Below are positions 1-64,000 of a stretch of 64,000 nucleotides of DNA, in pieces. The translations under genes were made by a program, and so were the position numbers. The notes below the pieces were generated by a model, which saw only the letters and a list, made by a program, of their open reading frames with translations, was not told the DNA's origin and did no database searches. Source of the DNA: Candidatus Woesearchaeota archaeon (GTDB lineage: Archaea; Nanobdellota; Nanobdellia; SCGC-AAA011-G17; PNOQ01); contig CAZCDH010000001.1 of assembly GCA_964497715.1 (NCBI GenBank), forward strand, positions 25,343-89,342, read 5' to 3'. How positions within the stretch are numbered: position 1 is the stretch's first letter; the number at the start of each line of letters is the position of its first letter.

Positions 1-686
1 GTTGGACCTCTCGAAGTTATGTCTTCTGTGAAAGTTGCATTTACTCTACTTCCGTCAGGTAGTGCACCATCCAGCAAAGGTGTAGCGTATGAAACATACT
101 GTCCGCACTTTTGAGCCAGTTTTTCAACAAAAGATGCTAACTCACCCATTTTAGTATATTTTACAGAGGTTTTTAAATTTCTGAATTTTCTGTGAACTAT
201 GAAAAGTGGAAACTCTGCACCATTACATTCTATATCTTCAATTAGTTGATCTTGCATTAAAGGTTCTATTCTTCCGAGTCCTACAAAATCTCTATAAATA
301 TAATACATAATTTTCAAATAGGATTCCTTAGTTAGAGTTATACGTAATTCGTTTAGGAGCACTCTAACATTTTTTTCTAAATATTCTATCACTGCCTCGC
401 CTTTTTTAACAGCTAAATAACTTATATTGATTAATTCCCTAACACCTTCTTCAATTAGATTTAGAACTTTCTTTTCCTTTGGCGTTAACTCTGGTTCCCC
501 TACTGTGTAAATTACTTCTTTTTGTTTCTCATCCCAATAGATATGGGCATAAGCGTAAGGTGCTATGAGTGCATATTTGACATTGATTTTTTCTTTTTCA
601 ACATCTTTGAAAACTGGTAATTTTGGTACAAGGTCTAGTTTAAATATTGTTTTCTCTTTTTTGTCTAGTTTTGGCAAATTTTTCAT
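1..686 (-). CDS. Type IV pilus/archaellum assembly ATPase (FlaI/PilB/VirB11 family), N-terminal part; the C-terminus runs off the window start.
   Basis: Hand translation of the minus strand from the ATG at 686-684 gives MKNLPKLDKKEKTIFKLDLVPKLPVFKDVEKEKINVKYALIAPYAYAHIYWDEKQKEVIYTVGEPELTPKEKKVLNLIEEG...MQDQLIEDIECNGAEFPLFIVHRKF...LAQKCGQYVSYATPLLDGALPDGSRVNATF. These are the N-terminal domain motifs of archaeal FlaI/GspE-type ATPases (YxxIxYDEK, YxVxEPxLTxEE, EDIxCNG, PxLDAxLPDGSRV). The ORF was not in the supplied track because it runs off the window. Its TAATG junction couples it to the upstream pilin gene. Confidence 0.75.
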   Translation of the reverse strand, partial: MKNLPKLDKKEKTIFKLDLVPKLPVFKDVEKEKINVKYALIAPYAYAHIYWDEKQKEVIYTVGEPELTPKEKKVLNLIEEGVRELINISYLAVKKGEAVIEYLEKNVRVLLNELRITLTKESYLKIMYYIYRDFVGLGRIEPLMQDQLIEDIECNGAEFPLFIVHRKFRNLKTSVKYTKMGELASFVEKLAQKCGQYVSYATPLLDGALPDGSRVNATFTEDITSRGP

Positions 687-1189
687 TATGATAAATCCTC
701 CAAGTGGATTTCATTATTTCCTCTGTTCTGGATAGCTATTCTGTGTTTCCCAGAGATTGGAAGAAATCCATCATAAGTTATATTGATTGAAGTGGTAGAG
801 TAGTCTAGCTCTAAACTAACCAAGTAATGGTCCCCTTCTTTTAGTGTTAATAATCTTAGATTCCCATGTTCGATAGTGATACCAGGTTCTGATAGAAGTG
901 CTGAGGTTTCCATATCCCATTTAATCTTTTCACCACCTGTGTCAATGTCAAATATCCCTTCACTAATTCCCATACTTATTACATCTGAGGCTCCTGGCCC
1001 TTGATTGTTTACTGATCTTATTACTCCATCTAAATTAGATAGTAGTTCTTCTGTTTGAATTAGAGTATGCCTGTCCCTCATCTTCTCTATAACTGGCATA
1101 CCAACTGCTAGAATTAAAGTTATTATTACTATTCCGAGTGCCATGTATAGCACTGCCGATATCCAAATTTGTCCTTTCCTCTTTTTCAT
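686..1189 (-). CDS. Class III signal-peptide (prepilin-like) protein, pilin/FlaG-like.
   Basis: The N-terminus MKKRKGQIWISAVLYMALGIVIITLILAV is a basic stretch, then a G|Q prepilin-peptidase-type site, then a hydrophobic helix. It is last in a run of five such genes and translationally coupled to the ATPase. Confidence 0.5.
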   Translation of the reverse strand: MKKRKGQIWISAVLYMALGIVIITLILAVGMPVIEKMRDRHTLIQTEELLSNLDGVIRSVNNQGPGASDVISMGISEGIFDIDTGGEKIKWDMETSALLSEPGITIEHGNLRLLTLKEGDHYLVSLELDYSTTSINITYDGFLPISGKHRIAIQNRGNNEIHLEDLS

Positions 1190-1218
1190 TTTAAAAAAAT
1201 AAAAAAATGGTGAAGTTA

Positions 1219-1683
1219 TTAAAATGTTATTTCTATCCCTTCACCACATGTTACTGCACAATTACATTCTTTATCTATGCCTTCTTGTGTGTATGCTACT
1301 TCAACTGTTGGTATAAACTTAGCTGAAACTGGATCTCCAGATAATCCTGTAAATTCTACAACAGTATTATTGAAAGATGATAAAGTTCCTTGTTTCACTT
1401 CTAATGATGCACCGTTTAAATCATAAACTCCAATTGCATAACTAGCGTCCACAGTATTTCTGTTGGTTATACTTATATTTGCAAGTAGTGTTCCATTAAC
1501 TCCAGTTATATCAAAATTCTTTAAATTCATACACCCAGTATTAGCTTCAATTTTACAACCTTCATCACACATTCTTGTTTTAGTTATATCTTCAATGAAA
1601 CCTATAACTAGAACTGCAAGTAGTATTGTAAATCCTACGATTAAAACTGTTGCAATTAACGGGGATATCGCTTTTTTATTCAC
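1219..1683 (-). CDS. Archaeal type IV pilin (Pilin_N-type class III signal peptide).
   Basis: The N-terminus MNKKAISPLIATVLIVGFTILLAVLVIG matches the archaeal pilin N-terminal consensus (KKAxSPVIATVLLI). Confidence 0.65.
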   Translation of the reverse strand: MNKKAISPLIATVLIVGFTILLAVLVIGFIEDITKTRMCDEGCKIEANTGCMNLKNFDITGVNGTLLANISITNRNTVDASYAIGVYDLNGASLEVKQGTLSSFNNTVVEFTGLSGDPVSAKFIPTVEVAYTQEGIDKECNCAVTCGEGIEITF

Positions 1684-1769
1684 TCTCTCTTCACCTCCTT
1701 TTTAATCATTCTTAAACTATAAACTTAGTTTAAAATTTGTTTAGTATGTATTTAAAGGTTTTGGTAGAA

Positions 1770-2222
1770 TTAATAACTTACGCTCGAGATTTCCATATTT
1801 TCATCACAGATTGATACCTGTCCTTGTATGACTATTATAGGCATTACTTCTATTTTTGTTGGAGTTCCTATTGCTGAAGAATCGAATGGTACTGATAAAG
1901 GAATTGTCGATGCTTGTAGGACTCCAGTACTTGTATCTACAGTTACTAATGAGTCTCCAGTAATTATTACTTTGAATTTATTTATATCTACAGAACCTTT
2001 ATTTTCTATTTCAAAAGATATATCTGTCCCAACCATGGTTGCAGATCCAAGCGTAAAATCTACTTCTTGTGCGCAACTTTGTTGACCTGTTAATCCGGGT
2101 TTATTTGTGTAATCATCCATTACTCCAGAGTACCAAAACCATACAAGTATTGCTAACACTATTGCAAATGCTACCATTAGAACTGTTGCAATCATTGGAC
2201 TTATCGCTTTTTTATTTATCAT
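1770..2222 (-). CDS. Archaeal type IV pilin (Pilin_N-type class III signal peptide).
   Basis: The ORF 1770..2237 contains MINKKAISPMIATVLMVAFAIVLAILV. The start was moved to the internal Met at 2222, which places it directly after the stop of the upstream gene (2224). Confidence 0.6.
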   Translation of the reverse strand: MINKKAISPMIATVLMVAFAIVLAILVWFWYSGVMDDYTNKPGLTGQQSCAQEVDFTLGSATMVGTDISFEIENKGSVDINKFKVIITGDSLVTVDTSTGVLQASTIPLSVPFDSSAIGTPTKIEVMPIIVIQGQVSICDENMEISSVSY

Positions 2223-2223
2223 T

Positions 2224-2781
2224 TTAACATACATCATTTAGATCTGGATTTGAATCTGTAATCTCTAATTTCTGATCCGGACAGTACATCACCTCATCAT
2301 CTATCTTTATCCACGCAATTATATTAACTTTTTTTACTGTATCAGTTAATGCAATTAGATTGACATCATAACATTCCTTATAGACCATTGAATCTGTTCC
2401 TGTTATCGGATCCATATCTCCCCCTATGCTCAGATTGAATTGATCGGACTCACCAGGTTGCAAACCTAGAGTTGTTGGCCCTGCATAAAGATCCAAACAC
2501 CATTGTTCTGCTATAGTTGCTGTCTCTCTACCTATTGTGTATCTCCAGATTTTAAAGTTACCGGTATTTGTTACATTGAAATTGATTGTTTTATCATCTG
2601 TTGCCCTACAAACCTCATTTATAGATAGCCTCACATCTTTACAATAAGTTTCTGGACCTGGTCCCGCAATATTAATGTCTCCCATTTCATCTATTATCCA
2701 GAGACTTATTCCTGTTCCCATAGCAACTGCAAACCCAAATAATAATATCCAGCTGATTAGTGGAGATATTCCCTTTTTCAT
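2224..2781 (-). CDS. Archaeal pilin-like protein with class III signal peptide.
   Basis: The N-terminus MKKGISPLISWILLFGFAVAMGTGISLWI has the KKG|ISPLI prepilin-type cleavage motif. Confidence 0.55.
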   Translation of the reverse strand: MKKGISPLISWILLFGFAVAMGTGISLWIIDEMGDINIAGPGPETYCKDVRLSINEVCRATDDKTINFNVTNTGNFKIWRYTIGRETATIAEQWCLDLYAGPTTLGLQPGESDQFNLSIGGDMDPITGTDSMVYKECYDVNLIALTDTVKKVNIIAWIKIDDEVMYCPDQKLEITDSNPDLNDVC

Positions 2782-2782
2782 T

Positions 2783-3478
2783 TTATGATGAAATAATCTG
2801 TTGGAGCACTCCTATAAATCTTTCTCCAAAAGTTTCTTCCCCTCCTCTTAATTTTGATCGCGGTGTCCAAGTTTCGTCACCTGTTCCAAGATTTATTACC
2901 TCTTCTCCAGAAGCAGTTCGTATTATAACTTTGAAGTCTGGACCGCCGCTTAAATTGAAATTATGTAAAAATCCACTAATAGATAGGTTCATTTGTTCCC
3001 CTGCAGCCCCAGATTGAGTGTACCAAGTTTTTCCTAAATCTCCAACAGATGTAGGAGTTTGGTGGGCAAAATCTTTGCCTCCGACTTCTAGAGTTATTGT
3101 TTGATTAATTACTTGACTTGTTGGAAAAATTATAGAATTACCATAATTTATAGTAGTCTCATCAAGATAATTAGAAACAGTTACATTTGTACCATTGCTG
3201 AAAACATAAACAAGTTCAACATGTGGATCTCTTTGTTTTGCATATTCTAAAAAAGACTTTGTGAAATTATCCAGTTTGTCTTCAATATTTTCAACATCTT
3301 CATCTTCTATCGCATAGTTTATTATCTTTGTAGATTCAGTTATATAATTCTGAGATAGGTCATCAAAATCTTCAAAAAGAATACTTTTTCTTAGAGTGTT
3401 TGATTCCATTGTGATAGCATATGTTGCCATAGCTAAAACTAAAACTGTGATTATGTAAAACTGGCCCCTTTTATTCAT
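2783..3478 (-). CDS. Pilin-like protein with class III signal peptide (KRG|Q); first gene of the pilus operon.
   Basis: The N-terminus is MNKRGQFYIITVLVLAMATYAITM. The Asn/Ser/Thr-rich mature part has N-x-S/T sequons typical of glycosylated archaeal pilins. Confidence 0.5.
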   Translation of the reverse strand: MNKRGQFYIITVLVLAMATYAITMESNTLRKSILFEDFDDLSQNYITESTKIINYAIEDEDVENIEDKLDNFTKSFLEYAKQRDPHVELVYVFSNGTNVTVSNYLDETTINYGNSIIFPTSQVINQTITLEVGGKDFAHQTPTSVGDLGKTWYTQSGAAGEQMNLSISGFLHNFNLSGGPDFKVIIRTASGEEVINLGTGDETWTPRSKLRGGEETFGERFIGVLQQIISS

Positions 3479-3494
3479 AGAGTAATTATTAATT

Positions 3495-3520
3495 TCACTT
3501 ATATAAATATCTTTTTGTTT
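3495..3520 (-). promoter_or_regulatory. Candidate archaeal TATA box/BRE for the pilin operon.
   Basis: The AT-rich element cttatataaatat lies about 25-35 nt upstream of the ATG at 3478. That spacing fits a leaderless archaeal transcript. Confidence 0.3.
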
Positions 3521-3542
3521 TAAAAGCCTTGAGAACTTATAA

Positions 3543-3614
3543 AGCCCGCGAGGGGATTTGAACCCCCGACCTCAGCCTTACCATGGCTACGCTCTACCTC
3601 TGAGCCACGCGGGC
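3543..3614 (-). tRNA. tRNA-Thr (anticodon GGU).
   Basis: The reverse complement GCCCGCGTGGCTCAGAGGTAGAGCGTAGCCATGGTAAGGCTGAGGTCGGGGGTTCAAATCCCCTCGCGGGC folds as a cloverleaf. It has a 7-bp acceptor, a GGTTCAAATCC T-arm, the anticodon loop AUGGUAA (so GGU), and no encoded CCA. Confidence 0.8.
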
Positions 3615-4235
3615 AATTTTTGATAAATGTCTTTTGTTAGAAAATCCAATTAATTTCATCCATCTTCTTAATTGTTTATGACCATAGATCTCTATCGAAT
3701 AACAATCATTATGATTTGGATTTTTATAGTTTCTCTTATAGCTATATATTTTAAAATCTTTCGATAAATAAGTCATTAATTGACTATGTAACCTTTTACT
3801 AATTGTATGAAATATTATTCTAGGATAAGGTTTATTGTATCTTTTTCTTTTGTCTAAAAATACTCCACCATCTGTATCGAATAAACCTCTTATTAAAGCA
3901 TGTAAATTTTTTTTATTATCAAATATTTTATCAGGAATATAAATTATTTTTGCTTTTTTGTTTGAATTTAAGTTGAAAAACAACTTTAAAAAATAATATA
4001 ATCTCTTTGAATAGATATTAACTCTAATTGCGTTTTTTCCATTAACTTTCTTAATAGATGTTTTTGCCATAAATAATTTATTTATTGTTGGCCCAATAGT
4101 TTTCGCATAATATTCCAGATCTAATGTTGAATCTCCAGAAAATTGAATAAGATAGTTACATCCTTTTGAGTTATAAGTGCACCCATCTCCCATGTATGCT
4201 CCAATAACCTCGCATAAATCTTCAGTTAATTCCAT
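3594..4235 (-). CDS. LAGLIDADG homing endonuclease, double-motif single-chain type.
   Basis: It carries two LAGLIDADG motifs, LCEVIGAYMGDGC and LIRGLFDTDGGVF, and is 213 aa long. Its last 21 nt (3594-3614) overlap the 5' acceptor/D-arm of tRNA-Thr. Confidence 0.75.
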   Translation of the reverse strand: MELTEDLCEVIGAYMGDGCTYNSKGCNYLIQFSGDSTLDLEYYAKTIGPTINKLFMAKTSIKKVNGKNAIRVNIYSKRLYYFLKLFFNLNSNKKAKIIYIPDKIFDNKKNLHALIRGLFDTDGGVFLDKRKRYNKPYPRIIFHTISKRLHSQLMTYLSKDFKIYSYKRNYKNPNHNDCYSIEIYGHKQLRRWMKLIGFSNKRHLSKIARVAQR

Positions 4236-4303
4236 ATAATAAAACTAGAAATTCATTTTATATACTCTTTTAGTGGCCTTGACATCATGACAAAATTAAA
4301 AAA

Positions 4304-4389
4304 TGAGGAAGAAGGGATTTGAACCCTCGTAGGCACTAAGCCACAGGATTTTAAGTCCTGCCCGTTTGACCAGACTCCGGCACCTCCTC
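4304..4389 (-). tRNA. tRNA-Leu (anticodon UAA).
   Basis: The reverse complement GAGGAGGTGCCGGAGTCTGGTCAAACGGGCAGGACTTAAAATCCTGTGGCTTAGTGCCTACGAGGGTTCAAATCCCTTCTTCCTCA has a long variable arm and the anticodon loop CUUAAAA (UAA). Confidence 0.75.
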
Positions 4390-4433
4390 ATATCGTAAGT
4401 TATAATCTGAAAACAGTTTATAAGATTTACTGA

Positions 4434-5327
4434 TTAGTGATGTTGTGCGTGTAAGTGCACACTTAGAAAATCTTTAAATTTTGATATGGAATATATAAGA
4501 GTTATACCTCCAATAACAATTAAACTACCTCCAATTATCATCTGTTCAGTTAATCTTTCTCCAAGAAAAATTGCTGCAAATATTATTGCTGAGATAGGAG
4601 TGATAGATAATTGCATTATTGCAGTTGTATCTGTACTTATATCTTTTAGTCCGAATGCTAAGAGTGTGTAAGGAATCGCAGTTAGAACTCCTCCTACAAA
4701 CACCATATGAGGCAGCACTGATATAATATCTCCAAATCCAAAGATCAATAATGTAGGGGCTAGAAAGAGGGTTGCAAATAACAATGCCCAAGCTATTGAA
4801 CTAGATCTATGACGTGTACCTTCATATTTCATATATACTAATAACGCCGCATGACATATGGAATTTAGTATTGCTATCAATACTCCCTTAAAACTTCCTG
4901 CCAAATTTAAAGGATTTAGTATAATTAATCCTGCTAAGATTAATATCATTGATATGACTTGCCGTTTTCTAAGTTTTTCTTTTAAAAATAAAAATGCAAA
5001 AAGTACTACAAAAAATACATAAGTTGATGTAATCAAAACTGCACTAGAAACCTCGATAAAAGACACTGCATATACAAACGAACTGATTGATGCAGCTAAA
5101 AAAAATCCAGAGATTGCAAATAGCTTGAGATCCTTTAATTTAACTTTGTAAAAATCTGGATCTATAAGAGGCAATACAATAAACAAGAATATTGTCCCAA
5201 TAAATAATCTGTAGAATGTAAATGTAAATGGATGGAGTGCATCTCCCACTAATTTTACTATAATCCCAACAAGTGCTACAAGAATGCTAGAGATTACTAT
5301 CGCCAACTTTTGTTGTTTATTTCTCAT
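4434..5327 (-). CDS. EamA/DMT-family transporter (about 10 TM helices).
   Basis: The 297-aa polytopic membrane protein shows duplicated 5-TM halves of the EamA type. Confidence 0.55.
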   Translation of the reverse strand: MRNKQQKLAIVISSILVALVGIIVKLVGDALHPFTFTFYRLFIGTIFLFIVLPLIDPDFYKVKLKDLKLFAISGFFLAASISSFVYAVSFIEVSSAVLITSTYVFFVVLFAFLFLKEKLRKRQVISMILILAGLIILNPLNLAGSFKGVLIAILNSICHAALLVYMKYEGTRHRSSSIAWALLFATLFLAPTLLIFGFGDIISVLPHMVFVGGVLTAIPYTLLAFGLKDISTDTTAIMQLSITPISAIIFAAIFLGERLTEQMIIGGSLIVIGGITLIYSISKFKDFLSVHLHAQHH

Positions 5328-5392
5328 TATTTAGATATTGGATTAGTTTCTTTAAAAAATTTACCATAAGGAATTGTTATCTTGAACTAAAT

Positions 5393-5506
5393 TTATTTCT
5401 TCTTTTGACACTCTTTGCAGATAGGTTTTCCTTTTACATAAGTTCCACTAATCTTTCCTAAAAAGGTTTCTTCAATAGTTTCCTTACATTCAGTACATTT
5501 AACCAT
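5393..5506 (-). CDS. Small zinc-ribbon protein of 37 aa. It is not in the ORF track.
   Basis: Minus-strand translation gives MVKCTECKETIEETFLGKISGTYVKGKPICKECQKKK, with CxxC-x20-CxxC. It sits between the TrmB regulator and the EamA transporter. Confidence 0.35.
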   Translation of the reverse strand: MVKCTECKETIEETFLGKISGTYVKGKPICKECQKKK

Positions 5507-5536
5507 AAAAATAAAAAGTTGGTTTCGCTTATAAAT

Positions 5537-6328
5537 CTACTTGTCTACAGTAGTTTTAGTTAGCGATTCCAGTGCTCCGGCAAAAAATGGCGCGTTTATC
5601 CATACACCCACATCATAAGAAGGATGTATTGCTTCATCATCTGTTACCATGAATAGAACTTCTTTTCCATCAACAACAACAAATCTCGCATCAAGGTTTT
5701 CAACATTCTTAATTTCAGCGTGTTTTGAGATATCTTTCATTTTCCCAATATCCTCTTGAGATACTGGTGCTGCAATTTTTATTGAAACTCCTTTTTTTGC
5801 TAACTTTGCAAATAAATGAGATAGTGCTTCGGTTTTTCTCGGTAGACCTTTTTCAGTAGTTACAATTGTTACAGAATCTTCTGCTTTCTTAACCATTGAC
5901 TCCAAGTGTGTGTATATATTATGCCTACCTCTTATTGAACCAGAAAGATCTGTAGGTTCAACAAATTCTACACCTTGTGTGTGAAGATTTGTTAGCTCAG
6001 TTAGTACATCAGTATTTGATAGATCTTTTAATTTTTGAATATTTTTAGTAGCATCCTCTTTTATAGATTTTTTAACACGCTCAACAACTTCTTTAGGTTC
6101 GACTGCTAAGTATTGGATTGGTTTTCCAAGCTTCATCATTACAAAACCTTTTTTCTCCAATGATTCTAAAACGTCGTATGTCCTTGAACGAGGTACATCT
6201 CCAATGTCGGATAACTCTCCTGCTGTTGAAACTCCTCTTGACAAAAGTGCTGTCCAAATTCTAACCTCATATAAGTTTAGTCCAAAAAATTGGCGTAGCT
6301 TGTTGAGAAAATCTTCTTTAACTATCAT
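5537..6328 (-). CDS. TrmB-family transcriptional regulator.
   Basis: The N-terminal winged HTH is LYEVRIWTALLSRGVSTAGELSDIGDVPRSRTYDVLESLEKKGFV, followed by a TrmB C-terminal sensor-like domain. Confidence 0.65.
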   Translation of the reverse strand: MIVKEDFLNKLRQFFGLNLYEVRIWTALLSRGVSTAGELSDIGDVPRSRTYDVLESLEKKGFVMMKLGKPIQYLAVEPKEVVERVKKSIKEDATKNIQKLKDLSNTDVLTELTNLHTQGVEFVEPTDLSGSIRGRHNIYTHLESMVKKAEDSVTIVTTEKGLPRKTEALSHLFAKLAKKGVSIKIAAPVSQEDIGKMKDISKHAEIKNVENLDARFVVVDGKEVLFMVTDDEAIHPSYDVGVWINAPFFAGALESLTKTTVDK

Positions 6329-6429
6329 TTATTTTAAACCCCTGAGTAACACCCCTCTTTTTATAAGTATTACAACCGATAAGTACTATATTAAAGTGGT
6401 GATATATAAAGATTATTATTGTTAAGTGA

Positions 6430-8091
6430 TTATTTTGTTTGAGATTTGTGAAGTTTTTTCACCCTTTCTAGATTATCAATATCTTTGAATCCTAAATCTT
6501 TTCTTAGTCTTATAACTTTTGGAAATCTTAGTGCAAATTCACTTTTGTACGTCGGTGATTTCTGAATTTCTTCATAACCTACTTCTAAAATTATTTTAGG
6601 TTTTAGTAGTACATGTTTACCTTTTTGTTCAGTTATTAGAGGTTTTAATTCGTTTGTTAACATCTCAAAAGTTAATTCTGCATCTTTTTCTGCAACTCCT
6701 GTCCCAACTTTCCCGATAGTTAATAGATTATTCTTATCTCTGCATGCCAAAGTGAAAGATGCTAACCAATCTGATCTTTTCCCTTCTCCCCAATCCGCTT
6801 CTATGATTACTAAGTCTAAATTCTCTTTTGTTGGCTTTAGTTTTACCCATCCACCAACTCTTCTACCTGGGATATATTCTGATTCAATATTCTTTATCAT
6901 CACTCCCTCATGTCCATCTTTCAAAGCTTTCTTGTAGAATTTTTCAACTTCTTTTTCTGAATCTGTTATTAATTTTTTTGTGATTACTATTTTCCTAGTT
7001 TCTTCTTTTGTAACTTCTTCTAGAATTTTCCTTCTTTCTTTCTGTGATATAGTTAATAGAGATTCCCTATCTTTACTTATTATATCAAACAGATTTATTT
7101 CTACAGGAGTTTCTTCTGCAGATTTTTCAATATCGTATTTTCTTCTTATTCTTTGAGAGATTGTTTGAAATGGTAAGTGTTTTTTTGTTTTTGGATCATA
7201 ACCAACTAGCTCCGAATCTAAGATGCATTCTTTTAGTTTTATATTCTCTCTAATTGTTGGAATAATTTCTTCGAATTGTTTTGTAACATTCTCTAGCCTT
7301 CTTGTAAATAGAGTTATTTCATCTCCTTTTTTATGAATCTGAAGTCTAAACCCATCTAGTTTCTGATCGACTAGTGCAGGCGTCCCTACTGCCTTAAATG
7401 CCTCTTCTATTGATTCCACTCTAATTGCAAGCATAGGATTTATGGGTTTCCCTGTCTTCATTTTTAAAGATTTTAATTTATTATTTTTTGCCGCTATTGC
7501 CACCTCTGCAAAATCATTTGTTAGGTTGTATGAGTTCTCTATCTCTTTTGATTCTTTTGAGAATGCTTTAGCAATTGAATCTTTTATAACTCCATCTTTT
7601 ACCCCAATCCTTAGATCTTCGATTAGGGTCCTAATTATGTATTTAGCTTCTTCTGGTTCTGCAGAAGCTAGTAGCTCGATAATGTATTGGATCTTTTTAG
7701 TTACTGTCCCTTTCCCTTCTAGCTCTGCAAGTTTTTGTATATTATTGAAAACCTTATCAACTGTTAATTTTGTTTTAAATAATGAGGTTTGTTTTGCTTT
7801 CGTTATCTGTTCCTCCACTACGATTCCTAAGTCCCCTTTCTTTACCCACTCTTTTTCTAGGTTATTTGTTGAGACTCCTGTTGCTGAGTTAATTGCTTTT
7901 AGAACTAATCTTGAAGAAATGCCTGTCTTTCTTTCGTCCCACTTTGGGAATACCTTTCCTTGTAATAAGTAAATTACTTTTTCTAGATCTTTAGTTTGTT
8001 TTAGAAGTTCTGAGATTATTTCTGTTTTTTCTAATCTTTTTGTGGTTGCTTCTAATTTATTGTATGTTTCTGTTAGTGTTGAGTATTTCAT
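6430..8091 (-). CDS. lig: ATP-dependent DNA ligase.
   Basis: It has the KxDG adenylation motif (VDQKLDGFRLQIHKK), later ligase motifs (EGVMIK, WVKLK) and an OB domain. At 553 aa it is typical of archaeal Lig1-type ligases. Confidence 0.8.
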   Translation of the reverse strand: MKYSTLTETYNKLEATTKRLEKTEIISELLKQTKDLEKVIYLLQGKVFPKWDERKTGISSRLVLKAINSATGVSTNNLEKEWVKKGDLGIVVEEQITKAKQTSLFKTKLTVDKVFNNIQKLAELEGKGTVTKKIQYIIELLASAEPEEAKYIIRTLIEDLRIGVKDGVIKDSIAKAFSKESKEIENSYNLTNDFAEVAIAAKNNKLKSLKMKTGKPINPMLAIRVESIEEAFKAVGTPALVDQKLDGFRLQIHKKGDEITLFTRRLENVTKQFEEIIPTIRENIKLKECILDSELVGYDPKTKKHLPFQTISQRIRRKYDIEKSAEETPVEINLFDIISKDRESLLTISQKERRKILEEVTKEETRKIVITKKLITDSEKEVEKFYKKALKDGHEGVMIKNIESEYIPGRRVGGWVKLKPTKENLDLVIIEADWGEGKRSDWLASFTLACRDKNNLLTIGKVGTGVAEKDAELTFEMLTNELKPLITEQKGKHVLLKPKIILEVGYEEIQKSPTYKSEFALRFPKVIRLRKDLGFKDIDNLERVKKLHKSQTK

Positions 8092-8202
8092 CAGTATTGA
8101 GTTGGTTTGTTTTAATATAAAGTTATTGATTACTTTGGAGGATCAATTGGTTTGAGAATATTAGGTTAGTTTCTTTTTCATTCTTTTCTCCACTCCCAAC
8201 TT

Positions 8203-8955
8203 TTATTTCTTTGCAGTTTTCCACAAAATATCAAAATATGATTTAAAACTTTTAGCTAGATCTTTATCCCTTACAACAAAAGCTATAGGATTTTCTAATA
8301 CTATTCCAAATAGTACTGCATCTGGAAATATATCTATCCAACTCATAGATGAAGAAACTTTTTTTAGATAACGAACATTAGTTAATTTCATTTTTTCTCT
8401 TTTGTCACCATATTTTTTTGCATCTTCATCATAGAGAATATTCATAGTTATTTTATTCTTTCTTCTTTTTCTATGGAAATCTAATAACCACCCTTCCCAC
8501 CTTTCATTAGCAATTTTTGGAGCACCTAGAACAAGTAAAGTTTCATTTGGTTTGAATGAGTTCATTAATTCTTCCCTAATTGCTTTTAGACCTTGTACCC
8601 CTTCATACATCTCTGCAACTCTTTTTTTTGATGATGTACTTCTCTGTTTCATTAATTCTGGAATGATTTGTATTACGTCTTCTTTTGTTTTGTTTAGTTC
8701 ATCTTCTTTTTTACTTAGGTATTCTAGGATCATATGTGGATCATTTGTTGTGAAATGTTTTGTTCCTGATTTTGTTATGTATCCAACTAAACCTTTCTCT
8801 ATTAATTTTTCTAAAATATCATAAATTTTTGATTTTGTTACTTTGGATTCATTTGTTATAGGACCTATTGTTGATTCTCCTAGCCTATTTAGTGCCAAGT
8901 AAACTTTTATTTCACCCTTAGTTAATCCAAGTTTTTCAAATAGTTGTTCATCCAT
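8203..8955 (-). CDS. TrmB-like HTH transcriptional regulator.
   Basis: The N-terminus is LGLTKGEIKVYLALNRLGESTIGPITNESKVTKSKIYDILEKLIEKGLV (TrmB-type winged helix). The gene is divergent from the glnA region. Confidence 0.55.
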   Translation of the reverse strand: MDEQLFEKLGLTKGEIKVYLALNRLGESTIGPITNESKVTKSKIYDILEKLIEKGLVGYITKSGTKHFTTNDPHMILEYLSKKEDELNKTKEDVIQIIPELMKQRSTSSKKRVAEMYEGVQGLKAIREELMNSFKPNETLLVLGAPKIANERWEGWLLDFHRKRRKNKITMNILYDEDAKKYGDKREKMKLTNVRYLKKVSSSMSWIDIFPDAVLFGIVLENPIAFVVRDKDLAKSFKSYFDILWKTAKK

Positions 8956-9097
8956 GCAGTTATTATTATTATTTTTCTGTTATTTAAACCTTTCTAAAGT
9001 ATCCCCCCAGTAGGGGCACTATGTTTATATATCTAAATGTTACTACTATAGTATAATAAATCCAAAGATATTTGTTAAAAAATGGAGGAAAAATAAA

Positions 9098-9292
9098 ATG
9101 AAATCATTAGAAGAAATAGAGATTATGATTGAAGAAGTCAAGGAAAGAGAAATAGCTCGTGAATCATTTGAATATATGTTTCAAATTGCAGCTATGGAAG
9201 ACCTGAGGAAATCATATACTACTGAAGCTCCAGAAGGGTGCGAAAGTATCTATACTAAAAGGATAGAAGACTTTAGAAAAGTGTATGATTAA
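9098..9292 (+). CDS. Hypothetical small acidic protein (64 aa).
   Basis: An ORF with an AGGAGG-like RBS (aaaaatggaggaaaaataaaATG). No recognisable domain. Confidence 0.35.
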   Translation: MKSLEEIEIMIEEVKEREIARESFEYMFQIAAMEDLRKSYTTEAPEGCESIYTKRIEDFRKVYD

Positions 9293-9348
9293 TACACATA
9301 ATAGATAGAATAAAGAATATCCTAGAGATATATCGGGAGAGGATCTAA

Positions 9349-9531
9349 TTGAATTTGAAAAAAAATTCCGGAGATCCTAAGATTGATTTAACCTTTAAAG
9401 GTATGAAATTTTATCAAGAAATGTATCTTGGAAATACTTTGGAGACCTATGTAGACTATACTAATCAATTAAGGATAGTTCCTATAAGTTTTAGATTAAT
9501 CTTTTCTTTGTGTGGACGTTGCAATGTATAA
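9349..9531 (+). CDS. Hypothetical small protein (60 aa).
   Basis: ORF only. Weak. Confidence 0.2.
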   Translation: MNLKKNSGDPKIDLTFKGMKFYQEMYLGNTLETYVDYTNQLRIVPISFRLIFSLCGRCNV

Positions 9532-9635
9532 GTGATTTGAGGATACTTGCACAACTATCTTCTGAATCTGTATATCTTCTATATAATGCGATATTTCTCT
9601 TAAACAGATAACTTTTTATAGGTTTTATCATAAAA

Positions 9636-10985
9636 TTGAGTATGATAACTTTAACTAAAGATGAGATTTTGAAAAAAATAAATGAAGATAAAGTTAAATT
9701 CATAGAATTACAGTTCTCAGATATATTTGGTGCAATGAAAGCAGTAACTATTACTGTTGATGAATTAGATTCTGCAATAGTTAAAGGTAAATGGTTTGAT
9801 GGGTCTAGCATAAGAGGATTTGCAAGACTTGCAGAAAGCGATATGTATCTAAAACCTGATTTAAACACTTACTCACTAATCTATCCAGTAAATGAAGAAT
9901 TAAAAACTGCTAGATTTATTTGCGATATTTATACACCTGATGGAAAACCATATGAAGGAGATCCAAGACAAATTCTTAAAAGAGAGATTGAAAATGCTGA
10001 GAAATTAGGATTTGAATGTATGTTTGGTCCAGAGATAGAGTTCTTTCTTCTAAAATCTGACGATAATGGAGAGATGATCCCTGTTCCAAATGATATAGGA
10101 GGATATTTTGATAGCTCAACTTATGATAAAGCAAGCGAAGTTCGTAAAAAAATAATGTTGATAATGGAAGAAATGGGATGGAAAGCAGAAGTTGCACACC
10201 ATGAAGTCGCTATAGGTCAACATGAAATAGGGTTCAAATATGGTGGCGCTCTGGATATTGCGGATAAAATCATTACTTTGAAACAAGTGATAAGATCTAC
10301 TGCACAAAAAGATGGACTACACGCTACTTTTATGCCGAAACCTTTCTTTGGAGTTAATGGTAGTGGAATGCATATGCACTTTAGTGTTATGGACAAGTCA
10401 GGAAATCCATTGTTTTATGATGAAACTGATAAATATAAATTATCTACATTTGGTAAAAACTTCATGGCAGGAATAATGAAACATATCAAAGAGAGTTGTA
10501 TTTTATTTGCACCAACTACAAATTCTTATAAGAGACTTGTTCCAGGTTACGAGGCACCTGTATATATCTGTTGGGGTAGCACAAATAGGAGTTCTTTGGT
10601 CAGAGTTCCAAAACCTTTCGAAGGTGTTCCAAAATCTGTAAGGGCAGAACTTAGATGCCCAGATCCTAGTTGTAATGCATATCTTGCATTTGCCACAATG
10701 ATAAAAACGGGATTAGATGGAGTAGCAAACGAAGAGAGAATTGCAGATGCTGTTGAAGAAAGTGTATTTGAATATAATGATGAGAAATTAAATGACCTTA
10801 AGATAGATACTTTGCCAGAAACACTTGGCGAAGCACTAGAAAATTTTAAAAATAGCAGATTTATGCTTGAGTTTTTAGGTGAAGGGTTCTTTAAGAAGTA
10901 CTATGAGGCAAAAAAAATAGAGTGGGACGAATCTAAAATTCAAGTAACTGAGTGGGAACTAGATAAATATCTAGATTCTGCTTAA
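9636..10985 (+). CDS. glnA: Glutamine synthetase.
   Basis: 449 aa. It has the GS beta-grasp N-terminal domain and catalytic motifs such as GSGMHMHFS and NAYLAF. Confidence 0.85.
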   Translation: MSMITLTKDEILKKINEDKVKFIELQFSDIFGAMKAVTITVDELDSAIVKGKWFDGSSIRGFARLAESDMYLKPDLNTYSLIYPVNEELKTARFICDIYTPDGKPYEGDPRQILKREIENAEKLGFECMFGPEIEFFLLKSDDNGEMIPVPNDIGGYFDSSTYDKASEVRKKIMLIMEEMGWKAEVAHHEVAIGQHEIGFKYGGALDIADKIITLKQVIRSTAQKDGLHATFMPKPFFGVNGSGMHMHFSVMDKSGNPLFYDETDKYKLSTFGKNFMAGIMKHIKESCILFAPTTNSYKRLVPGYEAPVYICWGSTNRSSLVRVPKPFEGVPKSVRAELRCPDPSCNAYLAFATMIKTGLDGVANEERIADAVEESVFEYNDEKLNDLKIDTLPETLGEALENFKNSRFMLEFLGEGFFKKYYEAKKIEWDESKIQVTEWELDKYLDSA

Positions 10986-11004
10986 ATCAAAAAGAGGTGA
11001 AAAT

Positions 11005-11748
11005 ATTAACATAATAAAATTTGGAGGATCTATTGTCAATCCTGATGGAAAATATGATGACAAAGTTATTGAAGAGTTTGCAGACTTAGTTAAAAAATCT
11101 AATGAAAAATTTATATTTATTGTTGGTGGTGGAAAAATATGCAGATTTATGCAAGACAGTTCTCAAAAATTTTTAGATGATGCATTAGGCACAGATTCTG
11201 AACAAAAAAGTTTTGCTAGAGATGAGATAGGCATTGCAACTACTAAGATTAATGCACGATATGTATTAAATTATTTTAAGAAATATCTTGGAGGAAAAAT
11301 CAAAATATTCCCAGAAATCTTAATAGATCCTACTGAAAAAGTAGATAAATCTTATGATGCATATTTAGTTGGAGGTTGGAAACCAGGACATAGTACTGAC
11401 ACTGATATGATGCTCTTGGCGAAAACATTCAAAGCTAGTAGAGTTATTAAAATCAGCGATTTTGAAATAGTAAAGAATGTTAAACCTACAGACCTTCTTG
11501 GAAAATCAAAGAAAGAGATGAAAAATATACTAGATAATGCAAAGGACTTAGATAGTATGACTTGGAAAGAGTTGACTAAATTAGTTGGAAGTGAGTGGGC
11601 TCCAGGACTTAATACTCCTTTTGATCCAAAAGCTGCAAAAATTGGTTATGATCTGAAGAATAGATTAACTCTCTGTATAGGTAGAAAAGAGGAAGTCGGT
11701 AAGATGTTGGGTGGAGAAGACTTTAGAGGGACAGTTGTTAAAAAATGA
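11005..11748 (+). CDS. pyrH: Uridylate (UMP) kinase, archaeal type. It probably initiates at a non-canonical ATT or ATA.
   Basis: The conserved N-terminal motif (N)IIKFGGSIV is encoded in frame at 11002-11034, upstream of the tracked ATG at 11149. The tracked region contains IVGGGKICRF, GGWKPGHSTDTD and the C-terminal CIGRKEE...GT of archaeal UMPK. There is no ATG, GTG or TTG in frame between the preceding in-frame stop (10972-10974) and 11149. A strong SD, AGAGGTGA, lies at 10993-11000. Confidence 0.7.
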   Translation: MNIIKFGGSIVNPDGKYDDKVIEEFADLVKKSNEKFIFIVGGGKICRFMQDSSQKFLDDALGTDSEQKSFARDEIGIATTKINARYVLNYFKKYLGGKIKIFPEILIDPTEKVDKSYDAYLVGGWKPGHSTDTDMMLLAKTFKASRVIKISDFEIVKNVKPTDLLGKSKKEMKNILDNAKDLDSMTWKELTKLVGSEWAPGLNTPFDPKAAKIGYDLKNRLTLCIGRKEEVGKMLGGEDFRGTVVKK

Positions 11749-13028
11749 ATCCCTTAGCTGAGAAACTTAATAGAGATATAAAAGATATTAATCCAGTTGT
11801 TTATGATGTCCTAAGTAAAAAAGGTAAGGAGATGTTTTATCCTAACCATGGAATCCTTGCACAGGCAGCAGAAGCAAAAGGAAAAAAGATTGATGCGACT
11901 ATAGGCATAGCATTAGAAGAAGATGGAGAAATATTATGTTTGGAAAGTATATCCTCAAATGTTAATCTTCCAAAAAATGATGTATTTAATTATGTTCCTA
12001 GCTATGGTAGGCCCGAGTTAAGAAAAAAATGGCAGGAACTGATATTCAAGAAAAATCCCTCCTTGAAAGGTAAAAAAATTAGTTTGCCAGTGGTTACTAA
12101 TGCAATTACTCATGGACTATCAATGTGCGGATATTTATTTTTGAATAGGGGTGATGAAATAATCATTCCTTCGCCTTTCTGGGGAAATTATAGATTTGTT
12201 TTTGATAATGCTTATGGTGCAAAGATCGTTAATTTCCCAATCTTTGATAAAGAAAGATTTAATGTTGATGGTTTGAAAAAAATTCTTAATAAAGGGGGAA
12301 GAAAAAAAGTTTTATTATTAAATTTCCCTAATAATCCTACAGGTTACACACCTTTAGAAAAAGACATACCAAAAATTGTAAATGTTATCAAAAATGCTGC
12401 AGAAAAAGGTAAAAAGATAGTGATCCTTATGGATGATGCTTATTTTGGTTTAATCTATGAAAATGGAGTATATAAAGAATCAATATTCTCAAAACTTTGT
12501 AATATTCATAAAAATGTTTTAGCTGTTAAGATTGATGGAGCGACAAAAGAAGATTATGCTTGGGGACTGAGAGTAGGATTTGTTAGTTATGGCATAAAAG
12601 GTGGAAATGATAAACTTTATTCTGCCCTTGTTGATAAAACTGGTGGAGCAGTTAGAGGGAATATATCTAATGCTCCAAATATATCTCAATCATTAGTAGT
12701 AAATTCATTTAAAGATCCTAAATACAACTCTCAAAAAGCCAAAAAATATGAAATTCTTAAGAGAAGAGCTAATAAGGTTAAAAAAATACTTGAAGAACAT
12801 CCAGAATATAAAGAGGAATTTGAAACATTGCCTTTTAATTCAGGATATTTTATGTGTGTTGTGTTAAACAATCATAATCCTGAAAAAATTAGAAATATTT
12901 TACTTGACAAGTACGATACAGGTACAATAGCATTCCCAGGTTTGCTTAGAGTTGCATTTTCTGCCACACCATACGACTTACTTGAAGAGTTATTTGAGAA
13001 TATTTATCGTGCTTGTAAGGAAAATTAG
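11745..13028 (+). CDS. PLP-dependent class I/II aminotransferase.
   Basis: It has the NNPTG motif, the PLP-lysine region (KEDYAWGLRVGF) and fold-type I aminotransferase architecture. It overlaps pyrH through an ATGA junction. Confidence 0.65.
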   Translation: MNPLAEKLNRDIKDINPVVYDVLSKKGKEMFYPNHGILAQAAEAKGKKIDATIGIALEEDGEILCLESISSNVNLPKNDVFNYVPSYGRPELRKKWQELIFKKNPSLKGKKISLPVVTNAITHGLSMCGYLFLNRGDEIIIPSPFWGNYRFVFDNAYGAKIVNFPIFDKERFNVDGLKKILNKGGRKKVLLLNFPNNPTGYTPLEKDIPKIVNVIKNAAEKGKKIVILMDDAYFGLIYENGVYKESIFSKLCNIHKNVLAVKIDGATKEDYAWGLRVGFVSYGIKGGNDKLYSALVDKTGGAVRGNISNAPNISQSLVVNSFKDPKYNSQKAKKYEILKRRANKVKKILEEHPEYKEEFETLPFNSGYFMCVVLNNHNPEKIRNILLDKYDTGTIAFPGLLRVAFSATPYDLLEELFENIYRACKEN

Positions 13029-13031
13029 TTG

Positions 13032-13070
13032 TAACTATTATCAGAATGTAATAGTTAGTTTCTTTATTTC
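13032..13070 (+). terminator. Hairpin plus T-rich tract after the aminotransferase gene.
   Basis: A 9-bp inverted repeat taactatta/taatagtta with an 8-nt loop is followed by gtttctttatttct. Confidence 0.4.
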
Positions 13071-13168
13071 TGAGCACCAAAACCTTTAAATATTGAATTA
13101 TTTGCTAAAAGTTGAGTAAAAATAGTGCAAATAATTAGTATTTTGTATTATTTGTTAGGAGGAACATA

Positions 13169-13498
13169 ATGGAAGGAACAGTAAAATGGTTTAATGTACG
13201 AAAAGGTTTCGGGTTCATTAACGGTGAAGATGGAGAAGATTACTTTGTGCATCATTCCGCTTTAGAACAAGGAACTTTTTTACGTGAAGATGATCGTGTA
13301 TCTTTTGAGGCTGCTGACACAGATAAAGGTAAGCAAGCTCAAAACGTTGCTTTGCTTCAAAAAGGTAGTGAAATTAGAGCTCAATCTGATGAATCTAGCG
13401 AAGAAGTAGCAGAAGAAACTAGTGAAGAGCCTGCTGAAGAAGTAGCAGAAGAAACTAGTGAAGAAGCAGCATCTGAAGAAGAACCAAAAGAAGAATAA
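13169..13498 (+). CDS. Cold-shock domain protein (CspA-like) with an acidic Glu-rich C-terminal tail.
   Basis: The cold-shock-domain core is MEGTVKWFNVRKGFGFINGEDGEDYFVHHSAL. The tail SEEVAEETSEEPAEEVAEETSEEAASEEEPKEE is encoded by a tandem 33-nt DNA repeat (gaagaagtagcagaagaaactagtgaagagcct / gaagaagtagcagaagaaactagtgaagaagca). A good AGGAGG RBS precedes the gene. Confidence 0.75.
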   Translation: MEGTVKWFNVRKGFGFINGEDGEDYFVHHSALEQGTFLREDDRVSFEAADTDKGKQAQNVALLQKGSEIRAQSDESSEEVAEETSEEPAEEVAEETSEEAASEEEPKEE

Positions 13499-13626
13499 AT
13501 CAGACCAATAATCTGAATTCAGAAATTTTTTTTAATTATTGGTTGGTGTTCGCACCGACCGTTCAAATTCTATTTTTATAAATCTTTATAAACTAAACAA
13601 CTTGCAATTAATCTAGTGATTATACT

Positions 13627-14169
13627 ATGGAACTCGATAAATGTATAAAAGAAAGACGTTCAATTAGAAAATATAAAGATAAATCTGTTAGCAAAGAAGA
13701 TATTATGAATATATTGGATGCAGGTACAGCTGCCCCAAATGCTGGAAATCTTCAGAATTGGAGATTCGTTGTTGTTAATGAGGAAACCAAAAGAGTAGAT
13801 ATCTCTAAAGCGTGTTCTAATCAAACTTGGATTTCAACAGCTCCGACAATAATCGTTGTTTGTAGCGACATCAGTGATCTAAAACGGCATTTTGGAAAAG
13901 ATTGTGAAGAGTATTCTAGCCAGAATTGTTCAGCTGCTGTTCAAAATATGTTATTAAAATCTCACGAATTAGGTCTCGGATCTTGTTGGATCGGAGGATT
14001 TGATAGAGAAAAAATAACTGGAATTCTTAAAATACCCCATAATGACCATTTAAAGATTGAAGCAATAATTAGCTTAGGTTATTCGGATGAAGATGGCGAA
14101 GTGTCAGAGAAATATGAAATGAAAAGGATTGTTTATTTCGATGAGTGGAACACTCTTAGAAAGGTTTGA
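13627..14169 (+). CDS. Nitroreductase-family (FMN-dependent) oxidoreductase.
   Basis: It has the nitroreductase motifs RRSIRKY, PNAGNLQNWRFVVV and GLGSCWIGG. Confidence 0.7.
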   Translation: MELDKCIKERRSIRKYKDKSVSKEDIMNILDAGTAAPNAGNLQNWRFVVVNEETKRVDISKACSNQTWISTAPTIIVVCSDISDLKRHFGKDCEEYSSQNCSAAVQNMLLKSHELGLGSCWIGGFDREKITGILKIPHNDHLKIEAIISLGYSDEDGEVSEKYEMKRIVYFDEWNTLRKV

Positions 14170-14170
14170 A

Positions 14171-14218
14171 AATAAAAATAAAAATAAAAGGGGGAAAATA
14201 ACATCACCTCTTTTCCCC
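14171..14218. terminator. Convergent-gene terminator hairpin between the nitroreductase (+) and ftsZ (-) genes.
   Basis: A perfect 8-bp inverted repeat ggggaaaa/ttttcccc with a 12-nt loop. It is flanked by an A-rich run on the plus strand, which is T-rich as read by the minus-strand ftsZ transcript. Confidence 0.4.
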
Positions 14219-14290
14219 AAAATTAATTCTCCTATTGAACAATGGGTTAACCTATATGTTAGGGGGTTAAAAATGTTCAAATTAACCCAT

Positions 14291-15367
14291 TTAGTGGAGT
14301 ATGCTATCAATCCCTAGTTCATTATTCATTTCTTTTACTTCAGCTTTTTGAGCATTAGGATCTTTTTTCCCAAGTATGTATGGTGAGGTCACTCCTGTAA
14401 TAATAGTCATGATCCTTAGTTTCTTTTCCATACCTTTCTCTATTCTTGCACCCCAGATAACATTCGCATCTTGATCCAATGAGGAAGTTATCATGTCACC
14501 AATTTTACTCACATCTTCCAATTTGAAATCTTCTCCACCAGTTATGTGGATTAGTGCTCCTGTTGCTCCAGAATAAGACACTTCTAGTAAAGGATTTGAT
14601 AGTGCACGGTTTACTGCCTCTTCAACCCTATTCTCTGTACTAGACTCTCCGATACCTATTGCTGAAACCCCGCCATTAGTCATGATAGTTTTTACATCAG
14701 CATAATCAAGATTTACTAAACTTGGAACTGCGATTATCTCTACGATTCCTTTTATCATTGTTGAAACTAATTCGTTTGCAACAGCAAATGCTTGTTTAAT
14801 AGGTAACTCTCCAGCAATTTTTACTAATCTATTATTATCTATTACTATCACAGTGTCTGAAACTTCTCTTAATTGTTGTAGTCCAAATTCTGCTTTATCA
14901 ATTCTTGCCCTTTCTATATCGAAAGGCATTGTAACAGTCCCAATAACTATAGAACCTGATTCTTTTGCAAGTTGTGCTACTACTGGAGCTGCACCTGTAC
15001 CTGTGCCTCCTCCCATTCCAGCACAAATAAATGTCATATCTGCACCCTTAACTATATCACGTAGTTGATTAAGGTCTTCTCTTGCAGCATCTCTTCCCTT
15101 TTCAATATATCCACCACATCCAAGTCCTCTAGTTAGATCTTTTCCAATTAAGTACTTTGTATCTGATGACGAGATGTCAAGGTGTTGTTTATCAGTATTT
15201 AATGCAGCTATTTCTGCACCATTAATTCCTTTCTTGTAAAGCCAGGAAACCATATTATTACCTGCTCCACCTACACCTATAACTTGTATATTCGCCTTTC
15301 CAACTTCTACGTCTGTAATCTCATTTTGTTCTGCATTTTTTAATGCATCTTGTATAATAAATTCCAT
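14291..15367 (-). CDS. ftsZ: Cell division GTPase FtsZ.
   Basis: It has the tubulin signature GGGTGTGAAPVVAQ, NTDKQ and the FtsZ C-terminal domain. Confidence 0.9.
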   Translation of the reverse strand: MEFIIQDALKNAEQNEITDVEVGKANIQVIGVGGAGNNMVSWLYKKGINGAEIAALNTDKQHLDISSSDTKYLIGKDLTRGLGCGGYIEKGRDAAREDLNQLRDIVKGADMTFICAGMGGGTGTGAAPVVAQLAKESGSIVIGTVTMPFDIERARIDKAEFGLQQLREVSDTVIVIDNNRLVKIAGELPIKQAFAVANELVSTMIKGIVEIIAVPSLVNLDYADVKTIMTNGGVSAIGIGESSTENRVEEAVNRALSNPLLEVSYSGATGALIHITGGEDFKLEDVSKIGDMITSSLDQDANVIWGARIEKGMEKKLRIMTIITGVTSPYILGKKDPNAQKAEVKEMNNELGIDSILH

Positions 15368-15694
15368 CTTTTTTTAGCCCCCTTTTATATTCTCCAGCAT
15401 AGTAATTTTTATAAATGCTGGAATTAATTTCCATTCTAGAAAAAGTTGTTTGATCTGCCCGATTGAATATTTTGGATAAAACCGTCTAAGTAATGCCCGA
15501 AAAACTTAGATACTTTGTATGATTAAATTCATATTGTTTGCCCAAACAAGTTGAATATTTTAATCTATTTCTATTTATTAGGAATTTTATATATAAATGT
15601 TATTAGTGTAGGAAATATAGTTTAGACAATATAAATAGAATTTTGTTGATTTTTTTAGGGTAAGGTTTTTATAGGAGTTTGTTTGGTTATAGAT

Positions 15695-16975
15695 ATGACA
15701 AAAGCTAAAGTTGGAGACAGTGTTGAAATAAAAACTGACTCAAAAGATTTTAAAGGAATCTTAATGCCGGATTCTCCGAATAATACTCTTGTGATTAAAT
15801 TAGAGAATGGTTATAATGTTGGAATCGATAAGAAAAGAGTTGAAAAGATTAAACTGATAAAAAAAGGTTTATTTGAAACTAAAAAATTAAAAAAGATTGG
15901 TGAAAAAAAGGATCTTCAGACAATTTCTATCCTCCATACTGGCGGAACAATAGCATCAAAAGTAGATTATGCTACTGGAGGTGTAATCTCAAGATTTAGT
16001 CCAGAAGAATTGATAGATATGTTCCCTGAGCTAAAAGATTTAGCAAACATAGAGAGCAGATTAGTAGGAAATATGTTTTCAGAAGATATTAGGTTCGCAC
16101 ATTACAATGTTTTAGCAAAAGCTATTGAGGCAGAAGTTCGGAATGGTGTTGATGGCATAATCATTACCCACGGTACAGATACGATGCATTATAGTTCTGC
16201 TGCATTAAGTTTTGCTCTTGGAAACTTAGGAGTTCCAGTGATTCTTGTTGGTGCCCAGAGAAGTTCAGATAGAGGAAGTAGTGATGCTCGATTAAATTTA
16301 GTTTGTGCTACTCAGTTCATCATAAATAGTAATTTTGCAGGAGTCGGAATATGTATGCATGAAAGTAGTGATGATAATAAATGTGTTATACTTCCTGGAT
16401 TGAAAACTAAAAAAATGCATAGTTCTAGGAGAGATGCATTCAAATCCATTAATGTTAGTCCTTGGGCAAGTGTTGATGAAAATGGTAAGATAGAAATCTT
16501 TGATAACTCTTTTTCTAAAAGAGATGCAGGAAAATTAGATTTGAAGTTATTTAAAGAAAATCTTAAGATAGGTATCTTAAAAACACATCCAAATATGATT
16601 CCAGAAGAAATTGCTAATTACATAAATTTTGATGGATTAGTTATTGAAGGAACAGGACTAGGCCATGTTCCAGTTAACGATATTGATAGTTTTACTAGCA
16701 AACATAAAAGGATATTTAATGAAATTAAAAGATTGAGTAAGCGGACTCCTATAGTTATGTGCAGTCAGACTGGTTTTGGAAGAGTTAATATGAATGTTTA
16801 TTCTACTGGTAGAAAAATTAAAGAATTTGTTATTTCTGGTGAAGATATGACCTCTGAAACTGCATTTATTAAATTGGCATGGTTATTGAGTCAAAATGAA
16901 AAATATATTGCTGAAAGAATGGTTGAAAACCTAAGAGGAGAGATTAGTATTAGAAGTCCTGAGGAATTTATTTGA
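15695..16975 (+). CDS. gatD: Glu-tRNA(Gln) amidotransferase subunit D (asparaginase-like).
   Basis: The GatD-specific N-terminal extension (VGDSVEIK...GILMP...LVIKLENGYNVGI) is followed by asparaginase motifs ILHTGGTIAS and HGTDTMHYSSAAL. The track starts at TTG 15683. The ATG at 15695 (MTKAK) is the likelier start. Confidence 0.8.
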   Translation: MTKAKVGDSVEIKTDSKDFKGILMPDSPNNTLVIKLENGYNVGIDKKRVEKIKLIKKGLFETKKLKKIGEKKDLQTISILHTGGTIASKVDYATGGVISRFSPEELIDMFPELKDLANIESRLVGNMFSEDIRFAHYNVLAKAIEAEVRNGVDGIIITHGTDTMHYSSAALSFALGNLGVPVILVGAQRSSDRGSSDARLNLVCATQFIINSNFAGVGICMHESSDDNKCVILPGLKTKKMHSSRRDAFKSINVSPWASVDENGKIEIFDNSFSKRDAGKLDLKLFKENLKIGILKTHPNMIPEEIANYINFDGLVIEGTGLGHVPVNDIDSFTSKHKRIFNEIKRLSKRTPIVMCSQTGFGRVNMNVYSTGRKIKEFVISGEDMTSETAFIKLAWLLSQNEKYIAERMVENLRGEISIRSPEEFI

Positions 16976-17762
16976 ATTTTAAAGCTATTGATTGATAAAT
17001 TAACTTTGCTGTTGTAAACGGAGAGACTATATCACTTTCATTAGGGCAGAGCTCAACAAAATCCATACCAACAACTTCTTTTTCTTTGAAAACTTCTTTT
17101 AATAATTCTATAACTTGAGAGTATTTTAATCCGTCAGGTTCAGGAGTTCCAACTGAAGGAATAACGGAAGGATCGAAACCATCCAGATCTATTGTTATGT
17201 AAACTTTATCTTTTAGTGTTGGAACTACTTTAGAGATCCAATCTCCTTTTAGATCTTTCATAAAAAAAGTATTAATCTTATGTTCTTTGATAAATTCTGA
17301 TTCTTCCTTATCTAAACTTCTTATCCCTACCTGGGTGATATTCTGATTTATCTCATAAACTCTTCTCATTGCACATGCATGACTATCTTTTCTCCCATCA
17401 AATTCATCTTTAAAATCTGCATGAGCATCTATCTGAAGTATTGAGAGATTATTTTGATCCAATTGTTTTACTAAAATTGGAGTTATTGAGTGTTCTCCTC
17501 CAATTGCAATTCTAAATTTCTCAGATTTTGTTATATTTTCTGGAGTTTTCTCTTCTTTTGTATTAATTCCAACTTCGTAGGGTTCCGAATCAGTCTCTAT
17601 ATCATAAAATTCTAGTTCATTTGATGCAGTAATTATTGCATCTGGAGCAGTTTTAGTTCCTTTTTTGTAAGAAGTAGTTTCTTCATGAGGTACTAGCAAT
17701 ATTTCTACCTTGGAAGAGTCAATATTTGATATTTGATCCGGCAAATTCATGAAATTTTTCAT
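16968..17762 (-). CDS. Ureohydrolase (agmatinase/arginase family), most likely an agmatinase.
   Basis: It has the Mn-binding motifs GGEHSIT, DAHADF and DLDGFDPSVIPSVGTPEPDGL. Confidence 0.7.
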   Translation of the reverse strand: MKNFMNLPDQISNIDSSKVEILLVPHEETTSYKKGTKTAPDAIITASNELEFYDIETDSEPYEVGINTKEEKTPENITKSEKFRIAIGGEHSITPILVKQLDQNNLSILQIDAHADFKDEFDGRKDSHACAMRRVYEINQNITQVGIRSLDKEESEFIKEHKINTFFMKDLKGDWISKVVPTLKDKVYITIDLDGFDPSVIPSVGTPEPDGLKYSQVIELLKEVFKEKEVVGMDFVELCPNESDIVSPFTTAKLIYQSIALKFK

Positions 17763-17812
17763 ACAAAATCCGAGATAGTAAGCCTTAAATAACTTTTTAT
17801 CGCTAAAATTTT

Positions 17813-18124
17813 ATGAAATCTAAGCTAAATAAGGAATATTTTGAAGAACTAGTGAATGACCATTTTAGAAATGTGCGTAGTACAATTTTTGGTTTTACTA
17901 TTGGAGTATTCGAAGAATCTGTGTCTGGACCAGATGGAGGATTAGAAAATGTTGTTGAAGGTTTTGCATATACCACAGGATATTTTACTGTAGAAAAACT
18001 ATCTCACAAATTATTAAGAGGATATAATATGAAAGACGATGTATCCGGACCTTATTTTTTTGGAGGATTCTTAGCAGGACAGACTATCACAAATTATCTT
18101 AAGAAAAAAATAATAAATAGTTAA
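17813..18124 (+). CDS. Hypothetical protein (103 aa).
   Basis: ORF only. Confidence 0.3.
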   Translation: MKSKLNKEYFEELVNDHFRNVRSTIFGFTIGVFEESVSGPDGGLENVVEGFAYTTGYFTVEKLSHKLLRGYNMKDDVSGPYFFGGFLAGQTITNYLKKKIINS

Positions 18125-19224
18125 TTAATTACTTCTGTTTCAACTTTATCCAAATTAAAATAATTACTTGAATAATTGTATGCTCCAGCATTTATGAAAG
18201 TGATTTTATCTCCAACGTTTATTTCTTTGTCAAAATAAACTTTGTATCTGAAAATATCTAAAGAATCTGGAGTAAATCCTTTGATTGTGTAGCAAAATCC
18301 CTCTTCTTTCTCATTTTCAACTAATAATCTTATATGTGCAACGAAAGTGTCCATCGCAGAATTATATACAGAAGCATTTACAATGACATTATTATCATAA
18401 ACATTTGTAACTTCGCACTCTAATTTTATTGATGGAGCTGCAATAAATCTGCCTGGTTCGATTATTGTAGTGATTTCTTTCTCATTCAAGAATTTTTTCA
18501 GTTCTCTGATTTTATTAAAAATAATTTCTTTTACTTCTTTTCTGAAATTCTTATACTCTGCAGGTATTCCTCCACCTATATTCACAATATCTATCTTTGA
18601 AAAATCTTCTATTGAATCTTTTAACTCTTCTTTTAGATTCCATTCAGAGACATTTTGAGTTTTTCTGTGAAAATGGATACCTAGCTTCTCTATGTTATTG
18701 TTATTTTTTAATTCTTTTAGTAATTCATTGATTCTTGAGCTTGAAAATCCGAAAACAAAGTGTTTCCCTGTGTGAATTGTGTGCTCTCTTAGTTTCATCC
18801 TTAGGAGCAAATTAATTTTTCTGTTTTCTTTTAAGAGTAATCTGAGATCGTTTTCATTATCAACAACGAAATTATTTACTTCTTTAGGGACCTCTTTGTT
18901 CCCCTGTAAGAAAAACCAAACTTTTTCTTTATTTTCTAATAATTCTAAGTTCTGTTTCGAATGCACACTCATAAAGCATCGATTCTCTAAGATTTTGGCA
19001 ACTTCTATATTAGTTTTAACACTATAAGAAACCTCATCTGCTAGAGATTTCATTATCTCTAAGTGATCTAGTGCTATTTTTTTACTTAAAATAAATCTAG
19101 CTTCCATGATAATCTGGTCAAAAAGTTGACTTTTAAAGGTTTTTATTACGAAGTTCCCTAAAGGATATTCTTTCGATTGATTCAACATAAGATTTATATA
19201 TTTCAATTGCTCATTAAATGACAT
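18121..19224 (-). CDS. PLP-dependent decarboxylase of the Orn/DAP/Arg decarboxylase (alanine-racemase fold) family; candidate arginine decarboxylase.
   Basis: It has the motifs NIGGGIPAEY and IIEPGRFIAAPS (the EPGR motif), and a candidate PLP-lysine region FVIKTFKS near the N-terminus. The neighbouring agmatinase and deoxyhypusine synthase suggest polyamine synthesis. Confidence 0.5.
   Translation of the reverse strand: MSFNEQLKYINLMLNQSKEYPLGNFVIKTFKSQLFDQIIMEARFILSKKIALDHLEIMKSLADEVSYSVKTNIEVAKILENRCFMSVHSKQNLELLENKEKVWFFLQGNKEVPKEVNNFVVDNENDLRLLLKENRKINLLLRMKLREHTIHTGKHFVFGFSSSRINELLKELKNNNNIEKLGIHFHRKTQNVSEWNLKEELKDSIEDFSKIDIVNIGGGIPAEYKNFRKEVKEIIFNKIRELKKFLNEKEITTIIEPGRFIAAPSIKLECEVTNVYDNNVIVNASVYNSAMDTFVAHIRLLVENEKEEGFCYTIKGFTPDSLDIFRYKVYFDKEINVGDKITFINAGAYNYSSNYFNLDKVETEVIN
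19134..19178. repeat. 45-bp perfect direct repeat, copy 1. Copy 2 is at 20050..20094.
   Basis: The sequence taaaggtttttattacgaagttccctaaaggatattctttcgatt is identical at both sites. This copy lies in the 5' coding region of the decarboxylase gene. Confidence 0.9.
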
Positions 19225-19562
19225 TAACTATAGTTCAGGAGATAAATAAAATGGATCAATCTTTAGAAAAAATGTTAGGTAATGTAATTGTACTAAGAGA
19301 GATAAAGAGTAGAAGTTATCAAACTATAGAATCTTGTATGTCAGTAACAACTGATATATATTGTAGCGATAAACCATTGAAACCTAGTTTTACAAAAAAT
19401 ACTGCATATTATCCGTTAACAGAAAATGGTCAAGTTGGTATAACTCACCACCCTGAAGGATTAGGCAAATTAAAATATAATGAGGAAGGAACAGAGTATG
19501 GAGTTCCACTTATCGATATCTTGGATAAACCATTGGAAAAATGGAGAATTGATAAAAAGTAA
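19218..19562 (+). CDS. Hypothetical protein (114 aa).
   Basis: ORF between the two 45-bp repeat copies. No recognisable domain. Confidence 0.3.
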   Translation: MTLTIVQEINKMDQSLEKMLGNVIVLREIKSRSYQTIESCMSVTTDIYCSDKPLKPSFTKNTAYYPLTENGQVGITHHPEGLGKLKYNEEGTEYGVPLIDILDKPLEKWRIDKK

Positions 19563-19637
19563 GATTTATAAAGATTATAGAGCATAATTTCTTGCCTGAG
19601 CAAGGTGTACTAACATACATGGATGCTCTAACAGGTA

Positions 19638-19898
19638 ATGCTGAGCCCCGTCCTTGTTGAAGATTTGAACCTTGCAGAGGCACATTATTTTATTCTAATA
19701 CTTAGTAGTTTGGATAACAAATCGATGGAAAAAGTTAACATTTTAGGGACAGGAAACGAAGGTTCGAGAAATTATTTTACATTTGAGAAGAATTTAGAAG
19801 TCTTCTCCCCATTTCTTAATTTTCTAAAGAATGTTGATTTAGAGAAAAACAAATCTGCAAGTTTTTGTTCTTTTGATGAAAAAATTAGATTTAACTAA
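19638..19898 (+). CDS. Hypothetical protein (86 aa).
   Basis: ORF between the two repeat copies. Weak. Confidence 0.2.
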   Translation: MLSPVLVEDLNLAEAHYFILILSSLDNKSMEKVNILGTGNEGSRNYFTFEKNLEVFSPFLNFLKNVDLEKNKSASFCSFDEKIRFN

Positions 19899-20048
19899 TA
19901 CTACAGATATTTATGAACATATAGAAAATGAGAACTAGGATATTGGCCTCTTTTTTGGTGAAAAGGCATTGTAGTTGTGATAAGATGTGATTTGAAAAGA
20001 GAAAGATTAGTTAATCTGATAAAAGAGATTGCAAATTTTGAATAAAAA

Positions 20049-20606
20049 CTAAAGGTTTTTATTACGAAGTTCCCTAAAGGATATTCTTTCGATTAGATCT
20101 ATCGGAGTTACTTGTGGACTCCAAACTTCTGGAGCTTTGTAACTCCCATCGTAATCTTCTAAAGGTATTGAAGAACGTGTACACTCTTCCATGAATTTTT
20201 TTTCATAAGAACTAACTAAATCTTGCAGATCTTTATCTACTTCTTCTTCTCTAAAATAGACTTGATCATAATGCTTCATAAGGTTAATATTTAAGTCATC
20301 TTTGAATCTTCTTGGTGAAAAAAGATAGTGGTCCCTCACAAATGCTCCAGATTGCCAAGTAACTGGAAATTTTAAAACTGCTTCATAAGAAGTATATTGC
20401 CATAATCTATGAGTTATGTATGATTCCTTCCATCCATTGTATTTTTCTGTAGGAATTCCTACAATGTACTCATCAAACTTGATAGTATCTTTCAAATCAT
20501 CTAAATCGCCTTGATTAAAATTATCAGGACGAGTTTTAGGCAATAAGAACCCAGAGTTCTGTATACTTTCCCAGTTTTCTTCAGAAGTGAAGTGTATTAT
20601 CTCCAT
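20049..20606 (-). CDS. Hypothetical protein (185 aa).
   Basis: ORF with mixed-charge composition. Its C-terminal tail is encoded by repeat copy 2. No recognisable domain. Confidence 0.4.
   Translation of the reverse strand: MEIIHFTSEENWESIQNSGFLLPKTRPDNFNQGDLDDLKDTIKFDEYIVGIPTEKYNGWKESYITHRLWQYTSYEAVLKFPVTWQSGAFVRDHYLFSPRRFKDDLNINLMKHYDQVYFREEEVDKDLQDLVSSYEKKFMEECTRSSIPLEDYDGSYKAPEVWSPQVTPIDLIERISFRELRNKNL
20050..20094. repeat. 45-bp perfect direct repeat, copy 2.
   Basis: Identical to 19134-19178. Here it encodes the C-terminal 14 aa of the 185-aa ORF in a different reading frame. Confidence 0.9.
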
Positions 20607-20685
20607 ATTATTAAGTGCACTAACTAAAAACTTATAAATGAATATGTTGAATAATTTTTTACTAATTTAAAGAGGATTTTAAAAA

Positions 20686-20844
20686 TGACAGTAGAATTTG
20701 ACGAATTTAAAGGAAATAAAATAATAAAATTAATTGGTGAACAAGACACGGAATCTAAATGGCCTTTTAGCTTTGGAAAAATGAAGGCTAAGTTAATAGT
20801 AGAAAACTTCGAAGAAATCAAAAAGTTTGCTGAACAGGAAGAAT
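20686..20844 (+). CDS. Small hypothetical protein of 52 aa. It is not in the ORF track.
   Basis: The ORF MTVEFDEFKGNKIIKLIGEQDTESKWPFSFGKMKAKLIVENFEEIKKFAEQEE has an AGAGGA RBS 8 nt upstream. The tracked antisense 65-aa ORF at 20624..20821 is hydrophobic and low-complexity and is probably spurious. Confidence 0.4.
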
Positions 20845-20847
20845 AAT

Positions 20848-21789
20848 TTATTCTTTCAACATTTTTTCTTTATTTAACTCTTCTAAAACTGAGATCATAA
20901 CTAATGGAAATGTGATAGATACGTCTCCGATTACAGTGACTGCATCAGAATCATCTTTAATTTTTCCCCAAGATTTAGCTTCATTAGTAGTTGCTCCAGA
21001 CATAGATCCTGAAGTATGCCTGGCAGTTGTCATGTATACTGCATAATCTAATCCTCCATTCAGTAGGCAAGCCATTATTGCGTGATGTTTTGAAATACTT
21101 CCTCCTAATGAAATCAGGCCTTTCTTCTCATCTTGAGAAGTACTTAATAATATATTCTGGAAATCTTTTACAATATCAACTATAAAATCTTCATTATCTT
21201 GTTGAAACATGAATAAGTGAAAACCAAATGCTCCATCAGTTACGGCTGGACAAAATATTGGAACATTCTGTTTTGTTGCTTGGAATAGTATTGAATCTTC
21301 ATCTTTTAGATCTTTTCCAATTTCTGAAAACATTTCTGAAGGAGTCCATCTATTTTTGATAGAATATAAATTTTTCAAATAGGGTTTCATTAAATCTTCA
21401 AATCTTGCATAAGATTCTGTTCTGATAAATAAATTTCCAACACGATTAACACCTTTTTCACATAGTTCTACATCATCTGAAGAGAAATCTCCAATTACGA
21501 ATTCTTCATTGTGTGCCTTCATTATGTCTTCTTCTATTCCACCAACAGTTGTAACCACTACATCTACTAAACCTAATTTTATTATCTGAGCAAAAAACCC
21601 TCTTAATCCTGAAGTTACCATATTTGATGTGTATGTTAAATAAATTTTAGCACCATCTTTCTTCATCTTGATTATATTCTCTTTGGCTTTTTTTAGTTCA
21701 ATGCCTTGAAACCCAACTTTTCCTAGAGAATCGACTAATTCATTCACATTGATTCCTTCTTTCCACTTCAAATCTTTGACAAACTCCAT
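20848..21789 (-). CDS. dys: Deoxyhypusine synthase.
   Basis: It has the DHS motifs YLTYTSNMVTSGLRG and VDVVVTTVGGIEEDIMKA, and the NAD/spermidine-binding architecture. Confidence 0.75.
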   Translation of the reverse strand: MEFVKDLKWKEGINVNELVDSLGKVGFQGIELKKAKENIIKMKKDGAKIYLTYTSNMVTSGLRGFFAQIIKLGLVDVVVTTVGGIEEDIMKAHNEEFVIGDFSSDDVELCEKGVNRVGNLFIRTESYARFEDLMKPYLKNLYSIKNRWTPSEMFSEIGKDLKDEDSILFQATKQNVPIFCPAVTDGAFGFHLFMFQQDNEDFIVDIVKDFQNILLSTSQDEKKGLISLGGSISKHHAIMACLLNGGLDYAVYMTTARHTSGSMSGATTNEAKSWGKIKDDSDAVTVIGDVSITFPLVMISVLEELNKEKMLKE

Positions 21790-21874
21790 ATTATTTTTGC
21801 TAAAATGGGTATTTATAAAGCTTTTTTTATTGAAATTGGTAAAGTTTATAAAATTCTGAGTTTAGTTCTAAGAT

Positions 21875-23272
21875 ATGGATTACAAAAAGCTAGGTTTTAA
21901 GTGTGGGATTGAAGCACACCAGCAATTGGAAGGAAATAAACTATTCTGTAATTGTCCTTCAATAGTCCATGATAAAGATCCTGACATTTTCTTTGAGCGT
22001 AAATTGATGGCCGTAACTGGAGAGATGGGAAAGATAGATCTTGCAGCCAAAGCAGAGGTGAAGAAAAATAAGATCAATAAATATGAAGCTTGTTCTAGTT
22101 CTTCTTGCCTTTTAGAGATGGATGAAGAGCCACCTCACCAAGTTAATCATAATGCATTAGACACTGCATTAGAAGTTGCTATGTTAATGAATATGAAAAT
22201 AGTTGATGAAGTTGAATTCATGAGAAAAATTGTAGTAGATGGTTCTAATGTTTCTGGATTTCAGAGAACAGCTATAATCGGTATGGATGGATATATTGAT
22301 ACATCCAAAGGAAAAGTTAAAATTGAGAGTTTATTTTTAGAAGAAGAGGCTGCACAAAAGATAAAAGAAGATAGAGATAGTGTTAGCTGGAGATTGGATA
22401 GATTAGGAGTACCTTTATTAGAGGTCCAGACTGATGCAGGCATAAAAGGTGCAGAGCATGCTAAAGAAGTTGCTTCAAAAATTGGTATGATCCTTAGAAG
22501 CACTGGCAAAGTGAAGAGAGGAATTGGAACAATAAGACAAGATGTGAATGTTTCAATTAAAGGACATCCAAGAATTGAAATAAAGGGATTTCAAGAATTG
22601 AAAATACTATCTAAAGTTGTTGAAACTGAAATTAAAAGACAGCAAAAGAATATGAGCGAAGAAGCACATGTCCGTAGATTTAATTCGGATGGCACTACAG
22701 AGTTTATGAGGCCAATGCCCGGAGGGGCAAGAATGTATCCAGAAACTGATGTTTCTCCTGTTAAAATTACCAAGTCTATGATTAAAGCTATTAAAATTCC
22801 AGAATTAATCTCAGATAGGATACTTAAATATGAGAAGGAAGGGATTAATCCAGATCTAGCAATAGGATTGGTTAAAAATAATATACAGCTAGCAGATTAC
22901 AACTATAGAATAGATAAGAATTTTCTTGCACATGTATTGATTGAACTACCTAAAGAGATTAAGAAAAGATTTGGTTTAGATTATAAATTCCAAGAAAAAG
23001 ATTTTAATTTTGTTCTCGTTGCCTATGAAAAGAAAAAAATAACAAAAGAAGCCATAATTGACATATTAATTTCTATTGCAAAAGGCGAAGATATAAACTT
23101 GAAAAAATATGCTGTTGTTGATGATTCAAAAATAGACAAAGAAATAAAAGAAATAGTTGAGAAAAATAAAGGACTTAGTGTTGGAGGAGTTATGGGGATA
23201 GTTATGAGTAAATATCGTGGTAAAGTTGATGGAAATAAGATTTCTAAACTAGTTAACAAATATATGAATTAA
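21875..23272 (+). CDS. gatE: Glu-tRNA(Gln) amidotransferase subunit E (GatB/GatE family); a short form.
   Basis: The N-terminus MDYKKLGFKCGIEAHQQLEGNKLFCNCPS and ERKLMAVTGEMGKIDLAAKAE match the GatE kinase-like domain. At 465 aa it is shorter than typical GatE (about 620 aa). Confidence 0.6.
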   Translation: MDYKKLGFKCGIEAHQQLEGNKLFCNCPSIVHDKDPDIFFERKLMAVTGEMGKIDLAAKAEVKKNKINKYEACSSSSCLLEMDEEPPHQVNHNALDTALEVAMLMNMKIVDEVEFMRKIVVDGSNVSGFQRTAIIGMDGYIDTSKGKVKIESLFLEEEAAQKIKEDRDSVSWRLDRLGVPLLEVQTDAGIKGAEHAKEVASKIGMILRSTGKVKRGIGTIRQDVNVSIKGHPRIEIKGFQELKILSKVVETEIKRQQKNMSEEAHVRRFNSDGTTEFMRPMPGGARMYPETDVSPVKITKSMIKAIKIPELISDRILKYEKEGINPDLAIGLVKNNIQLADYNYRIDKNFLAHVLIELPKEIKKRFGLDYKFQEKDFNFVLVAYEKKKITKEAIIDILISIAKGEDINLKKYAVVDDSKIDKEIKEIVEKNKGLSVGGVMGIVMSKYRGKVDGNKISKLVNKYMN

Positions 23273-23886
23273 TTGCCGTTCCATTCTGAAATAAATCTTT
23301 TAACGAATTCTTGAGTATAATCATACCTATCTCTAGCTATTTCTTTTGCTAACTCTGTGTGAAAAGTTTCTGGAGTTAGTTTGAAGATTTTCTCAAAAAA
23401 ATGGTTTATTGCAGTTTTTCCTTTGCTTGTATATACTTCATCAGGTTCAATCTCTGGATCATATAGAGGATTACCGATTAGAGTATTATGAGAAATGATT
23501 CTGGTGATTGCTATTGCACCTATTGCATCCAATCTATCTGCATCTTGTAAAACTTTTGCTTCTTTAGTTTCTGGCTTAAGTCCTCTACTGAATCTATGAA
23601 CATTTATGCAGTGTAACACATTATCTATTTTTTCTTCTGGAAAATTTATTTCTCTAAGAATTTCTGGAGCTAGTTTAACTCCTTCTTCTGCATGACATAA
23701 TCCAGTTTCCTCTTCTTTTTTTCTACAGATATCATGCAATAATGTAGATGCTTTAACTACTTCCATATCTGCACATTCTGTTTCAGCTATTTTTATTGCC
23801 AGATTATACACCCTTACAGTGTGATCAAAACCATGCCCCTTTCCATCTTCAAAATAGTGAAGAATTTTTTCTTTTAGATGATCCAT
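23269..23886 (-). CDS. HD-domain phosphohydrolase.
   Basis: It has the H...HD motif (GHGFDH...LLHDICR). Confidence 0.55.
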   Translation of the reverse strand: MDHLKEKILHYFEDGKGHGFDHTVRVYNLAIKIAETECADMEVVKASTLLHDICRKKEEETGLCHAEEGVKLAPEILREINFPEEKIDNVLHCINVHRFSRGLKPETKEAKVLQDADRLDAIGAIAITRIISHNTLIGNPLYDPEIEPDEVYTSKGKTAINHFFEKIFKLTPETFHTELAKEIARDRYDYTQEFVKRFISEWNGN

Positions 23887-23887
23887 T

Positions 23888-25180
23888 CTAAACAGTTGGT
23901 CTGGTTATATTTATATGTTTTACTAAAACATCTGAAGAAATAAAAGGTGAAGAAGAATCCCAGCTTGTTATTTGTTCTTTGTCTTTTCCAAACAATTGAA
24001 TATTCTTTAACATGTTTAAGATATTCTCACTAATCCTTATGTTCTTTATAGGGTGGGTTAACTCCCCATTTTCTATCATGAAAATTCCGTCTCTAGGTAT
24101 TGTTGAAAAATCTCCAGTAGCATAATTTTGAAATCGAGTGTACCAAGTGTTTGTTATGTAAATCCCTTTCTTTATGTCAAATGGATTTCCAATTTTTCCT
24201 TCCAGTATAGTGTTTGTTGAATCTGGGGCCACCAATCCTGCATTTGCTGTGGTTTTTACTTTGTGTTTTCTTGCAGTTGAAGTGTTGTGAAGATATGTTT
24301 TTAGAACTCCCTCTTTTATTGCCTCTGTTCTTTGAGTCGGAACACCTTCGCTGTCAAAACTTGATGAACCAATTCCATTCGGCAATCTTCCATCATCAGT
24401 CATACTAAAGTTTCCAAGCTTTTTATTTAATTTTCCTGTTAAGAATGACAATCCTGCCTCTACACTAAACATTGATGCTGCATCTCCAAGAGTTCCAAAA
24501 ATACTAGATGAAGCTAATGGCGATAATACTAAATCAAATTTTCCACCCTTTCCTTGTTTAGGACAACATGCAAGTTTTGCAAACTCTCCGGATAATCTAC
24601 TTGATTTTTCAACATTAAAATCTTTTAACATGGTTGAAGAGATAGTTTTATGATTTGAGGATTCTTTTGATAATAATGACCTTATTGAGAAATATAATGA
24701 AGAAGATTCTTCCTCGGCATCCACGTTAGTAGAAGTTACTATTCTCGATTTCCCTGTTGCACTCATAAATGTTCCAGAAGCACGTTTTGCATTCTCTAAT
24801 GCTGCATTAATCCCTGACTCAACTATATCAACTTCATCGATATTTTTTATCTTTTTGTCGAATAGACCTGGAACTTTCTTATATTTGAATGGCCCTTCTG
24901 CTATCCCGAAGTAATTTCCACTTTGTTTTGTAAATTTTAAAAAATTTGAAATATTCTTTACTAGTTCTTTTGCACTCTTCTTATCAGATTCTTTCAAATC
25001 TGTTGAAATGATTTTATTATCTTTTACTGCAAAAATTCCAGTTTGCGATGAATCTTCGGTAGCAGTTTTTACTATTTTATTATTTACGAATTTTAAATGA
25101 CTCATCTCTAAATCTCGTTTTATTAAAATGAAATCATCCACTTCTTTTTCTAATTCTTTTTTCAAATAATCTAGTATCAT
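23888..25180 (-). CDS. TldD/PmbA-family metallopeptidase (PmbA-like paralog).
   Basis: TldD/PmbA fold. The start was moved to MILDYLKK at 25180, which forms an ATGA overlap with the upstream tldD stop. Confidence 0.6.
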   Translation of the reverse strand: MILDYLKKELEKEVDDFILIKRDLEMSHLKFVNNKIVKTATEDSSQTGIFAVKDNKIISTDLKESDKKSAKELVKNISNFLKFTKQSGNYFGIAEGPFKYKKVPGLFDKKIKNIDEVDIVESGINAALENAKRASGTFMSATGKSRIVTSTNVDAEEESSSLYFSIRSLLSKESSNHKTISSTMLKDFNVEKSSRLSGEFAKLACCPKQGKGGKFDLVLSPLASSSIFGTLGDAASMFSVEAGLSFLTGKLNKKLGNFSMTDDGRLPNGIGSSSFDSEGVPTQRTEAIKEGVLKTYLHNTSTARKHKVKTTANAGLVAPDSTNTILEGKIGNPFDIKKGIYITNTWYTRFQNYATGDFSTIPRDGIFMIENGELTHPIKNIRISENILNMLKNIQLFGKDKEQITSWDSSSPFISSDVLVKHINITRPTV

Positions 25181-26574
25181 CTTAGTTTTATTCCTCTTAA
25201 TCTTATTGAAGGTCCTCCTGTTGTTACAGGTATTCCTTGCATCGGTTCCCCTTTCCCACATGTTGCTGCGAAAAATTTCAGATTATCTGCTACTCCATCT
25301 ATTGAAGACCAAAATGCAGGGGTAGTTATCTCAAGTATTGGAGCCCTAACAGGTTTAGTTAATTCTCCTTTCTCTATAAGATATGCTTCATTTCCTACAT
25401 ATTTTTGTTGATATCTCTTATCATCTATGTTCCATTCCATGAAGTTTTTTATGTAAACTCCTTTTTTGATATCTTTGATTAGTTCCTCTTCTTTCTGAGT
25501 CCCTTTCTCTACATAAGTATTTGACATTCTAACGATTGGTTCAACTGAAAAATGATTTGCTCTTGCCGATCCGTTACTTTTTACACCTAACTGGGATGCA
25601 GTATCTCGATTGTGTAGGAATTCATTTATTTTCCCACCTTTCATCAATATTTTTTTCCTTGCCTTTACACCTTCATCATCATATAAATAGAATCCATATT
25701 TCCCTTTTAGAGTTGGATCATCAATAACTGTTACATTCTTATACCCAATTTTATTGCCTAGCATATCTTTGGTAACAAATGATTCTCCAGCTTGTGCAGA
25801 CTCTCTTCCAAAAATTCTGTCTGCCTCATAAGGATGTCCACAAGATTCATGAGTTGCTATTCCTGTAACTTCTGGTGCACAAATAACATCCACCTTTCCT
25901 TTTGGCACTTTTATTCCTTTAATCATATTTGTTTTTAGAGTTGCTATTTCTTCACCTATATTTTTCTCCAATTCCCATTTTTTGATTGCTTCATAACCTG
26001 TAGAAGTACCATACTGGTGAGCCCTTTGGATGGATTTATTTGATTCCATCAAAGTTATTAAATAAAAGAAATTAATAGTAGGAATTTCTGAATATATCCT
26101 CGACCCTTCTGTGTTAATATAGTATTTCTTAACTAGTTTATCCGAGAGTGAATAGTATCCATGCTGAGGAGTTATTGATTTATTTAAGTCTGTTAAAATT
26201 TTTATTTTCTCTTCAGGACTCACATCTCTAACATCTTTTATTTGTTTGACTTTGTAAGATTTTTTTTGAATTTGCTCAGGAGAAAACTCTATTTTCTCAG
26301 ATAATTTTGAAGATTTTTTTGTTATCTTAATTGCCTTATCTAATTGTTTTTTTATGTGATCTTTTGATAACTGATTTGCTGCCATAAATCCCAATGAATT
26401 ATTTATTGAAAATCTGATTCCCAATCCTGTACTATTATCAAAAGACGAGGCATCTAGATTTCCATCTTTTAGCATGAAACTATTTGAATATCTAGATTCT
26501 AGTCTAGCTTCAGCATAATCTGCCCCTTTCTTTTGAAGATATTTAATTGAAAAATCTGCTATTTCTTTATTCAT
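25177..26574 (-). CDS. TldD/PmbA-family metallopeptidase (TldD-like).
   Basis: 465 aa with the conserved TldD region (GHPYEADRIFG...). It is paired with its paralog, as is usual. Confidence 0.65.
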   Translation of the reverse strand: MNKEIADFSIKYLQKKGADYAEARLESRYSNSFMLKDGNLDASSFDNSTGLGIRFSINNSLGFMAANQLSKDHIKKQLDKAIKITKKSSKLSEKIEFSPEQIQKKSYKVKQIKDVRDVSPEEKIKILTDLNKSITPQHGYYSLSDKLVKKYYINTEGSRIYSEIPTINFFYLITLMESNKSIQRAHQYGTSTGYEAIKKWELEKNIGEEIATLKTNMIKGIKVPKGKVDVICAPEVTGIATHESCGHPYEADRIFGRESAQAGESFVTKDMLGNKIGYKNVTVIDDPTLKGKYGFYLYDDEGVKARKKILMKGGKINEFLHNRDTASQLGVKSNGSARANHFSVEPIVRMSNTYVEKGTQKEEELIKDIKKGVYIKNFMEWNIDDKRYQQKYVGNEAYLIEKGELTKPVRAPILEITTPAFWSSIDGVADNLKFFAATCGKGEPMQGIPVTTGGPSIRLRGIKLR

Positions 26575-26648
26575 AAACTAGTTTAGTTTGAATAGAGTTT
26601 ATATAAATTATGGAAAAGTTTAAATAGAATTATTCAAGAGATATAAAT

Positions 26649-28061
26649 ATGTTAAGAACACACACATGTGGAGAATTAGATAAGACACTTGTTGATAAAG
26701 AAGTTACACTTTCTGGATGGGCAGATACTGTGAGAAATTATGGTAAACTTGCTTTTGTTGATCTGAGGGATAGATACGGAATTACACAAATCGTTCTTAG
26801 TGCTAAAGATATTCCAGATATTGACAAATTAAGAAATGAAGATATTCTAAAAATTACTGGAAAGGTTAAAAATAGATTAGATGGTAAGGAAAACAAAGAT
26901 ATCTCAACAGGAGATATTGAAGTTAAAGCAAGTTCTCTTAAGATTCTTAGCAAATCAAAAGATTTGCCTTTTGAAATAAATAAAGATATTGAAGTTGGAG
27001 AAGAATTAAGATTAAAGTACCGTTACTTGGATTTAAGAAAAAAAGATATGATGAGAAATATGAAAATGAGGCATGATACTATTCTATTCCTTAGAAATTT
27101 CTTGCATAAAGAAAAATTCTTAGAGATAACTACTCCGATGTTAACAAAATCTACTCCAGAAGGTGCAAGAGATTATGTTGTACCATCAAGATTACATAAG
27201 GGAAAGTTCTATGCCCTTCCTCAATCACCACAACAGTATAAACAATTATTAATGTGTGCTGGAGTCGACAAATATGTTCAGATGGCTCCTTGTTTTAGAG
27301 ATGAGGATGCAAGAGCACATAGAGCACCTGGAGAATTCTACCAAATGGATCTTGAGATGTCATTTGTTGAACAAGAGGATATTTTAGAACTTGTAGAAGG
27401 TTTGATGATAAAGATGGTAGAAAAACTTTATCCTGAAAAGAAGATTACAAAGGTCCCTTTCCCTCGGATAAAACATGCCGATGCAATTAAAAAATATAAG
27501 ACTGATAGTCCAGATATAAGAAAAAACAAAAAGGACGACAATGAATTAGGATTCTGTTGGATTGTTGATTTCCCATTATTTGAGAAACAAACAGAAGAAG
27601 ACTTTTTCCATGGTGCCGGAAAAGATTTGGCACCATCCCATCATATGTTTACTGCACCGAAAGAAGAAGATATTAAGTTATTAGACAAAACTCCTGGAAA
27701 AGCTAAGAGTTATCAACATGATATGGTCTTAAATGGTTTTGAAATTGGTGGAGGAAGTATAAGGATCCATGATCATGAACTACAAGAGAAAATATTTGAT
27801 CTTATAGGATTTACTAAGAAGCAAAAGAAAGAATTTAGCCATTTATTAGAAGCATTTTCATATGGAGTTCCACCTCATGGAGGAATTGCCATAGGATTAG
27901 ATAGGCTAATGATGATTTTACTTGGAAAAGATACAATAAGAGAAGTCATCGCATTTCCAAAAAATAAAGATGCTAGAGATCCTGTGATGGATGCGCCTGC
28001 AGATATAGAAGATTATCAATTAAAGGAATTAGGGATAAAACTAGATAAGAAAAATTTATAA
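26649..28061 (+). CDS. aspS: Aspartyl-tRNA synthetase, archaeal type. It is probably non-discriminating.
   Basis: It has an N-terminal OB anticodon-binding domain and the class II motifs (FRDE, QLDLEMSF, GGGSIRIHD, GLDRL). Confidence 0.85.
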   Translation: MLRTHTCGELDKTLVDKEVTLSGWADTVRNYGKLAFVDLRDRYGITQIVLSAKDIPDIDKLRNEDILKITGKVKNRLDGKENKDISTGDIEVKASSLKILSKSKDLPFEINKDIEVGEELRLKYRYLDLRKKDMMRNMKMRHDTILFLRNFLHKEKFLEITTPMLTKSTPEGARDYVVPSRLHKGKFYALPQSPQQYKQLLMCAGVDKYVQMAPCFRDEDARAHRAPGEFYQMDLEMSFVEQEDILELVEGLMIKMVEKLYPEKKITKVPFPRIKHADAIKKYKTDSPDIRKNKKDDNELGFCWIVDFPLFEKQTEEDFFHGAGKDLAPSHHMFTAPKEEDIKLLDKTPGKAKSYQHDMVLNGFEIGGGSIRIHDHELQEKIFDLIGFTKKQKKEFSHLLEAFSYGVPPHGGIAIGLDRLMMILLGKDTIREVIAFPKNKDARDPVMDAPADIEDYQLKELGIKLDKKNL

Positions 28062-28091
28062 GTGAACAGTTTCTCTAAAAATCTACAATGT

Positions 28092-28164
28092 GGCTCCGTA
28101 GCTTAGTAGGTGGAGCGTCCGGCTGTTAACCGGAAGGTCGGCAGTTCGAGTCTGCCCGGAGCCG
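28092..28164 (+). tRNA. tRNA-Asn (anticodon GUU).
   Basis: GGCTCCGTAGCTTAGTAGGTGGAGCGTCCGGCTGTTAACCGGAAGGTCGGCAGTTCGAGTCTGCCCGGAGCCG. The anticodon loop is CUGUUAA. Confidence 0.85.
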
Positions 28165-28190
28165 CTTTTTATTCATTCGTGGTGTAAATA

Positions 28191-28481
28191 ATGCCTAAAA
28201 TAGATCAAAACTTGATAAAAGATATTGCAAAATTAGCGAGATTAAATCTAACAAAAAAAGAGGTTTTGCAGTTTGAATCAGATTTTAAAGATGTTCTTAA
28301 ATATTTTGAAATTTTAAATGAATTAGATGTTAGTACTACTAAATCTTCATTCAGGCCTATTGAAGAAAATAATGTTACTCGTGAAGATAAAGTTGTAGAG
28401 TGTATAGATCAAAAAGATGCGTTAAAATTTTCTAAACAAACTAAGGAGGGTTTCTTTATAGGGCCAAGAACTGTAAAATGA
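28191..28481 (+). CDS. gatC: Asp/Glu-tRNA amidotransferase subunit C.
   Basis: 96 aa. It is in the position and of the size of gatC, and is coupled to gatA by an ATGA junction. Confidence 0.7.
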   Translation: MPKIDQNLIKDIAKLARLNLTKKEVLQFESDFKDVLKYFEILNELDVSTTKSSFRPIEENNVTREDKVVECIDQKDALKFSKQTKEGFFIGPRTVK

Positions 28482-29893
28482 TAGATAAACATGTTAAAGA
28501 AATTGTCAGTGGAAAAATAAAGTGTTTAGATTATACTAAAGATGCTCTAAAAAAAATCAAAGAAATTAACAAAGACAATCATTACCTTACTACTATGTGT
28601 GAAGATCTTGCAATTTATCAAGCTAAGGAACTAGATTCTAAAACTAAAAAAGGTAAATTAGCAGGAACAATTTTTACAATAAAAGATAATATTTGTGTTA
28701 AAGATGTTGAAAGTACTGCTAACTCTAAAATTCTTGAAGGATACAAACCTATTTTTGATGCAACTGTTATCGAGAGATTGAAAAAAGAGGGTGCAATAAT
28801 AGTTGGGAAAGATTCATGTGATGCTTTTGGTTTTGGAGGATTTAATGTTAATGTTGGTGTTGGGAAAGAGATCCCTAAGAATCCAGTAGATAGTGCTAGA
28901 ACCTGTGGAGGATCTAGTGGTGGTTCCGGAGGAATAACTAAGAAAGCAGATTTTGTTCATGTTGCTATTGGAGAGAGTACCGGAGGCTCTATTGAGTGCC
29001 CTTCAGCATTTTGTGGAGTAGTAGGATTTTGTCCAACTTATGGATTAGTTAGTAGATGGGGATTAATTTCATATGCAGATTCATTTGATAAAATAGGTGT
29101 TATGACTAAGACTGTTGAAGACAATGCAAGAGTTATGAGTGTTATTGCAGGTCATGACAATAAAGATGGAACTTCATTGAAAGTTGACAAAAAAGATTAT
29201 GTTAAATCTATGAAAGAAGATTCTAAAAAATTAAAAATTGCTATAATCAAAGACGGACTTTCTGAAGGAACTTCTCAAGAAGTGAAAGACTCATTTAATA
29301 ATATGGTTGAAACCTTAAAGAAGGATGGTTTTGAAATTGATGAGATTTCTTTACCTTTAACTTTCAAATATGGTGTAGCAACATATTATATTCTTGCTAC
29401 AAGTGAATCTTCCACCAATTTATCTAGATTCTCTGGGTTGAGATATGGTATTGAAGAAGATAAAAAGGGGAAATATTTTGATGATTATTTCTCAGAGATT
29501 AGAAGCAAAAATTTCAATACAGAAAGTAAAAGAAGAATCATGTTAGGAACATTTACTAGAATGGCAGGATTTAGAGATGCATATTACATCAGAGCAACTA
29601 AAGCTAGAACAAAAATCATAGAAGAGTATAAGAACCAATTTGAGAAATACGATTTATTGATTTCGCCCACAATGCCAATTGTTCCACCCAAATTTTCAGA
29701 TATTAAAAAAATGAGTGCATTAGAGGCTTACACTATGGACATTCTAACTGTTGGTCCAAACTTAGCAGGAATACCTCATGCTAGTATGCCAATCCATAAA
29801 GAAGGATTGCCTATTGGAATGATGGTAATGGCAGACCATTTACAAGAAGATAAAATTTACAGATTATTAAAAAGAATCGAGGAGCTAAAATGA
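28478..29893 (+). CDS. gatA: Asp/Glu-tRNA amidotransferase subunit A (amidase).
   Basis: It has the amidase signature GGSSGGSGG and a Ser-cisSer-Lys family core. Confidence 0.85.
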   Translation: MIDKHVKEIVSGKIKCLDYTKDALKKIKEINKDNHYLTTMCEDLAIYQAKELDSKTKKGKLAGTIFTIKDNICVKDVESTANSKILEGYKPIFDATVIERLKKEGAIIVGKDSCDAFGFGGFNVNVGVGKEIPKNPVDSARTCGGSSGGSGGITKKADFVHVAIGESTGGSIECPSAFCGVVGFCPTYGLVSRWGLISYADSFDKIGVMTKTVEDNARVMSVIAGHDNKDGTSLKVDKKDYVKSMKEDSKKLKIAIIKDGLSEGTSQEVKDSFNNMVETLKKDGFEIDEISLPLTFKYGVATYYILATSESSTNLSRFSGLRYGIEEDKKGKYFDDYFSEIRSKNFNTESKRRIMLGTFTRMAGFRDAYYIRATKARTKIIEEYKNQFEKYDLLISPTMPIVPPKFSDIKKMSALEAYTMDILTVGPNLAGIPHASMPIHKEGLPIGMMVMADHLQEDKIYRLLKRIEELK

Positions 29894-31302
29894 ACTTTAA
29901 ATCTGATGTAGTTATTGGATTAGAGATTCATGTAGAACTAGATACAAATACAAAATTGTTTTGTGGGTGCAGTACTAGTGGAAGCGATAAACCAAATACA
30001 AGAGTCTGCCCAATTTGCTTAGGACATCCTGGAGCAAGACCTGTATTGAATAAGAAAGCATTGGATTATGCAATTAAACTTTGCTTAGCTACCAATTCTA
30101 CACTAACTCCTGAAGTCATATTCTCTAGAAAAAGTTATTTCTATCCAGATATGTCAAAAAACTTTCAGATTAGCCAGTATGAAGAACCTTTATCTGTTGG
30201 AGGATCAATTGAATTAGAAAGTGGGGAAAAAATTAATCTGACAAGAATTCACATTGAAGAAGATCCTGCTTCAATAACTTATCCAAAATCTGCTAAGACT
30301 TCAGATTACAGTTTAATAGATTATAATAGGTCTGGAAACCCCTTAGTTGAAATTGTTACAGAACCTGAATTAACAACTCCTGACGAAGCGAGAGAATTTC
30401 TAAATAAATTAATAAGTGTTTTGAATTATTTGAAAATCTTTGATATGAAATCAGGAATAATAAAAGCAGATGCTAATATTTCTATAAAAGGAAGCGGATA
30501 TAGGAGAGTTGAAGTAAAAAATATTACAGGATTCAAAGATATAGAAAGAGCATTAGGATATGAGATTGTAAGGCAGAAAGAGCTTGTTGAAAAAAATAAA
30601 GAAATTGTAATTGAGACTAGAGGATGGGATGCTAAAGACAGAGAGACTTATTCTTTAAGAAAAAAAGAAACAGAAGAAGGATATGGATATATTATTGAGC
30701 CAGATCTTGTTAAGATAGATGTTAATGAGGAATTAATTGGAATTTTGAAAAAAGAGATTCCGGAACTTGCACATAAAAAAGCTAAAAGATTCATTAAAGA
30801 GTACAAAATCGATAAGGTTGATGCCAAAGTTATGGCAATGGAGCTTGAACTTGGGGAACTATTTGAAAAAGTTGTTAAAGAAATCGATCCAGTATTAGCA
30901 GGTAGATGGTTGAGAAAAGAATTGCTGAGAGTTTTGAATTATAATAAGAAAACCCTTCAAGATATTAAAATTGATGAATCTCATATCATTGAATTATTGA
31001 GCCTTATTGAAACAAAGACTATTACTGAAGCAACTGGTAAAAAGATTATTGAAATGTTAATAGACAAGCCATTCTCTCCAAAAGATTATGTTAAAAAGAA
31101 TAAACTTGCACAGATTACTTCTGAAATTGAGTTAGAAGATATCTGTAAGAAGATTGTTTCCCAGAATGAAAAAGCGGTAGAAGATTACAAGGGCGGAGAA
31201 GAAAAATCATTTAATTTCTTAGTTGGAATGGTTATGAGAGAGACTAAGGGAAAGGCAAATCCGGTCATAGTTAAAGATGCTATGAAACGAATTTTAGATT
31301 AA
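29890..31302 (+). CDS. gatB: Asp/Glu-tRNA amidotransferase subunit B.
   Basis: The N-terminus is VIGLEIHVELDTNTKLFCGCS. It has a GatB/YqeY C-terminal domain. Confidence 0.85.
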   Translation: MNFKSDVVIGLEIHVELDTNTKLFCGCSTSGSDKPNTRVCPICLGHPGARPVLNKKALDYAIKLCLATNSTLTPEVIFSRKSYFYPDMSKNFQISQYEEPLSVGGSIELESGEKINLTRIHIEEDPASITYPKSAKTSDYSLIDYNRSGNPLVEIVTEPELTTPDEAREFLNKLISVLNYLKIFDMKSGIIKADANISIKGSGYRRVEVKNITGFKDIERALGYEIVRQKELVEKNKEIVIETRGWDAKDRETYSLRKKETEEGYGYIIEPDLVKIDVNEELIGILKKEIPELAHKKAKRFIKEYKIDKVDAKVMAMELELGELFEKVVKEIDPVLAGRWLRKELLRVLNYNKKTLQDIKIDESHIIELLSLIETKTITEATGKKIIEMLIDKPFSPKDYVKKNKLAQITSEIELEDICKKIVSQNEKAVEDYKGGEEKSFNFLVGMVMRETKGKANPVIVKDAMKRILD

Positions 31303-31353
31303 TTTTGTATAAAAGATAACTTTTTAAACCTCTTATTTTAGATTTATTTTACA

Positions 31354-32337
31354 ATGAAAAATATACTTATCCTTGCAACTGGAGGCACTATAGCTTCTGT
31401 AAAAACAGACGAAGGACTTAGACCTGCTTACAAACCTCAAGAAATGATTGATTTGATCCCTGAGCTTAAAGATATAGCTAACTTAGAGGGAAAACTAATT
31501 ATGAATATAGATTCTTCAGACATGGTTCCTGAGAGATGGATTGAGATTGCAGATTCTATTGATAAAGATAAGGATTCTTATGATGGTATTGTTGTTCTTC
31601 ATGGAACTGATACTATGTCATATACTTCTTCAGCACTTTCTTTAATGTTGAGAGGTATTGATAAACCTGTTGTAATAACTGGTGCAATGAAAGGTATTGG
31701 AGAAGAAGGTAGTGATGCTATTGGAAATATGATTAATGCAGTTAAATTTGCAACTGAAGAATATAAAGGAGTTTATTGCGTGTTTGATAGTAAGGTGTAC
31801 CAAGGTAGTAGAATCTCTAAAGTTAATCCTAGTAGCGTAAATGCTTTTGAAAATATTAACTCTTCACTTGTTGGAGAATTTAAAAAAGGAGAATTCAATA
31901 AAGATTCAGATTATAATTCTTCTCTTGAAGATCTTGTTTATGAAAAAGATACTAAAATAAGTGATAAAGTCTATTATATGTATCTAACTCCTGGTATGAA
32001 AACTGAGGTAATTGATAAAGTTCTTGAATTAGGATATAAAGGGATTGTTATTGGAGGATATGGTGACGGAAACTTCCCCCTAAGATTCTTAGACAAATTT
32101 GAAGAAGTTCTCGATAAGAATATTCCTTTGGTTCTTGGATCACAATGTCTTAAAGGCAAAGTTGATGCAGCTTATGAAGCAGGATTTAAACTTATGAAAA
32201 AAGGAGCCATCTCTGCAAAAGATATGACAAATGAAATGGCTGTAACAAAACTTATGTATGCTATTGGACACTCAGATAATCTAGAAAAAATCAAAGAGAT
32301 TATGAGCGAGAATTATGCGAATGAGATTTCAGAATAA
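31354..32337 (+). CDS. L-asparaginase, type I (cytoplasmic).
   Basis: The N-terminus is ILATGGTIAS. It has HGTDTMSYTSSAL and no GatD-type N-terminal extension. Confidence 0.7.
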   Translation: MKNILILATGGTIASVKTDEGLRPAYKPQEMIDLIPELKDIANLEGKLIMNIDSSDMVPERWIEIADSIDKDKDSYDGIVVLHGTDTMSYTSSALSLMLRGIDKPVVITGAMKGIGEEGSDAIGNMINAVKFATEEYKGVYCVFDSKVYQGSRISKVNPSSVNAFENINSSLVGEFKKGEFNKDSDYNSSLEDLVYEKDTKISDKVYYMYLTPGMKTEVIDKVLELGYKGIVIGGYGDGNFPLRFLDKFEEVLDKNIPLVLGSQCLKGKVDAAYEAGFKLMKKGAISAKDMTNEMAVTKLMYAIGHSDNLEKIKEIMSENYANEISE

Positions 32338-33459
32338 GTTGAATAACTGATATAATATTCCTAGTGCGAAGATTACAATTAATATTGCACCAATCAGAGT
32401 TTTCTTACCTAAGTTATATTCTGGAACTCTTAATTTCATTTTTCTTGCTTTCCAGAACATCAATACCACTAGAATTCCATCTATTCCTCCAGCAAATGCC
32501 CCAGTTATCCCTATGATGTTTATGAAGCTTTTTGCACCACTTAAAAAAATAAGTAATGGGATAGTCATAGTTAAAACCCATGCAATAGTTTTCTGAATTT
32601 TAAAATCAAAATGATAGATTTCTTTCATTGCTAAGGCTAAAGTTAATGCTGAAGTAAACATTGCAAACGCTGCGAATAAGTTCCCAAAAATAATCATTTC
32701 TTTTCCTAGGGCTTGCCCTAAACCAATTGTTGCTATTTCTGTAGTATTTGCTCCAGTTATCCCAATAGTTATTGCTGCAAAAAGTACATATGCTGCTAAG
32801 GGAATTAAAGAACCTATAATGACTGCTTTCTTTAGCTTATGTTTTTGATATATTAAACATTCTTTCATCTCAGGAACAGCTACTCCTCCAACAAATGCAA
32901 ATAAGACTACTCCATATGGAATTGCTAATTTCATTAAATTAAATTCTGCAAGATTTCCTATATTGAAATTACCCTTTAGTATTGCGAAAATTCCCATTAC
33001 TACTATCAAGACTAATACACTAGAAGCAAAGATTAATTCAGATTTTGTTATTGCTTTCAGTCCTATAAACACCAATATTGAAACTATTGCAAAGAACATC
33101 AAAGAAAACATCAGAGGAGATCCTCCAAAAATTGCAGATAGTGCCTTGCCCTCCCCTATTATATATGCAATTAGTGCACCATAGATTCCAAAGATTAAAG
33201 AAAACATCATTAATGATTTTCCCCATTTTCCTAAGTAAATTTTAGCATAACCTGGAAGTTGATGATTTCCTGGAGTTCGGAGAACTATCTCTCCAATGAA
33301 TAAATTTAACATCATTACTGCCAAACCTAATATGATTATATCTAGAACTCCTGTCAGAAATCCTGCTTTTTGAAACACATAAGGCAATCCCAAAACTCCT
33401 GCACCAATAACCGTCCCGCACAAAGTTGCTATCGCCTTTGGAAAACATTTATCTATCAT
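32329..33459 (-). CDS. Amino acid permease (APC/HAAAP-like, 11 TM helices).
   Basis: The N-terminus LCGTVIGAGVLGLPYVF is typical of aromatic/hydroxy amino acid permeases. Confidence 0.5.
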   Translation of the reverse strand: MIDKCFPKAIATLCGTVIGAGVLGLPYVFQKAGFLTGVLDIIILGLAVMMLNLFIGEIVLRTPGNHQLPGYAKIYLGKWGKSLMMFSLIFGIYGALIAYIIGEGKALSAIFGGSPLMFSLMFFAIVSILVFIGLKAITKSELIFASSVLVLIVVMGIFAILKGNFNIGNLAEFNLMKLAIPYGVVLFAFVGGVAVPEMKECLIYQKHKLKKAVIIGSLIPLAAYVLFAAITIGITGANTTEIATIGLGQALGKEMIIFGNLFAAFAMFTSALTLALAMKEIYHFDFKIQKTIAWVLTMTIPLLIFLSGAKSFINIIGITGAFAGGIDGILVVLMFWKARKMKLRVPEYNLGKKTLIGAILIVIFALGILYQLFNLF

Positions 33460-33483
33460 ATTCAGTAAATTGGAAATTTTTCT

Positions 33484-36081
33484 TTATATTGTTTTTGGTA
33501 AAAAGAATTTTCTTATTTCCATTATTCCTACTCCTATAAATGCTACTCCAAATATCTTTACCCAATCAGATAGTCCGAGTGGAACTAGTTTGAAGATTAT
33601 TGCAAGAGGAGAATATATCACTAACAATTGTAGTAAAAAGGATATTGCCACTGCTCCAATCAGATATTTATTTGTTAAAATTCCTACTTGAAAGATATTC
33701 TTTGTTTCTGATCTACAACTAAATACTAACAATAATTCGAAAATTACTGCAGTAGTTAAGGCAATAGTTCTTGCTTTATCTAGATCTCCAGTTTGTAAGT
33801 ACTCTAATGAAAATAAACTTAAAGTTGCTATTGCACCTAAAATTCCTGCTAAGATCAAGAAAGTTTTTGTCCCATTTAGTATCCCTTCTTTTGGATTTCT
33901 TGGTTTCCTGCTCATTATTCCATCCTCACTAGGATCTACTCCCAAAGCTAGTGCAGGTAAACTGTCAGTTACTAAATTTATCCACAATATTTGTAAGGGT
34001 AGCAAAGGTAATGGGAATGAAGATAATAATGAGAAAAAGATTATTAATACTTCTCCCAAATTTGCAGAGAGTAAATATTTAATGAATTTTTTTATGTTGT
34101 CAAATATAGTCCTTCCCTCTTTTACTGCATCAACTATTGTTGCAAAATTATCATCCAATAATATTATATCTGATGTCTCTCTTGTAACATCTGTACCTGA
34201 TTTACCCATTGCAATTCCAACATCTGCTTTCTTTAGTGCAGGAGCGTCATTTATCCCATCTCCAGTCATTGCAACTATCTCACCATTATGTTGTAAGGCT
34301 TCAAGAATTCTAACTTTGTGTTCAGGATTTACTCTTGCAAATATCCCTATATCTTTAATTTTCTTTGCTAATTGTTCTTTTGATAACTTATCCAGATCTT
34401 TCCCTTCCAGACTAGTAGTGTTTAAATTTAATTGTTTTGCAACAGCTTCGGCAGTTATCCTATTGTCTCCTGTAATCATAATTACTCTTATCCCTGCTTT
34501 CTTACATAATTTCAATGCACCCTTTACTTCATCTCTAGGTAGGTCCTCTATACCAACTAAACCTAAAAATACCATATCTTTTTGACTTTTTGATTTTGAA
34601 TATGCTAATCCTAAAACTCTTAGTGCAGATTTTGCGAATTCTTCATGTTTTGCCAATATATTTTTCTTATCTCTTTCACTTAGAAGTTTTATTCCGCCCC
34701 TATCATAGATATATTTACATTTATCTAGAACTATTTCCGGTGCACCTTTCATATGAGTATAGGTCTTGCTTCCTGACCGATCTATAGTAGCCATATATTT
34801 CTTCGAAGAATCAAAAGGGATTTCATCTACCCTTCTAAACTCTGAGTTGATTTCGGCCTTTTTTGCCGCTACTAAAAATGATATTTCTGTTGGATCTCCA
34901 ATAAAATTCTTGTTCTTTAACTGTGAATCATTACAAAGCATCCCAGTTTCTAATAATTTGTTTATCTCTTTTTTATTTAATTCATTTCTGTTATACAAGA
35001 ATTTTCCTTCAGTCTTATATCCTGAACCGGTTACAGTTATTACCTTTTTATTTGCATATATTTTAGTTATTGTCATCTCTCCACTAGTCATTGTACCTGT
35101 TTTATCTGAACAGATTACTGTAGTTGCACCAAGGGTTTCTACTGCTGCTAACCTTCGTACTAATGCTTTGTCTTTGATCATACGTTGGATTCCTAATGAT
35201 AAACATATTGTGATTACTGCAGGCAATCCTTCAGGTATTGCCGAGACTGCTAAACTTAAAGAAGTCATGAATATCTCCGAGAGAGACATCTCTTTTATCA
35301 ATCCTAAAACTAAAACTATAAATATAACTCCCAAAACTATCATGCCTAAATTTTTTCCAAATCTTGACATTTTCTTTTTTATTGGAGTATCTTCTTCATT
35401 TATTGATTCTAATTCATGCGCTATTTTTCCAAACTCTGTCCTATAACCTGTTCCAGATACAACTGCCTTACCTCTACCATAAGAGACTATAGTTCCAGAA
35501 AAAACCATATTTGATTGATCTGCTATCTGAAGATCTTTATCTAATTGTTTGACTGATTTTTCGACAGCTCTTGATTCTCCAGTTAAAACTGATTCATTTA
35601 CTTTTAATGAGAAGGATTCTATTATTCTTGCATCTGCAGGTATCTTATCACCAGTTTCTAAAATTATTATATCTCCTGGTACTAATCGATTTGAAGGTAT
35701 AGATTTTATTATCCCTCCCCTTACAACTTTAGCATTTGGAACCTCTAATTTCTTTAGAGAGAGTAATGATTTTTCTGATTTAAACTCTTGATAAAATCCA
35801 AATAGTGTGTTTAGTATGATAATGATAGAAATCACTGCGGCATCTATGAAACTTTTTAGAAAAAGTGAAACTAATATTGCAATTAATAGTATATATATTA
35901 ATGGATTTTTTATTTGATCTAGGATTAGTCCTAATTTTGATATCCCTTTTGTTGTTTTTATCTCATTTTTTCCATAGTGTACAAGTCTTTCTTTTGATTC
36001 TTGTTGTGAAATCCCATTAGGTTTAGAATTTAGTAAAGTTATTGATTGATTCACCGATTTTTTAGAATAATTGACCCTCAT
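33484..36081 (-). CDS. P-type cation-transporting ATPase (P2-type, Ca2+/cation).
   Basis: It has the phosphorylation motif ICSDKTGTMT, TGES, MTGDGINDAPAL and about 10 TM helices. Confidence 0.85.
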   Translation of the reverse strand: MRVNYSKKSVNQSITLLNSKPNGISQQESKERLVHYGKNEIKTTKGISKLGLILDQIKNPLIYILLIAILVSLFLKSFIDAAVISIIIILNTLFGFYQEFKSEKSLLSLKKLEVPNAKVVRGGIIKSIPSNRLVPGDIIILETGDKIPADARIIESFSLKVNESVLTGESRAVEKSVKQLDKDLQIADQSNMVFSGTIVSYGRGKAVVSGTGYRTEFGKIAHELESINEEDTPIKKKMSRFGKNLGMIVLGVIFIVLVLGLIKEMSLSEIFMTSLSLAVSAIPEGLPAVITICLSLGIQRMIKDKALVRRLAAVETLGATTVICSDKTGTMTSGEMTITKIYANKKVITVTGSGYKTEGKFLYNRNELNKKEINKLLETGMLCNDSQLKNKNFIGDPTEISFLVAAKKAEINSEFRRVDEIPFDSSKKYMATIDRSGSKTYTHMKGAPEIVLDKCKYIYDRGGIKLLSERDKKNILAKHEEFAKSALRVLGLAYSKSKSQKDMVFLGLVGIEDLPRDEVKGALKLCKKAGIRVIMITGDNRITAEAVAKQLNLNTTSLEGKDLDKLSKEQLAKKIKDIGIFARVNPEHKVRILEALQHNGEIVAMTGDGINDAPALKKADVGIAMGKSGTDVTRETSDIILLDDNFATIVDAVKEGRTIFDNIKKFIKYLLSANLGEVLIIFFSLLSSFPLPLLPLQILWINLVTDSLPALALGVDPSEDGIMSRKPRNPKEGILNGTKTFLILAGILGAIATLSLFSLEYLQTGDLDKARTIALTTAVIFELLLVFSCRSETKNIFQVGILTNKYLIGAVAISFLLQLLVIYSPLAIIFKLVPLGLSDWVKIFGVAFIGVGIMEIRKFFLPKTI

Positions 36082-36158
36082 ATTATTTTTTATTTCTTTA
36101 GGTTTATATCTTTTTTGGAATTGGTAAGCTTTAAATAGTAAATTTGTTTAGTTTCTTC

Positions 36159-36232
36159 GGGCCTGTAGCATAATCTGGATAGTGCGGTCGGCTTCGGACC
36201 GATTGGTCGGGGTTCAAATCCCCGCAGGCTCA
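36159..36232 (+). tRNA. tRNA-Arg (anticodon UCG).
   Basis: GGGCCTGTAGCATAATCTGGATAGTGCGGTCGGCTTCGGACCGATTGGTCGGGGTTCAAATCCCCGCAGGCTCA. The anticodon loop is CUUCGGA. Confidence 0.75.
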
Positions 36233-36239
36233 TTAAACG

Positions 36240-36557
36240 ATGGAATATAAATTTGATTCGAGATATGGAAACATTATGATAGATTATTGTACGCCTAGTG
36301 AAGTGAAATTATGGCTAGAATCTTTTGAAAAGGTTATACCTCATAGTTCTCCACTTTCTGAAATAGAAGAGAAAATCAACAATATTGAGAATATTACTAC
36401 TTCAGAATCTTTTAACTTTAGTAGAACAGAAAGAGTTTATTTTGATAAAGATTCTATTCTTTATGTAGCAAATGTCAGTTTAAATTCTAGAGGAAGTTAT
36501 TATCCAATATTGAGAGACCATTTTAGTTTAGCTAAAAAATTAGTTGAAAATCATTGA
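36240..36557 (+). CDS. Hypothetical protein (105 aa).
   Basis: ORF only. Confidence 0.3.
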   Translation: MEYKFDSRYGNIMIDYCTPSEVKLWLESFEKVIPHSSPLSEIEEKINNIENITTSESFNFSRTERVYFDKDSILYVANVSLNSRGSYYPILRDHFSLAKKLVENH

Positions 36558-36976
36558 TTTTTCTTGTAATCTTCTACTGCTTTCTTAAATGCTTGATCTG
36601 CCAAAACTGAACAATGGAATTTTCTTGCAGGTAGACCGCCAAGTTGCTCTGTGATATCTTTCGCAGTTATTTTTAGTGCAGTTTCTATTTTTAGTCCGAT
36701 TACCATAGTTGAAAACATAGAAGTTGCTGCAATTGCAGATGCACATCCGAAGGTTTGATATTTACACTCTTTTATTTTGTTATCTTTCACTTTTATCCAG
36801 ATTTTCATAACATCTCCGCAAGCCGGAGAGCCTACCTCTCCTTCCCCATCTGCAGTTTTAGAATATTTCTCTGATTCTGCTTTTGTTTTTAATATATTTC
36901 TTGGATTAAAGAAATGATCTTTTACTCTTTCTGAATAAAACCATTCTTTTCCAGTCTTTGATTTTACATCGCTCAT
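36551..36976 (-). CDS. iscU: Fe-S cluster assembly scaffold IscU/NifU.
   Basis: It has GSPACGDVMKIWIKV, YQTFGCASAIAATS and the HCSVLA motifs. Confidence 0.85.
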   Translation of the reverse strand: MSDVKSKTGKEWFYSERVKDHFFNPRNILKTKAESEKYSKTADGEGEVGSPACGDVMKIWIKVKDNKIKECKYQTFGCASAIAATSMFSTMVIGLKIETALKITAKDITEQLGGLPARKFHCSVLADQAFKKAVEDYKKNQ

Positions 36977-38151
36977 TTTAAATCTTTCAACCCCATATGA
37001 ACTGGAGACATATCTCTAAGTTCTTTAACAATCTTTGACATTACTTTTAGTACCTTATTTATATCTGATTTTTTTGTATATTTTCCCAAACTAAATCTTA
37101 TACTTCCGTGTGCTGCTTTCTCAGACTGGCCAATCGCTAGTAGTACATGACTAGCATTCAATGATTTCGAAGAACATGCACTCCCTGTTGATGCATAAAT
37201 CTTGTATTCGTTTAGTTTGAGCAATATTGATTCCCCTTCTATGTTTAAAAAAGTTATATTGACATTGTTTGGAAGCCTTTTATTCTTATCTCCATTCAAG
37301 ATTGTATTATCTATCTGCATTAACCCTTTTATTAAGTAATCTCGTAATTCTGTTAGATTTTTAGAATAATTCTTCTTATTTTTCTGTGCTAATTCCAAAG
37401 CTTTTGTGAACCCCACTATCCCAGGAATATTCTCTGTACCGCTTCTTAATCCAAACTCTTGGTTTCCCCCATCTAAAATGGGATCTAATTGAATTGTATT
37501 ATTTTTATATAAACACCCGATTCCTTTTGGTCCATAGATTTTACTTCCATTCAAACTCATTAAATCGACATTTAATTTTTTTACATCTAACTCTTCAGAA
37601 TTTGCTGCCTGGCATGCGTCAGTATGAAATGTTATCTTTTTGTTCTTCGCTATTGCCCCAATCTCCTTTATTGGTTGAATAGTTCCAACCTCATTATTTG
37701 CATAAATTGTAGATATCAGAATGGTTTCTTTCTTTATTGCAGATTTGATCTTATCTGATGAGACTATCCCATTATTCTCTACTGGAACCAAAGTTATCTC
37801 AAATCCTTCTTTTTTTAGTGATTCTAGAGTGTTTAATACTGCAGGATGTTCTATTGTTGTTGAGATTATATGATTTCCTTTTGATTTTAATTTTCTTGTT
37901 AATCCTTTTAGTGCTAGATTTATTGATTCTGTTCCAGATCCTGTGAAGATTACCTCTTTTGAATCCGCATTTAATATTTTTGCAACTTTTGTTCTTGAAA
38001 AATCTAAAACATTATCTGAGATTAACCCCAAATCATGCATACTCCCTGCATTCCCGTAATCTTCAGAGTAATACTTACTCATTTCTTTTACTACCTTCTT
38101 ATCTGCAGGAGTCGTTGCAGAATTATCCAAGTAAATCTGTTTATTCCTCAT
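36973..38151 (-). CDS. iscS: Cysteine desulfurase (IscS/NifS family).
   Basis: It has class V aminotransferase and the active-site loop STGSACSS. It is coupled to iscU by an ATGA junction. Confidence 0.85.
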   Translation of the reverse strand: MRNKQIYLDNSATTPADKKVVKEMSKYYSEDYGNAGSMHDLGLISDNVLDFSRTKVAKILNADSKEVIFTGSGTESINLALKGLTRKLKSKGNHIISTTIEHPAVLNTLESLKKEGFEITLVPVENNGIVSSDKIKSAIKKETILISTIYANNEVGTIQPIKEIGAIAKNKKITFHTDACQAANSEELDVKKLNVDLMSLNGSKIYGPKGIGCLYKNNTIQLDPILDGGNQEFGLRSGTENIPGIVGFTKALELAQKNKKNYSKNLTELRDYLIKGLMQIDNTILNGDKNKRLPNNVNITFLNIEGESILLKLNEYKIYASTGSACSSKSLNASHVLLAIGQSEKAAHGSIRFSLGKYTKKSDINKVLKVMSKIVKELRDMSPVHMGLKDLK

Positions 38152-38350
38152 TAGCTACCTTATTTAATTTCACTAGAATTTTTTCTATGTCTTCTTCTGA
38201 GAGTCCGTGACTTTTTAGACCAATCTCAATCGTTTCTACATTTGCTGCAAAACAACCTACACAGTGTATTCCACTTTCAAATAATACTTCTGCTGTCTTC
38301 GGATATTCTGCTAAACATTCCCCAATTATTGTATCTTTAGTTATTTTCAT
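38141..38350 (-). CDS. DUF1858-type redox-disulfide protein.
   Basis: MKITKDTIIGECLAEYPKTAEVLFESGIHCVGC matches the DUF1858 N-terminal consensus with the CxxC motif. The start was trimmed from the tracked 38407 to the internal Met. Confidence 0.55.
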   Translation of the reverse strand: MKITKDTIIGECLAEYPKTAEVLFESGIHCVGCFAANVETIEIGLKSHGLSEEDIEKILVKLNKVANEE

Positions 38351-38717
38351 TTTTAAAACAAACCTCGCATTTTTCTGGAACATCATCATATAGTTTATGA
38401 ATTTCACAAACCATTGCCGTGTCCCGAATTAATTTTGTTAACTTAATCAATTCTTTGTGTGTCGTTGACTTTCTTTCTAGTATTCTATCTGCTGATTCTT
38501 TTACAAATTTTATTATTCTTTTACTGAACTTTGCAATTCCTCTCTTCTTTCCTAGATACTGTGAAACTGCTGCAGGAGTGATTTCTAATAGTTCTGCTAT
38601 CTCTTTTTGTTTTAATTTTTCCTTTGAAAGATGAATAGCTAATTCTCTCCGTAGTGAAGGGATTACATACCTTACTTCCACATCTTGTAGCATTAATTTC
38701 ATTAGAAAACTTAACAA
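38337..38717 (-). CDS. Small HTH DNA-binding protein with a C-terminal Cys pair (Tfx-like?). It may regulate the isc cluster.
   Basis: The HTH is KQKEIAELLEITPAAVSQYL. The C-terminus is CEIHKLYDDVPEKCEVC. Confidence 0.35.
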   Translation of the reverse strand: MLSFLMKLMLQDVEVRYVIPSLRRELAIHLSKEKLKQKEIAELLEITPAAVSQYLGKKRGIAKFSKRIIKFVKESADRILERKSTTHKELIKLTKLIRDTAMVCEIHKLYDDVPEKCEVCFKNENN

Positions 38718-38752
38718 TTGTTAATTTATAAATATTACTATTGTCAAATAAT

Positions 38753-40102
38753 TTATTCACCCATTATGTCTGGCAATTTTGATTTGCCCTTACAAGATAT
38801 AAATTGAGGATTTCCTCCCCATTCACCACCAAGGTTATTTAATCTGATAATTCCATTTAAAATTGCTCCAGATGTATCTAGATCTAATTGCCCATTAAAA
38901 CAGAATGTTCCTCCAGTGATTATATTACATCCTCCCATTTGTGAAGTCCCATAATCATTATATTTACTAACAACATTAATTAGATTTTTTTCAGAATCTT
39001 CAAGGCAGTAATTACTATAAAATCCCCATTGGGCATTTGTTGCAGTACTGTAACTTACTGAAGAATTATCAATTAGATGAAATCCAAACATACTATTATT
39101 TGTTGCTGTGCTGTACTTTGAAGAAGATGTATCTTCTAATAAAAATCCTTGACCATTACTTGTTGCCGCACTATGAGTTACTGAAGAATTATCAAGTAGA
39201 TTAAATCCAACCATACTATTATTTGTTGCCGCACTATGAGTTACTGAAGAATTATCAAGTAGATGAAATCCTTGACCAGCATTTGAAGCAAAACTATCCG
39301 TTACTGTAGAATATTCTTCTAGAAAAAAACCATAATTATTATTTGTTGATGTGCTATTTCTTACGGAAGAGGATTCTTCTAGAAAAAAACCATAATCATT
39401 ATCTGTTGACATACTACTTGTTACTGAAGAAGTATCAAGTAGATGAAATCCTACAACCCCTTTTGTTGAGGTGCTCCCTCCCACAGAAGAATTATCAAAT
39501 AAGCTAAATCCATAAACTAGATTATTTGTTGAGGTACTATCGATTGTAGAAGAATAATTTACTAAATAAAATCCATAAAATCTCCCTTCGTTTGATTTAC
39601 ATTTGCTCACAGTAGAATGATCTTTTAGATAAAATCCATAGAAATTATTTAGTGAAGTACTTTCCATTGAAGAAGAATGATTATTTAAAATGAATCCATA
39701 ATCACTATTGGTAGAGATACTACCTGTTACTAAAGAATAATCATTTAGATAAAATCCACAGGGGTTATTTGTTGCAGTACTGTTTTTTATTGAAGAGAAA
39801 CTAGATGATGTAAATCCGACTTGATTATATGTTGATGTACTGTCTACCACAGAAGAATTATCAAATAGGTCAAACCCGTACTGATTCATTGTTGCCATAC
39901 TATTTATTACAGAAGAGAAACTAGATGATGTAAATCCGACTTGATTATACAGTGCCGCACTATCAGTTATTGAAGAATAATCTTCTAAAATAATTCCAAA
40001 ATATTTATTAATAACCCTACAATCTTTTAATTTTGCATAACCTCCTAATATAAATCCTCCTTCACTATAATCTGAAATAACAGAATTATGCGAGTATAAC
40101 AT
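38753..40102 (-). CDS. Ser/Thr/Asn-rich tandem-repeat protein (about 20 copies of a roughly 20-aa unit). It is the likely C-terminal part of a split surface protein gene.
   Basis: Repeat units are like YGFFLEESSSVRNSTSTNNN / YGFHLLDNSSVTHSAATNNSMV. It lacks its own signal peptide. The upstream 141-aa ORF supplies one. Confidence 0.55.
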   Translation of the reverse strand: MLYSHNSVISDYSEGGFILGGYAKLKDCRVINKYFGIILEDYSSITDSAALYNQVGFTSSSFSSVINSMATMNQYGFDLFDNSSVVDSTSTYNQVGFTSSSFSSIKNSTATNNPCGFYLNDYSLVTGSISTNSDYGFILNNHSSSMESTSLNNFYGFYLKDHSTVSKCKSNEGRFYGFYLVNYSSTIDSTSTNNLVYGFSLFDNSSVGGSTSTKGVVGFHLLDTSSVTSSMSTDNDYGFFLEESSSVRNSTSTNNNYGFFLEEYSTVTDSFASNAGQGFHLLDNSSVTHSAATNNSMVGFNLLDNSSVTHSAATSNGQGFLLEDTSSSKYSTATNNSMFGFHLIDNSSVSYSTATNAQWGFYSNYCLEDSEKNLINVVSKYNDYGTSQMGGCNIITGGTFCFNGQLDLDTSGAILNGIIRLNNLGGEWGGNPQFISCKGKSKLPDIMGE

Positions 40103-40134
40103 GTGGCCATTACAATTAAATTGAAAATTACCTT

Positions 40135-40560
40135 CTACAGGAGTATAAATATATATATATTATGGTCGAACATGATATCCTCGGAAAAATTGGCACACCC
40201 TCCTACATAACTGAATATTACATCATTATTATGTACATCAAACCATTCTTGATCAAGATCCAAACAATCTGTTTCGATAGGAAAATCCCCACTATAATTC
40301 GTCGCATCCTTACTTGGCACAGTATTAATTAATTTTTTATGTCCATTAAATCTTGATTCCTCTAAAACTAAATTAGGTTTATCTGGAGTACTCCATTCAG
40401 ATTTACTCGGCACATAGGTTTTATCGAAGTCATAAAAACTATATCTTTTAAACTCGTTTTCATTACCCTTTAATATTATTAAACTTAATCCAACTATCAA
40501 TATAAGGGCAACAATCTTTAGAACTTTATAATTATTCAAATTTCTAATTGAACTTATCAC
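40135..40560 (-). pseudogene. N-terminal fragment (signal anchor plus about 110 aa) of the split repeat-protein gene. It ends inside an (AT)6 tract.
   Basis: MISSIRNLNNYKVLKIVALILIVGLSLIIL is a signal/TM segment. The ORF terminates at 40135. The downstream frame is open from 40159 and differs by +2/-1 within atatatatatat (40149-40160). Confidence 0.45.
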
Positions 40561-40708
40561 TTTGTTGAATAATCACAATCAGATTATATAAACCTTTTTA
40601 TATATGGATCATTAATTTGATCGGAATGTAAGAGATAAGTTTTCTAAGTTTAACTTAAAAATTAATTGAATGAAAAGATTTAAAAGTGATTAAAGAGATT
40701 ATTGAAAT

Positions 40709-42139
40709 ATGGTTAAGCAAGAAGGTATAACTGTAAAAAAAGATGAGAACTTTTCTGAGTGGTATACTCAATCAATTATTAAGAGTGAAATGGCAGATTA
40801 TACTGCAGTTTCTGGATCTATTGTTTACAGGCCAAAAAGTTATGCTATATGGGAGACCATACAAAGAGAAGTAGATAAAAAACTAAAAAAGCTTGGCGTA
40901 CAAAATGCTTATTTTCCTTTATTAATTCCTGAAAAATACTTAATGAAAGAAGCAGAACATGTTGAAGGATTTTCTCCAGAAGTTGCATGGGTTACCCATA
41001 CTGGAAATTCCAAATTAGATGAAAGGTTAGCAATAAGGCCTACTTCTGAAACAATTATGTATCCTTCTTATGCAAAATGGATTAGATCTTGGAAAGATCT
41101 GCCTTTGAAATTAAATCAGTGGAATAATGTAGTTAGATGGGAATTTAAACATGCAGTTCCATTTTTGAGAGGTAGAGAGTTTTTATGGAATGAAGGGCAC
41201 ACAGTTTTTGCAAAGAGAGAAGAAGCAGAAAAAGAGATGAAGGACATCATAAGATTATGGGATTCATTTTGTAAAGATTATCTAGCATTACCTTCATTAG
41301 TTGGCCAGAAATCAGAAAAAGAAAAATTTGCTGGTGCAGAATATACTTGGAGTACAGAGTTTATGATGCCAAATGGAAAAGCTATCCAAGGGCCAGATAC
41401 TCATTTTGATGGACAAAATTTTGCTAAAGCTTTTGACATAAGTTTCTTAGATGAAAATGAGAAGAAACAATTACCTTATCAGAATACTTGGGCAATTAGT
41501 ACAAGAATGATGGGAGTTATGTTTGCCATACATGGAGACGATAAAGGAATAGTGTTACCTCCAAAAATTGCACCAAATAAAGTTGTCTTAATCCCTATAT
41601 TATTTACAAAGACAAAAGATAAAGTAATGAAAGTTGCTAAAGATATAGAGAAAAAGCTGAAAAAATATGATGGAATTTTAGACGATAGAGAGGATTACTC
41701 GGCTGGATGGAAATTCAATGAATGGGAGCTGAAAGGCATACCTATCAGACTAGAACTTGGACCAAAGGATGTTGAAAAAAAACAAGCTGTCATTGTTAGA
41801 AGAGATAGTGGTGAGAAGATAGTTGTAAAACTGAAAGACCTTAATAGTAGTATTGACAAAGTTCTTGAAGATATACAGAGTAGTTTATTTGAAAAAGCTA
41901 AAAAGGCATTATATGATTCAATTGAAGAAGTTGGAATGATTTCTGAGCTTAAAAAAACAATCAGTAAGAAAAAAATTGGTAAAACTAATTGGTGTGGCAA
42001 TGTTACTTGTGAAGAAAATATCAAAAATAAAACTGGTACAAAGAGTTTGAACAGTGAATTTAATTCTAAAGGGGCAGGCAAATGTTTTGCTTGTGAAGCT
42101 AATGCAGAATTTGTTACTTATTTTGGGAAGAGTTACTAA
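40709..42139 (+). CDS. proS: Prolyl-tRNA synthetase, archaeal/eukaryotic type.
   Basis: It has the class II core, the archaeal ProRS C-terminal Zn domain (CGNVTCEE...CFACEANAEFVTYFGKSY) and a terminal Tyr. Confidence 0.85.
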   Translation: MVKQEGITVKKDENFSEWYTQSIIKSEMADYTAVSGSIVYRPKSYAIWETIQREVDKKLKKLGVQNAYFPLLIPEKYLMKEAEHVEGFSPEVAWVTHTGNSKLDERLAIRPTSETIMYPSYAKWIRSWKDLPLKLNQWNNVVRWEFKHAVPFLRGREFLWNEGHTVFAKREEAEKEMKDIIRLWDSFCKDYLALPSLVGQKSEKEKFAGAEYTWSTEFMMPNGKAIQGPDTHFDGQNFAKAFDISFLDENEKKQLPYQNTWAISTRMMGVMFAIHGDDKGIVLPPKIAPNKVVLIPILFTKTKDKVMKVAKDIEKKLKKYDGILDDREDYSAGWKFNEWELKGIPIRLELGPKDVEKKQAVIVRRDSGEKIVVKLKDLNSSIDKVLEDIQSSLFEKAKKALYDSIEEVGMISELKKTISKKKIGKTNWCGNVTCEENIKNKTGTKSLNSEFNSKGAGKCFACEANAEFVTYFGKSY

Positions 42140-42719
42140 CCAATTTGTTTAAAAAATATATTATTGGAATTACACAAACTAAAGCATAGAATATCGGAAA
42201 GAGTATAGGGAATAATGGAATTGTTGGTAACCAGTTTATGCAAGATTTGAATAAACAGTTTAGATTGAGATCATTTCCATAGTATATTATTATAGGTATT
42301 AATAATGCTAGATGTAGTGCTACACCTTTCCAAGCTTTTTGTTGTTTCTTATTTATCAATAAAAATGCCATCACCCCGAAAGGGACCACTATTAGATGGA
42401 GTAAACTTGAGATATACAAGGGTGTTGCGAAATCTGGATTAAACATATATGCTGTTGATCCTACTAGATATTTATTGAATGATAATTTGAAAAGATAATC
42501 TATTGTCCACCCAATCTCCCCGGCAAAAATGAATGCAGTTTCTGCTAATATCCAAAATGAACTTCTGAGTAAAATGGCTATCCCTAGAATTAATGGAACA
42601 TGATTACTTAACCAAAATAAACTTGTTGGTGTTCCAAACTTTAATATCATGAATATTCTAATTAGAGATAGAACTATCATAACTATCCCCATTGTTCTCA
42701 GCATATTGTTTTTATCCAT
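42114..42719 (-). CDS. Hypothetical integral membrane protein (6 TM helices).
   Basis: Hydrophobic 201-aa ORF. Confidence 0.35.
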   Translation of the reverse strand: MDKNNMLRTMGIVMIVLSLIRIFMILKFGTPTSLFWLSNHVPLILGIAILLRSSFWILAETAFIFAGEIGWTIDYLFKLSFNKYLVGSTAYMFNPDFATPLYISSLLHLIVVPFGVMAFLLINKKQQKAWKGVALHLALLIPIIIYYGNDLNLNCLFKSCINWLPTIPLFPILFPIFYALVCVIPIIYFLNKLVSNSSQNK

Positions 42720-42720
42720 A

Positions 42721-44652
42721 TTAGTTTACTAGATTAACAAAAAATTTGTAAATTTGTGCGTACCATGGAATATTTATTATGTCTATCGCTTTTATCTCAT
42801 TTAATTCGAAAGTATTCCCAAATTCATCTTCGTATTCTATTAAAATCTTTATTTTATTATTCAGGAGAGATTTTGAGTTTAGCTTTGCTTCTAGATTAGT
42901 TATTCCTTGTGACTCTTGGATTATTTGTTTGTCTGCATTGTTTATAGATATGGATAAGTTTTTTATCAGTGCTTTAGAATCTAACCTAAATATGAAATCA
43001 AAGTCTTCGCCATAATTCACTTGGTTTGGATATTCAAAGTAAATCATTTTTAAGTCTGGTTTCCCCAGAACTATTAGTTGAATATTACTGATTAAATCTA
43101 CTACACCATTTTTTGCAGAGACTACTCTCTCTGTTAGATTTTCTGCATGAATTTCAAAGAGTATTTCTTTTTCTTTAGATATTGTTAAATCTATGAGTTC
43201 ACATTCTTGATCTAAACAGACTGAAATATCTGTTAAAATCTTATTACCTATATTTTTTATATTACAAGATATTGGTACAGTTTCAAAAATATAATAGTAT
43301 GGTCTCTCAGATCCACATTCTAATGAAATCTCTTCAGAATAGGTTTTTTCTTCAATCTCTTCTAACTCTTCTATCAGATCTCTTGCTTCATCTTCTGAAA
43401 TGTAATCATATCCTTCGCTTGAAGAGAATTCTATAACATCCGAAGTTATTTCACCAAATAGATCTATAACTTCTATCTGAGTGGTGTACCTCATGTTATT
43501 TTCAGCATCATCTGGAATCTTTATTATCCAAAAAATTGCTTTATTTTGTTTAGGTTTTAGTAAAGTTATCTTAGTATTATCTGACAATAAATCTGGAGCT
43601 TTTGTTATTATTGCAGTATCAGATACATAAGAATCGTATGGGTTTTCTATAGTTACTTTTATTGGAACATAACTTCCAGGAGATACATTATTCTCCAGTA
43701 TTTCTAGATCAATATCAAAAGGAGAATCTATTTTGTTTCCAAAGTCTGCAATCTCTGCACTGATGTTTAAACCCTCGGGAGAGATTAATACATTATTTGA
43801 TCTCCAATTATACCTTATTGAAGGAGTTCCAGAATCAACATTTTCTAATAACCTTATATGAGTTGGATCAATCCAACCAAACTGTCCGAATGAAATATCG
43901 AAAGGTACCCACCCATAATCTGGGAAATACGCTTCCGCCCATCCGTGATTACCAAAATCTTCTGTTGTTCCCGAATATGCTACACCTGAAATAAATCTTG
44001 TTGGAATTCCTACTGAACGAGAGAGTGAAATAAATAATGTTGCAAGCTCATCACATACACCTTCTTTATCTTCTAATACCCATGAAGAAGATAATGCCGC
44101 ATTTGCAGTTTGTGAATTCAAATCATACTCTATATTCTTTTTTACCCAGTTTGCTATTTTGAAAACTGCCGAATAAAGATTTGATTCTCCTTCAATGATC
44201 TCATTTGCTTTCTCTAATATCTCTGGAGTAATATCTGTCTTTTCTCCTTCTTCTAAGTAAATCTCATAATCTTCATCCAAGTTTATTATTGGAAATTGTA
44301 TTCGTGGAATTTTGTGTAAAACATTTTCAGTCTCTATTTTTGAAGTATATCCAAACTCTATAGTTTCCGAATAATCTTCCCATCTAAATTTTAGAGAATC
44401 ATCTAATTCACTTATCTCTGCAGGTTCATCTGAAAAAGTGTTTAAATATAGTATAGATTGTGTTTGGAGTTGAATTGGATTAATTAGAAGAGTTGCTTCA
44501 GCATGATCTAAACTAGCCCCAGACTCCTCTTCTTCCATAGTTAGTTTTGCTAAAACTTCAAGATCAATAGTTATAGTAGAGTAATCAGTATAGGACTCTT
44601 GAGCTAAAACTAATGGAACTAATAACAAAAAAAATAAAATTGCTTTTTTTAT
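42721..44652 (-). CDS. Secreted transglutaminase-like (Cys-His-Asp) domain protein. It probably initiates at ATA 44652.
   Basis: The core is EGVCDELATLFISLSRSVGIPTRFISGVAYSG...NHGWAEAYFPDYGWVPFD. The in-frame upstream codons encode (M)KKAILFFLLLVPLVLAQE, a textbook signal peptide. The SD AAGAGGTGA (44670-44662) lies 7 nt before ATA at 44652. There is no ATG or GTG upstream of the TTG at 44628. Confidence 0.6.
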   Translation of the reverse strand: MKKAILFFLLLVPLVLAQESYTDYSTITIDLEVLAKLTMEEEESGASLDHAEATLLINPIQLQTQSILYLNTFSDEPAEISELDDSLKFRWEDYSETIEFGYTSKIETENVLHKIPRIQFPIINLDEDYEIYLEEGEKTDITPEILEKANEIIEGESNLYSAVFKIANWVKKNIEYDLNSQTANAALSSSWVLEDKEGVCDELATLFISLSRSVGIPTRFISGVAYSGTTEDFGNHGWAEAYFPDYGWVPFDISFGQFGWIDPTHIRLLENVDSGTPSIRYNWRSNNVLISPEGLNISAEIADFGNKIDSPFDIDLEILENNVSPGSYVPIKVTIENPYDSYVSDTAIITKAPDLLSDNTKITLLKPKQNKAIFWIIKIPDDAENNMRYTTQIEVIDLFGEITSDVIEFSSSEGYDYISEDEARDLIEELEEIEEKTYSEEISLECGSERPYYYIFETVPISCNIKNIGNKILTDISVCLDQECELIDLTISKEKEILFEIHAENLTERVVSAKNGVVDLISNIQLIVLGKPDLKMIYFEYPNQVNYGEDFDFIFRLDSKALIKNLSISINNADKQIIQESQGITNLEAKLNSKSLLNNKIKILIEYEDEFGNTFELNEIKAIDIINIPWYAQIYKFFVNLVN

Positions 44653-44706
44653 TTCTAATCACCTCTTAATGAGATAAGTGACAGCTTAGTTTATATTTAT
44701 TTCGAT

Positions 44707-47247
44707 TTAACATGCAGAAAAATCACAGGATGAACACCTTTTACAACCTTCTTGAAAAATTAGCTTCCCGCTTTCACATTTTGGACATTTTATTCCGTAT
44801 GTATTCTTCTGACCTTCATTTGAATTTGCTGAACCGTTACCATTACCGTTACCGTTTCCTTTCTTTAAAGTATCACTTAATTCATCAACAATCTCATTGT
44901 AATCAACATTCCCTAACATTACATCCTCAAATCCATAATTCTCTATTGCCATCAGATATTTCTTAAGTGCCCTTCCAACTCCGTCAGGTATGGAAGTAAC
45001 TACCCCTTCTCTGGTAGGAATGCTAGCTATACTCGCACCTATTCCCTCTAATTGATCTACACAATAATTCGGATCCACTCCAGCCCTCAAATTAGTACTT
45101 AGCTGCCTACAAATTCCTTCTAAATCTGCGTGCACTACATCTCCACTTTTTCCTAGCTGTGCAAATACTTCATAAGGGAACCCATCTTTTGGATCCACAG
45201 TGATATTTACATGCATGTGACCAAAAGGAGTATTTTGTTTTATTTTTACTGAAGGCATCATATCAGGAATCTTTCTTGGAGTGATATAGGTTCTCTCAGT
45301 TTCCTCTTCTTTATTTGTTTCTAAAACTTGAATATCTTTTGAACCATCTCTATAGATAGTTGTACCTTTCAACCCCATCTGGTATGCCAATAAATATGCT
45401 TCCTTAACATCATTAACTGTTGCTTTGTTTGGCATGTTTATCGTTTTACTTACAGCATTATCTAAATTTCTTTGGAATGCTGCTTGAATTCTTATATGGT
45501 CTTTTGAATTTATATCTCCTGCAATCTTGAATACTTCTTGTAACTCTTCTGGAATCTCTTTTATTCCCTTCAGTGAACCTCCGTTCTTTTCTATCTTATC
45601 AAGTAGTTTTTCTGAATATATTCCCTTATCTTTTAGTGCTCTTTCTAATTCAGGATTCACAAATTTCAGCCTTTCTCCGCCTCTGATATTCTTATAAAAA
45701 ATATTTGAGAAATAAGGTTCTATTCCTCCAGATACTCCTGCCACCATAGCTATTGAACCTGTTGGAGCAATTGTTGTTCTTGCAACATTTCTAACTCTAT
45801 CTTCTAAATCTCCATTATCATATATACTTCCTTCAAATGCTGGAAAAACTCCTCTTTGTTCTGCTAATTGAACCGACTTCTCTTTCGCAGTATTATTTAT
45901 TTTAGACATTACTTGTTCTGCAAGTTCTACTGCTTCTTTAGAATCATAAGGTACTTTCAATTTTAATAACATATCTGCCCAACCCATTACACCAAGTCCT
46001 ATTCTTCTGTGAGCTAATACAGTGTCTTCTATTTCTTTTATTGGACCTTTACTAGCATCATTTACATTGTCCATGAAATGTACTGCCGTTTGAGTTGTTT
46101 CAATTAATTTGTTCCAATCAACTTCATATCCATCTTCTAATTTTTTGACCATGTTTGAAAGATTGAGTGAACCTAAGTTACATGCATCATAAGGATGCAA
46201 AGGTTGTTCTCCACAAGGATTTGTAGCTTTTATCGGACCCTTATTTGGTAAGGGATTTTCTCTATTTATTGCATCTAAAAATATCATTCCTGGATCTGCA
46301 GTTTGCCAAGCAAGATTTGCAATTATATCCATTACCGAAGGACCATATAACTCGACATTATTTTCTTCATTTATCCTTCCAATATCTTTGTTTGTATATG
46401 AGTCTAGAACTCTCCTATTTTCCTTATCTACTATTAAAGAGGGAGGATTTGGCGCCTTTCCAATTTCTGAACCACCTAGTTTATTCTCTTCTATATTGGA
46501 TTGATAGTTAAGTAAGTCGTCTAGAGTCAGAGGATTTCCTTTGAATTCTAATGGGAAATAACCATCATTTATTGTCGCATCCATAAACTTATCTGTAGCT
46601 CCAATTGAGATGTTGAAATTCTTTAATTTTCCATGTATTGCCTTTGCATAAATAAAATCCATTATATCAGGATGATTTACATCTAAGATCCCCATATTTG
46701 CTCCACGCCGATTTCCAGAGTTTATTATTTCCGTTGCCTTATCGAACTGCTCCATGAAAGAGATCGGACCTGATGCAACTCCTTTTGATTTTTTTACATA
46801 ACTTCCTCTAGGCCGTAGTTTTGAAAAATTATATCCTGTACCTCCGCCTTCTTTGTGGATTCTCGCACCTTTTCTAACTTCTCCGAAGATATCATTAAGA
46901 TCATCATCAGGATCTATACTATCTTCAGGATCAAGTACATAACAATTGAATAGAGCTTTTGTTTCTGTTCCTGCATTCGTGAATACTCTTCCCGCAGGTA
47001 AAAAATCTAGATTTGTCATGGCGTTATAAAAATTTTCTGTTACTTTGCCAATTTCTTTCTCAGAATGACCATAACCTGAATCTATATTTGCTATAGTATC
47101 TGCTATAGTGTATAGCCTTTCTTTTGGCCCTTCTACCACTTCCCCTTCACTATTTCTTTTAAGGTATTTTTGCTCTAAAGTCCACTTAGAATTGTCCGAT
47201 AGTCTCTCTTCAAGATTATCTTGGTTTACATAATTAGGTAATTTCAT
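44707..47247 (-). CDS. nrdJ: Ribonucleotide reductase, class II (adenosylcobalamin-dependent).
   Basis: It has the NrdJ motifs (TNPCGEQPL, ten-strand alpha/beta barrel), a C-terminal (GN)n linker and a Cys4 zinc ribbon (CPKCESG...CKRCSSC). 846 aa. Confidence 0.8.
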   Translation of the reverse strand: MKLPNYVNQDNLEERLSDNSKWTLEQKYLKRNSEGEVVEGPKERLYTIADTIANIDSGYGHSEKEIGKVTENFYNAMTNLDFLPAGRVFTNAGTETKALFNCYVLDPEDSIDPDDDLNDIFGEVRKGARIHKEGGGTGYNFSKLRPRGSYVKKSKGVASGPISFMEQFDKATEIINSGNRRGANMGILDVNHPDIMDFIYAKAIHGKLKNFNISIGATDKFMDATINDGYFPLEFKGNPLTLDDLLNYQSNIEENKLGGSEIGKAPNPPSLIVDKENRRVLDSYTNKDIGRINEENNVELYGPSVMDIIANLAWQTADPGMIFLDAINRENPLPNKGPIKATNPCGEQPLHPYDACNLGSLNLSNMVKKLEDGYEVDWNKLIETTQTAVHFMDNVNDASKGPIKEIEDTVLAHRRIGLGVMGWADMLLKLKVPYDSKEAVELAEQVMSKINNTAKEKSVQLAEQRGVFPAFEGSIYDNGDLEDRVRNVARTTIAPTGSIAMVAGVSGGIEPYFSNIFYKNIRGGERLKFVNPELERALKDKGIYSEKLLDKIEKNGGSLKGIKEIPEELQEVFKIAGDINSKDHIRIQAAFQRNLDNAVSKTINMPNKATVNDVKEAYLLAYQMGLKGTTIYRDGSKDIQVLETNKEEETERTYITPRKIPDMMPSVKIKQNTPFGHMHVNITVDPKDGFPYEVFAQLGKSGDVVHADLEGICRQLSTNLRAGVDPNYCVDQLEGIGASIASIPTREGVVTSIPDGVGRALKKYLMAIENYGFEDVMLGNVDYNEIVDELSDTLKKGNGNGNGNGSANSNEGQKNTYGIKCPKCESGKLIFQEGCKRCSSCDFSAC

Positions 47248-47364
47248 TTTTGCACCTCTTAAATAATATTAATTTAGATTATAGAAATTAAATTGACTTG
47301 ATATATAAACATATATAGTGTTTAACTTAGATTATTTATTGTATAAATTAGAATATAGAATTTA

Positions 47365-48396
47365 TTAATTTTTTATTAATTTTTTGAATCTTTCTAAAAA
47401 TTCATCAAAATCGTGAGAACTTATTTTTCCTCCACATGCAAACTCGTGCCCTCCACCGTAGCCATCAAGACCTTCTAAGGCCTTGTTTATCTTTTTTGGT
47501 AGTTTTATCTTTGAACTTCTGAAACTAAGTTTCATATAACCTTCTGATTCTCTTGCAACTATGATTACCTTCTTTGGTTTCCTGTAAAGTAGTTCATTTG
47601 ATAACTCACTAGTAAATGAATTCTTCTGAGAGGGATAGTAATAAATGAATAGATTACCATTAGACTTTGTTTTTAGAGCATCTTCCAACATAATTTTGTA
47701 TTCCTTTCTAAATTTATTTGCCCTTTTGAATAATAATTTCCCTTTTGGAGTAGTTTGATCTAAAATCTCATAAGGAGTTTCTATCTGCGAGAATACATTT
47801 ATTGAACTTATTACATCCTTCATAGGACCCTTTAGTAAGAATGAGGTTAGTAGTGCTAGCTCTCCAATTCTGCTATCAAATAATAATTCCTCTGGTTTTT
47901 TTAATTTCTTTTGAAGAAGATCAGGATAGTGTTCCATAAATTGTTTTGCAAAGTCTGGCCTATGCCAATCTGAAACAGTACCAAGTGTTGCTATCCAAAG
48001 ATTTTGCTCAACTACTTTATATGCATAATATGATGTAGGTTTGTTATCTCTTGGAATTTTTAACCGAGGATTATAATATTTAACTCCCTTTCTTTTTACA
48101 GGCTGGTGATGATCTAACCAAACTATAGGAACATCTACATTGTCTATGAATTCCTGAGTTACGTCCGGCATGTCTAGTACAAAAACTATGTCTGGGGAGT
48201 ACTCTTTTACTTTCCTCACAAATCTTTCATCTAGAATTGGAACAGATTTTACAATGACTCCCTTACCTTTGTTGATTAATTTTCTAAATAACATATATGA
48301 ACATAATCCGTCAGGATCATCATCATAAAAAAATAGAGGATTCTCCGCCTTTAGCAAATACTCTCTTATTTCCTTCAATTTTTTCTTTGGAATCAT
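47365..48396 (-). CDS. DHH-family phosphoesterase (RecJ-like / nanoRNase-like) with a DHHA1 domain.
   Basis: It has the motifs DDDPDG, WLDHHQP and GGGHEFACGG. Confidence 0.65.
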   Translation of the reverse strand: MIPKKKLKEIREYLLKAENPLFFYDDDPDGLCSYMLFRKLINKGKGVIVKSVPILDERFVRKVKEYSPDIVFVLDMPDVTQEFIDNVDVPIVWLDHHQPVKRKGVKYYNPRLKIPRDNKPTSYYAYKVVEQNLWIATLGTVSDWHRPDFAKQFMEHYPDLLQKKLKKPEELLFDSRIGELALLTSFLLKGPMKDVISSINVFSQIETPYEILDQTTPKGKLLFKRANKFRKEYKIMLEDALKTKSNGNLFIYYYPSQKNSFTSELSNELLYRKPKKVIIVARESEGYMKLSFRSSKIKLPKKINKALEGLDGYGGGHEFACGGKISSHDFDEFLERFKKLIKN

Positions 48397-48430
48397 TGTA
48401 GAAAGATTAATAAATTTACTTTATAAACTT

Positions 48431-48679
48431 TTGTTTATGGTTGGTAGAACAATATTGTACATCTCATTGTTAATCTCGTTATTTGTGTTTGTTAAACTTG
48501 GAGACCTTGAGATATTTAATTTAAAAAATAGGGTCTTAATATCCTTAATATTCCCATTCTTAGCAGGATTGGTATTCTTATTGGGAGCTATAGGTTTTAT
48601 GTTTGTAGGAGTTTTGTTAGTTCTTGGAACAATATTCTTCGCTTTAAATAAAGATAAAATTAAAATTATAAGAATTTAG
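48431..48679 (+). CDS. Small membrane protein (2 TM helices).
   Basis: 82-aa hydrophobic ORF. Confidence 0.3.
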   Translation: MFMVGRTILYISLLISLFVFVKLGDLEIFNLKNRVLISLIFPFLAGLVFLLGAIGFMFVGVLLVLGTIFFALNKDKIKIIRI

Positions 48680-48685
48680 AAAATA

Positions 48686-49258
48686 TTATTTAGCTCTTCC
48701 CTTATTCGCAGATAAACTAGGTCTAATCTTTTCAGCACCGATTCCTTTCTTTCTAAGTCCTCTTGACTTTTTACCAGCTGAAGTTAATCCTCTGAAAACT
48801 CTTCCTTTTTGTTTACCTTTGCAAATCCAGTTAATTTTCTTATCTGATTTGATTACTGAATGATCTGGATCAACCATTATAACTTCATACCATCTGTACC
48901 GGCCATCCTTTACAAGGAAATAACTGTTTAAAACTCTAAGGTTTGTGAATTTTTTTGATACTCTCTCTTCTGCAATCCATTGGTAACTCTTTCCAACAAC
49001 TTTCTTTCTCCTTCTTGCTTTTGGCCTTCTACCTTTCTTGATTAATGGGCGCATCCTTTTGGATTTGTTTAGTCTTATTCTAACCATAACATATCCTTGC
49101 TTTGCTTTGTATCCAAGAGATCTAGCTCTATCTAACCTTGTTGGTCTATCTAACCTAATTATCGTAGGATCCCTTCTCCAAACTACTAACCTTTCAGTAA
49201 ATAATTCTTTCAAAGATTCCTTAGGTTTTTTCCAGAGTTCTCTAATGTGTTTATACAT
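48686..49258 (-). CDS. rpl15e: 50S ribosomal protein L15e.
   Basis: The N-terminus [14 protein letters not shown], the basic composition and the 190-aa length match L15e. Confidence 0.8.
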
Positions 49259-49365
49259 AGTATGGTTTGTGAAATGAAACGGTTTATAAAAGTTTCTGTA
49301 TTTGGAGATTATTCCAAAAACTATATATATTAAGATTGGTTACCATTTTGGTTTAGGAGGAACAA

Positions 49366-49652
49366 AAATGAAGCATTTATTAAAAATTATAAGCGGTTTA
49401 ATGATGGTTATGGGTGGATTATATACCTATGTCAGATGGGATTTCTTCAGAACACAACTTATCATAGCTTTGAAGTTAGTTGTAGGTAATGTAGGTGCGT
49501 TTATCGCATTAATAGGTTTGATAATATTCTTGATTGGAATGAGCGAAAGTAAAGAGATTGTTGAAGAAGAGTTTGTTCAAGAAGAGGAAGAAATTGAAGA
49601 AGAGCCTGTTGTAGAAAAGAAACCTAAAAGAAAAGCTAAGGCTAAGAAATAA
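49366..49652 (+). CDS. Small membrane protein with an acidic/lysine-rich tail.
   Basis: The start was set at MKHLLK (49366), preceded by AGGAGGA with a 7-nt spacer. The tracked 49302 start lacks an RBS. Confidence 0.4.
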
Positions 49653-50865
49653 ACTTATTCAAACTAATTTGTTTTTTATTTAATATTTTACTTTCTTTCA
49701 ATATTTGAGTTATATCAAAATTGAGATGTTTTTTTATTTTTCCATAAGCATAGTTTAATGCTATGTTTTTTGATTCAAAATTTTCTTCTTTTGTTTCCAT
49801 AGCTTTTCTTGCCGCAGATCTTACAACCCATACTCCCATACTTGCCCAATATTCTGGAGTCTCAAATCTTAATACTAAAACAGAGGCTTGTCTCTTTATT
49901 TTAGTTAAATATTCTAAAACTGCTAGTCTTGCGGCATAGTATCCTCCGACGGTGTTTGAAGCATATTTCTTTCTTCCAAAAAAATCTTCAAAATCTGTTG
50001 CCATACTTATACCTGATGCCTTATTCCATGCAGAATCTTGGAGATACATTTCAAATAGTTCATAAGATAACATTTCAGGAAATAAAATGATTAAGTAATA
50101 ATTTCCGAAATAGTTTCCAAAAAATATTTTATATTCCTCTATCTGAGGATAGTGTCTTATGTTTTCTAATAACTTTTTTCCGATTAAATCATCTGTAGCA
50201 GTTATGCCCCATCGTGTCGGAACTAACTTCCTATCTTTTTTTAATCCAAACATTCCCATAGATAGTAATTTTGAGATTGCGTGTTCATCAAAATTCTTTT
50301 TGTAAAGTGTTGAAATTGCTTCTGTCGATTTTAGATCGGTGTCCGAAACAACTTTGTCTATCCTTGTATGAATTTTCGGATTTTCTGTAAGTTTTACTTT
50401 CTTTAGTTCTGCCCTCGGACCCATTGGCATATTCACATTATCAAAATCTAATCTTATCATTGCTTTCTTTTTTAGTTCCATCTCTAAATCTACAGATTTT
50501 GTTGCCATTGATAATTCTTGAGAGATTTCTAAGAACCTCTTGTTTAAGTTAGATTGAGAACTAGTTATGGCATTTACATTTGATTTGAATCTTGAATTAA
50601 TTAGTGATCTCCTGAAATTTATTACCTCCTCTAGTTTAAATTCATTTTTTGCCCAATAATTCTGAGCATCATATAGCCAAGCATCTTCTTTTTGTTCTGG
50701 TGGAGAGAGAATTCCCACATTCACTGCAGGATATTGTAACTTCGAACCTACAAAAACAGATGGAGGAGAAGTACTATTGAATTCCCCAATTATCTCTTTT
50801 ATCTTGAATAGTGTTTGAGATCTTGATTCTAAAAGTTTTTTCTTGTCTATTTTAATCAAAACCAT
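49642..50865 (-). CDS. Hypothetical protein (407 aa); possibly an archaeal Nre-like family member.
   Basis: No recognisable domain. It vaguely recalls archaeal DUF650/651 Nre proteins; the comparison is from memory and unverified. Confidence 0.3.
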   Translation of the reverse strand: MVLIKIDKKKLLESRSQTLFKIKEIIGEFNSTSPPSVFVGSKLQYPAVNVGILSPPEQKEDAWLYDAQNYWAKNEFKLEEVINFRRSLINSRFKSNVNAITSSQSNLNKRFLEISQELSMATKSVDLEMELKKKAMIRLDFDNVNMPMGPRAELKKVKLTENPKIHTRIDKVVSDTDLKSTEAISTLYKKNFDEHAISKLLSMGMFGLKKDRKLVPTRWGITATDDLIGKKLLENIRHYPQIEEYKIFFGNYFGNYYLIILFPEMLSYELFEMYLQDSAWNKASGISMATDFEDFFGRKKYASNTVGGYYAARLAVLEYLTKIKRQASVLVLRFETPEYWASMGVWVVRSAARKAMETKEENFESKNIALNYAYGKIKKHLNFDITQILKESKILNKKQISLNKFIS

Positions 50866-50966
50866 ATTTTTGAGAGTGTAACATTATTTATAAAATTGGT
50901 TAGTCGGTTTTGTCATAGTGGCAATAAAAGAAACCCTTTTAAATTAATTAATTTTATAAAATTAAC

Positions 50967-51527
50967 ATGGTATTAATCACTCTCCGAGAGATTCTTGAAT
51001 TAATCATAATGACAGGAGTCATAGGATACATACTTACTGGAAAATTTATACGTAGACCTAAAACCGTGTATGATATGATGCACCCAAATAAATTTAATAT
51101 GGAAGATTTTAAGTTTGCAGTTGTAGTTACGGCACCAGCAATAGTATTGCATGAATTAGCACATAAATTTGTTGCATTATCTTATGGTTTCAGTGCGACT
51201 TTCAAAATGTTCCCTTTTGGATTAGGAATAGGACTAGTTTTGAAGTTATTAAATTCTCCATTTATTCTTATTGCCCCAGGGTATGTAGAGATACCAGTTA
51301 TTGCTAATGCTTTTGCGTATAGAATGATTGCTTTTGCTGGCCCTGCAGTTAACTTGATATTATGGATTACTGCTGCGATTTTGCTTAAGAAGATGGAAGG
51401 TTTGAATAGAACACAATTATCTGCACTTCATATGACTAAAGTATTGAATATGATATTGTTCTTCTTTAATATGATTCCTTTCGGACCTTTCGATGGTGCT
51501 AAGGTCTTGAATGGTCCACCAATATAG
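50967..51527 (+). CDS. Site-2 protease-like (M50 family) membrane metallopeptidase; a small form.
   Basis: HExxH lies within a TM helix (APAIVLHELAHKFVALSYGF). It is polytopic. Confidence 0.5.
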   Translation: MVLITLREILELIIMTGVIGYILTGKFIRRPKTVYDMMHPNKFNMEDFKFAVVVTAPAIVLHELAHKFVALSYGFSATFKMFPFGLGIGLVLKLLNSPFILIAPGYVEIPVIANAFAYRMIAFAGPAVNLILWITAAILLKKMEGLNRTQLSALHMTKVLNMILFFFNMIPFGPFDGAKVLNGPPI

Positions 51528-51529
51528 AA

Positions 51530-52078
51530 TTATGCTGCTACTTTTTCACAAGGTTCTTCAAGTAAAACTTCCAACTCTTTTTTAATCTCTTTTATTATCT
51601 TTTTATTGTTTGATTGTGCTAACATCCCTTCACAAAGAGGACATTTGAAATCATTATCCATTGAATTCATAAAATTTAATCTTAAACATTTTCTAGAACA
51701 GGTATAGTGGTCTTCTTCTTCTTTTTTCAACCGTTTTTTTAGGGATCCTATCTCTTCTTCTTTTAGAGATTTTATCAAAAGTTTAGCTTGAACAAGATTA
51801 AACGTCCAATAGTAAATATACCAACCTTTTTGCTTGTCTTTTTTTCTCATTGAGCTAACAAGATTGTGTTTTTGTAAACGATATAATCTATTACGGACAA
51901 GATTTATTCCTAATTCTAGCTTTTCAGCTAATAAGAATTCTGAGACATTTTCCTTTCCCTCTATTATAAGTTTTGATAGTTCAACAGTATCTTTTCCTGC
52001 TAATCTTGCTACCAACTCCTCAATTTTTTCAAAATCTATATCCATTTTTTGTTCTTTAGTCATTTTGGGATAAATCAC
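51530..52078 (-). CDS. tfe: Transcription factor E (TFIIE alpha homolog).
   Basis: It has a winged helix with the GWYIYYW wing motif and a C-terminal zinc ribbon CSRKC...CPLC. Confidence 0.65.
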   Translation of the reverse strand: MIYPKMTKEQKMDIDFEKIEELVARLAGKDTVELSKLIIEGKENVSEFLLAEKLELGINLVRNRLYRLQKHNLVSSMRKKDKQKGWYIYYWTFNLVQAKLLIKSLKEEEIGSLKKRLKKEEEDHYTCSRKCLRLNFMNSMDNDFKCPLCEGMLAQSNNKKIIKEIKKELEVLLEEPCEKVAA

Positions 52079-52195
52079 TTTAAAAAGCTTGTTATTTGGC
52101 CGAATTTTCCCAGTTTTCTAAAATTCACCACTTATTGATAACACAGAAACTTTAAGAATGTATAAAATAAAATTTTACTATCGGAGGAATCCATT

Positions 52196-52714
52196 ATGGG
52201 ACTTTTCAAAAAGAAGAAAAAAGAAGAATTTGATTTTGGTGAGACTGTTTCTAGTGCTAAAAAGGGAGGAATTCCTGATTTAAAATTACCTAAACTTCCG
52301 GAGTTACCTTCAGAAGGTAGAGGTTATCCTAGTTATGGTGCCGGAGATCTTGGCGCGATAAAAAAAGAGGTAGAAAAACCTATAATTATACCTAGAAAAA
52401 AGATTGTTTCTCCTATGGGTATGCCTAAAATAAATCCACATAAAATTGTAAAACCAATTACAAGTGTTGGAGTAAGAAGGCCTGTAGAAAGAGTTGAAGG
52501 AGATAAACCAATCTTTGTTAAAATTGAAGCATACAAGGATGCTATTGAATCTATAGAAACTATCAAAGGATTGTGTAAAGAGGCGGACGGAGTACTTGTT
52601 GAGCTTAGTAAAATAAGGTCTGAGGAAGATAGAGAGTTAGCTAAATGGCACAACGATATAGATAAGATCAAAAATAAACTTCTTGTTGTAGATAAAAAAT
52701 TATTCGAACTTTAA
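52196..52714 (+). CDS. Hypothetical protein (172 aa); weak SepF-like C-terminal region.
   Basis: An N-terminal Lys/Pro-rich region, then PIFVKIEAYKDAIESIETIKGLCKEADGVLVELSKI. The resemblance to SepF is from memory and unverified. Confidence 0.3.
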   Translation: MGLFKKKKKEEFDFGETVSSAKKGGIPDLKLPKLPELPSEGRGYPSYGAGDLGAIKKEVEKPIIIPRKKIVSPMGMPKINPHKIVKPITSVGVRRPVERVEGDKPIFVKIEAYKDAIESIETIKGLCKEADGVLVELSKIRSEEDRELAKWHNDIDKIKNKLLVVDKKLFEL

Positions 52715-52715
52715 A

Positions 52716-53111
52716 ATGGCCAAAAAGAAAGCAGGTGTTGCAAATGAGGATAGTACTACTTTTGTAAGAGTTGAGAATCCATTAGTTCTTAGAGAAGAGA
52801 TTCTACACTCCGCAATCGATACTACTTCTATCCTTAAAAGTTATGAGAGATATGGTTTGCTCAGAGATAAAAAAATAACTCTTATGAAGAAAGTTAGAAC
52901 TCTTATGAGAAAAATAGAGAAAGAGTTTAAAGTTATTAGAGAGAAACAACTTCCTAGAGTTGAAGAGATTGAAAGAGATATTGAATTGAATGGAAAGAAG
53001 AAAAAGAAAACTTCAAAGGTTCATCAAATTAAAAAAACAAAAGTTGTGAGAACCTCTCTAGATAGAGATATAGATGAGATACGAAAAAAATTGTCTGAAC
53101 TAGAAGTTTAG
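52716..53111 (+). CDS. Hypothetical Lys-rich coiled-coil protein (131 aa).
   Basis: ORF coupled to the upstream gene by a 1-nt gap. Confidence 0.3.
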   Translation: MAKKKAGVANEDSTTFVRVENPLVLREEILHSAIDTTSILKSYERYGLLRDKKITLMKKVRTLMRKIEKEFKVIREKQLPRVEEIERDIELNGKKKKKTSKVHQIKKTKVVRTSLDRDIDEIRKKLSELEV

Positions 53112-53147
53112 ATAAATTTTTAAATAACTTTATTCTGTTATGACTGT

Positions 53148-54899
53148 ATGAAATCAAATCAATTGAAGGAAAAATATATTGAATTCTTTAAATCTAAAAA
53201 ACATAAAGAGATTTCTAATTTCTCTTTAATTCCTCAGAACGATCCTACTGTTTTATTTACAACTGCAGGAATGCACCCATTAGTACCTTATTTACTTGGG
53301 CAGAACCATCCCTCCGGAAAAAGATTGGTTAATGTTCAGAGATGTTTGAGAACTGGAGACATTGATGAAGTTGGAGACGATGTTCATTTAACTTTATTTG
53401 AAATGCTTGGGAATTGGAGCCTCGGAGATTATTGGAAAAAAGAGGCAATTAATTGGAGTTTTGAATTTCTTACAGATAAAAAATGGTTGAATTTTTCTGT
53501 TGATAAATTGGGAGTTAGTGTTTTTGCTGGAGATAAAGATTCTTCAAAAGATGAAGAGAGTGCGAAAGTTTGGAAAGAGAAAGGCATCTCAGAAAAAAGA
53601 ATTGCTTATCTTGGAAAAGAAGATAATTGGTGGGGACCTGCTGGACAAACTGGACCTTGTGGACCTTGTACTGAAATGTTCTATTGGGCAGGAGAAGGAG
53701 ATGCTCCTGAGAGATTTGATCCAACTGACTCAAACTGGGTAGAAGTTTGGAATGATGTTTTTATGCAATACAATAAAGATGTAGAAGGTAAATATTCAGA
53801 ATTAAAACAAAAAAATGTTGATACTGGAATGGGAACTGAAAGAATTATTATGATTCTTGAGGGAAAAAGATCAATTTATGAAACTAGTAATTTTATACCT
53901 ATAGTTAAAAAGATAAAAAAACTTGCAGGATTTGAAAAAGTTAACGAAGTTGAAGAGATATCTGTTAGAAAAATTGCAGACCATGTTAGGTCGGCAACAT
54001 TCTTAATTAATGATGGAGTTGCCCCTTCAAACGCTGATCAAGGATATGTTTTGAGAAGATTGATTAGAACAGCTATAAGACATGGAAGAATTTTAGGAAT
54101 CTCTCAAGAGAATCTTTGTGGAGAGATATCAAAAGAAATAATTAAAATCTATTCTAAACACTACCCTGGACTTAAAGAAAAAAGAAAAGAGATATTAGAT
54201 GAATTGGACAGAGAAGAAACTAGATTTGAAAAAACTTTAGAAAAGGGCCTTAGAAAATTTAAGGAAATGACCAAGAACAAAAAGTTATCTGGAGAAGATG
54301 CTTTCTTATTATTCCAATCTTATGGTTTCCCTTTGGAGATTGTTCTTGAACTTGCAGAAGAAAGTGGAGTTAAAGTTAGTGTTAAGGGCTTTGAGAAAGA
54401 GCTAGAGAAACATCAGGAAATATCTAGAACGGCCACTAAAGGAAAGTTTGGTTCGGGACTTGCCGATCAATCTGAAGAAGTAACTAAACTTCATACTGCG
54501 ACTCATTTATTACATTCTGCTTTGAAAAAAGTTCTAAAAAAAGATATTGAACAAAGAGGTTCCAATATTACTTCAGAGAGACTTAGGTTTGACTTTAATT
54601 TTGATAGAAAATTAGATGAAAAAGAAATAAAAAAGGTTGAAGAAATTATTAATGATTGGATCAAGGAAAGTATTGCAATAAAGATGGAAGAGATGACTAT
54701 AAGTGAAGCAAAAAAAGCTGGAGCTATTGGACTTTTTGAATACTCTGGAAAAGTCTCAGTTTATAGTGTTGGTAAAGTCTCTAAAGAAATTTGTACAGGG
54801 CCTCATGTAAAAAACACTAAAGAGTTGGGTAAGTTTGAGATAGTAAAAGAAAAATCCAGCTCTGCCGGAGTAAGAAGAATAAAGGCAATTCTAAAATGA
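53148..54899 (+). CDS. alaS: Alanyl-tRNA synthetase; a short form lacking the C-terminal C-Ala domain.
   Basis: It has the catalytic motifs FTTAGMHPLVPYLLG, QRCLRTGDIDEVG and LGNWSLGDYWKKEAI, and an editing-domain HxxxH (HTATHLLH) with CTGPHV. It is only 583 aa. Confidence 0.8.
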   Translation: MKSNQLKEKYIEFFKSKKHKEISNFSLIPQNDPTVLFTTAGMHPLVPYLLGQNHPSGKRLVNVQRCLRTGDIDEVGDDVHLTLFEMLGNWSLGDYWKKEAINWSFEFLTDKKWLNFSVDKLGVSVFAGDKDSSKDEESAKVWKEKGISEKRIAYLGKEDNWWGPAGQTGPCGPCTEMFYWAGEGDAPERFDPTDSNWVEVWNDVFMQYNKDVEGKYSELKQKNVDTGMGTERIIMILEGKRSIYETSNFIPIVKKIKKLAGFEKVNEVEEISVRKIADHVRSATFLINDGVAPSNADQGYVLRRLIRTAIRHGRILGISQENLCGEISKEIIKIYSKHYPGLKEKRKEILDELDREETRFEKTLEKGLRKFKEMTKNKKLSGEDAFLLFQSYGFPLEIVLELAEESGVKVSVKGFEKELEKHQEISRTATKGKFGSGLADQSEEVTKLHTATHLLHSALKKVLKKDIEQRGSNITSERLRFDFNFDRKLDEKEIKKVEEIINDWIKESIAIKMEEMTISEAKKAGAIGLFEYSGKVSVYSVGKVSKEICTGPHVKNTKELGKFEIVKEKSSSAGVRRIKAILK

Positions 54900-55571
54900 G
54901 TATAATCCTAAGATCTCTCTAATATCTTTAAAATTATATATAGTATAATCTGAGTTATCTATAGTTTTTTGAGTTTTTGGATCGAATGCTATTGAGATTC
55001 CTACTCTCCTGAATACATCTATATCATTATCATGATCTCCGATGTAACAAACATTCTCCATAGATATATTATAATTTTTCTTTAAAACTTCTTCAAGTAC
55101 TTCGTGTTTTTTCCACATATCTAGAACCTCTACTTCTCCATTAAAATGACCGTTTTCTGTCCCTAAATTGCAAGAGAGTGCGAAATGCATATCTAACTCA
55201 TTTTTTATTTCGTCTGCAACTATACTTATACCTCCACTGAGTATTCCTGTTATTTCTAATCTTGAGGGATTTTTAAAAAAGTCTTCAACACCCTCACTAT
55301 AAGGTACTGGAAGAAGTGCATTTTTTATTTTCTCAAACTCTAATCCCTTCAATAGTAATGCATTTGATTCAGACCATTCAGTTAATCTTTCTTTCTCTTT
55401 GTAATAAATCTCTAGATTTAGGAACCACTGATCTTTTCTCCATCCTGTTAGTCTATTTCCTATAGCATCCCAACTACTTTTGTAATCGCTATTCTCATAC
55501 TGCACTAAAGTCCCATCCATATCAGAGATTATTGCTTCTATTTTCATATTTAGTAACATTCCTTCAAACAT
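54891..55571 (-). CDS. HAD-superfamily hydrolase.
   Basis: It has HAD motif I (IISDMDGTL) and motif IV (GDHDNDIDVF). Confidence 0.6.
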   Translation of the reverse strand: MFEGMLLNMKIEAIISDMDGTLVQYENSDYKSSWDAIGNRLTGWRKDQWFLNLEIYYKEKERLTEWSESNALLLKGLEFEKIKNALLPVPYSEGVEDFFKNPSRLEITGILSGGISIVADEIKNELDMHFALSCNLGTENGHFNGEVEVLDMWKKHEVLEEVLKKNYNISMENVCYIGDHDNDIDVFRRVGISIAFDPKTQKTIDNSDYTIYNFKDIREILGLYSF

Positions 55572-56227
55572 TTTCCCTGCATTATACCTATATTGATTAT
55601 TGAATTTTCTAACTTTTCCATAGGTTCTACAGTTATATCCTTTTGAATTATTTCTAAGAGATTAACATATCTCGATAGTTCGTGATATGCTTTGAATCCA
55701 TCTCCTTCCATAGTTAATTTGATAACATCCGGGATAACTTCATTCTCCCAGACTTCTTTTATTGATGAAAAATCATCCTGTCCAAAAAATACGAAATTTG
55801 TTTCAAAGGTTTCTGGAGATATTTTTTGTTCTGCGACCGGAATAATATATTCGTCGGCAATAAATCTTGAAAAAGCAACTATTTTTGATAGATTGTTTGT
55901 ACTCTCTAGATCTGAAAGTATTGGATACTCTCCTAAAAAATTAGTTTCTGTTTCTTTGTGAATCCCGTGTGCTGAAACCTTTTTCCTTTTTTGATATTTT
56001 GAATTGTAAACTAGTAATTTAAATTCTTCATAGTCTAATTGATCTTCTCCAGCTAAAAGCCTTTCAGTATTGTCTTGAAAAATTAAGTTTGTATCTAGAA
56101 ATTGAGAGATAATTTTTGCATCATTATGACTGCCTTTATCTTTTCCTTTGTAATAAACTGTGAATTCTGCTTCGCTCATTTTTTCTCTAAGGGTTCTTGA
56201 CATACCTCTACTCCATGATTTTTTCAC
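55550..56227 (-). CDS. Hypothetical protein (225 aa).
   Basis: ORF. No recognisable domain. Confidence 0.35.
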   Translation of the reverse strand: MKKSWSRGMSRTLREKMSEAEFTVYYKGKDKGSHNDAKIISQFLDTNLIFQDNTERLLAGEDQLDYEEFKLLVYNSKYQKRKKVSAHGIHKETETNFLGEYPILSDLESTNNLSKIVAFSRFIADEYIIPVAEQKISPETFETNFVFFGQDDFSSIKEVWENEVIPDVIKLTMEGDGFKAYHELSRYVNLLEIIQKDITVEPMEKLENSIINIGIMQGKCLKECY

Positions 56228-56352
56228 CCCTAATTTGTTGCCAAGCCTATAATTTGTTAATCCCTAGTTATTTTTAAGTGCTTCGAATTGATTGAACCTG
56301 ATTTGTCTAGTTTAGTAACTTTTATAAAACAAAAATGATTCTAAAAGTTAAT

Positions 56353-56427
56353 GGACCTGTAGCCTAGTCTGGATAAGGCGTCAGCCTTCTAAGCTGAAGA
56401 TCCAGGGTTCAAATCCCTGCAGGTCCG
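56353..56427 (+). tRNA. tRNA-Arg (anticodon UCU).
   Basis: GGACCTGTAGCCTAGTCTGGATAAGGCGTCAGCCTTCTAAGCTGAAGATCCAGGGTTCAAATCCCTGCAGGTCCG. The anticodon loop is CUUCUAA. Confidence 0.8.
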
Positions 56428-56430
56428 TTT

Positions 56431-56501
56431 GGGTCCATGGCCAAGCGGTAAGGCACGAGGTTGCAGCCCTCGGATCCTGGGTTCGATTCCCAGTGGGCCC
56501 T
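56431..56501 (+). tRNA. tRNA-Cys (anticodon GCA).
   Basis: GGGTCCATGGCCAAGCGGTAAGGCACGAGGTTGCAGCCCTCGGATCCTGGGTTCGATTCCCAGTGGGCCCT. It lies 3 nt after tRNA-Arg. Confidence 0.8.
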
Positions 56502-57337
56502 TATAATTGATTTAGGTAGTCCCTTTTTAGCTTGAAGCCGTTTCTTTTGGCTAGCTTTGTTATCGCCTTATCTATGCCTGAACCGTATTGTGCAGCTATT
56601 TTTTTTCTATTTGCAAACTCGATAGGTATTCCAAGATCGATTGCTAGTTCTCTAAGAATGATTTTATCTCTTTCTATGTCGAATTTCTCTTTGATTGGAA
56701 ATGCCATGGATTGTTTTATCACCTCTTCATCTAGCAAGGGCGCATTTATAATTACATTTAGATTGTTTGCTATTGGTATGTCTCTGCTCAGGTCTCTCTT
56801 CCAAGTAGTTTTAAGGCCGTTCCAGCACTCTTTTTCAGGATTTTCTGAAGTCCTATATCTTTTATAGCCTACGAATAATTCCTCTGCCCCTAGGCCTGAA
56901 AATAGGTTTGATTGGTTGTCTTGTTTAGCTAAATCTGCTGCAATATGGACTACTGTCCCTATACTTAGTTTTACTGTATCTCTTTCTTTTAGTATTTTAA
57001 TTGTTTTCTTTAGATAAATCTCTACCTCATCTAGAGAAACTATTTTTGATTTTAATTTAAAACCTAGAGTGGTTGCGATTTCTTCTGCCGCCTTCAAATC
57101 TTTTGAATTTTCAATTCCTATAGAGTAACAGGTAAAATCTTTATTTAGTTTTTTTAGAATAAACGCTATTAGTGTTGAGTCTATTCCTCCTGAGAATAAG
57201 ACCGCATTGTCATCTTTTGCTTGTTTTTTGATAGATTCTATTATTGATCCTTTTAGTTGTTTTTTAGAAGGTTTTATTTTTGTTTCTTTGATACTCTCTA
57301 TTCTAGAAATCCAATTAGCTTTAGGTATTAAATCCAT
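56501..57337 (-). CDS. PP-loop ATP pyrophosphatase superfamily protein (asparagine-synthetase-C-terminal / LarE-like).
   Basis: It has the SGGIDS PP-loop at residues 49-54. It is 278 aa with no Zn-finger cysteines. Confidence 0.45.
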   Translation of the reverse strand: MDLIPKANWISRIESIKETKIKPSKKQLKGSIIESIKKQAKDDNAVLFSGGIDSTLIAFILKKLNKDFTCYSIGIENSKDLKAAEEIATTLGFKLKSKIVSLDEVEIYLKKTIKILKERDTVKLSIGTVVHIAADLAKQDNQSNLFSGLGAEELFVGYKRYRTSENPEKECWNGLKTTWKRDLSRDIPIANNLNVIINAPLLDEEVIKQSMAFPIKEKFDIERDKIILRELAIDLGIPIEFANRKKIAAQYGSGIDKAITKLAKRNGFKLKRDYLNQL

Positions 57338-57369
57338 AAAAAGAAAAAGAAAAAAAAGAGATTAAAAAG

Positions 57370-59367
57370 TTATCTCTTTATTGAAGTTCTTCTTAGCAAT
57401 AGTACAAAATAAATATTTATGATTACTAATGCTAGAACTCCCAATAACCAGAAAGTCGTTTTTAATCCGTTAGCTCCGAACAAGTCACTGATTGCCGCAC
57501 CTGTTATGAATGAAAATGGCCATGATCCATCTGCACCTTGTAAGTCAATTACTCCTGAGTTGTCGGCATTGTCATCGTCATCGTCTGAACCATCGTCAGT
57601 TGAACCATCGTCAGTTGAAGGTGCACAGTTTCCTGCGACACTCATTGTTTTTGAGTCGTATCCAAGCAGATTATCGTTCCTATCATAAGCCCAAATTTTT
57701 ACTACATAATCTCCATCTGTAGAGTTTCCAGGAATTGTGAAAATGAACATCTCTTCTCTTTCTCTGTCATCATCATTATCTGAATCTAACTCAAAAGGAT
57801 GAGAAGTTTCAATTATATCTAACTCATTAACAGTTAGTTTCAGATACATCTCTCTCTGATCAGAATCTCCAGTATTTACAACAGTTGTAGTTATTGTCAT
57901 TTGACTTCCACATTGGGGATCTAAAGGAGTTATATCTAAAGAAGTTATAGTAACTTCATCATCTTCTTCCTTTACTACTTCTATTTTTTCATTGAACAAA
58001 AATTTAACTTTTGTTTCTTCATGATATGTGTCGTCGTCATCAGGATATCCTTTGATGTATACTTCAACAGAATATCTATCATCAGTATTTGGAGTCTCAT
58101 CTATATTATATGGAACTCTGAAATTAAATTCTTCATTATCTCTTGTTTCTTCATCATCTAGATTGAATTCACTTGTTATTTCTAAATCGTCTCCATCTAG
58201 TTCCATGTTAATTATTGTTACTCTCACTTCAACATCATCAACATCAAAATTTTGAAGGTTTTCTATATCGAACTCTATATCAAAAGAATCTCCAGGATTC
58301 AAATCACTCTCAGGATTCAAATCAAAATTATCTAAATCAAAAAGATGACTTTTTATTTCTGATGTGAAAACTAAGGTTTCTGTTGATACATTATTGGATA
58401 CCTTTACTAGGTAACCCATATCTTCACCAAAAACTATAGGTTGTGAATCTGATATTGTGTAAGTGTAAGCTATCTCTACAGAAGCATTAGGTTGGATGTT
58501 TTCTAAGTTTTGAGTTTCTGAGATTGCTAGAGATATATCTTCGCTTTCTCCATCATCTTTTGCTTCTTTTGTAATCGTAAAACTCTGAACAGTATCTCCA
58601 GTGTTTGTGATAGTTATATTTCCTTCAACTACCTCCCCAAGATAAAGAGCACCGTATGAAAAATCGGATATTGTAGTAAATCCTGAATCAATAACTTCTG
58701 TTACATTTATTGTAACTGTTGCAGTATTTGAATTATTAGTTTCATCTGATACATAATATGTAAATGAATCTGAACCTACAAAATCTGTTGTTGGATTATA
58801 AGTTGCCACATCTTCATTTATTGAAACTGCTCCATTTGATGCATTAGAGACTGAATAATTTAATACATCGCCATCTGCATCTGTTGCATTTAGTGTAATT
58901 GAGATAGGGGAGTCTTCTTCAGTTTCTACAGATAGATCATATGCGACCGGAGGATTATTAACTGGAGCAGGAGTTACATTTATTGTTACTGTTGCAATGT
59001 TTGACTGGTATTCTCCATCTCCACCGTAATATGTAAAGTTATCTTCTCCAATAAATCCCAAAGTAGAAGTATAAATCACTATGTTTGTCCCTTCTTCAAG
59101 TACTGCAGTTCCATTTGCGGGCATATCTAAAAGACCATATTCAAGTAAATCTCCATTTTCATCAGTTACATTCAGATGTATACTAATTTCTTGGCCTTCA
59201 AGAATTTCTACTTCGATATCATGTGCAACCGGTGCATCATTTTCTCCGCCAAATCCGAAAAGTCCAAATAATCCGTCCATAAAACCAGCTTCTGCAACTG
59301 GCGCAGCCATACTAAAAGATAATAATAGTGCTAGCATAATACTCATAATTTTGTATGATTTATTCAT
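57370..59367 (-). CDS. Secreted cell-surface protein with tandem Ig/cadherin-like domains, an Asp/Ser-rich linker and a C-terminal TM anchor with a basic tail.
   Basis: The signal peptide is MNKSYKIMSIMLALLLSFSMAAPVAEA. Two repeats of about 95 aa (…DFVGSDSFTYY…TATVTINVT…) follow. The C-terminus is STDDGSTDDGSDDDDDNADNSG…TTFWLLGVLALVIINIYFVLLLRRTSIKR. Confidence 0.6.
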   Translation of the reverse strand: MNKSYKIMSIMLALLLSFSMAAPVAEAGFMDGLFGLFGFGGENDAPVAHDIEVEILEGQEISIHLNVTDENGDLLEYGLLDMPANGTAVLEEGTNIVIYTSTLGFIGEDNFTYYGGDGEYQSNIATVTINVTPAPVNNPPVAYDLSVETEEDSPISITLNATDADGDVLNYSVSNASNGAVSINEDVATYNPTTDFVGSDSFTYYVSDETNNSNTATVTINVTEVIDSGFTTISDFSYGALYLGEVVEGNITITNTGDTVQSFTITKEAKDDGESEDISLAISETQNLENIQPNASVEIAYTYTISDSQPIVFGEDMGYLVKVSNNVSTETLVFTSEIKSHLFDLDNFDLNPESDLNPGDSFDIEFDIENLQNFDVDDVEVRVTIINMELDGDDLEITSEFNLDDEETRDNEEFNFRVPYNIDETPNTDDRYSVEVYIKGYPDDDDTYHEETKVKFLFNEKIEVVKEEDDEVTITSLDITPLDPQCGSQMTITTTVVNTGDSDQREMYLKLTVNELDIIETSHPFELDSDNDDDREREEMFIFTIPGNSTDGDYVVKIWAYDRNDNLLGYDSKTMSVAGNCAPSTDDGSTDDGSDDDDDNADNSGVIDLQGADGSWPFSFITGAAISDLFGANGLKTTFWLLGVLALVIINIYFVLLLRRTSIKR

Positions 59368-59472
59368 TTATTTCATCCCCCACACAGATAATTCTAATTA
59401 TTTCAAATGTGTTATTATTGTAGGGTTGTAAAAAGTTTAATAAAGCTTTCGATTGCTTAAAATTGGGTCAAA

Positions 59473-60081
59473 TTAAGTGGATTCTTTGTAATCTGGAGCA
59501 CTTATTTTCTTCTTTTTTGACGGTTTTGGGGCAGGAGGGATAATTCTGTCCCTAACTTTTGGAATAAGTACATGAACTAATCCAATAAATATCGATAAAG
59601 CTATTAATATTAAGAAAAATGCTATTGTTGTGAACCTATCTATAGCTATATCTGTGTAAACCAAAATTATCGCTACAAATGCCATGTAGTTGATTGGAAG
59701 TTTTGAAGATATCTGAAATGCTATCTTTTTAGGTAGTAGGTGGAAAAAATCAATTAACATAAGGATTAGTCCCATGAATATTACTGTTGCAGCTATTGAT
59801 ACTTTTATTGGATCAGTTATCAAAGCGTTTTGATATATGTGGTTTGCTAAGTATGCCGATACAAAAATTAAAACAAGTACATTACCAAATGCAGTATTCC
59901 ATCCTAATTCTTCTTCTTTGTACCTTCCAAAATAAAGCTCCATTAAAAAAAGTGTTAAAAGTAGGGGTGCTAGTAACCACAACATCTCAGGATTATTTAT
60001 TGGTGATGAGATTATCTCAATCATTCTCCCTTTTATTATTGGAGTTGATTCTACAACAGCTTGCCAGTAAGTTTGTATCAT
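59473..60081 (-). CDS. Hypothetical integral membrane protein (202 aa).
   Basis: Polytopic. It forms an ATGA overlap with the PAP2 gene upstream. Confidence 0.35.
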   Translation of the reverse strand: MIQTYWQAVVESTPIIKGRMIEIISSPINNPEMLWLLAPLLLTLFLMELYFGRYKEEELGWNTAFGNVLVLIFVSAYLANHIYQNALITDPIKVSIAATVIFMGLILMLIDFFHLLPKKIAFQISSKLPINYMAFVAIILVYTDIAIDRFTTIAFFLILIALSIFIGLVHVLIPKVRDRIIPPAPKPSKKKKISAPDYKEST

Positions 60082-60653
60082 CTCTTGAACACCTTTCTAA
60101 GTTTTTTTGATAATTTATATTTTGATTCTAAGTATATATAGAAATTTCCACTACCAAATCCGATTATTGAACCAGAGATTACATCACTGAGATAGTGAAC
60201 TCCTAAATAAACTCTACTGAATGCCACTACTATTGCTATTACCAACCATATCCACTTGAATATTGGATACTCTTTGTTGAAAAAAGCTAGGGGGGTAAAG
60301 ATAAATGTTGCGTGTCCGCTTGGGAATGAAAATGTTGAAGGAGAGGTAAGTGCATCAACTAATGGTCTCGGCCTTGCTATTATGTGTTTTAACCCTAGTG
60401 TTATTATTGCTGCTGTTGCAAAACTTGCAACTAAAGGAATTATTAACTTTCTTTTGTTTTTTGTAGAAAAGAATAATAATGAAACTGCAAAAACTAATAG
60501 TTCTGCACTAAATACTTCTAGAGATATCATAAAAGTCGATAGTTGTTCTGTTCTGAATTTTAAAATAAAATTTAATATCTGGTTATCAAATAATAAACTT
60601 ATTAGTAACGCTATCTTCAATATTACAAACGAAATTATATATCCTCTTTTCAT
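60078..60653 (-). CDS. PAP2-family phosphatase (polyprenyl-diphosphate phosphatase-like).
   Basis: It has the three PAP2 motifs: KX6RP (KHIIARPRP), PSGH and SRVYLGVHYLSDV. Confidence 0.7.
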   Translation of the reverse strand: MKRGYIISFVILKIALLISLLFDNQILNFILKFRTEQLSTFMISLEVFSAELLVFAVSLLFFSTKNKRKLIIPLVASFATAAIITLGLKHIIARPRPLVDALTSPSTFSFPSGHATFIFTPLAFFNKEYPIFKWIWLVIAIVVAFSRVYLGVHYLSDVISGSIIGFGSGNFYIYLESKYKLSKKLRKVFKR

Positions 60654-60692
60654 AAGGTAAAAAACTGTTAAAGGAATTTATAAAATTAACTA

Positions 60693-61772
60693 CTATTCTA
60701 TATTAAATTTGGCCCCTTCTAGATTATATGCATTCATATAATACCAATCATTACCTTCTTTATAGTATGCACCAACTGTTGATTTTTCTGATCCCTTCGG
60801 ACCATATGTTTCAATTCCTGCTTGAACCCATAAACTTGCTAAATTTTTAGAACTAAACTCTGTAAAACCTTCTCCAGTTAGTTTTAAGAAGTTTTTTATT
60901 AGTTCTGGGCTGCCAACACTACTCTTTTTTGTAGAGGGTGCCTTAGTAGAATATCCAAGGTGTACAGAATGAGGACCTTTAGTCAACATAGTATTTATTA
61001 CTTCGATTTCAGGACGCTCAGCATATTTTGGATGAATTACAGAATTACAAGCCATATAAAAACTAACTTTAGTATCTTTTGAAACTTCTAAATCGGTGAG
61101 ATCATACTCGTCCGTATAGTCGCTATGATATACTGGATCCATCTGATCATGATGACCACTAAAAAATCTTATTGTAGTCTTAGTATCTGATCCAAGATCA
61201 TACCTATAGTTTCCTATTTCTAGTTTATTTCCCTGTGCACTTAAAGATTCTATCAAATAATCTGCACTTCTCCTATCTCCTCCACTATATAACCAGATAG
61301 AAGTTGTTCCGCTAGGATCAATAAATTTCAAAGGATTATTTCTAACATAACTATAAGCTTCATTTTCCTTGACTGGATCAACCGAAGTAAATCTTCCTAG
61401 ATTTGGAAGATAGTATCTAGCTCCAAAGTAATACAATTTGGATTCGTCTAGTTCTTTCCCAGTTGCAAATGAGAATTTTATTCCAGAGTTTTTTATCTCT
61501 TGTCCAAAAGGCAAAGAGTTGAATTCGCTTTCTATAAGTCCATCTGAATCTGTAATTATCCTATTAGAATTGATTCTATCTGAATGATAATAGGTTATAT
61601 CTCCTCCCTTAATCGAAGCTATTAAACTTGATCCATAAACATATCTAGTTATGCTCCCTTCAGAATTTTTATTTTCAATCTGATTAGATACTTTCTCAAT
61701 TCCTATAGAACTACCAACAGACATACTAATTATAAGAAACACTAACACAAACGATAAAATCCTCTTTTTCAT
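60693..61772 (-). CDS. Secreted RHS/YD-repeat core-domain protein (polymorphic-toxin-like) with an uncharacterised C-terminal domain of about 205 aa.
   Basis: The signal peptide is MKKRILSFVLVFLIISMSVGSSIG. It has the terminal YD repeat YYHSDRINSNRIITDSDGLIESEFNSLPFGQEI and the RHS core hallmark ARYYLPNLGRFTSVDPVKENEAYSYVRNNPLKFIDPSGT, then a variable C-terminal domain. Confidence 0.75.
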   Translation of the reverse strand: MKKRILSFVLVFLIISMSVGSSIGIEKVSNQIENKNSEGSITRYVYGSSLIASIKGGDITYYHSDRINSNRIITDSDGLIESEFNSLPFGQEIKNSGIKFSFATGKELDESKLYYFGARYYLPNLGRFTSVDPVKENEAYSYVRNNPLKFIDPSGTTSIWLYSGGDRRSADYLIESLSAQGNKLEIGNYRYDLGSDTKTTIRFFSGHHDQMDPVYHSDYTDEYDLTDLEVSKDTKVSFYMACNSVIHPKYAERPEIEVINTMLTKGPHSVHLGYSTKAPSTKKSSVGSPELIKNFLKLTGEGFTEFSSKNLASLWVQAGIETYGPKGSEKSTVGAYYKEGNDWYYMNAYNLEGAKFNIE

Positions 61773-61846
61773 GATTAAGTTATTAGTTTGGAGAATTTAT
61801 AAGGTTTGTTAGAAATTGTTATAAGTTAAAAGTAATTTACAAAAAT

Positions 61847-62389
61847 ATGGAATATGAAAGGAAACTTGGGATTAGATTATTTTTAGCAGTTTTTGCTATG
61901 ATATTCTACAATATTATATTCTATGAGAGTTTGAAACCCTTAACAATATGGGGAAGTTATTTTTCTTTGTCACTCTTTGAGTCAGGATTAAGTATTGGTA
62001 CCAGTACTATTTCTGCAGGGATCCAATCTTTCGAGTTTGTTCATGCTTGTATAGCTAGTTCTGCATATTTCTTACTGTTCATACTTATTATATCAACAAA
62101 AGATATCAGATTTATTAAAGGAATAAATATGATGTTGTTAGGCAGTTTGTTAATTCTTCTAATGAATATATTTAGAATTGATTTGTTAATTCTTGCCTCT
62201 TTAAAGTTCGGTAAAGTTTGGTTTGATGCTATCCATATGATCTTTTGGAAATTTCTTTCCACCATTTATGTTGCAATGGTTTGGATATTTTTAATTTGGA
62301 AATTCAAAGTCAGAAACATTCCAGGTTATAGTGATATTAAAGAATTGAAAAAACATATTATTTTAGATAAGAGAAAGTCCAGAAGATAG
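61847..62389 (+). CDS. Small polytopic membrane protein with exosortase/archaeosortase-like Cys and Arg motifs (tentative).
   Basis: About 5 TM helices. FEFVHACIASSAYFLL has a Cys within a TM helix. NIFRIDLLILA has an Arg within a TM helix. The spacing and context resemble the xrt/art active-site residues, but the protein is short (180 aa). Confidence 0.3.
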   Translation: MEYERKLGIRLFLAVFAMIFYNIIFYESLKPLTIWGSYFSLSLFESGLSIGTSTISAGIQSFEFVHACIASSAYFLLFILIISTKDIRFIKGINMMLLGSLLILLMNIFRIDLLILASLKFGKVWFDAIHMIFWKFLSTIYVAMVWIFLIWKFKVRNIPGYSDIKELKKHIILDKRKSRR

Positions 62390-62806
62390 TAATATTCCTG
62401 CAGTTAGTACACCTAGTACAATTGCTAAAAGTGCTTTTTTCCTTCTAATTTTGAAAATCCATGCTGCCAAAACTCCAGTGTATGCTCCTGTAAATGGTAA
62501 AGGAATTGCAACCAATAAATAAAGCGCAGGTAGTTCCCACTTTGTTCCGATATGTTTCTCTATCTTTTTTGTGGTTCTTCTTACTTGGAAATAGAAAATT
62601 CTTTTGTAAAATCTTGCTCTTAAGAAGAAATGATGTAAATAATCTAAAAAGAAAAAGATGAATGGCACTATTGCTATATTAGCTAATGTTGCTATAAAGA
62701 ATGTTAGTAATGGATCCATCCCAATTATTTTTGAATAGATTATTGCACCTCTTAGTTCTGAAATAGGTAATATACTTAGAAGAATGAGTTTAGCGATTGT
62801 TATCAT
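62363..62806 (-). CDS. Small membrane protein, putative small multidrug export family (COG2426-like).
   Basis: The N-terminus is LPISELRGAIIYS. It has 4 TM helices. Confidence 0.35.
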   Translation of the reverse strand: MITIAKLILLSILPISELRGAIIYSKIIGMDPLLTFFIATLANIAIVPFIFFFLDYLHHFFLRARFYKRIFYFQVRRTTKKIEKHIGTKWELPALYLLVAIPLPFTGAYTGVLAAWIFKIRRKKALLAIVLGVLTAGILLSSGLSLI

Positions 62807-63683
62807 CTTGGTTTTGGAATACTAATAAATCTTCAGTTGTTAGCTTTTTCTTTGTTTTGAGCTTCTCTTCCACCTGTTTTGTCTTTTTATCAAGTTCTTC
62901 TCTAATCCTTTCCTTCTCTTTTCTCTTTTTTTCTCCTCTCACCATATCAGACTTTTTCCGATATTTGTTAGAGTCCATTAATTTCTCTTTTAGAAGGTCA
63001 TTTACTTTTGCAAACTCTTTTTTTGATTCTATGAATTTATTGAACGATTCTTCTTGTTCTTTCTTTAAATCTGTAATCTTCTTAGTTAGCTTCATGAACT
63101 CTGAATATCCATCTTTATTCTTAATGAATGCTTGTTTTAATTTCTCATGAAATCCTTGTGCAGTATCTTTTGTCTGAGTTATTTCTTCAGATATTTTTTT
63201 GATTGCATCTATAACTTCTTTGATTCCTGCAGTTTTTACTAGTACAGATCTTAATTTCTTAAGTTGCTTCATTAAAGATTGTTCTTTTTTGAAAGGAAGT
63301 GCTTCTGTTTCTATCTTACTTTCAATCTTCTCTATCTGAGAAGCTATAGCACTTGGATCATAATCAATCTTTGTTTTGTCTAAGAATTCTTTCTTTTTAT
63401 CTGAAAGGTCTTTGTATGATTCTATTAAACTTTGTACTTCAGTATTATATTTGTCTCTTTGTTCTTTTAGTGTTTTTATTTCTAGTGCAGTCTGGTCCTT
63501 AGAAACTTTCAAACCTTTAATTTTCTTTATTAATTCGCCAAGCTCTTTCTTTTGCTTTTCTTTCTTAGCAAACCATTTCTCTTTCTCTACATTCAATCTA
63601 TTAAGGTCTTTCCGAATACTTGAAATATCGGATTTAACATCTTTAGATTTCTTTTTGTCGTCTTTCGTTTCTACCATTTGCAA
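62790..63683 (-). CDS. Lys/Glu-rich coiled-coil protein (297 aa).
   Basis: Highly charged heptad-like composition. No enzymatic motifs. Confidence 0.35.
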   Translation of the reverse strand: MQMVETKDDKKKSKDVKSDISSIRKDLNRLNVEKEKWFAKKEKQKKELGELIKKIKGLKVSKDQTALEIKTLKEQRDKYNTEVQSLIESYKDLSDKKKEFLDKTKIDYDPSAIASQIEKIESKIETEALPFKKEQSLMKQLKKLRSVLVKTAGIKEVIDAIKKISEEITQTKDTAQGFHEKLKQAFIKNKDGYSEFMKLTKKITDLKKEQEESFNKFIESKKEFAKVNDLLKEKLMDSNKYRKKSDMVRGEKKRKEKERIREELDKKTKQVEEKLKTKKKLTTEDLLVFQNQDDNNR

Positions 63684-63710
63684 CTATAGAATAAAAATAA
63701 AAAAAGAAGT

Positions 63711-64000
63711 TTAGCCGAATAGTGATCCTAGTCCGGCTGCAGCTTCTTCTTTCTTTTTCTCTTCCTTAGCTTCCTCTTCTTTAGCTTCTTCTTTGGATTC
63801 TTCTGCTTTTCCATCAGAGCTAGGAGCTGCGGAAACAGGTGTAACTGCGGCTTCTTTGATAGCTTGTTCTATATCTACACCATCTAGTGCTGCGACCAAA
63901 GCTTTCACTTTAGTTTCATCCACTGTAGCGCCAGCTGCTTCAAGAACCTTTTTTACGGATCCTTCGTTAACTTCTTTTCCTGCTTTATGCAATAATAATG
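63711..64000 (-). CDS. rpl12: 50S ribosomal protein L12 (acidic stalk, P1-like). It is partial; its N-terminus runs off the window end.
   Basis: …LLLHKAGKEVNEGSVKKVLEAAGATVDE…EEAAAGLGSLFG has the classic archaeal L12 C-terminus and an acidic KEE tail. The frame stays open to position 64000. Confidence 0.8.
   Translation of the reverse strand, partial: LLLHKAGKEVNEGSVKKVLEAAGATVDETKVKALVAALDGVDIEQAIKEAAVTPVSAAPSSDGKAEESKEEAKEEEAKEEKKKEEAAAGLGSLFG

Follow-up and report, generated by a model that had tools for sequence, protein, structure and literature searches.

The locus at positions 38753 to 40560 of the window (the whole 64,000-nucleotide stretch of DNA that was analysed) raises the question of whether two neighbouring open reading frames (ORFs), parted by a short run of AT units, are two genes or one and, if one, whether that gene is phase-variable or a recent pseudogene. 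The source is a tiny archaeon of symbiotic type (Woesearchaeota/DPANN). A sequence-only reading of the same DNA had described an upstream ORF of 141 aa with a signal anchor and a stop at 40135, a downstream ORF of 449 aa with a frame open back to 40159 and no signal peptide of its own, and an AT tract at 40149-40160; direct reading and the ORF listing agree with it on each of these points. The features of the locus are as follows.

38753 to 40560, minus strand: ancestral whole gene, 601 aa if the tract is (AT)5 and 603 aa if it is (AT)8 (in silico edits, collinear tblastn alignments, N-cap profile).
40135 to 40560, minus strand: upstream ORF, encoding the truncated 141-aa protein of the (AT)6 allele (direct reading, ORF listing).
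40471 to 40530, minus strand: N-terminal signal anchor or transmembrane (TM) helix, residues ~11-30 (hydrophobic stretch; AF2 helix at 11-29; likewise in homologues).
38753 to 40102, minus strand: downstream ORF of 449 aa from the ATG at 40102 (frame open from 40159; no signal peptide of its own).
40149 to 40160, no strand assigned: (AT)6 tract ATATATATATAT, the frameshift site (direct reading, in silico edits).
40150 to 40275, minus strand: first half of the N-terminal cap, residues 96-137, motif C..L.Q..FD...GC..F.ED I.F.H.I (profile match, motif alignment).
39953 to 40135, minus strand: second half of the N-terminal cap, motif F.F.CNGH...DC.V (downstream frame; profile positions 48-104).
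38963 to 40057, minus strand: ~18 beta-helix coils of 20-21 aa, GF.L.D.SSV..S.STNN.. (GF spacing, Tandem Repeats Finder (TRF), AF2 model, Foldseek).
38756 to 38962, minus strand: C-terminal cap with four cysteines, GGTFCFNG...GEWGGNP.F.SC (kept in homologues, e.g. P0013; pLDDT ~93-96).
40584 to 40592, minus strand: element resembling an archaeal TATA box, TTTATATAA, centred ~28 nt upstream of the GTG start (read from the sequence).

The upstream ORF begins with GTG, carries the hydrophobic segment KIVALILIVGLSLIIL and ends at a TAG (40137-40135); its last four residues, FILL, are out of frame. Public contigs also carry this 141-aa ORF as a called gene. The position of the TATA-like element suggests, on general knowledge of archaeal promoters, a leaderless transcript.

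An exhaustive phmmer search found 77 relatives, the closest informative ones being single uninterrupted ORFs, each starting with a signal or TM segment. The sequence-only reading had proposed looking among relatives for an uninterrupted gene, and intact homologues of 445-740 aa are indeed collinear with both frames, the switch between frames falling at 40150-40156, within the tract: in tblastn alignments, the match to the upstream frame extends as far as 40150 and resumes in the downstream frame at 40156. Residues 61-113 of P0018 align with the upstream frame and residues 111-395 with the downstream frame; for P0020 the corresponding ranges are 85-126 and 122-419. High-scoring segments of the homologues in the downstream frame begin at 40156-40120. 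A profile of the N-terminal cap (105 positions, built from 11 uninterrupted homologues with the window sequence left out) is likewise divided, its positions 3-44 matching the upstream ORF (40.4 bits, E 1.7e-13) and its positions 48-104 the downstream frame. A match to the profile in one piece (positions 3-104) is obtained only with the (AT)5 and (AT)8 forms of the gene, at 85.7 and 83.5 bits, respectively. By tblastn and by profile, the gene is disrupted relative to its intact homologues, as a pseudogene would be. The homologue alignments and the profile bear out the earlier proposal that the two ORFs represent one ancestral gene for a secreted or anchored repeat protein, split exactly at the AT tract. 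Thus, 38753-40560 (minus strand) is a single gene for an N-terminally anchored, disulfide-containing surface protein, with the fold modelled as a right-handed parallel beta-helix.

The arithmetic of the frames runs opposite to what was first proposed, i.e. that one added AT unit or one deleted nucleotide would fuse the ORFs; when made in silico, these two edits give stops at codons 144 and 143, respectively. A single ORF of 601-603 aa, close to the ~600 aa anticipated for a fused product, is instead obtained by (AT)5 (601 aa), by (AT)8 (603 aa) or by adding one nucleotide, whereas translation stops at codon 142 with (AT)4, at 141 with (AT)6 and at 144 with (AT)7. The natural (AT)7 allele has exactly one added AT unit, yet is still split, with a 144-aa product ending in IYIYLYSCRR. 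In frame, the tract would encode Ile-Tyr-Ile(-Tyr), a beta-strand of the N-terminal cap, and the fused product would carry the junction-spanning peptide ...FDHNIYIYTPVEGNF. With the beta-helix body out of frame in both (AT)6 and (AT)7, translation from the natural start can yield no more than an anchored stub of 141 or 144 aa. The tract is a simple-sequence repeat of a length beyond chance, in which gain or loss of a unit toggles the frame in silico; no second (AT)>=5 run occurs in the 64-kb window, where dinucleotide-preserving shuffles give an expectation of 0.03, and all other dinucleotide runs there have at most 4 units.

In the fused 601-aa product, the N-terminal anchor is followed by a cap that contains Cys residues, then by ~18 coils of 20-21 aa and finally by a C-terminal cap. 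Tandem repeats of roughly 20 aa rich in Ser, Asn and Thr had been recognised from the sequence and are real, with a spacing of 20-21 aa, although the copy number is ~18 (17 GF-anchored units plus 1 degenerate unit) rather than the ~20 then given; at the DNA level the repeat period is 60/63 nt with matches of 66-86% (TRF). AF2 with the family alignment gives a right-handed parallel beta-helix with three strands per coil in a stacked-coil arrangement (pLDDT 81, pTM 0.78), whereas prediction from the single sequence was unusable (pLDDT 43). Block-mean pLDDT is >=92 over residues 101-160, which cross the junction, and ~93-96 over residues 521-590. Foldseek relates the model with probability 0.99-1.0 to 1ru4, 2pyg, 4nk6 and 7w1c, its matches including the pectate lyase Pel9A, the epimerases AlgE4 and AlgG, phage tailspike depolymerases and the adhesin PfbA. 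The Pfam Beta_helix family (PF13229) is matched by 24 of 62 phmmer relatives and PF05048 (NosD) by 12 of the 62; the fused protein itself gives no Beta_helix or NosD match in Pfam even at E<=1, and the window protein reaches no Pfam or NCBIfam threshold. When made, the protein may have an adhesin-like or glycan-binding role at the surface.

The predicted three-stranded coils of 20-21 aa with caps resemble those of the Pec_lyase-like clan (PF13229, PF05048; Pel9A 1ru4, AlgE4, AlgG, tailspikes, PfbA 4mr0). What sets the present protein apart is the unusual regularity of its coils and their high content of Ser, Thr and Asn, together with a Cys-containing N-cap and a C-cap that are family-specific and not described in Pfam.

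The tract was read in 17 assemblies, from JGI, ENA and Logan samples that may overlap and as consensus sequences that are blind to minority cells with an in-frame (ON) allele. (AT)6 was present in 13 contigs or assemblies from all three pipelines, contigs of 31-94 kb among them, and (AT)7 in 4 assemblies (L010, L011, L100 and L101) of near-identical DNA with 0-3 SNPs in the flanks. The suggestion that the tract varies in length in natural populations is therefore upheld by the (AT)6 and (AT)7 alleles, which differ among near-identical genomes; variation of this kind is the mechanistic hallmark of slipped-strand mispairing. Each length was found on three or more SNP backgrounds, implying recurrent slippage, and the four-gamete test finds all four combinations of tract length with SNP 40438 and likewise with SNP 40305. 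Changes in tract length have thus taken place repeatedly, and on different haplotypes. At the consensus level, neither in-frame length, (AT)5 or (AT)8, was found in the 17 assemblies. Runs and samples with the locus include SRR8062318, SRR8062348 and SRR8062351, the runs behind SAMN10231891-894, -912, -914, -923 and SAMN11854485, and JGI 3300007504, 3300007511, 3300008625, 3300008627, 3300009128 and 3300009378.

No fused N-terminal product, complete or partial, is present in a collection of 5.8 billion clusters, which does hold the 141- and 144-aa stubs; a 195-aa N-terminal query matched only the stub cluster there. The exact look-up of the fused 601- and 603-aa products also found nothing, a result of little weight because the 449-aa ORF is itself missing from the protein collection, and a word-indexed search with the whole fused protein returned 8000 low-complexity candidates without a match. 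Neither a scan of genome and metagenome contig collections with the N-terminal domain nor a DNA pattern that allowed the gap at the tract to vary gave a match in those collections, which evidently lack the source samples.

We conclude that the locus carries a null allele, caused by a slipped-strand frameshift in a tract of demonstrated instability. Since all copies seen are out of frame (OFF), either the locus is a switch lying silent or the gene has only recently begun to die. The choice first put forward, phase-variable gene or recent pseudogene, is still the right one; reversibility, which lies at the core of phase variation, would appear as ON and OFF alleles together, but only OFF alleles were seen in the assemblies and protein collections, and the evidence leans slightly to a recent pseudogene. 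We favour recent inactivation over a working phase-variable switch, and would give it about an even chance of being correct. On this account, (AT)5 would be the in-frame ancestor, changes in tract length would arise via slipped-strand mispairing during replication, and the null allele would reflect a recent, drifting loss of function, i.e. an incipient pseudogene and not a selectively maintained switch, with the tract still slipping neutrally from 6 to 7 units and back.

Several observations lean towards decay. One is the absence of an in-frame allele from the assemblies and the protein collection. Another is the concentration of SNPs in the gene: the 1.8-kb gene has 7 variable sites, compared with 3 in ~11.6 kb of flanks, a density 15-fold that of the flanks, and of these 7 SNPs, a small sample with 39022 classified by hand, 6 are nonsynonymous (one of them an F to L change within a conserved GF motif) and 1 is synonymous. 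A third is that the gene is missing from the closest GTDB genome. The AT tract is moreover absent at the homologous site in three intact homologues from equally AT-rich genomes, so that it looks like an accident of AT-rich codons and not a conserved device. Against decay, no further stop or frameshift was found outside the tract in the 1.8-kb frame of any haplotype, which also fits a gene ready for re-activation; the absence of second lesions does not, however, discriminate, as population diversity is ~0.1%, too low for a pseudogene to have gathered any. (A 112-aa gene call, P0008 in L105, was considered as a second lesion and rejected, its apparent truncation being produced by a 100-N scaffold gap.) In addition, most of the nonsynonymous excess falls in a 190-nt segment of the repeat array, and diversifying selection, gene conversion or mis-assembled repeats could account for the excess instead of relaxed constraint.

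The strongest alternative to recent inactivation is a working contingency locus, in which (AT)n reversibly switches the surface protein ON, as (AT)5 or (AT)8, and OFF, as (AT)6 or (AT)7; we regard this as possible, but would be readier to bet against it than for it. ON cells would then be a minority below the consensus, and so invisible in consensus assemblies, or would be favoured in unsampled conditions (another host, virus pressure, depth). In its favour, the tract is unique in the window, far beyond chance, it lies in the 5' quarter of a gene for a surface protein, the type of protein that contingency loci typically carry, and it is polymorphic, with recurrent change on at least three backgrounds, making it mutable enough for switching. 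A single unit step restores the frame from either OFF length (6 to 5 or 7 to 8), the remaining frame is intact in all haplotypes, and the family profile is matched almost equally well by (AT)5 and (AT)8; homologues vary in length just after the strand encoded by the tract, so that a difference of +/-2 aa should be tolerated. Such a switch is harder to reconcile with the lack of an ON allele in any of the 17 assemblies (given the possible JGI/ENA/Logan sample overlap), with the absence of the fused N-terminal product from the 5.8-billion-cluster collection even though both stubs are there, with the N:S ratio of 6:1 and with the lack of conservation of the tract among homologues. Nor is there a second simple-sequence tract in the 64 kb, and thus no sign of a multi-locus phase-variation repertoire, and the literature searched gave no earlier case of a repeat tract driving phase variation in DPANN archaea.

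It is very improbable that recoding, i.e. slipping of the ribosome or RNA polymerase on the AT repeat, yields the full-length protein from (AT)6 without a change in the DNA. In theory only, tRNAs slipping by 2 nt on (AUA/UAU)n would preserve codon-anticodon pairing, and +2 is the right frame for (AT)6. The shifts required are, however, -1/+2 for (AT)6 and -2/+1 for (AT)7, so that each natural allele would need a different direction or size of shift. Transcriptional slippage occurs on homopolymers and is not known on dinucleotide runs. A programmed ribosomal frameshift was rejected: the sequence at the shift site (A AUA UAU AUA UUU) holds no slippery heptamer of the form X XXY YYZ, no stable RNA structure lies downstream (40040-40148, z = -0.5, with 61 of 200 shuffles folding as well), and the frameshift is not conserved, all informative homologues being single in-frame ORFs.

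Still less credible is that there are two separate genes, the downstream ORF being transcribed from an internal archaeal promoter whose TATA box is the AT-rich run with TTTATA. Gene callers do report two genes in every assembly, and the tract with TTTATAC, 45-58 nt before the ATG at 40102, looks like the TATA box of an archaeal promoter. The homologue alignments contradict this reading, the conserved Cys-containing cap domain crossing the junction unbroken in the 11 uninterrupted homologues; no Shine-Dalgarno-like sequence is found near ATG 40102, the downstream product alone would lack an export signal despite its 8 cysteines and predicted extracellular-type fold, and the upstream ORF ends in 4-7 meaningless out-of-frame residues, which differ by allele (FILL or YLYSCRR). 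Finally, PCR-based libraries may stutter at dinucleotide runs, and the sequence-only reading had kept a sequencing error in view as the alternative. An artefact of sequencing or assembly, with an intact gene behind the low-complexity tract, is refuted and can hardly be entertained, with the same split in more than 10 independent assemblies, (AT)6 in 13 contigs or assemblies from three pipelines, (AT)7 in 4 assemblies and an in-frame length in none.

The Helicobacter pylori genes oipA, hopZ and babB, which encode outer-membrane proteins or adhesins, carry CT repeats in their 5' coding regions that mediate translational phase variation. Likewise, translational phase variation of H. pylori sabA involves a CT dinucleotide repeat (PMC2715451). 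As in these genes, a short dinucleotide run here lies early in a gene for a surface protein, gain or loss of a unit throws the body of the protein out of frame, and natural tract lengths differ. The repeat is, however, AT rather than CT, and its place is not the signal peptide but a structured cap domain that follows the anchor. In-frame as well as out-of-frame alleles are found in H. pylori, both between strains and within them, and the switching there has been measured; here, in a DPANN archaeon, a group not known to use such a switch, the only lengths seen are 6 and 7, both out of frame. In Haemophilus influenzae, the fimbrial switch of hifA/hifB is a (TA)n tract of 9-11 units in the promoter that changes the -35/-10 spacing. 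That tract, which controls a surface structure, shares with the present one its TA/AT dinucleotide unit and variation in length by slippage; the tract here differs in having 6-7 units, in being coding and in acting via a frameshift. Accidental simple-sequence repeats, in turn, are indel hotspots in prokaryotic coding regions and a source of frameshift pseudogenes (PMC3315296). Like those, the present tract is short, formed from ordinary codons, unconserved in homologues and accompanied by mostly nonsynonymous polymorphism; unlike them, it shows recurrent length change on several haplotypes within an otherwise intact gene.

The overall results define a previously unannotated archaeal family of beta-helix surface proteins with conserved Cys-containing caps. 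DPANN archaea are host-attached and depend on surface proteins, and repeat-tract phase variation is a textbook strategy of bacteria. The distribution of repeat-driven phase variation in archaea is essentially uncharted, and a 2025 review puts archaeal phase-variation loci under future work (PMC11868660). A coding repeat that demonstrably varies in wild populations inside a gene for a surface beta-helix thus provides a concrete locus at which possible slippage-based bet-hedging in DPANN archaea can be examined. If the gene is an early pseudogene, it offers a clean snapshot of how AT-rich codon usage makes accidental slippery tracts by which genes die in reduced genomes. If it is a switch, it would be the first population-genomic case of simple-sequence-repeat switching at the cell surface of a host-dependent archaeon, and would stand beside the diversity-generating retroelements already known in these DPANN lineages.

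The elements of the split gene are as follows; an upstream ORF with an anchor and a stop at 40135, a tract at 40149-40160 and a downstream frame open from 40159 were all described in the sequence-only reading and are borne out by the sequence.

Elements of the split gene
40560..40135, minus strand: upstream ORF, 141 aa, GTG start, hydrophobic anchor KIVALILIVGLSLIIL, TAG at 40137-40135
40160-40149, minus strand: AT tract ATATATATATAT, shortly before the TAG of the 141-aa ORF
40159 to the stop at 38753, minus strand: open downstream frame; the gene callers' start is the ATG at 40102, giving 449 aa

The tract is the only run of (AT)≥5 in the 64-kb window (32% GC), with 0.03 expected from dinucleotide-preserving shuffles; no other dinucleotide run of more than 4 units and no homopolymer of more than 8 bases occurs there. 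The tandem array of the downstream frame is real, but it comprises 17 GF-anchored units and 1 degenerate unit, not the approximately 20 copies proposed earlier, at a spacing of 20-21 aa (period 60/63 nt at the DNA level, with matches of 66-86%) and with a composition of 20% Ser, 10% Asn and 9% Thr.

Neither the fused product nor the stub, i.e. the truncated upstream product, is recognised by Pfam or NCBIfam. With the 468-aa downstream frame as query, phmmer, run exhaustively, identified 77 relatives at E<=1e-3, the best of which are single ORFs of 445-740 aa starting with a signal or TM segment. Common to 11 relatives is a Cys-containing cap, C[IL].L.Q..FD ... GC[VI]E[LI].E[DN]I.F[ND][YH].I[IY][VI] ... 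[FY]F.CN[NG]H ... [DN]C.V, which in the window is continuous over the junction, with DCLDLDQEWFD..GGCANFSEDIMFDHNIYI before it and YTPVEGNFQFNCNGH...KDCRV after it. The uninterrupted homologues that the earlier reading proposed to look for exist, and tblastn places them collinear with both frames, the frame switch lying inside the tract: residues 61-113 of homologue P0018 align with 40311-40150 and residues 111-395 with 40156-39506, residues 85-126 of P0020 align with 40269-40144 and residues 122-419 with 40156-39203, and P0012, P0015 and P0017 behave likewise. In a cap profile of 105 positions, built with the window sequence left out, positions 3-44 match the upstream ORF (40.4 bits, E 1.7e-13) and positions 48-104 the downstream frame; positions 3-104 are matched in one stretch only by the (AT)5 (85.7 bits) and (AT)8 (83.5 bits) forms. 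These alignments show the 141-aa and downstream ORFs to be halves of one gene.

The split observed in the sequence-only reading is real, but its frame arithmetic is not upheld. With in silico edits, (AT)5, (AT)8 or the addition of one nucleotide gives a single ORF of 601-603 aa, whereas (AT)7, i.e. the added AT unit that was claimed to fuse the ORFs, still stops at codon 144, the deletion of one nucleotide, for which the same was claimed, stops at codon 143, and (AT)4 stops at codon 142.

The locus turned up in many public assemblies when its proteins were looked up by exact match, and the tract has two lengths in them.

Assemblies by tract length
(AT)6: JGI 3300009378, 3300008625, 3300007511, 3300009128; ENA BioSamples SAMN10231891, -892, -893, -894, -914, -923; Logan runs SRR8062318, SRR8062348, SRR8062351
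(AT)7: JGI 3300007504, 3300008627; ENA BioSamples SAMN10231912, SAMN11854485; Logan runs, none

Tract length by sequence background (L, contigs; P, protein)
SNP 40438C: (AT)6 in L001, L003; (AT)7 in L011
ProRS 3' part only ~80% identical: (AT)6 in L095; (AT)7 in L010, L100
SNP 40305A: (AT)6 in P0006; (AT)7 in L101

Because some samples may be common to the JGI, ENA and Logan assemblies, fewer than 17 of the observations are independent. The (AT)7 alleles encode a 144-aa stub ending ...NIYIYLYSCRR, as the in silico edit predicted. Sequencing error in the tract, the alternative named earlier for the split, is excluded: the split is present in many assemblies and each length is reported by at least two pipelines. 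All four combinations exist for tract length with 40438, and likewise for tract length with 40305, which, in a population with a diversity of ~0.1%, points to recurrent slippage of the tract; recombination within <300 bp is a less likely explanation of these combinations.

The 1.8-kb gene has 7 variable sites, compared with 3 in ~11.6 kb of flanks, and 6 of the 7 are nonsynonymous, including F->L in a GF motif. Five of the seven, all nonsynonymous, lie close together within 190 nt of the array, 39022-39212 (39212, 39175, 39170, 39030, 39022), and could stem from gene conversion between coils, from diversifying selection or from mis-assembled repeats. In contig L096 (Logan SRR8062348) exactly 120 nt, equal to two 20-aa coils, are missing at 39830-39949, which could be an in-frame variant in the number of coils or a collapse made by the assembler over a shared exact repeat of 32 nt. 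L095, L100 and L010 are 100% identical to the window over the split gene and the ProRS 5' part and ~80% identical, with indels, over the ProRS 3' part (window 41100-42135), which suggests a second lineage with a recent recombination or transfer block including the split gene, or chimeric contigs.

The split gene adjoins a divergently transcribed, archaeal-type ProRS, the best match of which among GTDB species representatives (78% identity) is from a Saanich Inlet 'Candidatus Woesearchaeota' MAG, the remaining top matches all being from DPANN archaea. The Saanich Inlet genome, the closest in GTDB, has no counterpart of the split gene at the syntenic position, 0 of 80 related loci encode relatives of it, and the rest of the window contains no paralogue. 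In that closest genome (MAG SI075_bin66; L012, 7143-7965) the ProRS-P-type ATPase interval holds only a 153-aa membrane ORF; that of the window holds the split gene, a small HTH-like ORF, DUF1858, NifS and NifU. The small ORF (38337-38717, minus strand, 121-126 aa), directly downstream of the split gene, has a helix-turn-helix-like segment (EIAELLEITPAAVSQYL), C-terminal Cys residues and no recorded Pfam match; it may act as a small regulator. Two genes off, beyond ProRS, lies a 635-aa transglutaminase-core protein (PF01841; 42721-44628, minus strand), another candidate surface or envelope protein. Homologues with the same caps occur on other 32%-GC archaeal contigs, adjoining thermosome, SRP54, RFC, PolB and FEN1 genes. 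These homologues are intact and without an AT run at the homologous codons, which makes the tract a feature of this lineage alone and, plausibly, a chance product of AT-rich codons for Ile and Tyr.

AlphaFold2 with a 62-sequence family alignment gave a model with pLDDT 81 and pTM 0.78 (from the single sequence, pLDDT 43, unusable), with a block-mean pLDDT of at least 92 over residues 101-160, and so across the junction. It shows a TM helix (residues 11-29), coils of three short strands each and a C-terminal cap that is modelled with confidence. Foldseek against the PDB returned right-handed parallel beta-helices, including Pel9A (1ru4, E 1e-5), the AlgE4/AlgE6 and AlgG epimerases, capsule depolymerases, tailspikes and the PfbA adhesin; Pfam Beta_helix matches 24, and NosD 12, of the 62 relatives in the alignment. 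Membership of the right-handed beta-helix superfamily is by predicted fold and through relatives; the fused protein has family-specific caps, and is itself below Pfam thresholds. An extracellular location of the fused protein fits with its ten cysteines, in the caps and early coils, and its N-terminal anchor, and the predicted beta-helix might bind glycans, cleave them or serve as an adhesin. Homologues P0012 and P0017 have a C-terminal TM helix and an Arg-rich tail (…YRNFSAYRINRNRMNTRRRR), not an N-terminal anchor alone, so the family uses two different anchoring modes.

We consider there to be an about even chance that the locus is a recent slipped-strand null that is drifting. That it is a functional phase-variable locus is possible but doubtful: the tract is mutable and the only one of its kind in the window, it falls within the 5' quarter of a surface-protein gene with an otherwise intact frame, a single unit step restores that frame from either observed length, and the family profile is matched at either in-frame length. 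However, no assembly has an in-frame allele, the fused product, full or partial, is absent from the protein collection that contains the 141- and 144-aa stubs, variable sites are concentrated in the gene and mostly nonsynonymous, the tract is unconserved in relatives, and the nearest genome does without the gene. Little weight attaches to the exact look-ups of fused products, as the same clustered collection also lacks the 449-aa ORF, which is retrievable by protein-to-contig look-up, and negatives from the metagenome contig collection are weak because it is without the JGI samples carrying the locus. Recoding, i.e. a full-length product made by frameshifting at the split, is very improbable, as neither a slippery heptamer nor a structure downstream of the tract (z = -0.5) is present, with (AT)6 and (AT)7 needing different shifts and the homologues all in one frame; the remaining alternatives, taken jointly, are less probable still.

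In mechanism the locus resembles bacterial surface-protein genes that are switched at translation by dinucleotide repeats, for example the CT repeats of H. pylori (PMC2715451), but their defining feature, reversibility, is not seen in the alleles assembled here. A 2025 preprint mentions, without detail in the available text, that contingency loci have been described in archaea, a 2025 review (PMC11868660) treats the distribution of archaeal phase-variable loci as open, and the literature searched yielded no report of DPANN archaea using repeat tracts for phase variation. The locus is a surface-protein gene with a frameshift at a simple-sequence repeat. Of its earlier interpretation as a phase-variable gene or pseudogene, the split at an unstable tract stands; the assemblies examined give as yet no evidence that the gene ever turns on, and the natural evidence that they give for instability of the tract is unusually good.
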